Of a stretch of 64,000 nt of DNA, positions 1-64,000 are shown one piece after another (within the stretch, counting starts at the first letter, position 1; every line of letters begins with the position of its first letter). This DNA comes from Carcharhinus amblyrhynchos (lineage: Eukaryota). The notes beneath the pieces were generated by a model. That model saw only the letters and a list, made by a program, of their open reading frames with translations. It was not told the origin of the DNA and did no database searches. The translations under genes were made by a program, and so were the position numbers. Where the stretch lies: NCBI GenBank assembly GCA_965287045.1, contig OZ336878.1, positions 48,546,001 through 48,610,000 of the forward strand. Direction: 5' to 3'.

Positions 1-1507
1 AATGATGAGAGGATTATTTTGTTCTTGTAACTCCCATTCAGAACAAAGGGACAATCCTGTGGTAACATGACTCATAATCGCCATACTTTGGTTCAGTAGA
101 AAGTCCATTTTAAAAATAGCAAAACAATAAAATCGATATATATAGTTTGGATTTATTTTCATGTCTTATTGACATGATAGTTGCCACTGCACCAGGAGCT
201 TCTTGGAATCAATAAGTCGAGCGTGCGCTGCATCTGATATTTACCAGCCTCTCCACTGGAAAAGGTACCACCTCCCTCCTCCCTTTTTAATTCCTGCCGC
301 TCCTACTGCCTGAACTGGAATAGTGAAGGTGGCCGGCCACCATAGCAACAGCCTGCGATGTGTCAGACTCCAGGCTCCAGGTCTCCCTGCCATTTCTAAT
401 TGGACAGCAAGCTAATGAACATGGGACTTAGGAGAAGGAATAGGCCATTCAGCCTTTCAAATGCGCTCTGCCATTTGATAAACCTGGTGTTGTCAGACTT
501 TTTACCATTTGGAGTAGACAATCCAGGTGACTAACCACTCCTGTAGCAGCAGTCATTATGCCTTTACTGCAGCTCACTGTGCCCCATTCCCTGCTGCTTA
601 GTTTTTCTTTTCAAACAGTACTTCAAAGGCTACAAAATTTTGAGATTTCTTGATGTCATGAAAGATGCCTTTTTAAAATTATTAACCATTGAGTTAGATG
701 GTTTGGCCATGAATTTAGAGGAATGACGTGATCTTATCAAAACATAAGATTCTTAGAGAACTTGATAAGATGGATAAGGATGGCAGAGGGGACGGGGGCA
801 TATCTTTCATGGGAGAGGCTACAATTAGGAGGCAGTTTAAAAATAAGAGTTCTTCCTTTTAAGCTTTGGAGTTCTTGGGAGATCAGACACATCTACACTT
901 CTCTTGGTCCCATTTTGGTATCCATGGAACAGCAGAGTACAGGTATAATGAAGTATTCAATTCTATCATTATGGTCTCCTACATTCTTGATATGAGAAGA
1001 AGGAGACAAAGATGAAAACTTTGAGGGCCTGGCATGACAAAAAACTGTTGGTCTCACACAAACAACTGTACAAGGTGTTGGGTGGCATGACAAAGAGTTT
1101 CTCTACAATGGCTGGAAGGGCCCAGACTAAAATTAAGAAGAATCTAACTGCCATAGTTATATTCTAAAATCCCACTGCACCAGCCTGTGGTTTTCCTGGG
1201 GATTTGTATCTGCAATGAAGAGGTCCTTGAACGACACAGAAGTCAGAGAAAATTCTAAGTTACTTCTACCATTTGTTTTAGTTTGACTTCACACACTGTT
1301 TTCCCTTTGGGGAATAGTAAGGTAGTGATGGGGGGGATTCATGAGCTGATTATTAGCCCATTGAACTGCGTTGAATGCTCCTTCTGCGGCCAACAAGCCC
1401 TGGCATTGGACTTAAACCCATAGCTTCTGTATCACAAGACTCCTATTTCTGCTATTAATTAGGCATTCAATATTTCGCACCTTCAATTAAAGTCAATGAC
1501 AATCATT

Positions 1508-1815
1508 GGGCAGCACAGTGGTTAACACTGCTGCTTCACAGCGCCAGGGACCTGGGTTCGATTCCCCGACTTGGGTGACTGTCTGTGCAGAGTCTGCACT
1601 ATCTCCCCATGTCTGCGAGTGTTTCCTCCAGGTGCTCTGGTTTCCTCTCATGGCCCAAAGATGTGCAAGTTAGATGGATTGGCCATGCTAAGTTGCCCTT
1701 TAGTGTCAGGGAACTAGCTAGGGGATATGGGGATAGGGCTGAGGTGGGATTGTGGTCGGCAGACTTGATAGACCAAATGGCCTCCTTCTGCCCTGTAGGA
1801 CTCTATGATTTTTAT
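1508..1815 (+). mobile_element. HE1-type V-SINE (tRNA-derived head, V-domain, CR1/HER1-like tail)
   Basis: Head GGGCAGCACAGTGGTTAACACTGCTGC...GGTTCGATTCCC (A/B-box-like); central TCTCCCCATGTCTGCGAGTGTTTCCTCCAGGTGCTCTGGTTTCCTC; tail AAATGGCCTCCTTCTGCCCTGTAGGACTCTATGA. Confidence 0.85.
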
Positions 1816-3487
1816 GCATTACAGACAGTTTTGCACACTGCTACCATTTAGACTTTAAAAATCATGCTGCTGGTATCCCAGCAGTGGCATAATATATTAA
1901 TTTTAAATGCATTTAAGTGATGTGATGTTCTTGCTTATTGAAAAAACAGGCACTTAAACCATCATATTGTCAAATCAATAACTTCTTTTTAGGCATTATT
2001 ATTCCTTAAACATTTATTGTTGCTAATCTGCTCCTTTACTTGTATGCTTAACTAAATAAGTCCCTCAGGAATTTTTAAAAAATGCTTTAAAAAGTCAATT
2101 AAATAATTGCATTATGATATATGTATGAATATTTAATCCATTAAAGGCAAAACCAAACATCAACAGGACAGTGTTCAGATATCTGCAATACCCTGTGACC
2201 GTGGTGTTTCCGACTTGCTGCAAAGCTTGTCGTGTATGCTCTTAATTAAAAACAGAGGAAAATATGGAGTAAAATGATCAGCAATAAGATCAGTACACAA
2301 AATAGTGAAATGGAAGGCCTACATGGCTCATCTAGCAGGAAAATCAAGACCAGTGTGAAGCCTGGCACAGGGTGGAGCCTGCACCCATCACTCAAACCAA
2401 CTTCTGAACTGAACTGTTGCCAAATAAATATTTTTTTGTTGTGACAGAGGTAGCAAAAACAACTGTAATGTATTTAAGAGCACAATATATTTTTCTTATA
2501 ACATTGACACAAAGAGATAAATAGACTTGTGCCCCCAAAACCAATTTGCATGATGACCAAAGAAATTACATGTACAGCCACTCTAAATCATTATTTTGAG
2601 TGGCTTCAAATATGCTGTTTGTGTCAATGACATAAGTATGCAATTTTCTCATAAGAGGTGTTATAAAAATATCTGCTGGCTAGAGTTCCTTAAAGCCTAC
2701 TGTCTATCAACGCCCCCAACTCTTCTATTTCTGTCTGTCATTAATTGTTATCCAAATATGCAAGCTTGATGAGTCACAACGAGGTATAGGATTAGCTTCG
2801 AAGCATCTCTTTATAACATGCTCTATGCAAAATAAAAAATAAAACATGCCCAATACAACAAATAGAATAAAAACTCCAAAATTTTGATATGAATCAAGTA
2901 ATTTATTTGAGAAAATATTCAAATACAAAATATTTTCCTTTCTTGAACAGAGCATTCACCAGCAATTGTCTCTTGCAATTACTACCCAAGCAGTAGCCCA
3001 TAAACAGCATTATGGCAAGGTAAAAATTTAAGTGAAAAAATTATGTTCAAAAATCCTACAAACTTCAAAGTCGTCAGCCTAATTTAGCAGCCGTTGCACT
3101 TTCAGAGCAAAATACTTTCAAGAGCTCCCTGTAGGTGAAGTGAATGAGTTCCTAGGTATGGCCAATAACCTGCAGTATACATGAACCACAGAGCCCCATC
3201 CTGATGCTTCTAGCTACCCATTGAGAAGGTGATGAAAGTTAATATTTCATGAGTTAATCTGTTTAATGTAAACATACACTGCAAATTAGTAGATGTTATC
3301 AGCATGTACTGAGGAAACATAAAAGGGACCGGTAGCAGAGAAATCTAGGACTGCAGTAACTTTAACTGCAACAGTGCTAGCTGGGATTTGGAGATCTTGC
3401 TGGAGAAGATAGCATTACTTTGCAATAGCCTTTCTAAAAACTTATACATATAACACATTTTTAGGAAGGCTACTTTAGAGTACAGAC

Positions 3488-3872
3488 AATAGAACCTTCT
3501 AAACTCTTAAGGGACTTCTGCCAACACATTATTTTTCTGCAGTTGAATTCTTCTGACATTTCTATTCGAAGGAACAGGAAGAGTAGCAACAGCAAGATGA
3601 AAGATTAAACAGAGATGCTGTTGCAGGAAGACCAAGCAGAAAGAGATAACCCTCTCATCAGAATGTATAAGTGCTCTATTGTCATGCTTACACGTACGGG
3701 AGGGTTATCTCTTTCCATTTGGACTTCCTGCAACAGCATTTCTGTTTAATCCTTCATCTTGCTGTTGCTACTCTTTCTGTTCCTTAGAGTAGAAATGTCA
3801 GAAGAATCCAACTCCTACTGTAGAAAAATAGTGTGTTGGCAGAAGTCCCTTAAGAGTTTAGAAGGTTCTATT
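3488..3872. repeat. Long inverted repeat (~170-bp arms, ~40-nt spacer)
   Basis: 3488 AATAGAACCTTCTAAACTCTTAAGGGACTTCTGCC... is the reverse complement of ...GGCAGAAGTCCCTTAAGAGTTTAGAAGGTTCTATT 3872. Manual alignment shows about 13 substitutions and one 6-nt indel. Confidence 0.95.
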
Positions 3873-4744
3873 ATCATTAAAAGAACATCAGCCTAAAACT
3901 ATAATCCAATACTAGCAAAATTTCTTCCAAAGCTTTTCAGGATTAGACGCAGGGGCAGATTTGTAGCCCTTCAAAGAATGCTGGAAATAATTGCCTCTCA
4001 CCATGTACCACTCACATTGTCTAGTCAGATTGAGGAAGTAACAATGATGAACTGAGCTGAGGCAAAATATGCCAATGAGTAGGATCCTGACAACAACAGT
4101 TTGTATATATTTTCAAGCCCATCTGTTCCCAGCAGGTTACTGACAGTCTCAACCAAGGAAGATGATATAATTTTTCCTTGAAAATGTCTCCCAAGTATCG
4201 TACATAGACAATCAGTACAATAGACAATGACTTGAATCTGTTGAGTAGATTGTCACTGCATGCAAAGATTTTCCTGATCCAATGCTGCTGCATACAATTT
4301 ACAAAGAGGAAAATAAAAGATTGTGGGCCGGAAGTTTATGGCCTCGCTAGTTCCAAAACCATAAAATCCCGCCTGAGGTCAACAGATCTTTCCATGTTCC
4401 AGTCCAATTTCCATGGATGTTGGGGCCTTTACTTTTTGTAATGGGTGGCTGATCTAATGGTTCAAAAACCAAGATGGAAATTAGGGCCAGTAGAAAAGAA
4501 AAACGCTGAATGTGACATCTAACGATAAGGACAATGCTGCCCACTAAATCATACATGTATTCTGTAAATCCCAATGTGTTTCCAAAATGGGAGGGAAACC
4601 AAAAAAATAGTGCATCATGATAAACAGAAAGCTACTATGCCAGAAGAAAATGGTCCCAATTTTTAAAAAATGGCAAAATTCAGATCTGTGTGGATTTGAA
4701 TTGGCTGAATGACACTATGAAATGGAGATAATTCTGTACATTAT

Positions 4745-6297
4745 TACCCCATACGAGGCCAGGTATCTAGATGGGTGGAGAACTGGCTTGCTAAGAGGAG
4801 ACAGAGTAGTAGTGTAGGGGTCCTTTTCTAGCTGGAGGTCTGTCACTAGTGGTGTGCCGCAGGGCTCAGTACTGGGACCTCTTCTCTTTGTAGTATATAT
4901 AAATGACTTTGAAGAGGGAGTAAGTAGTATGATCAACAAATTTGCAGATGACACTAAGATGGCTGGATTGGCGGGCAGTGAGGAGCAGTGCCTGGCAATA
5001 CAACGGGATATTGATAGGCTGGTATATTGGGCAGATATATGGCAAATGGAGTTTAATCCGGATAAATGTGAGGTGATGCATTTTGGCCGGAATAATGTAG
5101 GGGGGAGTTATATGATAAAGGGTAAGCCTATAAAGAGTATAGAAACACAGCAAGTCCTGGGGGTGCAAGTGCACAAGTATTTGAAGGTGGCAGTACAAGT
5201 GGAGAAGGTTGTGAAGAAAGCCTATGGTATGTTAGCCTTTATAGGAAGGGGTATAGAATATAAGAGCTGGAGTCTAATGTTGCAGTTGTATAGAACGTTA
5301 AGCCGCATTTAGAGTACTGCGTCCAGTTCTGGTTGCCTTACTACCGGAAGGACGTGGAGACTCTGGAGAGAGTGCAGAGGAGGTTTACCAGGATGTTGCC
5401 TGGTATGGAAGGACTGGGTTATGAGGAAAGATTGAGCAAATTGGGGCTGTTTTCCCTTGAAAGACGGCGACTGAGGGGGGATCTAATTGAGGTATATAGA
5501 TTATAAAGAGTATAGGTAAACAGAGGTAAGCTATTTCCTATGTTAGAGACACACAGTACGAGGGGCCATGGGCTTAAGGTGAGGGGGGAGAGGTATAACA
5601 CAGATATTAGAGGGAGGTTTTTCACACAGAGGGTAGTGGGGGTATGGAATGCTCTGCCAAGTAAGGTGGTGGAGGCAGGCACGCTGGAGTTGTTTAAGAG
5701 TAACTTAGACAGGCACATGACTGGGTTGGAGATGGGAGGATATAGGAGATTGTTTTAAATAAGGTTCATTAGCATTGGGATGTCCCTGGTAATGTAAAAG
5801 GATGTGGTATGATAATAATGTTTTTCTCTTTTAATTCACAGGTTTTAAGTCGGTCTGCCTTGTTGTCCAACAAGGGGCATACACGCGATGGGTCGTACTT
5901 GGGCTGCTCTTGAATGTTCAAGAGTGGCCTAGTGCTTCATGTCGTTAGTGTGTGCTTAAACTGGACCAGATGCTGGGCAACACGACAGCTCAGTGACTAT
6001 CACTGTTTGCTGTGCAGACACATGGATTTGGGCCAGTGTCTGTGGGAGTTTGTGCATTCTCCCCGTGCTTGCGTGGGTTTTCTCCGGGTGCTCCGGTTTC
6101 CTCCCACACCCCAAAGATGTGCTATTAGGCTGATTGGAAGCAATAAATTGTCCCTTAATTAGTTTCCCTCAATGTGGATTGCCATAAAACAATAGATAAG
6201 GGTCATGGGTGGAGGAGGGGAATGGTAATGTTAAAATGGCGGCGCGGGCTCATTGGGCTGAAAGGCCTGTTTCCCGGGCTGTTTTTGTTCTTTGTTC
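4745..6297 (+). mobile_element. 5'-truncated CR1 LINE (decayed RT C-terminus) with extended structured 3' UTR
   Basis: ORFs 4854-5312 (PQGSVLGPLLF, KFADDTK) and 5540-5758 (FFTQRVVGVWNALP); ends in a GTTCTTTGTTC tail. Same subfamily as 23440-25529. Confidence 0.93.
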
Positions 6298-7574
6298 AAA
6301 CTGACTATAGAGCACATCTGTTTCTTAAATGATACTTTATCTGGGTTTTGCCAGATAACACTGTTTCCAAACAATGCTTTGGTTGCAACTTTCAGAACCC
6401 AGTTTGAGAAATTTTATTTCAGCCAAATCTCAGAAGTTACACATCTCAGAAATAGTTTAGTACAAAGTGAATTAGCTATGGATGGTACAGGAAGGTACTG
6501 TAACTGTCAATGATAACACCCTTACATTAGGAGAAACAGATGCAGCCCACCCTGCATTTCTAGGGATAGTACTCAACACTGTTATGGATTCTGTAGTAAA
6601 ATCAAATGACAACTACATATACATGTTCTAAACTCAAAGTACTTTTAAAACCACCAGTAGTGGTAATATAATCAATTCAAATCTAGGTTAAGTTACTGCT
6701 CTTTGGAAGCATTCTTTTCCCAAAAATGTCAGTAAACTAATTCAATTTTGAGAATGATCTACTATCTGGGGAGACTTCTGAAAAGTCTGCTATTTGTTAT
6801 GCATCCAATGACTGATTTATTGAAGGCAAGAACATGGACTAAATGGTTTCAATGCTACAGTTGTATAATACAATCAAATGTGTTGTGAATGTAGGTGCAG
6901 CAGTTACAGCTCAAGGTGTGCACTCTTATAACAGCTCAAGATAAATCTTGAATCAGTTGCTTTTTCTTCACAAGCTTTTGGAAGTGAAATAAATATGTGG
7001 TTCTTTAAGAGTTGAGCTTAAAAGTAATACATGACTAAAAAAAGTATTGCATACTCAGGAATCTTTCAAAGACAGTCTCTGTAAAAATCAATGTCCAGAA
7101 ACAGTGAAGATAAGTGCTTTGTTAATCGCCCAGTTTAAAACTGAGCCACAATTTGTTTTTTTAGCCAAGGTTTCCACTTCTGATCTTTATCAAGTGGATG
7201 CTGCTATGAAATGCACGCTTTTGGATGTTTTATGAAGACATGATCACATTTGGCTGAATTGCCTCTCTGCCACCAGTGAAAATGTTTGCTAACACAAGAT
7301 CACAATGGAAGAACACTTGGACTTGGTAACTATAGGCTGTCAACACCCATGGAACTGTATCTACCATGTTTTAGGACCAAATTGGATAATTTTCACAAAT
7401 GGATGTGGGGATTGCAATTAGCCTATGCCTGTTTGAAATGTGAGCAGTACATCAACTTTGAGCTGCCTGCAAGTTATAATGAATTTTGAGTGCAGCCAGC
7501 ACTTAACTGTGCTGCTGACTGGCTGCACATTGTAGCAGGAATTCAAAATCATAACTTCCTAACACTTAAAGCTA

Positions 7575-7724
7575 AGTTAAAAGCAAAATACTGCAGATGC
7601 TGGAATCTGAAACAAAAACAGAAAATGATGGAAAATCTCAGCAAGTCTGATAGCATCGGTGGAGAGAGAATATAGCCAAAGATTCAAGTCTGGATGACCC
7701 TTCGTCAGAACTCTGATAAAGGAC
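7575..7724 (-). mobile_element. Short Penelope-like (pLTR-derived) insertion with degenerate hammerhead motif
   Basis: Perfect 12-bp TSD CACTTAAAGCTA at 7563-7574 and 7725-7736. Minus strand reads CTGACGA-A-GGGTC-ATCCA-GACTT-GAAT. Homologous to 22099-22224 and 39772-40003. Confidence 0.75.
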
Positions 7725-8662
7725 CACTTAAAGCTAGCCTTCATCTCTTAAATGAGAAGTGGATTGTGACTAAAATAGTTGCCGGGAATCTTGCAGGAAG
7801 TGAAACTATTCTGGGAAATAGTGGGGAATGGCATAACATGAGAGCAAGCATTCCACTACAGATCTAGTTGGGAGGAGGAAAGGAAGAGAAATGACCTATC
7901 TTTAGGGAAGAAAGTTGTGCTCCAAACATGTAATTAATGGCAGAAAGAGCAGACAACCATAAGAGGTCAAAACCAGCACCAAGCTTAATGACCTCAAACA
8001 TGAGCCAAGGTCAACGAATGCATCTTCAAATGATGTCGTACAAACTGCACCACTATACTCAGACATGCTTCAATTCACTACAATCCTATCAACAATTTGT
8101 CAACCATGTATTAGACCTCAATGATGAGGCAACAAGAGCACCTTCCCTTATACAATAGTGCATGGCTAACTGTTGCAAAAATCTCCAGTTCCAGTCCAAA
8201 AATACAGTCGCTGTTACTTTTGCAGCCACTGGCTTGTGGTCTTGTCCTTTCTGATGTGGCAGTCGTGGCTGCAGCAGGTGTAGGTTTCAGCGTAGTTCAA
8301 ATATCTCAGACGTTGTACTGTGGTGAGACTCAAGTTGGATAATTGCCACATAAACACTGTGGGCAGGTAAGGCCCCCTGCTGAAACCTGGCTTGTCATGT
8401 TGTGCATGTCTTGTCTGCATTCTGCCTGTCACCCTTTGTATTATAAAAGGAATGCCTGCTAGTGCTGGAGGTCATCAGCTGAACTAATGAGCTCCAAAAT
8501 GGCACTACTGGTGTCAAATGCATGTTGTACGTTAACATGTCCGCTCTGCATACACACATATATATGGTCTGCTGCATGGGTGCTAATGCCCTCACCAATA
8601 TGTCATTCAATGTAATTCACTCCAGAAGTGTATGCATGTACACCAGAGACCATTTTAGTCTG

Positions 8663-8955
8663 TGGGCAACATGGTGGCACAGTGGGTAGCACTGCTGCCT
8701 CACAGTGTCAGGGTCCCGGGTTCAATTCCCAGCTTGAGTCACTGTATGTTCTCCCCATGTCTGCATGTGTTTCCTCCAGGTATTCTGGTTTCCTCCCATA
8801 GTCTAAAAGATGCACTGGTTAGGCACATTGGCCATGCAAAATTCTCCCTCAATGTATCTGAACAGGCACTGGAGTGCGACTAGAGGTTTTCACAGTAACT
8901 TTATTGCAATGTTAATATATGCCTACTTGTGACACGAATAAATAAACTTAAACTT
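8663..8955 (+). mobile_element. V-SINE with alternative tail
   Basis: tRNA-like head TGGTGGCACAGTGGGTAGCACTGCTGCCTCACAG...GGTTCAATTCCC, then V-domain, then tail TTTCACAGTAACTTTATTGCAATGTTAAT...AATAAATAAACTTAAACTT. Confidence 0.8.
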
Positions 8956-10738
8956 AGTCCCCAAACAACAAGGTGCATGACCATGCCCAATATTGTGCTC
9001 AACTGAGAAAGGCAAAAAGTAAAAAAGTCAATGCAAAATACAGGTTCTCCCTCAGTTAGAGAGATCCATTTCAAGTAATCTTGTGACTAATGGAATTCAA
9101 ATATTTGACAAAATTCATTGTACCTGAAGTAATTAATAAGTGACTTTGACCAGCTAAGGCAGGTCAGCACACTGGCTGAGAAACTCGAATTCATAATTTT
9201 AATGTAGCGCATGGCAAAACAAAATTTACATGCTGTACATGTATGTGGTTAGAACTAGTAATCGCATTAGAGTTGTGCAGCAGATTAAGATCAAAGTATG
9301 ACTAAGGTCTGCATATGCAATCTCATGATCATAAATTTCAAAAAGGTGTTTCCGTAGAGTAGTTGTGCTCAGAACATATGGCTTCATTTACTGCAGTACT
9401 GCTTGCAAGTTTCCCACGTTTATTAAAGCCTCTAATGAGCATGCTGATCTTCTTTCAAGATGCAGAAAAGTCTGTATCCTACAGCACAGGAAGGTAGGAT
9501 ACATTGCAACATTATATTTTGTAATGTCTTTCATTATTCGTGGATTGAACCCTCACTCGAGGCATTAATTTAAAAAAATACAGAAAAAGAGGCTGAGTGC
9601 TACAGAATAGAGGGAAAAAAGAAAAAGACAAGAGGACCACGTAAAACTAAGAAAGGATTGCACAATAGACGGAAGGGGTAAAAGACCAAGCACCACACAG
9701 CAGCTTGAGAAAGAAAGAACTAAATAGCAGACCAAAACAAAACTACAAAACACTTTTCAGACTTTACTCAAACACATTTCACTGCCTTGAGAGAGTAAGG
9801 GGGTGAAATGGACAATATATTTAGTGCACAGTTTGAAAAATATTAACTTGATATAGTGCAAGCATATAATAGGTTTTCCAATTAGTGAGGAAGGAGATTA
9901 AAAGTAAAACACAATCCCTCAGGTCAAAATTCTTAATAAAAAACATTTCAACTTGCAGTCAGAAACCACAAGTCTATGACTTGCAGTCATAATAATGTCT
10001 TGCTAAATTTACATCATAATGCATTTGAGTGCAAAATATACATTGCATTAAGAGTTGGCATAAGCTGGGACTTTTCCCAACATTGCTATTTCTTAATTTG
10101 AGCTATTTGATTTAAAAGTCAGTACGAGGGAAACGCAATGGAGATCAATTTCTATTTATAAAAAGGCAAAGATATGTGCAGTTGGGCTAAATTTGATAAT
10201 GGATGCGTAGATTGTGATGTGCAGTTAAATTGTACCCATCATCTGCAACATAGGCAGTACTTACAGGGCTGCCCAAAACGCTAATAAGGAACTAGTTTCC
10301 AATCAAACTACGCACTTTCTGCACACAATGCACTTAGCACATGCATGCCTCGCTTTCCCTATAGCCATCGCCACCGCCCCCCAGCCCCCACTCCACCCAC
10401 TAACTGGAAGAGATGCTTTTCCCACCCTCCTCCTCAACAAATGTCGCTGGCATTGGAGCCTTCCCAATGGATTCTCCTTCATGTCCCCACCCCCACTCAA
10501 ATCCTGCCCGGTGACGCTGTCCAGCCAGGTCCCCAGTCAACTGGGGGCTTCAATGGTCTCCAAGCTCCTCTGGTGTGGCCATCAGTAATGATTCTCGCTG
10601 GGTTCCTACTGCACCTAACTGTTGGAAAATCCTGGAGACAGGAAAGATCTGACCTCAAACAGACTCAGCATATCTGGTTCCTGACCTTACTGGGTGGGAA
10701 CCAGATTATGACAAGGCGCAGTAGCTGGGAGGATCATA

Positions 10739-11450
10739 ACAGATGTACTAGGTCCAAGTAAAGAGGGCATTTTGAAATGATTGCACAAAATAAATCCAAG
10801 TTGTGGGTCCAAGAATCCTTATTAAAAAAGGGAGTGAGACAAAAAACAGGTAATTTTAGGCCAGTTGGCTTAACATTCATCAGTGAGAAAACATTAGAGT
10901 CCCTTATAAAGGATGTAATAGCCAGTACTGAACACATTAAACCCCTCACCCGCAATACTCCATCTCCACTCCGTTCTAATGCAATCTGCAACCAGCACAA
11001 TACGGCCAGAAAATTGCAGCCTATGCTTTTGAGTATCATATAACTCTAATAAGGAGGTTCCCAAGAGTTTCATTCATTCAGTAAGTCAAAAGGGAGTGGA
11101 TGTTTCAGATATCAATAGACAACAGAGTTGTGTGACCTTAAAGGTAAAGCAGAAACATTAAGTGATCAGTTTTCCAGTGTATTTACCAGAGAAGATACTA
11201 TATATATATATATATCCAGCTTAGGCAGGAATGACTTGCTAGATGTACTAAAATCCAAGTAAAGGGGGCATCTTGAAATAAATCCAAATAAAGTTGAGGG
11301 TCCAAGAATCCTTATCAAAAAAGGGAGCAAGACAAAGGGATGAGAGCTATAGGCCAGTTAGCTTAACATCTATCATTGGGAAAATGTTAGCATCCCTTAT
11401 AAAGGATCTAATATCAGAGCATTTAGAAATGCACAATATAATCAAGTAGA
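10739..11450 (+). repeat. Locally duplicated, internally deleted CR1 RT fragment (two ~185-bp copies)
   Basis: 10741 AGATGTACTAGGTCCAAGTAAAG...CCCTTATAAAGGATGTAATA vs 11241 AGATGTACTAAAATCCAAGTAAAG...CCCTTATAAAGGATCTAATA; peptide KKGVRQKTGNFRPVGLT. Confidence 0.7.
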
Positions 11451-11471
11451 GTCAGATGGCCTCGTTGCGGC

Positions 11472-11493
11472 GGGGGGGGGGGGGGGGGGGGGG
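11472..11493 (+). repeat. Poly-G tract
   Basis: Run of about 22 G. Confidence 0.95.
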
Positions 11494-12408
11494 TTCTGTT
11501 TTGCCAGAGTTCCACATTTGCAAATGACAACTGATGAGAAATACCGCTTTCTAGTTTTCTGACTGATTTTAATTCCCTTTGAACCTCAAATTCCACTTCC
11601 CACACTATCACCGTATCCCTCAATTCCCTTCATATCCAAAAATGTTTACTGTGATCATAAAGACTGAACAAATTACAATTTATGTAATAATTTATTCAGC
11701 CAAGGAGAAGTCAATCACCCCCAGTAAGAACACCTGCAAAGATGTGACGGATTCACAAACAAAATCATGGTATCTGTTGTTGTTGATATATACTCTATAA
11801 TACTGGTACAAAGCAATCACTAGCAGAGCACAAATCAGAACTCAGTGGGTGAATTCCAACTCAGCCTCAGCTTGCCAGAAACTTGACTCTGAAACTCTTT
11901 GAAGCAGATATTTTCCAGGGAACGTAATGACATTAAACATGTAGGGAGCTACACAGTTTACGTTGGCCAGGATTTTCTTGCTCCACCTGCTGCTAGTTCC
12001 GCCAAAAGTCAATGGGCTTTTGGCAGACCCACTGCATCCATCACATCAGGTCGTTATCACAACGCGGCTACAACTGTCTGTAGTAGAGGATACATTTTTC
12101 TGTGAGATTCAAATATCAGCTCCTTGTCGATGAATGAAATTAAATGAACCACATTTCTCCTGGGATTAGAAGTGTGTCTGATTTTTAATTACAAGGGCAT
12201 CAGATGAAACCACCCACAGATACATTTATTCCAAAACCTGATTTAGACACTTGCTGTTTCAGATAATGGGCTAATTGAGATGTGCACTATCAGTGGAGAT
12301 CCTGGATATCAGAGTGTTATGGTGAAAGGAAATATACCAAAATAACAGAATTCAAAGAACATATGAAGGGCAGAGCTATGAATTTGCACTGCTTTCAAGT
12401 GACAATAT

Positions 12409-12530
12409 GGCCAGAATTTTACCATCCTGCCAGCCACGGGAATCAGAGTAAGGGGTGGTCCATGGAAAGATACGTTGACTTGGGCTGGATTTTAGGGTTT
12501 TGGGATGAGAAAGGATGTAAAATCCTACCC
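12409..12530. mobile_element. Small MITE-like element (probably PIF/Harbinger-derived)
   Basis: Imperfect TIRs GGCCAGAATTTTACCATCC / GGATGTAAAATCCTACCC. Similar GG-N4-ATT termini occur at ~4324-4375, ~11965, ~14910-15018 and ~29611-29735. Confidence 0.5.
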
Positions 12531-12570
12531 AGTGTACCTGTGGGGAGGGGATGAGAGGATTGGAGATAGA

Positions 12571-12573
<3 letters not shown>

Positions 12574-12612
<39 letters not shown>
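12574..12612 (+). repeat. (GA)n microsatellite
   Basis: About 19 GA units. Confidence 0.95.
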
Positions 12613-12617
<5 letters not shown>

Positions 12618-12859
12618 TTGTGGATGGGAGGCTGAGCAGGGTGGAGATGAGAAGGGCATGTCATGAGGGCATAGACATGAAGAGAATGGAGGTATATCTG
12701 GAAAATGTGGATTTCATCTCCTCTCTCTGAGCTCCACTGTTCTTCTTGGTGTCCATGTTCTCTCATTCGCAAATCTTAAAGCCAATTGCTCCATGATAAG
12801 AAAACATTATTTTAGTTCAATCCTATTTGTCTCAACTGTTGGATGCAGCAAATGATTGA

Positions 12860-13012
12860 TAGCAACAGCATTAGCCATCTTTTACTTGACTTTGTGTCTT
12901 TATATGCTCTGTTTGTGAGCTGAAATCCCACTCACCCAACAGAGGAGCAGCACTCCAAAAGCTAGTGGCTTGTGCTACCAAATAAACCTGTTGGACTTTA
13001 ACCAGGTGTTGG
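12860..13012 (+). mobile_element. Decayed Penelope-like pLTR fragment (same family as 55617-55897)
   Basis: GGAGCAGCACTCCAAAAGCTAGTGGCTTGTGCTACCAAATAAACCTGTTGGACTTTAACCAGGTGTTG; the hammerhead core is mutated. Confidence 0.7.
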
Positions 13013-13225
13013 GATAAATATTGGCCGAGGCAACCAGAAGAATACTCTTAACTTTTTTCAAGATATCACCAAGAGATCTTTTACATCCCTTTGAGAATGA
13101 ATATTTCATCTGAAAATTGGCACCTCTAACAACAGCATCCTTTTGGTACTGTACTGGTCAGTCTAAATTTTATGCTTTAGCTCCTGGAAGGACAATTTAA
13201 ACCTACAGCCTTTGAGCCACCACTC
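13011..13225 (-). mobile_element. Ancient DeuSINE-type (AmnSINE/SacSINE1-like) remnant
   Basis: GGGATAAATATTGGCC...GATCTTTTACATCC...TCATCTGAAAATTGGCACCTCTAAC resembles the reverse strand of the Deu domain. Recognised from memory; degenerate. Confidence 0.55.
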
Positions 13226-13632
13226 ACATTATGTAATTTGTCATAATGTACTGAGGAGTGAAAAGAATCAACTTTTTTTTTTCAGTTTCCAAAGACTTTT
13301 CAGTTTTTTGGCAGCTCATGGCTCTTCCTTCTTTGTTTAGGATCAATAGAGTAAACACACTGGCCCCAATCAAACTCTTGCACGAATTGGTCTATTTCAG
13401 AACAAATAGTTTCTGAAAAAAAATTGCACCGAGCTCATTCTTTTCAAATAGATTTGAACTCCACCCTAACTTTCTGTCTACATAACCAATAACAAAAAAG
13501 AATGCAACTGTCCACATTTTGGCAATAAATAGACACACAATTAGTCCACACTGCTCAAACTGGACTTGTAAACAAGCATTCCTGTTTTGACAACTGAAAT
13601 AATGGATTCCTAGGGACCAAGGTCATCACTTC

Positions 13633-14005
13633 TCATTTCATTTGAAATTTCATTTTCATTTGATTATTGTCACATGTATTTACAGTGAAAAGTATTGTTT
13701 CTTGTACGCTATACAGACAAACATACCGTTCATAGAAAAGGAAATGAGAAAGTGCAGAACGCAGTGTTACAGTCATAGCTAGGGTGTAGAGAAAGATCAA
13801 TTTAATGCAAGGTAAGCCCATTCAAAAGTCTGACAGCAGCAGGAAAGAAGCTGTTCTTGAGATGGCTGGTACGTGACCTCAGACCTTTGTATCTTTTTTC
13901 CGAAAGAAGAAGGTGGAAGAGAGAATGTCCAGGGTGCGCGGGGTCCTTAATTATGCTGGCTGCTTTGCCAAGGAAGTGTGGACAGAGTCAATGGATGGGA
14001 GGTGG
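13633..14005 (-). mobile_element. Rex1/Babar LINE 3' fragment
   Basis: Close match to 16620-16990 (GTTACAGTCATAGCTAGGGTGT...CCATTCAAAAGTC). A shorter copy lies at ~15058-15295. Confidence 0.8.
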
Positions 14006-16619
14006 TTCTTTTTTGGTAAATAGAAGAGATTTGAGATTTAGTTTACAATATCTCACCCAAGCAGAAGTGTCAAGACCAATCCACAGAGTATTCTAATTCT
14101 TTCAATTTGAAAAAAAAAGTTCCTGTTTATGGGATTCTGCTTCAGTTTTTAAGCCATTTGTTTATCTAGTGCTATACTTTAGCCTTTGATTACTAACATA
14201 GAAGCTTCATGAGAATTGACAAACCACATTGACCTGGTTGCAAGTTGGAACACAAACCTTGAAAATGATAGCTAATACTAACAAGTTTCTTCCTTCATTA
14301 TAATTAATTTGGCTGCATCACTTTTTCAACTTTTTGGGGCTTTTCATATTGGATTATGTTTATATCTTCTGTTTAATCCTTCCATACGTGGACAAAGGCC
14401 CAACATAAATGGAGCAGTAAAAACAACTTCTGAATGAAAATTTTAGTTTAAGGAAAATTGTGTGAATTGAGAAATGTTTGACAACATTTTTCAAATTCAA
14501 GAGACAAGTAGAGAACCAGAACAGTGAATCAAATAATATTGAAAAAGACATGGGAGAGGAGGTATTTGGGAAGCATAACAGAACAAAATTTTAAGTGGTA
14601 ATTTTCAGTTTGGACACAGGAGTAAAAAAGTGGCAATTGCAAATTAACTGCCCATTATATACCACCCCCAAATGGAAAGGGAAATCAATGTATAAAGGGC
14701 ATTCTGCTCCAAACCACTAGTTTTCCATGCTGAAATTGAAAATGACTTCCATAAATGAACAATGACAGAAACTATAATTCTTTCTAAAGTAATTTTGTGT
14801 TCTATTATAGATGTCAGAATTAGATGATCTCTACCAATTTTGATTTTAAAAAATTAAATCAAAATGTTAGTAGCAATATTTACACCAAAAACCTCCCTCC
14901 TCATTCACAGGTAGGACTTTGGAAACATTTATAGTGAATGGCGTTTTGGCTGAAATGCCAAATTCTCCACTCTCACCTGCAGTGGGGCAGTTACAGATGA
15001 GATTGGAAAATCCTGCCCTTAATGTGATGTAGTTGCTCTGTCCATTATCATGCTGGTCTTTTGATTTGATTTATTATTACATGTATTGGCAAACAGTGAA
15101 ATGTATTGTTTATTGCATGCTATACAAACAAAAGACATACAAGGGGAGAATGAAAGGAGAAGGTATAGAATGTAATGTTACAGTCATAGCTAGGTGTACA
15201 GAAAAAGCAACTTAATACAAGATCCATTCAAAAGTCTGATGGCAAGAGGGAAGAAACTGTTCCTGAGTTGGCTGGTACACGATCTCAGACTTTCGTCTAT
15301 TATCTGGCATAAATCTTAACATGACAGGATATACAGAACAGATTTCTGATGACCAGCTGTAGTTACATTAGTTTATATTCAGGGAATATAATACATATTG
15401 CACATTTATTTGAATAAGTTGGACGCATGTCAACTCATTCTGTAGCCCCTCTTGGGGTCCATTTCTTTTTACCTAATCCTTCCTGGCATTTTCACATCTA
15501 GCATTCCAGTTAATTCTGCTCGGTTCTGCTCCATGCTGACCCCACATCAAAGCTACTCCATGACCTTTTAGCTCTGTAACACTATACTGTAATGAATGCT
15601 GTCATCAGGCTGTATGGGAGCAGTAATCCAGAAACCCAGGCCAATACTTTGGAGACATAGGGTTGGATTTTATATAGCAACAGTGGCCCAGCCCAAATGC
15701 TGCAGACTCAGGGGTGAGCCCACATCCAACAGCCTAGCAAGTCACAGTCAGATGTTACTGTCATTAAGCAACAAGTTGTCTGGCTTTGTGGCTTTTTGTC
15801 CCTGCGTAGGAGGATGTCCAGCCAACTTTCCAGTCCAAACAGCGCCAGAGAGCAGTAACCACTGCTAGGACTGAAGTCAGTGCCCAATGAGGAACCGTGG
15901 AGGAGGCCAGACTGCACTGTCCCCAATGAGGAGCTGTAAAAGGAGGCCAGACTACAAAGTTAGCGGGGCAGATTCAATAGGACTAGCCAGGTAGACACCA
16001 CCAGAGAAAATCCCACCAAAAGCTGGCAAATTTAAATTCAGGAAATTAAACAAATCTCTTATAATTACAGTAGCGGTGATCATGGAACTATCACATTGCC
16101 ATAAAAGCTCAACTCGTTCAATATTTGCCATTAGGGAAGAAAATCTGCAGTTCATACCCAATCTCATCTGCATGAGTGGCTGAGCAACCCACTCAATTGT
16201 ACTAAACTAAAAAAAACTAAACCAGACGGAAGACTGAGCATCATCCTTGTCATTGGATATGACAAAGGCAGACACTGCCCAACCAACCCTCAAAGTCCTC
16301 TATTAACACCAAAGGACTTGTAGCAAAATTAAGTGGTCTGACCAATAGACTAGTCAAGTCGCAGTCTGGTATAGTCATTTCTCATAACCATTTCTCACTA
16401 TGCCGTCTCACCAACTGGACAGATTTTCCAATAAATGGTTTGTTGATTATGTTTTAATGATAGACAGGTGATGGGCAATGTTTGATTAAGGACTGAGAGC
16501 AGACATAGAGAGTCTTCAGTGACACTGGGTTAGCGCTTCGGATACAGAGATCTCTAGTAGCGTATCCTGTGAATAAACCTACAATCAAGGAAAAGATCAA
16601 GTACTATTGGAATTACTAT

Positions 16620-18580
16620 TTATTTGATTTGATTTATTATTGTCACATGTATTAACATACAGTGAAAAGTATTGTTTCTTGCGCGCTATACAGGGAAAAC
16701 ATACCATTCATAGAGAAGGAAATAAGAGTGCAGAATTGTAGTGTTACAGTCATAGCTAGGGTGTGCAGAAAGATCAACTTAATGCAAGGTAACTCCATTC
16801 AAAAGTCCGACAGCAGCAGGGAAGAAACTATTCTTGAGTCGGTTGGTACATGACGTCAGACTTTTGTATCTTTTTCCTGAAGGAAGAAGGTGGAAGAGAG
16901 AATGTCCAGGGTGCGTGGGATCCTTAATTATGCTGGCTGCTTTGCCGAGACAGCAGGAAGTGTAGATCGAGTCAATAGATGAGAGGCTAGTTTGCATGAT
17001 GGACTGAGATGCGTTCACGACCTTTTATAGTTCCTTGAGGTCTTGGGCAGAGCAGGAGTCATTACCAAGCTGTGATACAACCAGAAAGAATGCTTCCTGT
17101 AGTGTATCTGTGAAAGTTGGTGAGAGTCGTAGCTGATATGCCAAATTTCCTTAGTCTTCTGAGAAAGTAGAGGTGTTGGTGGGCTTTCTTAACTATAGTG
17201 TTGGCATGGGGGATCCAGGACAGGTTGCTGGTGATCTGGACACCTAAAAACTTGAAGCTCTCGACCCTTTCTACTTCATTGCAACTGATGTAGACAGGGG
17301 CATGTTCTCCTTTACACTTCCTGAAGTCAATGACAATCTCCTTCATTTTGTTGACATTGAGAGAGAGATTATTGTTGCTGCACCAGTCCACCAGATTCTC
17401 TCTCTCATTCCTGTACTCTCGTTAGTGTTTGAGATCTTACCTACTACGGTGGTGTCATTAGCAAACTTGAAAATCAAATTGGAGAGGAATTTTGCCGCAT
17501 TGTTATAGGTGTATAAGGAGTATATTAGGTGGCTGAGAACATAGCCTTGTGGGGCATCGGTGTGGAGGATGATTGTGGAGCAGGTGTTGTTGCCTATCCT
17601 TATTGATTGTGGTCTGAGAGTTAGGAAGTTCAGGATCCAGTCACAGAGGGAAGTGCCGAGGTCGAGGTCATGGAGTTTGGAGAGGAATAGTAGTGTTGAA
17701 GGCTGAGCTGTAGTCAACAAATAGGAGTCTGACATAGATGTCCTTGTTATCCAGATATTCCATGGTTGAGTGCAGGGCCAGGGAAATGGCGTCTGCTGTG
17801 GACCAGTTGTGGTGGTAGGCAAACTGTAGTGGATCTAGGTAGTCCGGGAGGCTGGAATTGACTTGTGCCGTGACTAATCTTTCAAAGCACTTCATAATGA
17901 TGAATGTAACAGATCCACCAGCCGATAGTCATTAAGGCACGCTTTTTGGTTTTTCTTAGAATCCGAGATGATTGTCATCTTCTTGAACCAGTTAGGGACC
18001 TCAGACTGTTGTAAAGAGAGTTTGAAGAGGTCTGTACATACGTCCGCCAGCTGATCCATGCAGGATCTGAGTGCACGCCCAGGCACCCTCATCCGGGCCA
18101 GTTGCTTTCCGTGGGTTGACCTTCAAGAAAGCTGCTCTGACATCTGCAGTGGTGACCCCAGGTACAGGTTCATCCAGGGCTTCCAGGGTGGAAGGCATGC
18201 TCTCGCTGACCTTTTGCTCAAAAAGGGCATAGAATGCATTGAGCTCATCAGGGAGGGGTGCGTTGGAGCCAGCGATTTTACATGCCTTCATCTTGTAGCC
18301 TGTTATGTCTTGCAGGCCTTGCCATATCGGTGGGGGTCAGCGTGACTAGCCTGGGACTCTAGGTTGGTCCATATTGTTTTTCAGCATCTTTGACGGATCT
18401 CCTTAAATTGTGTCTGACTTTCTCGTATAGGTCAGTGTCACCTAACTTGAACACCTCAGACCTGGACTTCAGCAAGCAGTGGATATCCCTGTTTATCCAT
18501 TGTTTCCGGTTGGGGAACATACAGATTTGCTTCTTTGGCACACAGTCTTCTACATACTTACTAATGAAGTCAGTTACTGT
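16620..18580 (-). mobile_element. Rex1/Babar non-LTR retrotransposon, 5'-truncated and frameshifted
   Basis: Minus-strand peptides [45 protein letters not shown] and KKAHQHLYFLRRLRKFG; ATCAA-repeat tail at ~16620. Confidence 0.9.
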
Positions 18581-20706
18581 AGTAAGAAGAATGACTAAAA
18601 CCATGTGTAAAATAACAGGTTACAATTTCCTATTGATGTTCTCAGAATCAGAATTTTAATGACCAAGAGAACAATAAAAGTAGATAAGTGGATATGGGTT
18701 GTGCCATTACTGGAAAGAAAACAAGGCATGCCTTGGTACTGCTGCTTCCTAACATAAACAAGGAAAGTATTTTCTGAGCTATTGGTTTGTCAATTGGATA
18801 TCAAGAAAAGTTTAGATAAGCTATTAAGTTCATTGATAAAATTTCTAAGAAAGATCATCTATTAGATTCATACAAGGCATCAACAGACTTAGATAAAATT
18901 AGAAAGATGAGTGGTTATTCCAGAGAAATACAGTATGGAATGAAACAGACTAGATAAAAGATTGCTGAAATTCTATTTGGAAATTCCACATTCAGTGCTT
19001 GGTTTCCAATTGTTGGATTGTGCTAAAGTTTTGCACTTAGGGATTTCTGGTCTTAACTAGAGTTAGATTCTCCAAACGGATATGCTTTTGGATTAGACGT
19101 GTGATGTTTAAAAAAAAAAATCAGGGAAAGCAGTTATTTCCAGCAGCATTTTCATGGCACAAATTCAACAGTGTCACAAAAGAGAGGATTCAATGTTTTA
19201 CGGCAGTTTATGATCATGCAGATATCAAGCTCAGGCATGAATACAAACAGAAAAATGGTAAAGGCAATGAGGATGACGATCTTTTTTAGCAGATCTGGCA
19301 GGTGACAAGAACAGGAGTAACAATAAAAGAAAATTAACCCTGTGAATACCTTAGGGAATTAATAACAGGTGTTTCACATGGTTCAGAATATTATTGAGAT
19401 AAACTATCTGAAACAAAACAATGTGGTTTTTCAAGGTGACACAGAACTCAAAGTTCAGAAGGGGAAGATGTCAATATGCGACAGTCTGAGGAAATTGTAC
19501 TGATCACAAGAAGCTTCAGTCTGGTAATTGGTGTACAAGTTCCAGATTAATTTAATTGGACAATGTTGCATATCCACAGTATGTGGAACAGATTCGCTCA
19601 GTAGTAAGGATTGAAGTAAGGCCAAGGAATATGAAAGCTCTATTTGCTACACGTTTGGGATGACATGCTAAAAGCCACTGAAAAGTGGTCATTCTACGCA
19701 GAATTAGGGGTAGAGACTTTATTGGTACAGATGTAATATATGGTGAGATACATCTGCGGCTAAAAACTATCCATGAAAAATGTTCAAATAAAATTGGATA
19801 TGGAAGTCAGTAGATTGGGTAAAAAGCAAATTAGGATATTATTCCATCCCTTTAACAAAACCCAGCACCTCTAATCACAAGATTAAAGTACTAATGGCAT
19901 TCTATGATAGGAATATGAGAGAATAAAAGCCAATTGTTTTCCAGTTACATTGGCAATTGCCCCCTTGTCACAGATTTAGTATCCTACAAAAGGATGCAAG
20001 AGTAGTTGATAAGAACACAAAGTTTACAGTGGTTCATAGAAAATGGTATATACAAAAAGGATTGGTGGACACTAACACAGCATATTGTATGTTTCCCATT
20101 AGCCAGCAACTTTAATGAAGTAAACTGGATTCAAAGGTGCTGGATAACAATAGAAATATTTTTGTTTTACATTTTATAGACAGTGACATGATTTAGTCTG
20201 TCTACTGTGATACGTTATAAAGACAGAGTAATTTTGGATAAAACCATGGAAAAGTGGATAGGGATGGAACTGGGGGCACGGGTTAAGTTCATAACAACCA
20301 ATTTAGAGACATGTGCAAAACTATGAGCATTGCAATGTTGAGTACAAAGTTCATTCAATAACGAACATCATGGAAATAAAAATTATAAAATGATCAAGAT
20401 ACTCCATATGACCTTAGCTGACTGATCAAATTGTAAGCCAACATCTGCCCTAGCGTGACAGTCCATGTGAAGATTTGCCATCCAATTGTTGGGGCAGGAA
20501 GGGGGCAATAATCCAGTAATCAGTTGGTTGATGGAAGAAATCAAAAAATACCTTCAGTATGTGCGATCAGCTCCTGTCTTGGAAAGGTCAGTTAATTCCA
20601 ACTTTTTTGTGCACTTGAATTCCCTACATGCAGGAAGGGCATCTAGGCAGAAGTATCAGGAAATTCAGCAAACGTTATGACATTGCACACGACAATGACA
20701 AACATT

Positions 20707-21839
20707 GGCTGCAATTCTCCCAAAACAATTCTAAGTGTCGAATTTTCAGAAAACTGGTGTAAATCAGACTGGATTTTTCAGTGCGACTTCAGACAAGAAT
20801 CTCCCACACACTGAAATGCAGAAGTCACAATTGGTAACATCATTAAAAGCTCGAGGGCGAGACCTATTCACACCAGAGGCTGACAGTTCCGGGTCCCTGT
20901 ACATGTGCAGGGACTCCTGTCAGCCTGAAGTTTGCTGACCAGCTGGATCGTTGGCCAGCCCAGGACCTTCGCAGTGCTACCCTTCCACCTGTCCTCCCAC
21001 CACCACCCCCCCAGAGCCCAATCACGGTCCCCCCCCATCTATTCGCAAGCCAGTCCCAAAACCACTGACCCATCCCAGACTGCCCGATCTCCAGTCCCTC
21101 CCCACACATGAAACCGGAAGTGATGATCTCGCTCATCTACCCCTGGCAGAACCCCTCTCTCCGCCCTCTGACCCCCCCCCCCCCCCACTCCCCATTCCAG
21201 GGGCAGAACTCCCTCCACCCCAGCAAACCCCCCGGCTGACCACCCCCACCTTCCCCCCAGTCGCTGGCCTCCATCCTGCCCCACTGATCTCAGGAGGATA
21301 AAGTGATAGCGGGACACCCCCCCCCCCCCCCCACCAACCTCTACCGATAACCCCCTAGGCTCTGCCCCCTGCAGGCTCCACCCCCTAGGCACTGCCCCAT
21401 GCCTGATTGGCAGTGCCAAATGCCCACAGGCATTTTGCCCATTGGGCAATGCCAGGGGCCACAGGCTAGCATTGCCAGAGTGTCCATGCCCAGGGTGCAC
21501 CACTCCCCTCGTCGCCTGAACACCTGCAGGGCCCAAATGCCCCTCCTTCAATCCAGCGGGGGTCATCCCATTAGTTCCCCTAAAGTCTGAACACTGCTGG
21601 AATGAAATAGTCCTGACAGGGTAGGAGATGCTAGTGGGCCCAGAGAATTCAGTCACGGGCCCGCTAATCAGAATTAAAATTACATTAAAAGCAGATTTAA
21701 ATCCCTTACCTGGTGTTCCCACCGGATTCAAGTGTGGCTCATCCGGGACTGGGAGGTGCACGCGCGAAGCGGCAGGCACACAATTCTCCCGGCCTGCCAC
21801 GCTAAAAAATTTGCACGGCAAGATGGGAGAATTGCCCCC
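20707..21839. mobile_element. GC-rich non-autonomous DNA transposon (MITE, probably Harbinger-derived)
   Basis: TIRs GGCTGCAATTCTCCCA (20707-20722) / TGGGAGAATTGCCCCC (21824-21839); C-rich interior; interrupts the Copia pol region. Confidence 0.7.
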
Positions 21840-22098
21840 ATCAATCCTGCGGATGTAGTATACTATAAAATAGGGATAGAAATATTGGAAAGGTCTGAGT
21901 AAATTGATAGGGTACCATGGGAAGATGGTAATTCTCCAATATGGTTGTTAAACTATTAGGATACATTCGTCTAGGTTATTCAGGTTTGTTTAAAAACTTT
22001 CAAAATCTGAGCAATTAGTAGATTCTGATGAGGCACCCTGCATCTCACAAAATCATAACATTTGACAGTTATGAAGAGCAGAATATAGTAGAGAATGG

Positions 22099-22224
22099 CT
22101 TTGATAAAGAGTCATCTGGACTCAAAATGTCAGCTCTTTTCTCTCCTTACAGATGTTGCCTGACCCGTTGAGATTTTCCAGCATTTTCTCTTTTGGTTTC
22201 AAATTCTAGCAACCACTGCTTTTA
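22099..22224 (+). mobile_element. Short Penelope-like insertion with degenerate hammerhead
   Basis: TSD-like TATAGTAGAGAATGG (22084-22098) / TACAGTAGAGAAGGG (22225-22239); motif TTGATAA-A-GAGTC-ATCTG-GACTC-AAAA. Confidence 0.7.
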
Positions 22225-23439
22225 TACAGTAGAGAAGGGGTTGGACGGCAGCAAAGTAATAATGATGCAAGGGAGTCAGTACTCGGGTAGCATACATATC
22301 AGAAAGGTCAAGTGAATGAAGGGAAGCAATCTGGAAAGCCACTGTCAAATTCAGTGGGTGGGTATTTGAGTACGGCTGGATTTATCATATTCTGGTGAAA
22401 ATGGAAAATGTTGACCCTTGGCCCAGGAAGCCAAAAGGATTACAAAAAGGTCAAAACTACTCTAGCTGCAGAAACACTGGCGCTATTAGAAGTGATAGGT
22501 ATGGTAGTGTACTTACTCTTGAATTCCAAAGGAAATCCCATACAGGCAGAATTCTGAGAAAGGTTTACCCTATGAAGGTTCATTCAACAGCAGTGTCACT
22601 GAAAAAACGTTGAGTGTTAACCTTACTAGTATAAAGGAAATGTTGGAATAAAAAGAGATCTCTAAAATAAAACTTGTTAATGCAAGTCACCAAATCTGGA
22701 TGAGCACTTAGATCCTGCACGGACCAGATGGCGCGGGTATCCGCAGGCATCCTTAATCTCTCTTTACACCCTGTCTGCTTCAGGAAGATGACCATCATCC
22801 CAATACCAAAAAAAAACGCCAGCAGCGTGCCATAGTGAAAAATATCTAGTGGCTCTGACATCCATTATGAAGTGCTTCAAAAGATTAGTCATAGCACGAA
22901 TCAATTTTAGCCTCCCAGATTGACTGGATCCAATAGTTTGTCTATCGCTGACTCAGGTTCACAGCAGATGCATGGCCCTGCACTTAACCCTGGAACACCT
23001 AGACAGCAAAGACACCCATGTCAGACTCCTATTTATTGACTATAGCTCAGAATTCCTACCATTATTCCTACAGAACTCACCTCCAAGCTCTGTGGCCTTG
23101 AGCTCAGCTCCTCCCTTTGTGACTGAATCCTAGATTTCCTAACCCACAGACTGCAATCAGTAAGGATAGGCAACAAGACCTACTCCATGATCATCTTCAA
23201 CATCATTGTTCCACAGGGCTGTATCCTCAGCCCCTTACTATCCTTATATACCTACAACTGTGGGGCCAAATTCCCCTCCAACTCAATTTGCTGATGAACC
23301 CCCGCAGTGGGTCAGATCTCAAAAATGATGAGATAGAGAATCCTTAACTGGTGCAGTGACAATAATCTCTCCCTCAATAACAAAACAAAGGAGATAGTCA
23401 TCAACTTCAGGGAACCTAGTGGAGAAAATGTCCCTGTCT

Positions 23440-25529
23440 AGGTCTGTTAGAGGGAGCTGAGGATCAGCTGCAGGAAATATCTATTACGAGGGAGGAAGTG
23501 CTAGGGCTTTTAGGTAGCGTAAGGACGGATAAAGCTCCGGGGCCTGATGGTATTTATCCCAGGCTGCTTAGGGAGGTGAAAGATGAAATTGCTGGGCCTC
23601 TGGCGCAAATCTTTGTCTCTTTTTTGGACACAGGTGAGGTCCCAGAAGACTGGAGGGTGGCAAATGTGGTACCGCTGTTCAGAAAAGGTAGTAGGGATAA
23701 CCCTGGGAATTATAGGCTGGTGAGTTTGACATCGGTGGTAGGGAAATTAATGGAAAAAGTACTTAGGGGTAGGATGTATGAGCATTTGGAGCGTTGCGGT
23801 CTGATTGGGGATACGCAACATGGCTTTGTTAGAGGGAGGTCTTGCCTTACGAATCTGGTGGAATTCTTTGAGGAGGTGACAAAAACGGTTGACGATGGGC
23901 AAGCCGTTGATGTCATCTATATGGATTTCAGTAAGGCGTTTGACAAAGTCCCTCATGGTAGGCTGGTAGAAAAGGTTAAGGCGCATGGGATACGGGGTCA
24001 GGTAGCTAGGTGGATTGAGAACTGGCTGGGCAATAGGAGACAGAGGGTAGTTGTGGAGGGGACTTTGTCCAGCTGGAGGCCAGTGACCAGTGGTGTGCCG
24101 CAGGGCTCGGTACTGGGACCTCTCCTCTTTGTAGTCTACATAAATGACTTGGAAGATAGCGTAGGTGGTGTGATCAGCAAGTTTGCTGATGACACCAAGA
24201 TGGCAGGGTTGGCGGGTACTGAAGTGGATTGTCAGGTGATACAACAGGATATAGATAGGTTGGTGCATTGGGCAGATAGGTGGCAGATGGAATTTAATCC
24301 TGACAAATGCAAGGTGATGCATTTTGGAAGGAATAATGTAGAGAGGAGCTATGTGATTAAAGGTAGACAAATTAGGAGTATAGAAACACAGAGGGACCTG
24401 GGAGTGCAGGTTCACAAATCCATGAAGGTTGTGACACAAGTGGAGAATGTTGTCAGGAAGGCTTATGGAATGCTAGCCTTTATAGGAAGAGGTACAGAGT
24501 TTAAAAGCTGCCGTCTAATGCTTCAGTTGTATAGAACGTTGGTTAGACCGCATTTGGAGTACTGCGTCCAGTTCTGGTCACCTTACTACCGGAAGGACGT
24601 GGAGGTTCTGGAAAGGGTGCAGAGGAGGTTTACCAGGATGTTGCCTGGCATGGAGGGGTTGGGTTACGAGGAAAGGTTGGAGAAACTGGGACTGTTCTCT
24701 TTGGAAAGACGGAGATTGAGGGGTGACATGATAGAGGTATATAAGATACTGAAGGGAATAGACAGGGTCAATAGTGAGAGACTGCTCCCTAGATTGGTTA
24801 CGAATACAAGAGGACATGATTTAAGGGTGAGGGGGGAGAGGTATAATTTGGATATGAGAGGAAGGTTCTTTACGCAGAGAGTAGTGGGGGTATGGAACGC
24901 GCTACCGAGTGGGGTGGTGGAGGCGGGAACGTTGGACTCGTTTAAGGTTCAGTTAGATAGGCACATGAGTGAAACGAGGATGGAGGGTTATGGTAGGGGT
25001 TATTGAATAAGGGTTAGAACCTCGGGAGACACCGGAAAGGCAGGCTTGTGATTAACGTTTTTGTCTTTTCACTCCGCAGGTGGAGGTCCACCTCGTTGTC
25101 AAACGAGGGGCATGCACACGGTGGGTCGTGCGTGGGCTGCTCCTGGAGGTTCTGGGAGTGGCCTAGTACTTCGTGTCGGTGTGTGTGCTTGATCCTGGAC
25201 CGGTAGACGGGCGCCGCAACAGCTCAGTGACTAGCACTGCTAGCTGTGCAGATACATGGATTTGGGCCTGTGTCTGTGGGAGTTTGTGCATTCTCCCTGT
25301 GGTTGCGTGGGTTTCCTCCGGGCGCTCCGGTTTCCTCCCACACCCCAAAGATATGCTCTTAGGCTGATTGGTTTTACCAAATTGACACTATTCTCCCCTG
25401 AATCTGGCTAAGTCAGGGGTTCTATTTGTAGATACGCAGGGTAGAATAGGTGTAGGGTGATGCGGCGGCGCGGGCTTGTTGGGCCGAAGGGCCTGTTTCC
25501 CGTGCTGGGTTGTTCTTTGTTCTTTGTTC
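23440..25529 (+). mobile_element. 5'-truncated young CR1 LINE with extended structured 3' UTR
   Basis: Uninterrupted 502-aa RT ORF, then a ~520-nt 3' UTR ending in GTTCTTTGTTCTTTGTTC. Confidence 0.95.
23498..25006 (+). CDS. CR1 ORF2 reverse transcriptase (N-terminally truncated, open to the natural stop)
   Basis: KAPGPDGIYPRLL, NYRLVSLTS, QHGF, MDFSKAFDKV, GVPQGSVLGP, FADD, YCVQFWSP, FFTQRVVGVWNALP. Confidence 0.9.
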   Translation: MLGLLGSVRTDKAPGPDGIYPRLLREVKDEIAGPLAQIFVSFLDTGEVPEDWRVANVVPLFRKGSRDNPGNYRLVSLTSVVGKLMEKVLRGRMYEHLERCGLIGDTQHGFVRGRSCLTNLVEFFEEVTKTVDDGQAVDVIYMDFSKAFDKVPHGRLVEKVKAHGIRGQVARWIENWLGNRRQRVVVEGTLSSWRPVTSGVPQGSVLGPLLFVVYINDLEDSVGGVISKFADDTKMAGLAGTEVDCQVIQQDIDRLVHWADRWQMEFNPDKCKVMHFGRNNVERSYVIKGRQIRSIETQRDLGVQVHKSMKVVTQVENVVRKAYGMLAFIGRGTEFKSCRLMLQLYRTLVRPHLEYCVQFWSPYYRKDVEVLERVQRRFTRMLPGMEGLGYEERLEKLGLFSLERRRLRGDMIEVYKILKGIDRVNSERLLPRLVTNTRGHDLRVRGERYNLDMRGRFFTQRVVGVWNALPSGVVEAGTLDSFKVQLDRHMSETRMEGYGRGY

Positions 25530-25611
25530 AATGGGGATGAAGTGGAAATGATCGAGAGCTTCAAGGTATCCAGGTCACCAACGACCTGATCTAGATCACC
25601 AACAACGTCTA

Positions 25612-25935
25612 GGGTGCCAATATGTCAGCGATTAGCACTGTTACCTCACAGCACCAGGGGCCCGGGTTGAATTCCAGCCAAGGGTGACTGTCTGTGTGGA
25701 GTTTGCGCATTTTCCCCATGTCTGCTTGGGTTTCCTCCAGGTGCTCCAGTTTCCTCCCACAGTCCAAAGATGTGTGGGTTAGGTTGACTGGCCATGGTAA
25801 ATTGATTTTAGTACCAGGGGACTAGGAGGGTAAATACAGGGAGTTACAAAGATAGGGCCTGGGTGGGATTGTTGTCAGTGCAGGCTCGATAGGCTGAATT
25901 GCCTCCTTCTGCATTGTAGGGATTCTATGATTCTG
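25612..25935 (+). mobile_element. HE1-type V-SINE
   Basis: Head TTAGCACTGTTACCTCACAGCACCAGGGGCCCGGGTTGAATTCC, then V-domain, then tail GCCTCCTTCTGCATTGTAGGGATTCTATGATTCT. Confidence 0.85.
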
Positions 25936-26170
25936 ACCTGGGCCCTCCATGCTGACACTATAGTTAAGAAAGCCCACCAATGCCTCTACTTTCTCAGAAG
26001 ACGAAGGAAATTTGGCATGTCCATTACAACTCTCTCTAACTTTTACAGATGGACAATAGAAAGCATTCTTTCTGGTTGTATCACAGGTTGGTATGGCTCC
26101 TGCTCTGTCCAAGGCCGCACAAAAATACAAAGGGTCATGAATGAAGCTCAGTCCATAATCAAACCAGCCT

Positions 26171-26497
26171 CCCTTAGGAGTCCTTAGGACTAGAGGGCAC
26201 AGCCTCAAGATAAAGGGGGGGGCGGTTTAGAACGGAGTTGAGGAGGAACTTCTTCACTCAAAGGGTGGTGAATCTCGGGAATTCTCTGCCCATTGAAGTG
26301 GTGGAGTCTGCCTCGCTCAATATTTTTAAGACGTGGGTTGATAGGTTTTTGATAGGCAAGGGGATTAAGGGTTATGGGGAGAGGGCGGGAATGTGGAACT
26401 GAGCCACGACAGATCAGCCATGATCTTATTGAATGGCGGGGCAGGCTTGAGGGGTTAGATGGCCTACTCCTGCTCCTATTTCTTATGTTCTTATGTT
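26171..26497 (+). mobile_element. Very short 3' fragment of the young CR1 family
   Basis: Close match to 27095-27405; TTATGTTC tail; short TSD (C)TCCC in the host Rex1. Confidence 0.9.
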
Positions 26498-26650
26498 CTC
26501 CCATCCACTGACTCAGTCTATACTTCCCACTGCCTTGGAAAAGGAGCCAGCCTAATCAAGGACGCCACACACCCCAGATATACTCTCTTCCCATCTTCTT
26601 CCATCGGGGAAAAAGGATTCAAAAGGTCTGAGGATACATACCAACCAATT

Positions 26651-27405
26651 GGCGAAAAACTGCAGCAGGCGACGGTGCAGAGGGACCTCGGGGTCCTTGT
26701 GCATGAGTCGCAAAAACCCAGCCTGCAGGTGCAGCAGGTGGTCAGGAAAGCTAATGGGATGCTGGCCTTCATAGCGAGGGGGATTGAATACAAAAGTAGG
26801 GAGGTCTTGCTGCAGCTGTATAGGGCATTGGTGAGACCGCAGCTGGAGTACTGTGTGCAGTTTTGGTCGCCGCACTTACGCAAGGATATTTTGGCCTTGG
26901 AGGGAGTGCAGAGGAGGTTTACTAGGCTGATGCCGGAGTTGAGGGGGGTGAGCTATGAGGAGAGGCTGAATAAACTAGGCTTGTACTCGTTGGAGTTTAG
27001 AAGAATGAGGGGAGATCTCATTGAGACGTACAAGATGATGAATGGGATGGATAGGATAGAGGTGGAGAGACTCTTCCCGCTCAGAAAGGACAGTAGGACT
27101 AGGGGGCACAGCCTCAAGATAAAGGGGGGGCGGTTTAGAACGGAGTTGAGGAGGAACTTCTTCGCTCAAAGGGTGGTGAATCTCTGGAATTCTCTGCCCG
27201 TTGAAGCGGTGGAGGCTGCCTCGCTAAATATTTTTAAGACGCGGGTTGATGGGTTTTTGATAAGCGAGGGGATTAAGGGTTATGGGGAGAGGGTGGGAAA
27301 GTGGAACTGAGCCATGACAGATCAGCCATGATCTTATTGAATGGCGGGGCAGGCTCGAAGGGCTAGATGGCCTACTCCTGCTCCTATTTCTTATGTTCTT
27401 ATGTT
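26651..27405 (+). mobile_element. 5'-truncated young CR1 LINE
   Basis: Open RT C-terminus (QRDLGVLV...FFAQRVVNLWNSLP...GKWN*); (TTATGTTC)n tail; TSD CAATT on both sides. Confidence 0.93.
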
Positions 27406-28518
27406 CAATTCAAGAACAGCTTCTTCCTTGCTGCCATCAGACTTTTGAATGGACCTACCTTATATTAAATTGATCTTTCTCTACACCCTAGCTTTGACTG
27501 TAACATTACATTCTGCACTCTTTCCTTTCCTTCTCTATATACAATATGCTTTGCATAGTGTGCAAGAAACAGTACTTTTCATTGTATATTGACAATAATA
27601 AATCAAATCCAATAACAGACATGCCTGTTCCAACAAATTGTTGGAGGTCCTAGAAGAGGAATGACTTGTGACGTGATGAGCTGCAAGACTATGATAAGCT
27701 ATAAAAAAAAAATGGAAAACCAATCTTTTTCTTTATGAATTACAAAGGGGAAAATTTAATAATGGCTAGTTGGTTATGTTCTTAAAGATACATAGGTGAT
27801 GGGCAACATTTGATCAAGATTACATATGAAGAGTCTGTTGGGATACTGGGCTAATAATTAGGAGGCAGAGTTCTTTAATATTGCATTCTGCAAATAAACT
27901 TCCTAACAAGGAAAAGATCTGCATTTTGTTTTATTCTTCATCCTCTGGCTTGAATCCAAATAATATCACCAGTGGTAACAGTACAATAGTAGAGTTAGAA
28001 AACATGTAGCCTGCAATCCTCAGTACTAACTCTGGATCCCATGAGATTTCACAAGCCAGGTCAAACACAGACAATGAACTTTGTTCTTATTATTACCCAC
28101 CACCCTCAATCAGATGCTGAATCAATACTCTTTCATGCTGAACATCACTTGGAAGGAACATTGAATTTAGCAAGGACACAGTATGTGGGGATTTCATTTT
28201 CCATTACCACAATGGCTTGGTAGCACCTCCTGATCACGCTGCCTGGTTCTGGTGGGAGCAGCACCACTAAGGTTTGTTTGTCTGCCTCTGACTTCACAGT
28301 CCTTGTTGCGAAGTTCTACCTTCACACTGAGAGCATCCTCCATAGTGTTCTGTGGCACTATACTAAATCGGATAAATTGAGAACATATATTGCAGTTCAA
28401 AAACCAGGCATCCTTGAAGTTTTGTGGGGCTTCATCTGCAGCAGAACTGCATTCCAGCACATGGTCAAGCAAATCCTCCAATCTGCTGCTGTGGAACAGA
28501 TCAGAAATTCTAAGGTAT

Positions 28519-29060
28519 GTTGTGAAGTTAGTCTTGACCCTAACTTTTCTTTTTGTTTTTGGCATTAGAGTGAGCACAAGGTGTTTTGCTCCAGGTATGA
28601 TTCAACCTTTTGGTTTGATTCAACTGTTTGGTTTGTTTTGAAGTAAAAGGAAGCTTTTATTTTAAAACAAACTAAACAAACAACACAGTTAAAATATGAC
28701 AAAAAGAATTAGCATAACGTTTACTAACTGAAAATACTTAAACCTAACAAGGTATAATTCTTAACAGCTAGCTATCTCTATAGTTCCACTGTAAGCAGTA
28801 ACCCATTGACGAAAATCCCTTCTTCAAAACCAGTTAACACCAAAAACAGATATGCTCATATGGGTGCTAGATTTCCAGCCTTTTAACAGCTCCGGACAGA
28901 GATCCAGGCAGACATCTGTCTTCTGACTCTTATACAATCACCTCCAGAGAAAGATACACCTCCAAATAGCCAGATATCAGAGGAAGAAACTTATTTCCTG
29001 GCAGATTCCAGTCTTCAACTCTAGAGATGAAAAGAGATGTACTGCTCTCTAACAACTCTT
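28519..29060 (-). mobile_element. Probable solo LTR (Gypsy/Gmr1-like)
   Basis: Starts TGTTGTGAAG; minus-strand AATAAA at ~28655; composition typical of an LTR. Boundaries uncertain. Confidence 0.35.
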
Positions 29061-29084
29061 TGCTGTTCAATAGCACAATCAAGT

Positions 29085-29575
29085 GTTCTGTTCCTCATAT
29101 CATGGTGAATTGAATCGGCTGAAAACTAATTTCCGTGATAATGGTAGGAGCCTCAGGAAGAGGCCAAGATATATTATCCACTTGATGTTGCTGGCTGAAG
29201 ATAGTTGCAAACCTTGCTTCTTGCACTTGCATGCTGGGCTCTAACATCATTGAGGATACAGATATTCATGGAGCCAATCCTTCCCTTTTAATTATTCAAT
29301 TATCCACTACCATTCCAGTTTGTCAATTTTTCTTTGACAGCACCTCCCAACCCACAACTTCTGCCATCTAAAAGGACAAGGACAGCAGGCACATGGGAAC
29401 ACTTAGCACCTTGCAAGTTCTCCTCAAAGTCACATGCCATCTTGAGATTGAAGTATTTCGCCATTCCTTCATCACGCTTGGTCAAAATACTGAAACTCCC
29501 TAATAGCATCATAGGAGTAGCTATACCATGCATAGTGCAGCAGGTCAAGAGGGTGTCATCTGTGCCATAAGCAGT
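29085..29575. mobile_element. Old CR1/L2-group LINE fragments (an inverted piece plus a 3' part)
   Basis: Degenerate. The plus-strand part resembles a LINE ORF2 C-terminus (RTRTAGTWEH..CKFSSKSHAIL). A related RT piece lies at ~42870-43290. Confidence 0.5.
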
Positions 29576-31619
29576 TAAGTTCAACCAGAATCAAAAGATC
29601 CAAAAACCACGGGTGGGATTCTTCTGCCACACTCACCCCAAAAATCAGAGAATCCTACCCAAGGTCAATGGTCCTTTGCATTGTCCGCTCCCCACCTGCT
29701 AGGATTCTCATAGTGGAAAGGATAGAATTCCCCCACGTCAAATTTGTTTTTATACTTATGAGTTGTGGGTGCTCAATTGCAGTTTGCTTCAACCCCTTCA
29801 TATTTCAATTGACACAGATGCTGGCTGAGCATACAGTTGAGCCCCGGGGTGGAAAGCGGACCTGCAAGTGGCCACAGTAATAATGTGGATGCAGGAGTGA
29901 TTCTCCTGGTTACACATTAAGACAAAGTGGACCTGCAAGTCTATTTTACAGCCTCAAACAGTCCCTTTAAGGAACTGATTTGGTCACTGTAGAGCCTGTA
30001 AAAATGGTCGCAACAAAACTGTATCCACTTTCATATTTATGAATTTATCACTGCTTTGTATGCTCACTGCTCAGCACAGGAACAATATCATTTCAGTCAA
30101 TAATTATTCCATATCTAATTGGACATTTGACTCAACTTTAGCCATTTGAATTTGTTTCATATTTCAATGCTCTGGAAAAAAAAAGTAAAATCACAAAATA
30201 AATTATGTACCAAACAGACATTTTTCTTTACATTTCCAATTATATAGGGAATTAGGGAAAAAATCTACTTATGCCAAATTATTTTCCTCTGGCATTTAGA
30301 AAATCACTATATTAACATCAGTTCAAAGAATGCACCGACTAACAATATTTTCAACAATACATTTTTTACTCAAGTTATATGAATTAAATAACAACAGTAC
30401 ATTTTCCACTCAATTGTATGAGTTAAGTAACAATGTTACAATACTACATAAACATCTATAAATATTGATTATGGATCATTTTATTGCTGTTACTATTGAA
30501 AGACTATAACAAGCTTCAAAGTCACAGATCCCCGATAGAGGTGGACCTGCTGCAAGGTACTCAGAAAAAGTATTCTTACAATTTTCACAAGATCAGAGGA
30601 GACCTGAAAAATGGTGATGTACTTCAGGACGATTATATATTTTGGTGGTTATGTGACAGTTGAATTTTATAAGAGTCATCGATATTTTTGCTGGGATGCT
30701 GGCATGAATATCTGACAATAGTACAAAATCAACAAAAGTTCAGTTTTCCTATCTGAACAATGCCATTATAAGTGACAGATACATACTTTCAGCAATGCGA
30801 TAAATGTGAATAAAAGACCAAAGTTATGAACACAAAACACTGAGGTGGCACATTGAGGGCAAATATTCAATTCACAAGGTTGGCCCAGTAGTATTTATGG
30901 ATTGCAGGTTGACAAAGAAGAAAAAGAATGAACTAAAATAGAATCAGTCACTCAAACACTCAGATCATATTACGGAAATAGTGATATTTTAATTACAGAA
31001 TGGTTCCTTCTCAATTGTGGCCCTGGATCAGTCAGCTGCTCTGTGAATCGCCCTTGTTTCTAGCCTATCCAAACTGCGGAGATTTCTAATTCTGTATTCA
31101 ACACCATTTCCTCAGTTCTGCTTACTGTTAAAACAGCATTCTCACTTAGGAGTGGTGGGTTGTAACATCACCTATTACATTTTTACAAAGAGAGAGAACA
31201 GTGTTCAATCTTGGCAGTAAAAACATCCAGATAATCAGCAGGCTAGCAAATGAAAGAAAACAGCACGTACATGCACACAAGATGTTGTGCACAAGACCTC
31301 TCATATATGGTTCTGCTTGAACAATAATTTTCAAATCTTCTGTCAGCTGAGGTAAAAACATTTCTCTCCCTTGCTGCTATCAACGGATGATTAGCATATT
31401 ATACTTTGTCATTGTGCCCAATATTGTCTCCACACTTATAGAAGTGTTTGTGGATGAGCAGGAATACATATAATGGAACATGATAAATCAGGTATATCTA
31501 TTATTTTTGGTTTTCTTTCATAATTCAATAATCCCTGAAGATACCCATTCACCCTTTCCATAAGTTGAACACCTCTAAAAGCTTTGGATATGTAAGTACA
31601 AGATGGAAAATACCATATT

Positions 31620-32695
31620 CAGGACATTATGGTATTGGGATACAAGGGGCTGTTGCCTTGTGGATCCAGAACTGGCTTGCCTGCAGAAGGCAGAGTGATT
31701 GTGGATGGGTCTTTTTCTGCATGGAAGTCGGTCACCAGTGGAGTGCCCCAGGGATCTGTTCTAGGACCCTTGCTGTTTATCATTTTCATAAATAACCTGG
31801 ATGAGGAAGTGGAGAGATGGGTTAGTAAGTTTGCCAACGACACAAAGGTTGGTGGTGTTGTGGATAGTCTGGAGGGATGTCAGAAGTTGCAGCGTGACAT
31901 AGATAGGATGCTAGACTGGGCGGAGAAGTGGCAGATGGACTTCAACCCGGATAAATGTGTAGTGGTCCATTTTGGCAGGTCCAATGGGATGAAGGAGTAT
32001 CATATCAAGGGTAGGACTCTTAGCAGTGTAGAGGATCAGAAGGACCTTAGGGTCCAGGTTCATAGGACTCTTAAATCGGCCTCACAGGTGGAGGATGTGG
32101 TCAAGAAGGCATATGGTGTATTAGCCTTCATTATTTGAGGGATTGAACTTTATAAGACCCTTGTCAGACCCCACTTGAAGTACTGTGTGCAGTTCTGGTC
32201 GCCTCACTACAAGGACGTGGACACTATTGAAAGGGTGCAGAGGGGATTTACAAGGATGTTGCCTGGATTGGGTGGCATGCCTTATGAGGATAGGTTGAGG
32301 GAGCTAGGTCTTTTCTCCCTGGAGGGACGAAGGATGAGAGGTGACCTGATAGAGGTTTACAAGATGTTGAGAGGTATAGATAGGGTGGATTCTCAGAGGC
32401 TATTTCCTAGGGCTGAAATGGTCGCTACGACAGGACACAGGTTTAAGGTGCTGGGAAATAGGCACAGAAGAGATGTCGGGGTAAGTTTTTCACTCAGAGG
32501 GTGGTGAGTAGGTGGATTCGGCTGCCGTTAGTGGTGGTGGAGGCGAACTCGCTGCAGTCTTTTAAGAGACTTCTGTATGAGTACATGGGATTTAATGGGA
32601 TTGAGGGTTATAGATAGGCCTGGTAGGTAGGGATATGATCGGCACAACTTGTGGGCCGAAGGGCCTGTTTGTGCTGTAGTGTTCTATGTTCTATT
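31620..32695 (+). mobile_element. 5'-truncated CR1 LINE, frameshifted
   Basis: ORFs 31629-32138 (SGVPQGSVLGP, KFANDTK) and 32175-32507 (YCVQFWSPHY); tail GGGCCGAAGGGCCTGTTTGTGCTGTAGTGTTCTATGTTCTAT. Confidence 0.92.
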
Positions 32696-33109
32696 ACTGC
32701 TGACTCAATATCTCTGATGTGGAGAAAAGATTAATTTGGATCCACTCCTGATCTGACATATATAGGAAAATATTCAAGTCTGCAGACAAGAGCAGGTTTA
32801 GATGTGATGTCTCCAGACATAACCCACCAAAATTCATATGCTGTCTCACAAAAGATAGCAGAGAATGACCAATATCTGGGAGCTCAAAAACTGGGTGAAA
32901 ATTGATCTTGAAGGGGAAAAATAAAAAATTCAGTTCAAATTAACTGAATGCAGCAAAGTGCTCTCCATCTCTTGGCTATCAGAGAAGTGAGGGAGGGCCA
33001 CAAAAGGGAAGATGAATAAAAAAAAAGGGGAAAATTGATAAGTGAATCAATGGAAGAAATTAAAATAAATAAACCGAAATAACGGTATATTTCCACCATG
33101 TTATAATTA

Positions 33110-33432
33110 TCCTAAATACAAGATCCTGAGGGACTTGACAAGGTGGATGCTGAGACAATGTTTGCCCTTATGAGAAAATTAGGGGATACAATTTAATAAT
33201 AAGGGATTTCCCATTTAAGATGGAGATAAGGAAAAAGGATCAAAAGTCTGTGGAATTTTCTTCCCCAGAGAGCAGTTGAGGCAGAGGCACTGAATACTTT
33301 AAGGCTAGGTTAGACAGCTTCTTGTACAGTTTGATTGATAAGGGTACTGTGGGTAGACAGAGTTGAAGCCACAATCAGACCAGACTCAAGGGACCAAATG
33401 GCCTACACCTGTTTCTAATTCATATGTTTCTA
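33110..33432 (+). mobile_element. Old CR1 3' fragment
   Basis: Degenerate ORF2 end (CTGTGGAATTTTCTTCCCCAGAG) and tail AAATGGCCTACACCTGTTTCTAATTCATATGTT. Confidence 0.7.
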
Positions 33433-33439
33433 GGTCAAG

Positions 33440-33665
33440 GTAAAGTCACCATAGTCCCTGGCCATAGGCTGCTGTCCCTTTTTTTGGCGGGGGGGGCTGA
33501 CTGGTGGCAATTTAACCTGAGGATCACCATTCTTTAGACAAGGAGCAAAGTTGAAAAGGCACAGCCTTCATCAACAATCTCAGCTGGTACGGGAATTGAA
33601 TCCATGCTGGTGGCATCACTCTACATTAGGAACCAACTATCCAGCCAACTGAGCTAAATCAACCT
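33440..33665 (-). mobile_element. tRNA-derived SINE (non-V family)
   Basis: Minus strand begins GGTTGATTTAGCTCAGTTGG (A box) ... GGATTCAATTCCC (B box). Confidence 0.65.
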
Positions 33666-34011
33666 ATATATTAAGGTACATGTTAGTCACATGACTTAAT
33701 GCAATGTGCATCGAAAACACCTTTATCAAGATCAAATGGATTTTACAAGTATCAATATTTACTTGGAAATAACATTGTGATGCATATTACATGTTAAATG
33801 TCACATAGTATTTGAAACAGTATCAAACACTGTATATTGCTTGTCGTGACTCCTTGTGTAGTGCCATGTCCCAGGTACACATAATAATATACTCTTCCTT
33901 TCAATTTCATGTCTCAAAGCAAAGTAGTTAAAAGTGTAATCAAGAAAATAAATATAAGTTAAGGTTTCTCATTAAGATTCCTGTTTTCCCAGAAGTCAGC
34001 AAATATAATGT

Positions 34012-34328
34012 GGGTGGCACTGTGGCCCAGTGGTTAGCACTGCTGCCTCAAGTGCCAGGGACCTGGATTCAATTCCAGCCTCGGTCACTGTCTGTACAGA
34101 GTTTGCACATTCTCCCTGTGTTTGCATGGGTTTCCTCCAGGTTCTTTGGTTTCTTCCCACAATCCAAAGATGTGGGTTAGGTTGATTGGCGATGCTAAAT
34201 TGACCCTAGTGTCAGGGCTTTAGCAGGGTTAATATGTGGGCTTACGGGAATAGAGCTTGGATGGAATTGTGGTCGGTGCAGACTCGACGGGTGGGACGGT
34301 CTCCTTCTGCACTGTCGGGATTCTATGC
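34012..34328 (+). mobile_element. HE1-type V-SINE
   Basis: Head GGGTGGCACTGTGGCCCAGTGGTTAGCACTGCTGCC, then V-domain, then tail CTCCTTCTGCACTGTCGGGATTCTATG. Confidence 0.85.
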
Positions 34329-34831
34329 AAAACATGGCAGAAGTGTTTTAGTCATGAAGCCTACTTTTTTAAAATGTCAAGCACAAACTGCATATCCTTC
34401 CAGAACCACAGGTCGCAATGTAAATAGTTATGACTGATCAGATATTTAATTACAATGCTGTTTCCTGGTTCCAATACTGCAGAGCCAGCAAACATCAACA
34501 ACCTCTCCCCAACTTGGTTAAATTATTCCTCTGCCCTAAATAATGAACTTGGATTTGACTGCCCCCATAACCATTTGAGGTTGATGAGTTTTGTTTTTAA
34601 ATTATAGAACAGAGTTTCGACAGATCACATTGGGTTAACCACACAAGATCCAGTCATACACAAAATTATTCTTGATTCTGTACATAGATTAAGCTCTGCC
34701 CAGGGAGTTACTTGGCATTAAGCATGAAATACTTAGTGCAGGAGCACATAAGGAGCCAGTACTGTGACTGAATGAGGCACTGCAACATTTGGAATAGTTT
34801 TTTTGTTTAGGTGATATACATGCAAGGCAAT

Positions 34832-36365
34832 CAAAGAATCACAGAATTGGTAGAGTGCAGAAGGAGGCCATTTGTCCCATCGTGTCTGCACCACCTCTCC
34901 AAATGAGCATTGTGACTTAGTGCCATTCTCCTGTCTTTGCCCCATACCCCTGCACATTGTTTCCATTCAAGGAATAATCTAACGCCCTCTCGAATGCCAT
35001 CAACTAACGCCTCAATTGAGCCTATCTCCACCACACTTCCAGGCAAAGCATTTCAGACCTGAACCACCAGTTGAGTGAAAATGTTTTTTCTCACATCACA
35101 GTTGCTTCATGCAAATCTCTTCCGCACTCCCTCCAATGCATTTGTATCTTTCCTTTGGTGTGGCACCCAGAGCTGTGCAATACTGCAGCTGAGACCTAAC
35201 TAGTGTACCTCCTTGCTCTTGGACTCTATGCCCCTATTAATAAATATTACATGCTTTCTTAAAGGCTCTCTCCACCTGTCCTGTCAGCTTCACTGACCTA
35301 TACACAAATACACACAGCTCCTTCTGCTCTTGCTCCCCTAAAAATGTTGCCCTTATTTTGTATCTACATGTTCTTCCTACCGAAATGTAACACCTCATAC
35401 TTTTCCGCATTGAACATCATCTGCCATCTAACTGCCCACTCCAACAGCTTGCCTATATGGACTTTTGAAGTTCTACACTATCCTCTTTATAGTTTAGAAT
35501 ATGTCCAATTTGTGTGATCCACAAACTTTAAAATTGTCAGCTGTATATCAAGTTTAGATCATTAATATATAATCAGATAAAGCAAGGGTCCCAATACTGA
35601 TCCCTGGGAAATACCACTATAAATCTTCCCCCAGTCCAAAAAATATCCATTGAACATTACAACAATCTGCTTCCTTTTATTCAGCCCATTTTATATCTTC
35701 ATTGCTACAGTCCCTTTTATTCCACAAGCTATAACTTTTCTCAAATCTGTTGTGTGGCACGGTATTGAATGCCTTCTTCAAGTCCATGTACACCTCATTA
35801 GCACCATTACCCTCATCAATCCTTTCTGCTACTTCCTCAAAAATCTCCAGCCAGTTAGTTAAATGCGATTTCCCCTTTAGAAATCCATTAGGCTTTTCCT
35901 AATCAACTCACATTTTTCCTTGTAACTACTAATTCTATCCTGAATAATTGTTTCTAAAAACTTGTCCACCATTGATGTTAAACTGACTGGCTGTAATTGC
36001 TGGGGCTAACCTTACAACCTTTTTGAACAAGGGCATAACATTTGCAATTCTCCAATCTTCTGGCACCTCCTCTGGAGTTGAGAGAAGACTATAAGATTAT
36101 GGCCAGCGTACCTGCAATTTCCATTTTCACTTCCTTCAATATCGTTGGATGCAACTCATCCAGTCCCACTGCATTGTCAACTTTCAGTACTGACAGTCAA
36201 TTTAACCCCTCTTCCTTAAAAACTTTGAACCCTTCTAGTGACAGAATTTACTCTATCCTGGGTAGCATTTAGTTCCCTGGTAAAGATGGACACAAAGTTT
36301 CAATTTAATACCTCAGCCATTTCCCCTTGCATCCATGTATAAGTACTCTTTTAGGTCCCTAATCA
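34832..36365 (-). mobile_element. Old CR1 LINE RT region, heavily decayed
   Basis: Reverse-strand remnants of the PQGSVLGP (~35590-35620), D..KAF (~35770) and PLFKKG (~36020) motifs; tail at ~34835. Confidence 0.75.
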
Positions 36366-36609
36366 GCCCCACTTGTACCACGCTTTACTATGTAACTTCA
36401 GATGAAGGTGGCGTGAAGTTAAAACTGAGGGCAGCTCCTTTTTTTGGGGGTTCTAACTTATGGCTTTCTCCACAAGTAGCGCAGCAAGTAACAGAAAACA
36501 TTCTCTAGAAAGCACAGCTTTTTTGACTGCCTGACAAATTGCTATCATTTTCCACATCCAAAGCTGCTAAAAATAAAAAACTCAATCTTGCAGAAGTCTG
36601 TCACAGTAA

Positions 36610-36975
36610 GGGGAGACAGTAGCACAGCCATAATGTCAAAGGACAATAATCCAGAGGCACAAGCTAATTGTGGGGACGTGGGTTCAAATCCCATCATAGC
36701 AGTTGGTGGAATTTAAATTCAATGGCTAAAAATCTGGAATTGCAAACTAGTCTCCATAATAGTGACTATGAAAACAAAATTGATTATAAAAATCCACCTG
36801 GCTCACTAAGCCTTTAAGGGATAGAAATCTGCTGTCAATCCTTACCTGGTCTGACCTACTCCAAACCCACAGCAATGTGGTTGCTTCTCATCAACCTCTG
36901 AAATGACCTAGTCAGCCACCCAGTTCAGGGACGGTTAGGGATGGGCAACAAATGCCCACAATCAATGAAAGACTT
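36610..36975 (+). mobile_element. tRNA-headed SINE (non-V family)
   Basis: B box GGGTTCAAATCCC at ~36680; 3' GGTTAGGGATGGGCAACAAATGCC. Related pieces occur at ~15620-15680 and ~16020-16200. Confidence 0.6.
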
Positions 36976-37694
36976 TTTTTAAAAAATGTGTTCACTGTTG
37001 TTACTTGCACCAACTGCTGAAGCAGAGCATGTCTGAAAAAGTGGGTTTTCGCGTGAACTTTTTCAGTCTCTTTCGCACATCTTCAAATGGTGACCTGTAA
37101 TGTTAGATGTTACAACTTTCCAAAGGAAACCACCTTATGTTGCTTACCCATAGGAAAATTATGTCCATGAATCTATTATCTGGTGATTGCTGAACACTCA
37201 AATGATTCATACCAATGACTCTCTGGATTACAGAATGAGAACTGGCTGACAGTATCTGCAGTCTACAGAATTACAACAATTTATATCTGCAGGAAAAAAC
37301 AGCTTATAATAAAATGATAAAGTCCAGAACTTCTGAATATTGGATCCTTTATTTGGTGAAATTGATATTTATGAGCCCAGAGTCCTTTTGTGTTATTTGG
37401 GTTTTAACATCTTAAAAAAGGCATTCTATGCACTCCAGAGCTAATTAATGGTGACATTCTGTTCTTTTTTCCAACCATACAGTTGACAGACATTTTTCTC
37501 CTCTTCTAGCCTACCCAGTTCATGATGGAGCTCCTTCCCTTTCAAATCAGTTTAAACTGGTACTATTCTTCCATCCCTCCCTTCACCCTCACATGAGGGG
37601 ATATTTATAAAGTTAATAAGAAAGGAGAAGACAATAGTGCAGGGAAGCAATATGGTTAATAAAAGTCAGAGTATGGCAAGAAGGGACAGTGTAA

Positions 37695-38640
37695 AAACAT
37701 GTTTAATAAATTTATTAGAATTTTTGAGAATATAACGAACCATTTAGATAAAGAGAAACCTGTAGATGTAGTGTATTTGGATTTCCAAAAAGCATTTGAT
37801 AAGGTGCCAAATAAAAGGTTACTACACACAATAAGAGCTTATGATATTGGGCAATATATTAGTGTAGACAGAAGATTAGCTAATGGAACAGATTCGGGAT
37901 AATTGGGTACTTTTCAGGTTGGCAAATTGGAGTGGCACAGGTTCAGTGCTGAAACCTCAACTAGTTACAATCTATATTACTGATTTGGCTGAAGGGGGTT
38001 GACTGTATTGTAGCCAAATTTGTTGATTATATAAAAATAAGTTCGAAAACAAGTTGTGAGGAGGAAACAGTCTACAAAATGATAAGGTTAAGAGAATGAG
38101 CAAAAATTTGGAAGATGGAATTATTGCTTAATGCGAAATGTGAGGTTGCCCAGTTTGGCAGAAAGAATAAAGAAATAGAATATTTAAATGCGGACTGTAA
38201 AATGTACAGTACAGAGGGATATGGGTTGCCCTGTATTTAATAACAAAGTTAGCATGCAGGCATAATAAGTAATTAGGAAGGCAAATGGAACATTAACGTT
38301 TATTGCAAGGGGAATGGACTAAAAGTAGCAAAGTCTCATTACAACTGTACAGGGCATCAATAAGACTGCACCTGGAGCACTGTTTACATTTTTGGTTTCT
38401 TTACTTAAGGAGAGATATACTTGCATTGGGGGCCGTTCAGAGAACATTCACTAAGTTGATTCATGGGATTAAGGGGTAGTTTATGAGTAAGGTTGAGCAG
38501 ATTGAGTCTAGAAGAGAGTCAAAGGTAATGGCAGGCAATTAAGACCATAAACATATCAGCCACAATCTTATTGAATGGTGGAACAAGTTCGAATGGCCAA
38601 ATAACCAATTGTTGCTTCTATTTCTTATGTTCTTATGATG
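37695..38640 (+). mobile_element. Old CR1 RT fragment
   Basis: PVDVVYLDFQKAFDKVP in ORF 37699-37902; TTATGTTCTTATG tail at ~38630. Confidence 0.8.
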
Positions 38641-39465
38641 TTGGGTTATATCCAAGAAACAGCACTAGATTAAGTAGGATGCATTAGATACTTTCATCAG
38701 GGAGAAACATTAGGAAGGAGTAGCCACAAGCAGCAACATCATCATCATATAGGTACAGTCAAATTGATTGACAAACATTGTCTATTACATTTGCTTAGGC
38801 TCATTGTTGTCCTCCACTTCTTGGGTACTCTGGCCCTCCTCTTCCACCTGCCGCATGCTGACTCCTTCTTTAAAGCCAAACTGTACAGTGGCCAAAATAT
38901 CAAAATGATTTTGAAAAGCGTTAAGGGCGCTCCTGAGGAGCCCCTCAGACATTCCTAAGCAGCATCACAAGCAGCAGGATCTGTGCTTTGGCAGATAAAT
39001 GGCATGTGTCACTTGAATCCTTAGGCCCGTACCTCAGTATCCTTCTTTCCTAGGCATTTTACAGGCCTGCTTAGAAGTGTCAATAGCCATGATTTGAGTT
39101 GACATTCTGAGTGCATAGAAGCCGCATTCTTGAAATAACAACGGCACAGAAAATTCTTAAACCACTGTGGCTGTTTCCAGCATACATAGAAACACAAAAA
39201 ATAGGAGCAGGAGGAGGTTGTTCAATCCTTTGAGCCTGCTGCACCATTTGTTATAGTCATGGCTGATCAACCAACTCAGTAACTTGATCCGACCTTTCCC
39301 CGATGTCCTTTGATCACCTTTGCCTCAAAAACTATATCTAAGTGTTATGTCATACCTTGCAGTCACCTACAAGATGTGGCGTCAATAGTCAGAAACCATA
39401 TGAACATTGGTGGAATAACACAATTTTCTATTCCCGAAAACCACAGCATTGTTAGTAGCGTCTTT

Positions 39466-39700
39466 CTTTTATTTATTTGTGTCACCAGTAGGCTTACATT
39501 AACAGCACTGCTGTGAAAATTCCCTAGTCACCACATTCTGGCAACAGTTTAGGTACACTGAGGGAGAATTTAGCATGGCCAATCCACCTAACCAGCATGT
39601 CTTTTTGATTATGGATGGAAACCAGAGCACCTGGAGGAAACCCACACAGACATGGGGAGAATATGCAGACTCCACGCAATCAGTCACCCAAGCCAGTCTG
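39466..39700 (-). mobile_element. V-SINE with alternative tail
   Basis: Reverse complement of the 8663-8955 type (V-domain GGAAACCAGAGCACCTGGAGGAAACCCAC). Confidence 0.8.
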
Positions 39701-39771
39701 GATGACTGCATACATTTTGTCAATGAGAACCTACATTCTTGGGAAACAAGCTGCCCAGAAACAGTCAGTCA

Positions 39772-40003
39772 TGACAGAAACAGAAAAATGCTGGAAAATC
39801 TCAGTAGGTTTGACAGCATCTGTGGAGAGAGTAGAGCTAACATAGAGTCTGGATGACCCTTGGTCAGCTCTGACAAAGGGTAATCCAGACTCGAAACGTT
39901 GGGTTTACTCTCTTTCCACAGATGCTGTCAGACCTGCTGCGATTTTCCAGCATTTTTCTGTTTTTGTTTCAGATTCCAACATTCACGGTATTTTGCATTT
40001 ATC
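39772..40003. mobile_element. Head-to-head inverted pair of Penelope-like pLTR termini
   Basis: AATGCTGGAAAATCTCAG...GATGACCCTTGGTCAG|CTCTGACAAAGGGTAATCCAGACTCGAAACGTTGG...GATTTTCCAGCATT; the two arms are mutually reverse-complementary around ~39867. Confidence 0.8.
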
Positions 40004-40599
40004 TTAGTGTTCAATTGTGATGTTGACATTGAAAAAGTTATGGAAACATCTATCCTGGCAAACAAGAAATCATTGACCTGATTGCTAATGTGTGCTAATT
40101 TAACAGATCTGAGTCATGACAGTGGTCGTAATAAAGGACACTGTAAAGGGCACTGTTCTGAATTATGGCTTTGGATGTAACTTGGAAGTGTACATCCATA
40201 AAGATCAGTTAATGATATAATGAAACTTGGATATTTGGCCACCCCTAATCAAACATGCTCCCATTCACTGTCAAGTTTTGCACTTAAACATTGTCACTTA
40301 GATGCCAGTGCTACGGTTGTACCTGAACAACCTGTAGCTAGTTCAACTACACAGGTCTTCTGGAACATAGTATATGCGGTCTGACTGTAGACTATGTCCT
40401 GATACTGTGTCAGCACCACTTACTGAATTTATTCTATTTATCTATTTATCTATTTAAATGGCCCCAATTTAATTTTCCTTCGGAACTATTGCTTACGTTG
40501 TGCCTTTCAATATTTAGTAATTACTGCCTCCAGATCATTTTTGACTTCTTACTTATGCATACTTCTGATTTTAAACTTGTGTTTCCTATTTTTAATAGA

Positions 40600-42900
40600 A
40601 AATTGAATTGCCCGATAGCTAATTTCTAGTTGTGTAAGCCCGGTTCTTGGAAGACCTCACGCAGTAATAGTGGTTCCGAGAGCTCACTATGAGACTTTAT
40701 GAAATGAGGAGCAATAAAAAAGCGCACACAGTGGGTGTGAGTGGAGAGGCCAAACGGCACGATAGTTTCAGAATATGTGTATACCTGTAGTTAGTCCTTA
40801 AAAAGCTCATGAATTTACACATTGTCACTATCATAATACATCATGCACTAAAGTATATATTTTAACCTGGATTACTAGATGGGTAATTTGTGTAGTGAAT
40901 ACATAAATACGTTTAAAATCATAAACTAGACAAATTGGGATTCACTGAATTTAACCTGAAGAATTTATTCAGAGAATAAATGTTCAAAAGGAGCCAAGTA
41001 AATGTACCACGTTGCTACGGCATATCGTTTCATTACCTGGAGGGACTACTTCAGTAAAATTTGGCTACCACGGCCATATTAAAGACCCGCATGTATTTCA
41101 TGTATATTAAATAATAAAACAACATGCAAATCTGTATTTTTCTTATTTAAATATTTCATTGGTCATATTTGCATAAAATGTTAACGCTAAAATTCAGCAA
41201 ACCAGCCACATGATTACGACAGCACCTCCTAATCCGGGGATCCACAATCAGTTTTCAGACCACGATTCCCGCCCCCAGTCTATTGATTAGCCTGATTATT
41301 CAATATAAAGCACATTTACCTGTACCCTCTATCGCTCTTATAGCGCTTACAAAAATATATATCCAATGTTGCTAATTAAACTTTTGGGACTAAACTGCAA
41401 TGAACGGATTCTATAGATTCGATGAACCCACGTGGTTAATAATTTAAACTGGATCAAGCCTACCGGTTAACGATGCTCTACATCTTCATGGAGGCTCCCA
41501 AGGTCGCTGCAGAGAGGTGCCTGACGCGCATTTCCCCCTCCATCCAAGATCATAACGAACCTAATTTGTAATTTTCACATGGCAATCATATAGTTTGCTA
41601 TTATCGTTCATTTTAAATACACAGCATATAACAGATTTTCCGTTTATTTTTCTGAATTTTAGCTTGCAAATTGATTAGTTTATTAACACATAATACGTTT
41701 TATAGGTGTGTGCTCAAGATTGCTGCGATACCATACAGCTCGCGGGAAAGATACAACGTTCAACTGGAGTTACGCTGTCAATCAAGCTATTTATTCACCG
41801 AAGTCTTGCCCAACTCATGTAACGATTGGCGATTTAAAAGTAGCGTCATTCCAATGGAACTCCTCAGTGGCTACTTCTAATGTCATTTGAATGAGTTTTC
41901 GCAGCGCTTCGAAAAAGAAGAATGATTTGGTCTTAGTACTTGTAAATTTTAAACTTAAATATATTGGTTGCTGGTAAGATATTAAAAAGTTATATCTGGG
42001 TTCAGAACTGTTAGTCCTCTCGATAAAATTTAAATCAAAGAGGCGTTCCATTTGGATTATATTTATATAATGTTAGTGGTCGCCCTAAATTGTGAAATTT
42101 ACCTGCAAACATACATTTCTCAAATGGATCACTACTAACAGAGTCATTTTATGTTGTATTAGGATGAAATAGCGCAACTAATTTGCAATCCATGACAAGC
42201 GAATTGTTCATATTGTGTCCTCTCTCACGTTACAGTTTCAATTCTTATTTTTGTCATAAAGAACAACTTAATTGTGTAACATGTTTTGGATAAAATTCTA
42301 AATGCTGTTTCTTACAACAATAACATTGTCGGCCTGTTAAAACGAACGTCTGTTTTAAAGCATTCATTCACCTGTAAAAATGCCTTGCAATTACGCGTCG
42401 AAAACTGGAAAGCTGATTTCGGTCCATCTCGACTCGAGTTGAAAAATGGAATGCAACTCTTCAGTTAATTTTTACCTATTATTTTCTTTACAATAACTTT
42501 AATTGGCACTAAACGTGATCAATGGTCTACCAACTAAAACGTTTTTTTAATTTAATTTCAAGCAGAGCGGCTAGCTTGTTATCCTGTCAGACTGAGTGAA
42601 TACAGCGAGCTACACATTGCTGCCACCTGCAGCCTCATAGTTTCATGGGCTGTTGAGCAATGTTTCAAAAGCGTTAGTTCTCGTGAACGAATAGGAGCTC
42701 TGATATTGTGGCTCCAGTTCAGAAATGCTACCCTAAAACACTGGGCTTCTTTAAATGATGACCCCGTAAATACATTTTATACTTAAACTTGTATATTATA
42801 ACTAAAGATCTGAAGCATATGTTCTATTTAGAGATGACCTATATTCTGGTACTTGGCTGATACTCTCTATCAATGGTAAAGTGCCGGCAGCGCTATCAAG
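40600..42900. promoter_or_regulatory. AT-rich CpG-retaining island; candidate promoter or enhancer
   Basis: TE-free stretch with visibly many more CpGs than flanking unique DNA. GC box CCCGCCCC 41268-41275, E-box CACGTG 41429-41434, CCAAT boxes at ~41824 and ~41851, CTCF-like TGCTGCCACCTGCAGC 42618-42633. Confidence 0.55.
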
Positions 42901-43014
42901 CACAATTTTTTCACCACTAACCTGTTCACTGACGCCCAATTTGGGTTCTGTCAGGGCTACTCAGCTCCTGAATTCAATACAGCCTTGGTCCAAAGAGCTG
43001 AATTCAAGACGTGA

Positions 43015-43125
43015 CCACGATGTGGAGATGCTAGCGTTGGACTGGGGTCGGCATAGTAAGCCAGTGGTTTGCAGTGTCGGTGATAGCCATAATGTGGAGA
43101 CCTGATGTTGTGGGACTTCTTACTG
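43015..43125. mobile_element. Minimal Penelope-like insertion (inverted pLTR ends only)
   Basis: TSD TTCAAGA(C/G)GTGA at 43003-43014 and 43126-43137. The ends match the 55617-55897 element (GATGTGGAGATGC..GTTGGACTGG / GACTTCTTACTG). Confidence 0.75.
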
Positions 43126-45069
43126 TTCAAGAGGTGAGATGAAAGTACCCTTGATGTCAAGGCAGAATTTGATTGAATGTGGCATCGAGGAACCATAGCA
43201 AAACTCCCCACTGACAGGAGTCATTCTGGGCACAAATTAAAATGGTTGACGTTGTTGGAATTTAATCATCTCAGTCTTTGGATATTGCTACTGATAGGAA
43301 GGTGTAAAATTGAATGCTTTAGCAGTGGAACTGTGTCCATCAACTACCTACTGTCTTGCCCCCATGGCTTCAAGCTAATTAATGGCTTAATGGTTGTAAT
43401 ATGACTGAGGGTAAACCAGCAACTTGGAGAAATGCTTATCCATCCTGACATAGGTCATTACCCTCCAAGTAGCATTTGGCCCACTATTTCGTCTGGTGGT
43501 AACACCCAAGGACGAGGGGATATAATCCCAAAATTAGAGCTGGGTAAATTCAAATAGAATTCAGGTGCACCTTTCACGTAAATGGTAGTCCAAATCTGGA
43601 ATTCTCTACCTCAGAAGCCTGAAAATACTGGTAAGACAACAATTTGCAAGGCAGATAGTTAGATTTTTGTTACATATGGCCATTAAGGAATGTGAAGCTA
43701 ATGGAGGTAAAGAGCCATGATTTAATTGAATTCACTTAGGAAATCCCACACCCTGATCATCCCAAGCTTCATTAGCTCTTCATGCCCCCTCATGCTAACA
43801 CCAAAAATCACCACCTTATTTTCAAGGTCTTTTTAGCCTCACTAAACCTCAACTTTGACCTTTTTCTTTTTGACCTCATGTGCAACCTCCTTTCCAAGCT
43901 TCTCTCCATGACTGCCCTTTCTGCTCCAACATGGCAGTTGATTGTTCAGCCACTATGCTTCTGTCACTGGAACTCTCCAAACAACATTCTTTGCCAATGG
44001 ACATCACTCATTGATTTCAAAAAATATAATTTCTCTTGAGCTGTTCCCCCCATCCTAAACTCTTTTTGTTTCTCCCTTTTCCTATTTTTGTGTCCATTGG
44101 ATCTTTTCTTCCTCCATTAGAAAACACACTGTAATGTCTCCTCAAATGTGAAGGACACTACATAAGAGTAAATGTATGCTGTAGAAGCACAGAAGCTTGT
44201 GAAGAGAATAGAACAGTCGACTTTAGCAAGAAATTGCAAAATAAGCATTTTGATTTTTAATCAAATTATTCTGAAAATTGATCTATTAAACACATTAAGA
44301 AACAGCCTTTTTCCTTACTAGAACTTACTTAAATTACACCTCTTACATTTTCCTGTTTAAATATTTACCATTCATTAATCATGATCATATTTACCATTTT
44401 CCCCCTTTCTTTAATCTGGACAGTTCTCTTTTTATATCATATTTATGATTAATTTATTTTACCAATCAACCCCCTTTGTCCTTGGCTTCTTTTTCTATTC
44501 TTACATTGGATCTAATTATATTCTGGTCACTGCTTTTCAAATGCTTCCTCCTTTTAGGTCACCTACTTGCTCCATTTTGTTACGAAGAACCAGGTCAACA
44601 AATGCTTCCATCCTTGTTGAAATGTCATATTGATTGAGAAAATAATCCTGAACACATTGCAAAAAAAATCTCCAGCTTCTTCACCACAGTGCTTGTCCTG
44701 ATATCAGAATTTTTGTGGAGAATTAAGATCACCTAAAGCTACAATTCTTTGTTAGCAGATTCTAATTTGTCCAAAAAAATCTTAAATTTATTTTCTACTA
44801 TTTAGTCATATATATATATGGTATATCTATGATCAGAATAGGACCAAACACTTCCTAATCTGCAATATAATCTGGGGATTTCACTTAATCTATTTAAGAT
44901 CCAGCACTTCAATATTTTAATTTTTTAAAATTTAGTTGTCAAAGATACATAAGTGATGGCATTGTTTGGTTAAGGACTGCAATCATATATAAAGAGTCCA
45001 GGTCCAGGTGGCGGTGGGTAGTCAAGATGATTGTCTGTCCTGATTGTGTGACTATTTTTGCTTGTTTTC

Positions 45070-46360
45070 CTGACTCCTACAACTACCCGCAAGATCTCCT
45101 TTCCATAACCCAATGGTAATACAACCTGATGAACCTCTGTCCATCTTCCATCTGCCTGAATATGTAAAGTTCTTTACCTCCTCATTAAGACATAATTTTA
45201 ATCTAACATTCTGGCATACACTCTAATTCTTCTGTGTATGCTTTCTGATACAACTGCTTTATCTCTACATTTTTGTTGTAATTCTGCCAACTTCCCTGAG
45301 CTAAAAATATCCACTTCATCCTCCACCTGTTCTTTCTAAACCATCTGGTGAAAAATGGTTTCCGATAATTGAACTTCAACCTCCTTCTTTATTCTTTAAT
45401 TTCTCCTCTTGTCTCAACCTGTGGCTTTGTGACCTTGTTACCACATAGTCAAGAAAAATCCCAGGATATGCTTCCAGCAACACCTCAATTGTTTGATTTT
45501 TCACTGGCTTTTTAACCACAATAGGCATCACTCCCACCTACGATCCAACTATATCATTACCCAGGATAAACTGCTCCTAAAAAGGGTATTTTCCCCATGA
45601 CTCCTACCACCACTTCATCTTTCACCATGAATTCCACATATTACCATTTGTTCTGGTGATATTCCTTCTGAACTCCATATCTCCACAACTCTTACTATTA
45701 AAGATTCAATCACTCATGGTATCTCTTAAAATCCTAACTTCTTTATCTACTCTTCCAGGTACAGTAGGCATCACTCCCACCTGTGATCCAGCTATATTGT
45801 TACCCTGAAGAATCTGTATTCCAGAAAATACTACCAACACTTTTCACTGGACTCTCCAACCTTACCTTACATAATGGAACACTAATATTTTCAACAAGAA
45901 TTTCACATATTTCTACCTTCTCTGGCAATACTCCTTCCAAATTACATATATCCTCTTCTCTCACCATACACTGACTTATTACGTAATCTTAAAATCTTAA
46001 CTTCTTTACCTACTCCTCGTGGGATCTCATGCACTATTCGCAACACCTCCGTTCAATAACCCACCGGTAATACAATCTGATTAACTTTTGCCCATTTTCC
46101 GTCTGCTTAAGTATACTTCATCCATGTCCTGTTCCTCAATCCTGACCCTCATGTGGCTTTTCTAGCCACTAACAGAAGTTATAAAGCTTTATGCCATTTG
46201 ATCAGGTTTTTTTCCAATGTATTTTTGGGATTCAAGTGTTGCTTTTGTTAACTTCAGCTGCGTCTGCTTCCTATTCATGCCATCTTTCCAGTTCATACTT
46301 CGTGAAATTTATGTTTTGAGGCTTTGACTGTAAGTAATTTTATTTTTCTTCCTTACCTTA
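45070..46360 (-). mobile_element. Decayed, rearranged Gypsy (Gmr1-like) gag-pro fragments
   Basis: The minus strand encodes QFILGNDI..VGVMPIVVKKPVKNQTIEVL..YPGIF..VVTRSQ (~45430-45580); internal segments are duplicated out of order. Confidence 0.6.
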
Positions 46361-46950
46361 TTTCCAACAAGCAGAACATCCCAATCTCCATTTTTGAAAA
46401 CTTTCTTTATGCCCAAAAATTGAACCCATTTTTACAATAGGTACAGCAAGTTGTCTGCAGCTATAGTTTTCGCAACCAAATGAAATATGATGCAATATTG
46501 ATATGAATTGAGGACATGGAATGATACCATTAGAAACAGTGCCAGGAATAGACCTCATCATACAGCTCATCTCTGATGATTTTAAAAAAAAGAGAAGCAT
46601 GGGGAATAGAATGATATGGATAGATCTTTCTGAGAACTGTGCAGTGACGATGATGAACCAAATAGCTTCCATCTGTGCTTTGAAATGTATACTTCCCACA
46701 TGGAAATTGAATGTCATCTCAGGAGTACTGCTATGGATGGGAGGGGCGAGGGACTGGGCTTAGGGTGACAGAGGAAGAATAGCTTATGATGGGGAGAATT
46801 TGGGGGTGAAGGAGAGTGGATGGGGAGGGTGAGGCAGGGGAAAGGGTGTATGAGGGAGTTAAACAGTTGTGATTCCAGGTTCCCACTGTCCAGGGCTCAG
46901 ATTTACACATGCACACCTCCAATTCTAGCACCCACCCATGTGACAGTCAC

Positions 46951-48890
46951 ATAAGAACATAAGAACATAAGAAATAGGAGCAGGAGTAGGCCATCTAGCC
47001 CTTCGAGCCTGCCCCGCCATTCAATAAGATCATGGCTGATCTGTTGTGGCTCAGTTCCACTTTCCCGCCCTCTCCCCATAACCCTTAATCCCCTCTCTTA
47101 TCAAGAACCCATCAACCCGCTTCTTAAAAATATTTAGCGAGGCAGCCTCCACCACTTCAACGGGCAGAGAATTCCAGAGATTCACCACCCTTTGAGTGAA
47201 GAAGTTCCTCCCCAACTCCGTTCTAAACCGCCTCCCCTTTATCTTGAGGCTGTGCCCCCTAGTCCTACTGTCTTTTTTGAGCGGGAAGAGTCTCTCCACC
47301 TCTATCCTATCCATCCCATTCATCATCTTATACGTCTCAATGAGATCTCCCCTCATTCTTCTAAACTCTAACTAGTACAAGCCTAGTTTATTCAGCCTCT
47401 CCTCATAGCTCAATCCCCTCAACTCCGGTATCAGCCTAGTAAACCTCCTCTGCACTCCCTCCAGGGCCAAAATATCCTTGCGCAGGTGCGGCGCCCAAAA
47501 CTGCACACAGTACTCCAGCTGCGGCCTCACCAATGCCCTATACAGCTGCAGCAAGACCTCCCTACTTTTATATTCAATCCCCCTCGCTATGAAGGCCAGC
47601 ATCCCATTCGCCTTCCTGACCACCTGCTGCACCTGCAAGCTGGGTTTTTGCGACTCATGCACAAGGACCCCGAGGTCCCTCTGCACCGTCGCCTGCTGCA
47701 GTTTTTCGCCACGTAAGTAATAGTCCTTCCTACCATTCTTCCTACCAAAGTGGACCACCTCACACTTGCCAACATTAAATTCCATTTGCCATTTCCTGGC
47801 CCATTCGCCCAGCTTATCTAGATCCTTCTGCAGACTCTCCACACCCTCCGCACAATTTGCCTTTCCCCCAATCTTGGTGTCATCAGCAAATTTCGACACC
47901 CTGCACTCGGTTCCCTCCTCCAGATCATCTATATAAATGGTAAATAGCTGAGGCCCCAGCACCGACCCCTGGGGCACCCCACTAGTCACCAACCGCCAAT
48001 CCGAATAGCATCCATTGACCCCCACTCTCTGCCTCCTATTTGACAACCAATCCTCTATCCACGCTAACACCCTACCCCCAACTCCATGTCCCCTGACCTT
48101 CTGCAATAACCTCTTGTGAGGTACCTTGTCAAACGCCTTCTGAAAATCCAGAAAGACCACATCCACCGGCTCTCCTCTATCCACTGCCCTAGACACATCC
48201 TCATAGAACTCCAGTAAATTTGTCAGACACGACTTCCCTTTAATGAAACCGTGTTGCGTCCGCCCTATCAAGCAATTCCCTTCAAGATGCCTCGCAATTT
48301 CCTCCTCAATGACGGATTCTAACATTTTACCTACCACAGACGTTAAACTAACCGGCCTGTAATTCCCCGCCTTTTGCCTGGCACCCTTCTTAAACAACGG
48401 CGTAACATTAGCCGTTTTCCAATCTTCCGGCACTTCCCCGGAATCCAGCGACGTCTGGAAAATAACCACCAAGGCATCCACTATAACCTCCGCCATTTCT
48501 TTCAGAACCCTCGGATGCATTCCATCCGGTCCTGGGGACTTGTCCACAATCAGCCCCTCCAGTCTGTCGAGCACCACCTCTCTAGTAACAGTAATGTCAT
48601 TAAGACCCTCCATTCCTACCACCTTTCCATCTCTAACACCCGGCAAATTATTCACGTCCTCCTCCGTGAAGACAGAAACAAAAAAGTTATTCAAGACCTT
48701 AGCCATATCCCCATCCCCTACCACTAGCTCCCCTTTCTCATCCTCTAAAGGACCAACGTTCACCCTAGCCAGCCTCTTCCTTTTTATATATTTATAAAAA
48801 CTCTTGCTATCCTTTTTTATATTAAGTGCTAGCCCAGCCTCATAGCTTCTCCTACCCTCCTTTATCAACTTCTTTGTCAATCTTTGTTGA
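46951..48890 (-). mobile_element. 5'-truncated young CR1 LINE
   Basis: 502-aa RT ORF 47372-48880 plus its continuation 47051-47356, separated by one premature stop; (ATAAGAAC)n tail at 46951. Confidence 0.95.
47051..48880 (-). pseudogene. CR1 ORF2 RT with a single nonsense mutation at ~47372
   Basis: Plus strand reads AACTAGTACAAG here but AACGAGTACAAG in the sister copy at ~61645, converting a Ser codon to a stop. Confidence 0.85.
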
Positions 48891-51800
48891 CATTGAGCTC
48901 ACACTTTCTCAGATTTGGACTCCCAGCCACTGTTGCATGTTCCAGGACCATTGGCTAGTTCTTCCCAATTCCATACAGCTTTTCCTCACAGCACAGGTGT
49001 AGTGTCACAAGCTGAATGAGGAATACAGGTCTAACCAGTGATTGTGTGTAGTAACTCCAGGAGATGGTTATGAAGAAACTGTGCTTTTGTTGCATTAAAT
49101 GAAAATAAACACGAACCACAAGCCTATGGTGAACACAACATTCCCAACCTAGTCTAAAAGGATAATGGACCCACTCCAGGGTCTTGCTTTATACAGGGAT
49201 GTGAGCTCCCTCTATTTGGCTAATTGCCAATCCCCAGGGAGCTCGTATTCAATAAGCCCAACTGGGTAGTCAATTAGTGATTCCCCATGCAGATCCTGGG
49301 AGTTACCATTCTCCTCCCTCTCCAAATTCAAGGGTTCTTCCTCACTCCTTGGGCACCAGGGCCAGCTTTGTCTTTTGGCCCAGCGTCTCTTTCCTATTTT
49401 GTACTTCACCTGGTGAGGCAGGGTGTGCATTATCAGCAAGTGCCTTGTTTTTAACAACCAAAGAAGTAATATTGGATGTGGTTCTTTGTCACCAATGGCT
49501 TCTGCTGTGTGAGTCTCCATTTCAGAGTCTGAGATCTCATAGCATTTCAGAGCCTCCCATTGGTAGAAGTGTTTTGTCTTTGCTCTGTGTGCTTGGAGTC
49601 TCCAATGGCATACTCGCCGAGTTGGCCACTTCTATTGATAGCTCTCACATTTTAGGTGGTTCACGTTTTCTTTGTACTGCGTCTCCAACTTCTACTATGT
49701 AGGACACTGGCCCTGTTTCAAAGAGAATTGTTCCTGGTGTCCATTGGGTGCTGCCTCCAAAATTTTGCAGTAAGACCATGTCTCTCTCCAAAAAAACTCT
49801 GTTTTTATTTCATCATGGCCCCTTTTTTGGGTTTCTTGCTTCTGTACAACTCTTGTATTTAGATCTGGGAATGTAAGGTTCAGCTTGGTCCATAGGCACA
49901 TGCCCATTAGTAACTTGGTCAGAGCTACATCTGTCATTACATGAGGCATCATTCAATAATTGGAGAGAAAGACTTGCCAGTTGGGTGTCTACAGACCCAT
50001 GGTGTGTTTTTCATTCCCCTTTTAAAGATTCGTCCCATGTCTGTTCGATGATGGGTGGTAAGGCTGTGCAGGTATGCCATATTCCATTTGTTTCTGTAAA
50101 TGTCTTTTTTATATATGTTTATTGAAAATTTTCTTATACTTTACATAGCAAACAAATGTAGATACCGATCCACACAGTGCTCGCATGTACATTCCAACGT
50201 GACTGGGCCAGGGGACAAGCCCCTGGTACCCCCAGCACCCACCCCGTCCAAGTCCCATCTAATTGTATCAGTAATAAAGGTAATAATATAAAAACAAAAA
50301 GGCAAAGGGATGCCGCTGGAGAATCAACTGAGCGCCCAAACAGCCTACGCTCTAAACTAGCAAACAGAGAAAAGAGAGACAGTAAAGGAGAAGAAAGAGA
50401 GTGAGAGGAAAAGAGAAAAGCTCTTGTGTTTGTCCCCGCACCTCGGCAGGGTAGGCGGGTGTACTCAAGTAAAAGGCCAGGGCACGTCCAACAATCAGGG
50501 GAGGGGGGGATTCTGTGGGAACACCCAGGGTCCTGGGGCCATTGGGTATTTATTCACCCGGCTCCAATTGCAGCATCCCTACATGCACTCTAAATGGTTA
50601 CTAGGTCTTCTAGAACCTAGTGGACCTCTGTAGCGTGCACCTCATCTTCTCCAGCTTAATGGTATCTACCACCTCCTTCACCCACTGTGAGTGTGTCGGG
50701 GCTGCACCTGATTTCCACCTAAACAGGATTAGTCTTCTTGCCAAGAGAGTAATGAAAGCTACAAAATCCATTTGGAATTTCAGCAGTGGCCGAAATGACC
50801 CCAAACAGGCAGCTTGGGGGGATGCACTTATGTCCCAATCTAACATTCGTCTCAAATATCAATATCCAGTAGTTACACAGTGATGGGCAAGCCCAGAACA
50901 TCTATTAGAGGAAGGTGGGAGCTTGCCATCACAAATGAGGCTTGTGCCTGGGTACATTCTAGAGAGTCTAATCCTAGTTTGATATGCTCTATAAAGGAGT
51001 TCACATTGTATGTATCACACCCAGCTTGGTACATATTGAGGAAGAGTGTACTCGATGCAGCACTATGTCCCAAAACTCTTCCGAGAATTCCTCCCCCAGA
51101 TCTCTTTCCCATAAAGATTTAACCACTGATAGAGAGTTTTGTTAGGACAGAATTTGAGAATAAAGAACATTAATGATACCATGCATAGTATAGAAGACAC
51201 TAATAACATGTCAATGGAGGCACGAGGTTGGAAATTGAGGGTCAGCTCTACGCACAAAGTCTTGAATTTGCAAATATCTGAAAAAGTGAGTTGCAGGTAA
51301 AGCAAACATCCACCATCTTCTGGAATGACGCAAATACGCCATCCACAAACAGGTCCCGGAATGTTCTGATCCCGTGCTTGACCCATATGTTGAAGGCACC
51401 ATCCAAGAAATAAATGGTTAGCGGACACTGGGGAGGCCAATGACCAGGCCTGAAATCCAAAGTGGAGTCTAAATTGCATCCAAATTCTAAGAGTTGACTT
51501 GATAAGTGCACTGCTAGTATATTGTGAGGACAGAAAATTTACCGGGGAACACATCAAGGCAACCAAAGAAGTCGGAGCACAGGAGGCAGATTCTGACTGC
51601 AACCAACAAGGAACTTCTTGTTGCCTCTCTCTCTGCACCCAACACACTACTGCTCTCATATTGGTTACCCAATAATAAAATAGAAAATTGGGCAATCCCA
51701 TACCACCACCCAGCCACCACCACCCCACCCCAATCATGTTTAGGACTTTGCACGACTGTTCTCCGCATTATTGGGTTTTTTCTATTCCAGGCAAAGCTTG

Positions 51801-54800
51801 AAATCAGCCAATCAAGGATTTGGGGATGAACACCAGGATGCACTGAAACAGACATAAAAACTTTGGTGGTATGTTCATCTTCATTGCATTGATACAGTCT
51901 GCTAATGATAACGGGAGGATGGACCAATGTTTGAGGTCCTGTTCCATCCGCCCCATGAGTGGAGTGAAGTTAGCTCCAAAGAGGCCACAAAATTTGTTAG
52001 TCACTTGCACTCTCAAGTAAGTAAACTGCCTAACTTGAAAGGCAGGGTGTGGAGTGGGAATGCCGCTGCATTCAAAGGAAGGAGCTCACTCTTATTCAAG
52101 TTAAGCTTGTACCGCAAAATACAACCAAACCTCTCTATTATAGGTAAGACTTCTGGAATCGAGTTGGACAGGTCACCGACAATAGTAGATCATCCGCATA
52201 CAGAGATACTGTCTGTTCAATTCATTCTTCTACCAATTCCCACTGCTCACTTGCTGTTGCGAAAAGCTGCAGCAAGAGGTTCAATAGCAATGACAAATAA
52301 CAGGGGGGAGAGGGGGCATCCTTGCCTAGTGCCCCAAGACAAAGGGCAAAAGGCTGAATGCACATCGTTTGTCTGGACTGGGGCTAGAAGGGTGGAGTAC
52401 AGTATTTTGATCCAGGAGATGAGCTTTGGGCCAATCCCAAACCTCCCAAGAGCAAAAAATAAATAATCCCATTCCACCCAATCAAACAGTTTTTCAATGT
52501 CCAGCGAGATTAACATCTCTGGTAGCTTGGAGGTGGCAGACACATTCATAATGTTAAACAGTTGCCGAATATTCGAGTACATGTGTCTATTTTTAATGAA
52601 CCCAGTCTGGTCAGGTAAGATGATAGAGGGCAGAATGTCTTCCAAGCGAATGGCCAGAGTCTTAGAGATCAGTTTGAGATCCATATTCAGCAATGAGGTC
52701 GGTCTGTAAGAGCTGCAGATTTGCAGGTCCTTATTCTTTTTAAGCATAAGCGAAATTGTCATTTGCCTCAAAGCCTGTAGGACAGGGTGGTTCTCATATG
52801 ATTCATTGATCTTGTGCAGTAGCAGGGGAGTCAACCTATCCACAAATGTTTTGTACAATTCGATGGGGTACCCATCTGGTCCCAGACATTTCTCACTCAG
52901 CATAATTCTGGCCATCCTAACAATTTCTTCAACATCAATTGGTTTCTCCTGTGTTGTGGCCTTTCCCTGTCCACCACAGGGAGATTCAATGCCCCAAAGA
53001 ACTCTTGAAAGTCCACTCATTGGCAGTAGTCACTGAGCTGTAAAAGTTGAGTAAAGGTTTATAAAGGGTTTACCAAGAAGTGGGAAGTAGAAGATCTGGT
53101 GTCAAGGAGTGGTAAGCCCAAAACGCTACATTAGTATTTCCCTCCTTCCTGCCTCCTCGCACCAAAAAAAAAGGCCACTGCAAGAAGGTAAAAGTGAAGG
53201 TAAGAGTTTTATAAATTTTCTCAAACAATTTAATTGATGCTTGAAATGTCGGTTGGTAGGGTTAAGTGTTGCACTTGTGAGATGTGGGAGATCCGTGACA
53301 CTTCCAGCACTTAGGAGCATGAAAGAGGCGGAAAGCATCGTAGATAGGAGCTTTAGAGGTGTGGTCACACTCAAGGTGCAGGCAGATGGATGGGTGACAG
53401 CCAGAAGGGGCAGGCATTAAGTGCAGGAATTCCCTGTTGTCATCCCCCTCTTTAACAAATATAACATTTTGGATACTGCTGGGGGAGATGGGCTATCAGG
53501 GGATAACAGCAGCAGCAGCCAAAGCAGTGGCACCACGGCTAACTCTGTTGTTAAACAGGAAGGGATAAAAAGGATTAGAGCAATAGATATAGGGAACTCT
53601 ATAATTAGGGGTGCAGAAAGGCACTTCTGTGGACATGAAAGAGACTCCAGAATGGTATGTTGCCTCCCTGGTGCCAGGATGTCTCTGAATGGACAGAAAG
53701 CATTCTGAAGTGAGAGGGTGAACAGCCAGAGGTCGTGGTACATATTGGTACTAACGACATAGGTAGGAGCAGTGTTGAGGTCCTGCAGCAGCAGTTTAGG
53801 GAGTTAGGTAGAAAGTTAAAAAAGCAGGACCCCTAGGGTAATCTGGCATGTGACATGGAGTAATCTCAGGATTACTCCATGTCACATGCTAGTAAGGCTA
53901 GGAATAGAAAGATAGTGCAGCTCAACATGTGGCTAAACAGCTGGTGTAGGAGGGGGGAGGTTTCAGATATCTGGACCATTGGGGTCTATTCTGAGTCAGA
54001 TGGGACCTGTACAAGAAGAACAGGTTGTTATCTAAACTGGAAGGGCATAAACATTCTGGCCGGGAGGTTTGCTAGTGTCACACGGGAGGATTTAAACTAA
54101 TTTGGCAGGGGGGTGGGAACCAAAGCAAAGGTGAATTAGCTGAAGACAAACCAGAGAATACAGCCAGTAAGAGAGAAACAGCAGGCAGGGTGGGATTGTA
54201 ATCAAAGAGGGTCTGGTGACTAAAGTGCATCTGTTTCAATGCGAGAAGTGTAATAGGTAAGGCAGATGAACTTAGAGCTTGGATTCGTACGAGGAACAAC
54301 AATGTTGTTGCCATTATAGAGATTGGTTAAGGGAAGGACAGGATTGGCAGCTTAACATTCTAGGATACAGGTGTTTCAGGCAGGATACAGGGGGATGTAA
54401 AAGGGTGGGGGAGTTGCACTACTGGTAAAGGAGAATATCACAGCTGTACTCCGGGAGGACACCTCAGAGGGCTCATACAGCGAGGCAATATATGTAGAAC
54501 TCAGGAATAGGAAAGGCGTAGTCAAAATGTTGGGGGTTTACTATAGGCCTCCCAACTGCCAGCAGGAAATAAAGGAACAGATATGTAGCCAGATTTTGGC
54601 AAGGTGTAAAAGTGACAGGGTTGTTGTGGTGGGAGATTTTAACTTCTCCTATATTGACTGAGACTCACTTAATGCTAGGGGTGTGGATGGGGCAAAGTTT
54701 GTAAGGAACATCCAAGAGGGCTTCTTGAAACAATATGTAGATAGTCCAACTAGGAAAGGGGCCATACTGGACCTGGTATTAGGGAATGAGCTCAGCCAGG

Positions 54801-55616
54801 TGGTCGATGTTTCAGGAGGGGAGCAGTTCGGGAACAGTGACCACAATTTAGTAAGCTTTAAGGTACTAACAGATAAAGGTAAGTATAGTCCTCAAGTTAA
54901 GGGCTACACTGGGGGGAAGGCTAATTACAATATTAGGCAGGAACTCAAGAATGTAGATTGGGGGCAGATGTTTGAGGGCAAATCAACATCTGGCATGTGG
55001 GAGGCTTTCAAGTGTAAGTTGATAGGGATCCAGGACCGGCACATTCCTGTATCCTTATTGTTATTATTATTGAAGGATAAGTATGACAAGTTTTGAGAAC
55101 CTTGGATAACGAGAGATATTTTGAGCCTAGTCAAAGAGAAAAAGGAAGCATTTGTTAAAGTTAGGAGGCTGGCAACACATAAAGCAAGTGTGGAATACAA
55201 GGAAAGTAGAAAGAAACTTAAGGAATAAGGAGGGCTAAAAGGGGTCACGAGAAAGCATTGGTCAGCAGGATTAAGGAAAATCCTAAGGCTTTTTATACAT
55301 ATGTAAAGAGCAAGATGATTGGCCCACTCAAGGACAAGGGAGGGAATCTATGCGTGGAGCCAGAGGCAATGGGTGAGGTATTAAATGTGTATTCACCAAA
55401 GAGAAGGACTTGGTGAGTCTGGGAAAGAATGTGTAAATAGTTTGAGCCATGTTGAAATCAAAAAGGGGGAGGTATTGGGGTTCTTGAGAAACATTCAAGG
55501 TAGACAAGTCCCCAGGACCTGATGGGATATACCCCAGAATACTGAGAGAGGCAAGGAAGGAAATGGCTAGGGCCTTGAGAGAAATCTTTGTATCCTCACT
55601 GGCTACAGGGGAGGTC

Positions 55617-55897
55617 ATGCTGTGGAGATGCCAGAGTTGGACTGGAGTAAACACAGTAAGAATTCTGTACTTTAAGTCTTAAAGTCTGTACAAATGTCTG
55701 TACCTCTAAGACTTGATTACCTATAAAGATTCGCATTCCAACCATTATTTTGTAAGTTGAGTTCGTGTCTTTATACGCCCTGTTTGAGAACAGATCTCCC
55801 ACTTACCTGATGAAGGAGCAGCGCTCCGAAAGCTAGTGGATTTTGCTACTAAATAAACCTGTTGGACTTTAACCTGGTGTTGTGAGACTTCTTACTG
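55617..55897 (+). mobile_element. Non-autonomous Penelope-like element with inverted pLTR piece and hammerhead motif
   Basis: TSD TA(C/T)AGGGGAGGTC at 55604-55616 and 55898-55910; 5' ACAGTAAGAA is inverted relative to 3' TTCTTACTG; AATAAA at ~55852. Confidence 0.85.
55804..55838 (+). ncRNA. Minimal type I hammerhead ribozyme motif
   Basis: TAC-CTGATGA-A-GGAGC-AGC-GCTCC-GAAA-GCTA-GTG: conserved CUGAUGA and GAAA cores, a 5-bp stem II, palindromic AGCT stem III, and NUH site CUA. Confidence 0.7.
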
Positions 55898-58800
55898 TAT
55901 AGGGGAGGTCCCAGAGGATTGGAGAATAGCCAATGCTGTTCCTTTGTTTAAGGAGGGTAGCAAGAATAATCCAGGTAATTACAGGCCAGTGAGCCTTACA
56001 TCAGTGGTAGGGAAATTATTGGAGAGGATTCTTCGAAACAGAATTTATTGCCACTTGGAAATAAGTGGATGTATTAGTGAGAGGCAACATGGTTTTGTGA
56101 TGGGAAGGTCGTGTCTCATCAACTTGATTGAGTTTTTCAAGGAAGTGACAAAGATGATTGAGGGTAGGGCAGTGGAGGTTGTCAACATGGACTTCAGTAA
56201 GGCCTTTGATGAGGTCCCTTATGGCAGACTGGTACAGAAGGTGAAGTTGCATGGATCCCAGGTGAGCTGGCAAGGTGGATACAAAACTGGCTTGGTCAAA
56301 GAAGAGAGGGTAGCAGTGGAAGGGTGTCTGAATGGAGGGCTGTGACAAGTGATGTTCCTCAGGGATCAATTCTGGGACCTTTGCTAATGCACTGATAGAT
56401 GTTTGTAATATATATATAAATGATTTGGAGGAAAATGTAACTGATTTGATCAGTAAATTTGTGGATGACACAAAGGTTGGTGGATTTGCAGATGGTGTTG
56501 AGGACCATCAGAGGATACAGCAGGATATCAATCAGTTGGAGACTTAGGTGGAGAGATAGTAGATGGATTTTAATTCGGACAAATGTAAGGTAATGCACTT
56601 TGGAAGATCTAATACAGATAGGAAATATACAGTAAATGGCAGAACCCTTAAGAATATTGATAAGCAAAGGGATCTGGGTGTATAGGTACACAGGTCATTG
56701 AAAGTGGCAATGCAGGTGGAGAAGGTAGTCAAGAAGACATATGGCATGCTTGCCTTCATTGGCCAGGGCACTGAGTTTAAAAACTGGCGAGTCATATTGC
56801 AGCTTTATAGAATCTTAGTTAGTTAGGACGCACTTGGAATATAGTGTTCAATTCTGGTTACCACACTACCAGAAGGATGCGAAGGCTTTGGAGAAGGTAC
56901 AGAAAAGATTTACCAGGATGTTGCCTGGTATGGAGGGCATTAGCTATGAGGAGAGGCTGGAGAAACTTGGTTTGTTCTCACTGAAACAATGGAGGTTGAG
57001 GGGCGACCTGATAGAAGTCTACAAGATTGAGAGGCATGGACAGAGTGGATAGTCAGAAGTTTTTCCCAGGGTGGAAGAGTCAATTTCTAGGGGGCACAGG
57101 TTTAAGGTGCAAAGGGCAATGTTTAAAGGAGATGTACAAGGCAGAGTTTTTACACAGAGGGTGGTGGGTGCCTAGAACTCATTGCTGGGGGAAGTAGTAG
57201 AAGTGGATACAGTAGTGACTTTTAAGGGGCATCTTGACAAATACATGAATAGAATGGGAATAGAGGGATATGGAACCCAGAAGGGTAGGGGGTTTTAGTT
57301 CAGTCGGGCACCATGGTCAGTGCAGACTTGGAGGGCTGAAGGGCCTGTTCCTGTTCTATAACTTTCTTTGTTCTTTGTTCTTTAGACGTCCCTAAACCAT
57401 TCATTTATTCGCTGCGGATCAATAGAGACCCCATTCGGAGTCAGCATTTGTGGTATTAGACTTTTGGCAGAGAATTGGTGCAGCTGATGAGCTTGCTTGC
57501 TTGCCTTGTCCCCATGCTCATAGTGTGTATACTTAGATTTGAACAGCATTTCTTCTGCTTGACACGAGGACAATGTCTCAAACTCCGCCTGTAGTAGTAA
57601 ACGTTTCTTATATACCTCCGGGGCCTACAGTGTACATGGCATCAACTTGGGCAATATGCCCCAGCAATTCCAATAACCTCCCACCTCTCTGCTTTGCCTT
57701 ATGCGCTGAATAAGATATGATCTGGTCCCTCAAATAAGCCTTCAATGTCTCCCATAAGGTAGCTGCCAAGACTCCCGGAGCATCATTAAGCTCTAAGAAA
57801 TCGTTGATCTGTGTTAACAGAAATCTAACAAATTTATCATCTGAGAGCAGACAAGTATTAAATCGCCAAGACCTACGGGGGCCCACTGTCCTCCCCACTA
57901 CCAAGTCCATTGTCAAGAGAGCATGGTCCAAGATTACAATGGTTTCATTGGAACATGAGAGCACAGCAGGGAGCAGCTTATTGTCGACCAAAAAGTAATC
58001 TATTTGCAAATACGTTCGGTGGACAGGTGAAAAATAATATTCCCTTCTGATGGGGTTAAGAAACCTCCATGGGTCCGAAACCACATATTCAGTGAGAAAT
58101 GATTTAATCATTTCTGCCAACTTGGAAGATACAGCAGTTCTGGGGAGGAGCGGTCAAGGGCAGGATTCAACCAACAGTTGAAATCTCCGCCCAGTATCAA
58201 CTGAATTCAAATCTGGAAGTAGCATGATAAAGGACTGGAAAGAGTTTTCACAGTTCCAGTTGGAGCATACACGTTGGCTAACACCAGAGACGTCCCATAT
58301 AATTTACCCGTGACAATGATGTATCGGCCATTTGAGTCAGAAATAACATTGGCTACTATCAAGGATAAGGACTTTGGGTAAGGATTGCCACCCCCTGCAG
58401 CTTGGTGTGAAAAGTTAAGTGAAAGCATTGACTCTCCCACCCTCTACAGAGCCTAAAATAATCCACTGGTCTGACATGTCTCTCTTGGAGAGATGCAATT
58501 TGGGTACCCATCTGTCAAAAATGCTAAAATATCTTAGCGTGCTTAATTGGATGATTTAATCCCAACATTCCAGCTAGTGAAATTGATCGCTCTGAGGTTG
58601 GAGCGTAAGGGCCTCCTAGCCAGCATCCCACATTTCTAAAGGTGGCCTAGTATCCTTCCTCACCGGGTAGTCTCCCCCAACCGCTGACATCAGCAAATGC
58701 CACACCCCAGGGCCCCAACCACCACCCTCTCCGCCGACCACAGGGAACCAACCAGGAGAAAGAGAGGGTGGGCTTAAAAGAGGCCAAACCACACACACAG

Positions 58801-61226
58801 AGAAAAAAAGGTATAGCAAAGACACAAAAACACCCACACAGACCAAACCCACAAACACAGCATTGCTGCCCCTCCCTCCAGCACACATCCTCCCAAACAG
58901 GACGTCTGTGCCTCCAACACTTCCTTACCCAGACGCCTTCATAGCACTCCGCATGGGACACGGTCTCCACCTCCATTCCCATCATGGTCACAGGTGCTAT
59001 AATCTAAAACGGTCTGTAGAAAAACCAAACACTTAACACTTAACCTAACAGTCCAAAACTCATTACACTTTCTTGGCTGACAATTCAATCCAGGTATAGC
59101 ATGTAAGTTTTTTAAAAAAAAACAAATATCAGATTACGTTCGCTGTGTGGTCACCCGATTCAAAAGGCTGCTTCACAAATTTCATCACCGCTGCTGGATC
59201 CATGAACTTGTGCTCGGTTCCATTGTTGAGAGTAATCTCAAGCAGGCTGGAAAGCAAAGCCCAAACTGACCTCAGGACAGTCATGCAGAAGTCGTTTGAC
59301 ATCAGCGAACGCTGCCCTTCTCCTTGCAGTCACCAGGGTAAAATCTGGAAATATGAACAGCTTATTTTCCTGGTACCTCAGAATGGTAGCCTGTGGTGCT
59401 TGCCACAGGATTCTGTCTCATGCTGAGATGTAATGTACTCGTGTAATAATACGCCGAGGAGCTTCTCCCAGTCTGGGCTTTGCCCATAACACTATGTGTG
59501 CAATCCAGAAGTGGCTCATCCTCCAGTTCCAACACATTCTTCAACAGTCGGGTGACAAAGTCAGTGATATTTGGGCCCTCGATTGCCTCCGGAAGGCCTA
59601 TCAGACAGATATTATTTCATCTTTGGCTATCTTCCATCTCATCACATTTCTCCCTTAGGGACTTAACTTCCGATGTCAAATGAGTAACTTGGCTCTTCAT
59701 CTAGGAGATACTGTTTCCACTAAATGCCTCCGAGTCCTCAAGCTCCTTCAAACAGTTTTCATGGGCTTCGGTGACAAATGGGAGAGATTTAACAGATGAT
59801 CTGAGCTCCTCTCTCAGTTTTTCTATCTTGGCCTGCAACTTAATGGCCCACTGGTCCAACTTACTGTCCAATCTTTGCATGGCCTCCATAATAGCTTCCC
59901 CTGTCCTTTCATTCAGCATGCTCTGTTCAGGGATTCTTCCAGGACAGCATAGTGGCCCCCCCCCCCCACCCCCACCACTTCCGTTCCAGTGGTCCCATTC
60001 TTCGATTTTGGTTTGCCTCCTGCCGTTTTGCCAGTACCAGCATCTGTGGGCTGACCCATTTCCTCCAGCCTGGAGCGCTATTTCTTCGTCCACATATCAA
60101 GCTGTCTCGCTGCTCAATCTACCAGAGTTTTTATGTGGATTGCTTTTCACCTTACCTCATCCTTAACTGGGCAAACAGATGCAGCAAAGGATTCCCAGCC
60201 AAGCTGCAAGTTGCAACTGTTCTCCATCACTTTAATTCACCCTTGGTTGGGTGAAAAAAGAAACAGCAGAGTCTCCAGGTTGATCTGACAGTTGCAGTTT
60301 TTATGACACAGGAGTTCTTCCCTGGGCTGCTACCCACCCAAACAAATTCACACTTGACTGAGTGAAAAAGTTACAAGATCATTCAAGCTGAAGGCCAAGT
60401 CCCAACATATCTTTCAGAGCTCAAGCTGCAAAAAAAATCCAAAAGTAGAAATGGCAGCTTGCAATTTGCAACAGGACCTCAGTGACTCCTGCTTCCCACT
60501 TTAATTCACCCTTTCTGGGGTGAAAAAAGAACAGAGAGTTTGCAGACAGAGCTGCAATCCATAGCTCCTCCCTTGCTGAGCACACACAGTAAATTCCAAC
60601 CAGCAGGAAGGAATCTAAAAATAACCTTTCCAGCTAGACTTTCAAAATCCTCTCTTTGCAACTGCCCTCCAGGTATGTTTAAAGCTTGCTTGATGTACAT
60701 TAACTTCTCTCCAGATCTCAGCAGTCAGATTTCAAGGATCTTGCCACCTGTGGATCATGCTTTGTCTCACACCAGCACCATCTTTGATTCCCCCTGTTTC
60801 TGTAAATGTCCTAAATTCCCAACTGGTAAATGGGGTTCCATTATCCATCACTAAAACTTTTGGGATTCCATGGGTACTAAAAGATTGTCGTAGTTTCTCT
60901 ATCATGTTTTGTGATATGGAGGAGGTCATCTGGTGCACCTCCATCCATTTAGAATGGGCATCAATTAACAAAAACATGGAGCTCATAAATAGTGCTGCAA
61001 TGCTCACACATATTCTAAACCATGGCTTTCCTGGCCATTCCCAGGAATGTAGGGAAGCTACAGGTGGTGCCTCTTGGTTTTCCTGGCACATTCAACATGT
61101 TGTTACTGTATTCTCTATGTTCCTATAGAGACATAGCTTCTTGCTACCATCTTCATTTTTGATACACCTGGATGGCCGTTCTGCAGTTCTTGAAGGACAG
61201 GCCTTTGAGCAGGACGAGGGGTAACT

Positions 61227-62353
61227 AAGAACATAAGAACATAAGAAATAGGAGCAGGAGTAGGCCATCTGGCCCTTCGAGCCTGCCCCGCCATTCAATA
61301 AGATCATGGCTGATCTGTCGTGGCTCAGTTCCACTTTCCGGCCCTCTCCCCATAACCCTTAATCCCCTCTCTTATCAAAAACCCATCAACCCGCTTCTTG
61401 AAAATATTTAGCGAGGCAGCCTCCACCACTTCAATGGGTAGAGAATTCCAGAGATTCACCACCCTTTGAGTGAAGAAGTTCCTCCTCAACTCTGTTTTAA
61501 AACGCCCCCCCTTTATCTTGAGGCTGTGCCCCCTAGTCCTACTGTCTTTTTTCAGTGGGAAGAGTCTCTCCACCTCTATCCTATCCATCCCATTCATCAT
61601 CTTATATGTCTCAATGAGATCTCCCCTCATTCTTCTAAACTCCAACGAGTACAAGCCTAGTTTATTCAGCCTCTCCTCATAGTTCAACCCCCTCAACTCC
61701 GGTATCAGCCTAGTAAACCTCCTCTGCACTCCCTCCAAGGCCAAAATATCTTTGCGCAGGTGCGGCGCCCAAAACTGCACACACTACTCCAGCTGCGGCC
61801 TCACCAATGCCCTATACAGCTGCAGCAAGACCTCCCTACTTTTATATTCAATCCCCTTCGCTATGAAGGCCAGCATCCCATTCACCTTCCTGACCACCTG
61901 CTGCACCTGCAAGCTGGGTTTTTGCGACTCATGCACAAGGACCCCCAGGTCCCTCTGCACCGTCACCTGCTGTTTTTCGCCACGTAAGTAATAGTCCTTC
62001 CTACCATTCTTCCTACCAAAGTGGACCACCTCACACTTGCCAACATTAAATTCCATTTGCCATTTCCTGGCCCATTCGCCCAGCCTATCTAGATCCTTCT
62101 GCAGACTCTCCACACCCTCCACACAATTTGCCGTTCCCCCAATCTTGGTGTCATCCGCAAATTTCGACACCCTACACTCGGTTCCCTCCCCCAGATCATC
62201 TATATAAATGGTAAAAAGCTGAGGCCCCAGCACCGACCCCTGGGGCACTCCACTAGTCACCATCCGCCAATCCGAATAGCACCCGTTGACCCCCACTCTC
62301 TGCCTCCTATTTGACAACCAATCCTCTATCCACGCTAACACCCTACCCCCAAC
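61227..62353 (-). mobile_element. 5'-truncated young CR1 LINE inserted in Gypsy pol
   Basis: Close match to 46951-48085; (ATAAGAAC)n tail; short TSD AACT(A). Confidence 0.93.
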
Positions 62354-63145
62354 TACCCAGGCTTCCCCCAGGATAATGCCATCTTCTATGCCTAATTCCA
62401 GGCATTTTGTCACATACAACTTCAAGTCTTGTGCCAGACATGCCTGCTTTCCTCCATTTAAGATCATGTAGTTTAGTTTTGCCAGCTTGGAGATGTTTTG
62501 AGGCCAAGCTTTTATTTGTTTTGCCAAAATTGACAAAGTGCCCATAAAATTTAATGTTATTATTACTTCATCCATTTTTGATGGTGACGGAAAGCTTCTG
62601 GGCAAAGGTAAGCAACTCAGAATAAGCAACTCAGGACATGTACGTCGGCAACTTGTGTCCGTGGTCTATGCCCCATACCCATAAGTGCCTAATAATAGTG
62701 CCCATCACTGTCTTCGAGCTGATGCTATAACAGGGATCATTTACTGCTTGGAAAAAGGACTGTGGTCTGTTACGATTGTACACATGCATACACAGGTATA
62801 CGATACATGTATTGATGGGATTTCTTCACTGTGAAGATCATTGCCAAAACCCTCTTTTTCTATTTATGCATGCCTTTTTCCGCATCGGCTAGTGTCCTTG
62901 AGGCATATATAATCGGGCGCTCCATCCCATTGTTCCATCGATGCGATAATACTGTACCTATCCCGTAAAGAGAAACATCACATTATGACCAATGGTCTTT
63001 CTGGGTTGAAATGGGTCAATACGTTGTCTGACTGCAGTTTGTGTTTTATCCTCACAAGAGTATCCTCCTGTGATTCTTACCATGCCCTGTTCTGATGTTT
63101 TTAACAACGTATGTAGGAAGTAAGGTTGCCAAGTTTGGAATGAAT

Positions 63146-63375
63146 CAGTGGCACAGTGGTTAGCACTGCTGCCTCACAGCACAAGGGACCCAGGTTTGAT
63201 TCTGTCTGTGTGGAGTTTGCACGTTCTCCCCGTGTCTGTGTGTCCTTAGGGTGCTTTGGTTTCCTCTCAAAATCTGAAAGACGTGCTGATTAGGTGCATT
63301 GATCCGAACAGGCGCTGAAGAGTGGTGATTAGGGAAATTTCATTGCAGTATTAATGTAAGCCTTATGTATGACAG
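63146..63375 (+). mobile_element. V-SINE (alternative tail) inserted in Gypsy pol
   Basis: GTGGCACAGTGGTTAGCACTGCTGCCTCACAGC...TCTGTGTGGAGTTTGCACGTTCTCCCCGTGTC...TTCATTGCAGTATTAATGTAAGCC. Confidence 0.85.
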
Positions 63376-64000
63376 TTCAACTTCAGAACTTTGCATAATA
63401 ATTTACAAGGCCCAGGTACGATTTTAATTCTGTTGTGTTCCTTGGTATTGGAGCCTCTTTAATGGCTCTTACTTTTACCTCGATTGGCTGTAAGCCATCT
63501 TTGTCGACCCTGTATCTGATGTATGTTACTTGGAAAATGCATTTTTTTCTTTTTAGTCTAATCCTGGCTACCAAAACCTATCGTAAGACTTCTGCTAATT
63601 TTCATGGCATTCTTTGACTGTGGCTCTGTGACTAGAACATCATTCTAGGTAAACTGCCACTCTGGGTATTCCCTGCAGTATGCCTTCCATTATTCTTTTA
63701 AATATGGCACACACTGATAATACCCTAAATGGTAGGCAAGTGTATTCATATAAACCCTTGTGCATGTCTACTGTCATATACTTCCTTGATGACTCTTTTA
63801 GTTCTAACTGGAAGTATACATGATTCATATCTAGCTTTGTGACTGTGTGGACTCTGGATGACTTTGCAAAGAGGTCAACTATTTACAGCATTGATATTTG
63901 TCCAAATTAGATACTTTATTCACTGTCATTTTATAATCACTACCAAGGCAGACTGTGTTGTCCCACTTTATCGATGTGGCCCACTCGGAAAATTGTACAG

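Follow-up and report, generated by a model that had tools for sequence, protein, structure and literature searches.

A constrained 3' UTR module combining a predicted splice acceptor, a folded RNA domain, and a SINE-derived part in a CR1 LINE lineage of Carcharhinus amblyrhynchos

Two diverged copies of a CR1 LINE in the window (the whole 64-kb stretch of DNA analyzed here) carry additional sequence between the ORF2 stop and the tail. What is this sequence, and what might it do for the element? A sequence-only reading of the window had put the additional length at ∼430 nt and had described within it a ∼115-nt multibranch RNA under selection. The length was borne out: the 3' UTR is ∼520 nt long, compared to ∼85 nt in the CR1 ending near 57380 (a difference of ∼435 nt), and that CR1 has the same tail type as the two copies. 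The ∼115-nt structure, here called domain I, is real, but the unit is larger and starts at a conserved splice acceptor. Overlooked were this predicted 3' splice site, which lies directly upstream, and the source of the 430 extra nt, the greater part of which comes from a SINE that was captured and remodelled. The module runs from the 3' splice site through a 117-nt three-way junction and a captured V-SINE-like element to the normal CR1 tail, and its parts are as follows (a slash marks the splice point).

23420..25006, + strand: 3' part of CR1 ORF2 (reverse transcriptase) in the 5'-truncated copy 1, a 528-aa open frame
25007..25051, + strand: post-stop linker of copy 1, diverging at about the neutral rate (12/38 sites differ between subfamilies c1a and c2a)
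25052..25080, + strand: predicted 3' splice site of copy 1, with branch-like TTAAC (A at 25055), U/C tract, and CAG/G
25080, + strand: predicted start of the 3' exon, copy 1
25085..25201, + strand: domain I of copy 1, a 117-nt three-way junction, supported by fold, constraint, and placement test
25215..25301, + strand: domain II of copy 1, predicted to form a four-way junction from a remodelled tRNA-like SINE head and the first part of the SINE core, with the Pol III B box no longer present
25264..25355, + strand: V-SINE-like conserved core of copy 1, common to the free SINEs in the window (7/92 sites differ)
25461..25529, + strand: CR1 tail hairpin and (TTCTTTG)n end of copy 1
5815..5842, + strand: predicted 3' splice site of copy 2 (subfamily c2a), whose ORF2 stop is at 5756-5758
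5852..5967, + strand: domain I of copy 2
5981..6297, + strand: domain II, V-like core, variable part, and tail of copy 2
57270..57385, + strand: for comparison, the short 3' UTR of a CR1 family that lacks the module but has this tail type
25612..25935, + strand: for comparison, a free SINE of tRNA origin that has the core found in the module and a B box close to intact
near 1500, 8660, 34010, and 63135: other free SINEs of the same type

The predicted acceptor lies 70 to 86 nt after the stop in most subfamilies and 155 to 165 nt after it, behind unrelated sequence, in most c3 copies. Domain I begins 5 to 10 nt downstream of the acceptor and consists of a closing stem, a tetraloop hairpin, and a long G·U-rich stem with a conserved UC/UU internal loop. 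The part of the terminal exon that is predicted to fold tightly amounts to ∼280 nt.

By its proteins and its tail, the element is a CR1 LINE. Full-length copies are ∼4.6 kb long and encode ORF1 (esterase) and ORF2, and one of them (L095) matched RVT_1 (2e-31), Exo_endo_phos_2 (3e-11), and Lipase_GDSL_2 (8.5e-5, below the curated cutoff). We assume that this genome and the SINEs in the window belong to the HE1/HER1 group. HE1 and HER1 form a SINE-LINE pair of sharks and rays (PMC3747384). Our element resembles the HER1-type CR1 LINE in its ORF1 (a zinc-finger-like start followed by a GDSL/SGNH esterase), in the endonuclease-RT of ORF2, in its tail hairpin and microsatellite end, and in its 5' truncation. 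It differs in that the autonomous LINE has a SINE head and core in its own 3' UTR, under constraint, and in that this captured SINE sits behind a splice acceptor and a further 117-nt domain. A description of the module was absent from the literature searched, including a recent preprint (bioRxiv 10.1101/2025.02.02.635956), although the family itself may be catalogued in Repbase or Dfam.

The two window copies represent different subfamilies of one CR1 lineage, with 1,313 and 2,382 candidates in the 2.9-Gb genome. Exact patterns matched 5,959 times (a hairpin pattern), 1,864 times (a second pattern), and 16,263 times (a downstream motif), compared to 0 matches for reversed-pattern controls; the lineage thus has at least 16,263 motif matches, and the copy alignment shows eight or more subfamilies. 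Among the first 100 downstream-motif matches (30 loci, 48 stretches), every copy that was long enough had domain I upstream, and the rest were 5' truncated. Young copies of this near-intact LINE are 98 to 99% alike. The module and ORF2 trees agree in their main groups, with three c3 ORF branches inflated by flanking DNA, and the comparison of copies shows that the module was inherited vertically with ORF2. Elsewhere, a pattern search gave 15 metagenome matches, none of which was matched by the profile. Runs labelled as at least six other organisms contain a fifth or more of the words of the stretch, and some contigs include domain variants that are absent from this genome; thus, the module probably predates the species.

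Lineage copies are often arranged in tandem or nested in other CR1 copies (L162, L066-L067, and L023). At their 5' end, monomers of ∼190 nt follow one another in tandem, and every monomer contains a TATA box along with ETS-like CCGGAAGT sites (L095:3806-4200, L163:998-1380, and L167). From the TATA box of the upstream monomer it is ∼30 nt to an initiator-like TCATT with which the following monomer starts. The mouse L1 promoter is a monomer relay, and the tandem monomers here suggest a promoter of that kind.

Domain I folded into a three-way junction in both copies (z, −6.14 and −6.21), and none of 200 shuffles was as stable. The antisense strands folded far worse (z, −2.2 and −3.3), and z ranged from −2.7 to −6.5 in eight natural copies. 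All of the stems named in the sequence-only reading were present in both copies. Its further claim, that differences between the copies preserve pairing, held in part. Two-sided changes between subfamilies were found at three pairs (25094:25105, CG/UG/UA; 25143:25155, CG/UG/UA; 25146:25152, GC/GU/AU), each passing via a G·U intermediate present in another subfamily, but several changes that had been read as compensatory are private CpG decays of copy 2. For instance, the C-G to U-A swap proposed for one hairpin relied on a letter at 5872 that is private to copy 2. In 23 of the 30 copies nearest to copy 2, position 5872 is a G, so the P2 pair in the subfamily of that copy is U·G and not U-A. 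Similarly, 5920 is G in 25/30 and 5856 is C in 21/30 of these copies (copy 2 included in all three counts), and for copy 1, 21 of its 30 nearest copies have C at 25153.

When pairs were counted over hand-made subfamilies (121 copies left once 4 duplicates and 2 unclassified had been removed), 16 subfamily states kept the pair and 3 broke it, compared to 70 and 73 for private changes (P = 0.006), the structure having been derived from the same subfamilies. With an a priori structure of 39 core pairs and unsupervised clusters from 180 independent copies, the counts were 16/6 versus 36/40 (P = 0.05) or 16/7 versus 53/45 (P = 0.24), and against transitions only, P was 0.6 and 1.0. Six to seven subfamily-level states break a domain I pair. 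In nine natural copies, 96.8% of 403 cells pair, compared to 38 to 48% when slid. Covariation, which the sequence-only reading had itself proposed as a check, did not reach significance: the score on the nine natural copies was attained by 49 of 500 shuffles.

Constraint was clearer. Between c1a and c2a, 55 of 146 four-fold ORF2 sites differ (38%), compared to 17 of 115 sites in domain I (15%), 5/30 in the acceptor, 5/46 in the SINE head, and 7/92 in the core, while the interleaved linkers differ at 12/38, 9/19, and 29/93 sites (31 to 47%). Module blocks therefore diverge 2.5 to 5 times more slowly than four-fold sites and the linkers do not, and the most constrained parts are the SINE head and the V-like core. 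Conserved blocks with neutral linkers between them argue against a recent block transfer. Further, when substitutions matched for type were placed at random, a domain as stable as the real one arose in only 0 to 3 of 400 trials in each of six deep subfamily comparisons, which share a branch and are not independent; two shallow pairs were not significant (17/400 and 75/400). Thus, the idea of a structured RNA under selection in the master elements is upheld by constraint and by the placement test, and not by classical covariation. Judged on these comparisons, the domain I fold is real and constrained, with covariation suggestive only.

The 5' ends of copies offer a further view of the fold. They are widely spread, with no single common position, yet 7 independent ends fall at the 3' foot or on the 3' strand of domain I and 0 in its 5' half (P ∼ 0.01, post hoc), a pattern to be expected if the reverse transcriptase stalls at stems formed on its template. 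The UC/UU internal loop (25125-25127 with 25170-25172), bordered by one G-C pair, persists in almost every subfamily and is a candidate protein-binding motif.

Rfam covariance models, another check that had been proposed, gave 0 matches at gathering scores in the 64-kb window, and around either copy only chance-level matches appeared at E values up to 10 (best E, 0.29, a miRNA model). An origin from an HDV-like, hammerhead, or hairpin ribozyme or from 5S, 7SL, or an snRNA was set aside, as none had an Rfam match.

A U2-type 3' splice site has a branch motif 20 to 40 nt upstream, a pyrimidine tract, and YAG/G. The site after ORF2 has each of these features and is predicted to be such an acceptor: all nine clusters have a branch-like T-R-A-Y at about −25 (−24 to −27), a U/C tract, and CAG/G. 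The CAG/G is invariant across the clusters, changes in the tract are mostly from pyrimidine to pyrimidine, and YAG/G is kept in 143 of 151 scorable copies; the sequence upstream of the acceptor varies between clusters in length and content. Scored by a simple count and not by a trained model, this site was the best acceptor in five of six full-length copies, and it is mutated in the sixth.

A strong donor, AG/GTGAG (donor 2), lies 50 to 70 nt before ORF1 in all four subfamily groups aligned, where it is kept while the sequence after it diverges, and the c1 groups have a second donor near the 5' start. With a donor in the 5' UTR and an acceptor after ORF2, ORF1 and ORF2 would lie inside a predicted 3.9-kb intron. 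Among 100 donor-2 sites listed (of 357), 14 rows look unrelated; the 86 element-like rows comprise 67 with the donor, 15 with recurring donor-less variants, and 4 with single changes. A donor-less element (L066/L067) keeps an intact acceptor, and the acceptor can outlast donor 2. A strong donor, CTG/GTGAGT, is also present in the 5' UTR of one CR1 from a different family, L096, ∼170 nt before its ORF1 (L096:2285-2300), so donors are not specific to the module, and they may be general in the CR1s of this genome. The monomer end (L095:3980-3990 and the L163 monomer junction) has ATACTCACC, which is complementary to a nearby donor, GGTGAGT, and resembles the 5' end of U1 snRNA; it may mask donor 1.

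Traces of the spliced product were sought in the genome and in contigs. None of the 100 donor-2 sites listed (of 357) read through into the 3' exon, and searches for donor-acceptor joins gave 0 matches, 5 matches, 6 matches, and 1 unrelated match, none of them a join. No run listed as containing the stretch is recorded as RNA. Among the joints and loose ends listed, contigs of presumed-RNA runs had no donor-to-acceptor joint and no loose 5' UTR end at the acceptor. Contig depth rose across the acceptor ∼39-, 22-, and 7-fold in three presumed-RNA runs, compared to ∼2.4-fold in a large probable-DNA run, but contigs cannot show transcript levels and the RNA status of the runs is a guess; a few variant letters dominate the two strongest rises, which points to single expressed loci.

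Several other readings were considered and rejected. A short intron right after the ORF2 stop had 0 retrocopy matches, and its donor was not conserved. Trapping of host exons followed by their retroposition was also weighed: the copies beginning at the acceptor number four, which by a rough estimate does not exceed what truncation alone accounts for. Protein coding in the 3' exon was dismissed because frames and ATG are not conserved; in the predicted spliced product, indels of 1, 4, and 5 nt separate subfamilies and leave no conserved reading frame. Long-range masking of the U tract by the end of the core is not conserved: it reached −8.3 kcal/mol in one subfamily only, with −2.4 to −5.5 in five others.

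The SINE-derived part, 25215-25460, includes a central V domain common to the free SINEs in the window. Mismatches of the tRNA-like head were counted against the A and B box consensus. In the module, the head has 2 mismatches in the A box and at least 4 in the B box, versus 0 to 2 in free copies, and a 19-nt deletion against the free SINEs, so that this part would no longer be an active Pol III unit. The module heads have a predicted four-way junction (z, −2.3 to −3.9 in six copies, compared to −0.8 to +0.8 in four free SINE heads), with one A-U/G-C swap at 25218:25298. By eye, 25302-25330 is close to bivalve V-SINE core rows and to a V-SINE primer in a published supplement (PMC4824008). Compared with the V-SINE superfamily, which it resembles in this core, the module carries the core in a Pol II LINE transcript, has lost the B box, and has a head predicted to form a four-way junction. 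The function of SINE central domains is given as unknown in the same source (PMC4824008). We infer that capture took place by template switching, in which a CR1 reverse transcriptase began with an RNA that had a SINE end and then moved to a CR1 mRNA; such a chimera would keep the tail common to the SINE and the CR1.

Our preferred reading, to which we assign a probability of roughly 0.4, is that the conserved terminal exon acts in cis on the full-length, unspliced CR1 RNA, in its maturation, stability, or export. The acceptor would recruit early spliceosome factors (U2AF/SF1), marking the last exon as in a cellular pre-mRNA, and the stems 5 to 10 nt beyond it would hold back the last step of splicing or serve as a binding site for an export or stability factor. 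The intron-retaining CR1 RNA would then reach the cytoplasm, be translated, and be copied. We favor a cis role because selection acts on the master elements, because all copies found derive from unspliced RNA, and because the acceptor can outlast donor 2. Of the functions named by the sequence-only reading, stability (or export) remains the likeliest; recruitment of the reverse transcriptase is not favored, as the usual tail hairpin is intact and common to a family without the module.

The closest parallels are the CTE of M-PMV and the hepadnaviral PRE/WPRE, which are structured and act in cis from the 3' part of the RNA. They too belong to reverse-transcribing elements whose RNAs retain introns, and they serve export, splicing control, and stability of such RNAs (PMC5341730). 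The module differs from them in that its host is a non-LTR retrotransposon and its role is predicted. The lack of sequence or Rfam similarity to CTE or PRE counts against the cis role, as does the success in the window of CR1 families that lack the module. Also against it are the fragile pair-level covariation, the placement test in shallow pairs, the 5' UTR donor in a CR1 of another family, and the unconserved masking of the U tract. Evasion of HUSH was considered separately and is not favored; in one study, a stuffer flanked by splice sites did not protect (PMC8770142).

In the main rival reading, the same sites would be used outright. If the 5' UTR donor were spliced to the acceptor, the 3.9-kb intron with ORF1 and ORF2 would be removed and a noncoding structured RNA of 550 to 750 nt released; this ORF-less RNA would be an off-switch (for instance, somatic) or a decoy for host RNA sensors or silencing. 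The persistence of AG/GTGAG despite the diverging sequence after it (intact in 67 of the 86 element-like rows listed), an acceptor that scores best in five of six full-length copies, and a predicted product without a conserved reading frame are all in keeping with such splicing, and splicing of L1 RNA inhibits retrotransposition (PMC5860796). We nonetheless consider it doubtful. A spliced RNA would keep the tail that the reverse transcriptase recognizes, yet no spliced retrocopy was found in the searches made, which counts against splicing since spliced L1 RNAs do leave retrocopies (SpIREs; PMC5860796). Moreover, donor 2 is dispensable in some multicopy sublineages, and, host tolerance aside, it is hard to see how masters could be selected for an RNA that leaves no copies. 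L1 itself is a partial parallel, being a LINE with 5' UTR donors and internal acceptors (PMC5860796), but its spliced RNAs leave dead-end retrocopies, whereas none were found here, and the acceptor here follows ORF2 and is conserved in the subfamilies.

A tentative combination of the two, on balance improbable, treats the coding region as a regulated 3.9-kb intron, with the captured SINE and the junction choosing between an exported genome RNA and an ORF-less structured RNA. If so, a non-LTR element would have a retrovirus-like program of spliced and unspliced RNAs, and the role of the V-SINE core would have a first handle.

It is also conceivable, though unlikely, that the structures bind ORF1p, ORF2p, or host RNP factors in packaging, cis preference, or priming. 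The V-like core would then benefit LINE and SINE alike, which would suit the strong constraint on core and head and the presence of the core in successful free SINEs, and the splice-site appearance would reflect a U-rich protein site or a relic. This leaves the invariant CAG/G and the branch motif at −24 to −27 unexplained, and the usual tail hairpin, which is enough for other families, has stayed intact. Further, judging by the distribution of 5' ends in domain I, the stems seem to hinder reverse transcription.

Very unlikely, in our view, is that the module is neutral and has merely been carried along since a single capture from a host pre-mRNA (intron end, exon, and SINE). A single template switch would account for the order of parts, and the weak formal covariation fits a passenger, but the idea is largely refuted by blocks that diverge 2.5 to 5 times more slowly than four-fold sites while linkers do not; in addition, the head no longer has its B box, and its predicted fold has become stable. 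Self-cleaving ribozymes occur in non-LTR elements, and domain I has a compact multibranch fold with a nested closing stem, but a ribozyme (one of the functions named by the sequence-only reading), here freeing a SINE-like 3' RNA, is very unlikely given no Rfam ribozyme match at E values up to 10, no room on inspection for an HDV-type P1/P3 pseudoknot, no hammerhead core, no fixed 5' end among copies, and the fact that cleavage in the 3' UTR would part the ORFs from the tail on which copying depends.

The usual view is that LINEs steer clear of splice signals and that SINEs borrow LINE tails. The lineage described here is the reverse case: a successful LINE took in a SINE, kept its promoter-less core under selection, and kept an acceptor after ORF2. 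Because the LINE is young and near-intact, its SINE central domain is open to assay with deletion and compensatory mutants, and its thousands of strong acceptor copies could trap host transcripts.

The window also contains another young CR1 family (47372-48898 and 61325-62665, − strand, and 26459-27400), whose copies are 94 to 97% alike and have a short 3' UTR with a ATTTCTTATGTTCTT-type end and without the module. Other non-LTR fragments lie at 17343-17834, 22700-23420, 52247-53029, and 57608-58153, and from the look of their translations, we take these to be L2/Rex-like and L1/Tx1-like.

Follow-up and report, generated by a model that had tools for sequence, protein, structure and literature searches.

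A V-SINE core in the 3' untranslated region of a CR1 retrotransposon lineage of the shark Carcharhinus amblyrhynchos

Results

Two CR1 insertions with a common composite 3' untranslated region

The window analyzed here is a stretch of 64,000 nucleotides of the Carcharhinus amblyrhynchos genome (assembly GCA_965287045.1, contig OZ336878.1, forward strand positions 48,546,001 to 48,610,000), and it includes two insertions, copies A and B, of a LINE lineage that we take to be CR1 (Table 1). In both copies, the ORF2 stop is followed, in the same order, by a linker, a pyrimidine tract ending in CAG/G, a folded domain, a tRNA-like head, a V-domain, a second linker and the CR1 tail; this 3' untranslated region (UTR) is approximately 520 nt long. 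The protein matches of ORF2 are reverse transcriptases (RTs) of birds, turtles and chondrichthyans with the PF00078 domain, the nearest named fish proteins being those of Chiloscyllium (64%) and Mobula (54%), and the RT domain clusters with those of CR1s. As in CR1-clade LINEs, both copies end with a hairpin and a short tandem repeat, without poly(A). Between A and B, codon positions 1 and 2 are identical at 578 of 669 sites (86%) compared to 208 of 333 for position 3, which indicates that ORF2 remained under purifying selection; with its open ORF2, the lineage appears to be of the autonomous type.

Table 1. Coordinates of the features of copies A and B within the window
Feature	Position	Strand	Remarks
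Copy A, 5'-truncated CR1 insertion	23447-25529	+	ORF2 part through CR1 tail
Copy A, ORF2 3' part (RT and C-terminus)	23447-25006	+	519 open codons; homologs with PF00078, best 69% identity
Copy A, ORF2 stop TGA	25004-25006	+	
Copy A, linker 1, unconstrained	25007-25056	+	24/53 identical to B over 25004-25056
Copy A, pyrimidine tract ending CAG/G, 3' splice-site-like	25057-25079	+	17/25 identical to B over 25057-25081
Copy A, folded domain: closing helix, short hairpin, long hairpin	25085-25201	+	117 nt, z -5.7
Copy A, V-SINE tRNA-derived head: 5' end and A box present, B box deleted	25209-25268	+	46/50 identical to B over 25219-25268
Copy A, V-domain	25269-25372	+	96/104 identical to B
Copy A, linker 2, unconstrained	25373-25463	+	42/88 identical to B
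Copy A, CR1 3' tail hairpin and (TTCTTTG)n end	25464-25529	+	56/62 identical to B
Copy B, CR1 insertion, decayed	4749-6297	+	ORF2 part through CR1 tail
Copy B, ORF2 3' part, decayed, four indels	4749-5758	+	Stop-equivalent TAA 5756-5758
Copy B, pyrimidine tract ending CAG/G	5821-5841	+	
Copy B, folded domain	5852-5967	+	z -6.6
Copy B, V-SINE head without B box	5975-6034	+	
Copy B, V-domain	6035-6137	+	
Copy B, ~45 nt resembling post-stop stretch 5756-5799	6193-6236	+	Possible capture scar; 27/4000 shuffles as good
Copy B, CR1 3' tail, (TTCTTTG)n end	6237-6297	+	

The original prediction held that the two copies are independent insertions with the SINE-like segment in the same position, that this segment belongs to the master element, and that the differing flanks argue against segmental duplication. 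The present results bear out all three points. The 5' truncation points of A and B differ, their flanks are unrelated, and copy A sits within an older repeat, a few bases of which were lost, with no target site duplication (TSD); the uninterrupted form of this repeat is found near 17283. A and B form one clade in the analyses of ORF2 DNA (99/98), ORF2 protein (100/100; the badly aligned, long-branch copy at 57k was left out of the inference), tail (100/99) and V-domain (100/98), and a B-box deletion present in both, unequal conservation along the UTR and the contigs of two public sequencing runs, all described below, likewise assign the segment to the master. V-SINEs are abundant, with six free V-domains in 64 kb, so that two chance SINE insertions at one place in two LINE copies might be envisaged, as might a segmental duplication; both accounts are refuted by the flanks and truncation points, by the B-box deletion and derived V characters common to the two copies, and by the family-level coverage in two other runs, and we assign them practically no probability. 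The V-SINE core is inherited within a coding CR1 lineage, which we propose to have diverged into two or more subfamilies, including an A-like and a B-like one.

The older repeat, which is LINE-like and presumably related to Rex1, belongs to a nested cluster (22696-26499), where it is interrupted not only by copy A but also by a free V-SINE (25617-25932) and a CR1 3' end (26185-26499); its second copy lies at 17283-18082 on the minus strand. A young family of CR1s with short UTRs, 93-96% identical to each other, is represented at 26185-26499, 26650-27406, 46952-48604 (minus strand) and 61226-62354 (minus strand), the copy at 47-48 kb yielding a single unbroken match of 510 amino acids. Elsewhere in the window, a long imperfect palindrome at ~3560-3860 is probably a MITE-like inverted repeat, and the segment 3617-3736 shows a sub-threshold match to a miRNA family (43.8 bits versus 130).

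A segment derived from a V-SINE

The two motifs originally quoted for the tRNA-like head and the V-domain are indeed found in both copies, followed by the linker and the CR1 tail; CAGCTCAGTGACTAGCACTG begins at position 25220 in copy A and, with one change, at 5986 in copy B. The V-domain is also, as predicted, common to the LINE copies and the free V-SINEs of the window, with 73-84% identity between the latter and the V region of copy A (E = 9e-21 to 1e-6); the reference for this comparison is the free copies in the window. A profile search, with a profile made from these same copies, detected eight V-domains in the window, including the six free ones. When the head was compared to five free-SINE heads, shuffled sequences scored as well in 0-2 of 5000 cases for each comparison with copy A and in 1-72 of 5000 cases for copy B.

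The SINE-derived part starts at the natural 5' end of the SINE (approximately 25209 in A and 5975 in B), about 7 nt downstream of the folded domain. Scored against what we take to be the A-box and B-box consensus sequences, the LINE-borne head retains an A box with 2 mismatches, and its best B-box match has 4-5 mismatches in A and B, versus 0-2 in the five free SINEs. This difference is due to a deletion of approximately 20 nt that takes away the B box and constitutes most of the "remodelling" that had been predicted for the head. With the B box deleted, the insert is unable to launch a Pol III SINE, and because it is also joined to ORF2, the segment is derived from a V-SINE without being one itself. 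In both copies it is attached to the ORF2 unit and does not form an independent non-coding unit. ARAGORN predicted no tRNA. TSDs around the SINE part, which had been suggested as a check, failed to materialize, in that no direct repeat is common to A and B, at a divergence that leaves such a search little power.

The free V-SINEs of the window, presumably members of the HE1 family, fall into two kinds (8664-8945, 39468-39692 on the minus strand and 63140-63305 versus 1508-1810, 25617-25932 and 34012-34327); three have a CR1-type tail, and the other three end differently, two of them with an A-rich 3' part. Taken together with the LINE, these two kinds indicate that the V core occurs with three or more different 3' ends in this genome.

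Constraint on the head and V-domain

Along the UTR, the identity between A and B runs low-high-low-high-low-high, the conserved blocks including the folded domain (96 of 117 positions) in addition to the head, V-domain and tail, and the linkers being divergent (Table 1). This alternation indicates constraint rather than segmental duplication or a single recent swap. The head and V-domain combined are identical at 142 of 154 positions, compared to 53 of 95 four-fold degenerate sites (56%) in ORF2 (p = 2e-11), and are conserved at least as well as codon positions 1 and 2 (p = 0.06). The corresponding JC distances are 0.082 for the head and V-domain and 0.668 for the four-fold sites, that is, the segment appears to be constrained within the LINE and to evolve about eight times slower than neutral sites, as estimated from two copies, A and B. 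This constraint, which did not figure in the original prediction, is the strongest point of the analysis. The V cores of A and B share 95% identity, compared to 76-86% between these two and the V cores of the free SINEs, so that the free SINEs were not a converting donor. We consider it likely that selection acts at the level of the element.

RNA structure of the untranslated region

The folded domain is more stable than shuffled sequences in both copies (Table 1), and its folding energy is -66.5 kcal/mol on the plus strand versus -34.8 kcal/mol on the minus strand. Among its 12 changed pairs, 9 are preserved in B, two of these via a double change, and 3 are broken versus 7.0 expected (P = 0.029). 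This domain accordingly resembles a strand-specific three-way-junction RNA with compensatory changes, and its structural support is better than that of the V segment. The search of Rfam with the folded domain yielded no credible family (best E 0.3-8.5, far below the gathering scores). Derivation from 5S, 7SL, an IRES, a ribozyme or a snoRNA has no support in Rfam.

The pattern of substitutions bears on the possibility that, without any selection, recombination or gene conversion recently swapped modules of the 3' UTR between the A-like and B-like subfamilies. Exchange of modules is common in SINEs, according to the accessible part of PMC5786205, and the comparison here involves two copies only. 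However, one swap would leave an even block of identity instead of the alternation that we observe, the changes in the folded domain preserve pairing, and the V-domains of the free SINEs are far less similar to A and B than these are to each other. We therefore regard such an exchange as very unlikely.

The pyrimidine tract with CAG/G follows a branch-point-like motif and is kept inside an otherwise divergent linker; the majority variants in two public runs (X5 and X17) render it more T-rich. No spliced joint at CAG/G was found among the 15 joints listed of 22; that X17 derives from RNA is a guess, and rare forms drop out of contigs. An intron that is spliced routinely would not persist in a retroelement; sense-strand intronic copies of the tract could act as splice traps.

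The head and V-domain show no sign of structure-specific selection (z -2.0; P = 0.16 for pair keeping): 47 of the 51 unpaired and 75 of the 84 paired positions are conserved, and the plus and minus strands fold alike. The most conserved block of the V-domain is a hairpin with an internal loop at 25307-25341 in A, which folds in the same way in B; in the available portion of PMC4758252, a V hairpin of this sort is described for invertebrate V-SINEs and not seen in those of fish. Because primary sequence rather than pairing is conserved, the head and V-domain might, after the same history of capture, have been kept as a factor-binding or enhancer-like DNA element or one that serves the host, and regulatory roles for such domains have been proposed in print, as far as the accessible parts of PMC5804259 and PMC4824008 go. 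Set against this are the clearly strand-specific RNA character of the adjoining folded domain and the fact that the conservation sits in replicating masters and, hence, must pay off for the element. Such a DNA-level function seems to us rather unlikely, and we lean slightly towards action of the segment at the RNA rather than the DNA level.

Relatives of the lineage and direction of transfer

The distance from the ORF2-end motif to the tail hairpin is 490 nt in copy A versus 42-77 nt in six other CR1s of the window, the motif pattern having failed on two of nine copies, B and C. None of the other window CR1s contains a V-domain in the 3' UTR. Among 92 distant CR1-like loci recovered with ORF2 (12 and 80 kept of 12 and 185 confirmed, none from viral contigs), 37 have at least 450 nt downstream of ORF2, and none shows a V or folded-domain match; a free copy of the folded domain was found neither in the window nor in these 92 loci. 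A and B are nested among CR1s whose window copies are without V, and V-SINEs have been reported in cnidarians, molluscs, arthropods and vertebrates (in the accessible parts of PMC4824008 and PMC4758252). The lack of the cassette in other CR1s combined with the presence of V-SINEs back to cnidarians points to capture from SINE to LINE, and the tRNA remnant in the LINE implies the same direction. On these comparisons of sequences, we hold transfer in this direction to be very likely, and there is good reason to believe that the A/B lineage experienced a single capture.

The opposite, namely that this CR1 lineage gave rise to the V-domain, was the other option offered by the original prediction, and LINE parts are known as SINE bodies (PMC5786205, in the part available). 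It is largely refuted by the head remnant with its A box, by the nested position of A and B among V-less CR1s combined with the failure of the V profile to match any of the 92 loci, and by the spread of V-SINEs across animal phyla, and we consider it highly improbable.

The A/B tail falls together with the tails of two short-UTR CR1s, located at 32.6k and 57.3k, with a support (90/94) that stays below the strict threshold. Its identity to the three free SINE tails is 42-51%, which suggests that the free V-SINEs of the window probably have a partner other than the A/B LINE. A decayed CR1 at 34825-36241 (minus strand), with a tail 76-79% identical over 39-55 nt to those of the CR1-tailed free V-SINEs, is a candidate relative of their partner LINE.

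In copy B, approximately 45 nt that follow the stop recur before the tail (Table 1); in copy A, shuffled sequences do as well in 3504 of 4000 cases and the corresponding match lacks significance, and this was one of several tests. The repeat in B matches the trace expected from capture, by either of the routes considered below, of a SINE that already bore the 3' end of this same LINE, and is taken as a lead only.

The arrangement in public sequence data

The stretch is present in 20 of 24 listed sequencing runs, from 12 studies, with half of the words or more in 14 runs, none of the 20 being recorded as RNA; four runs (X5, X17, X21 and X22) were examined for coverage. The contigs of X5 and X17 cover 29 of 30 bins from ORF2 to the tail, with pieces that bridge ORF2 and the UTR (X17 record 4, X5 record 13), the head and V-domain (X5 record 15), and the V-domain and linker 2 (X17 record 8); among the pieces listed, none bridges the junction of the folded domain and the head. 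The depth of linker 1 in X5 (92,545) is like that of the least covered ORF2 bins (80,956-100,584), and in X17 it is about half of that of these least covered bins (512 versus 881-1247). No joint connecting the end of ORF2 straight to the tail, with the cassette skipped, was found among the 15 listed of 22 (highest depth 38), and B-like loose ends are common before the tail (181 contigs in X5 and 37 in X17). Because copy number cannot be read from summed contig depth, these data indicate that the arrangement is general and do not give the fraction of carriers. X21 and X22 do not contain the family; they contribute 41 and 19 reads, respectively, almost all of which fall on the V core and are flanked by foreign sequence.

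The depth at the head is approximately seven times that at linker 1, which also fits a free non-autonomous derivative; in both X5 and X17, the increase proceeds across the folded domain. Conceivably, the folded domain, partial tRNA head, V-domain and tail first formed such a non-autonomous element, where the B box was lost, and the LINE took up all of it in one step, free copies perhaps homogenizing the LINE copies thereafter. Composite SINE heads consisting of 5S and partial tRNA are described in the accessible part of PMC4824008, and the post-stop duplicate in B suggests that borrowing of the tail took place at a time when the UTR was short. Yet, no free folded domain was found in the window or the 92 loci, no small RNA in Rfam fits, the junction coincides with the SINE's own 5' end, and conservation combined with 5' truncation accounts for the depth equally well. 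An intermediate of this kind is unlikely in our assessment.

In wider searches, DNA patterns of the LINE-borne head or ORF2 had no match in viral or metagenome contigs, the plasmid search produced no match, and the V pattern matched one stretch (L093) in genome contigs. Animal CR1 fragments turned up inside prokaryote assemblies or under bacterial names (L001-L012; P0018, P0080), apparently by contamination, and the ORF2 protein matches of 66-69% labelled as bacterial come from contigs shorter than 2 kb, probably contamination as well.

Discussion

The explanation that we favor, and consider probable overall, is that one ancestral CR1 master gained a V-SINE, from its natural 5' end to the V-domain, downstream of the ORF2 stop and upstream of a CR1 tail of the master's own type, and that the captured part was retained under selection in the 3' UTR. 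The join might have arisen by a template switch, whereby the reverse transcriptase copied the SINE RNA to its 5' end and then jumped to the LINE RNA, or by insertion of the SINE followed by read-through; neither route predicts a surviving TSD. Of the originally predicted recapture of a SINE by template switching, the direction and the retention stand, and the mechanism is about evenly balanced between the two routes. The B box would have been lost subsequently, so that the master would no longer spawn a competing Pol III SINE, and the lineage would have remained autonomous while keeping the head and V-domain, implying a benefit to the LINE. Most likely, the segment would help the LINE RNA in cis, by making it more stable or by aiding the formation of the ORF2p particle close to the tail, as it would in SINEs. 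A bolder reading, which we put forward tentatively and give somewhat less than an even chance, is that the LINE domesticated its own parasite: with the B box deleted and the head and V-domain constrained, the V-domain would be a portable RNA module that enhances retrotransposition without Pol III, and the upstream three-way junction would be a second, previously undescribed LINE RNA element.

Several known systems resemble this one in part. The HE1 family of V-SINEs from sharks and rays has the partner LINE HER1 (PMC3747384, in the part available). Like the LINE segment, HE1 elements combine a tRNA-derived 5' end with an A box, a V-domain and a CR1-type tail; unlike them, the segment lies inside an ORF2-coding LINE, lacks a B box and is followed by a tail that groups with short-UTR CR1s. 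The trait of the HE1/HER1 pair, a LINE tail nearly identical to that of the V-SINE, is absent here, the A and B tails having been compared to the free SINEs of the window. With other CR1-clade LINEs of cartilaginous fish, A and B share an RT-coding ORF2, 5' truncation, a tail hairpin, short terminal repeats and the lack of TSDs, and they differ from the other window CR1s in the long UTR with its folded domain and V-SINE core. MER6/MER6A, a non-coding Mariner MITE that carries a V-domain (PMC6887750, accessible part), is another case of a V-domain that moved from a V-SINE into a different transposon and spread with it; however, MER6/MER6A is an inactive, non-autonomous DNA transposon, whereas the carrier described here is a retroelement that codes for protein and moves through RNA, in which the domain is under measurable constraint. 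SINEs with bodies derived from the 5' parts of RTE and Vingi LINEs (PMC5786205, in the part available) also reflect traffic of modules, but from LINE to SINE, in contrast to the SINE-to-LINE transfer proposed for A and B.

As of 2016, no LINE had been found to contain such a domain, according to the available portion of PMC5804259, and a comparison of Repbase SINEs with LINEs detected nothing similar to the conserved SINE bodies (PMC5786205, the accessible text; the accessible part of its supplement holds no V/CR1 pairing). In the part of the PMC13343379 supplement that was available, with long cells only partly covered, the three motifs are absent, and the available text of that paper mentions a UTR once, for the 5' end. 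In the later open literature, no report of a V-bearing LINE was found; Repbase and Dfam were outside this scope, and a consensus may exist there without comment. Capture of a V-domain by another transposon is already known (PMC6887750, as far as it was accessible), and a V-SINE core under constraint in a LINE 3' UTR appears to be new, no report of one having been found.

The conservation of SINE central domains across animal phyla is a standing question on which the V-bearing CR1 has a bearing, because a V-domain that is constrained in a coding LINE after the loss of the B box is separated from Pol III transcription. V-bearing and short-UTR CR1s in one genome provide a natural comparison, and in a self-mobilizing LINE the domain could be deleted and mobility measured in cis, which opens the role of the V-domain to experimental test. 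On the practical side, repeat annotation may report a copy of this kind as two elements, one LINE and one SINE, and thus inflate the counts of V-SINEs in sharks. If true, an enhancing module that is independent of Pol III would explain the survival of the V-domain across animal phyla.
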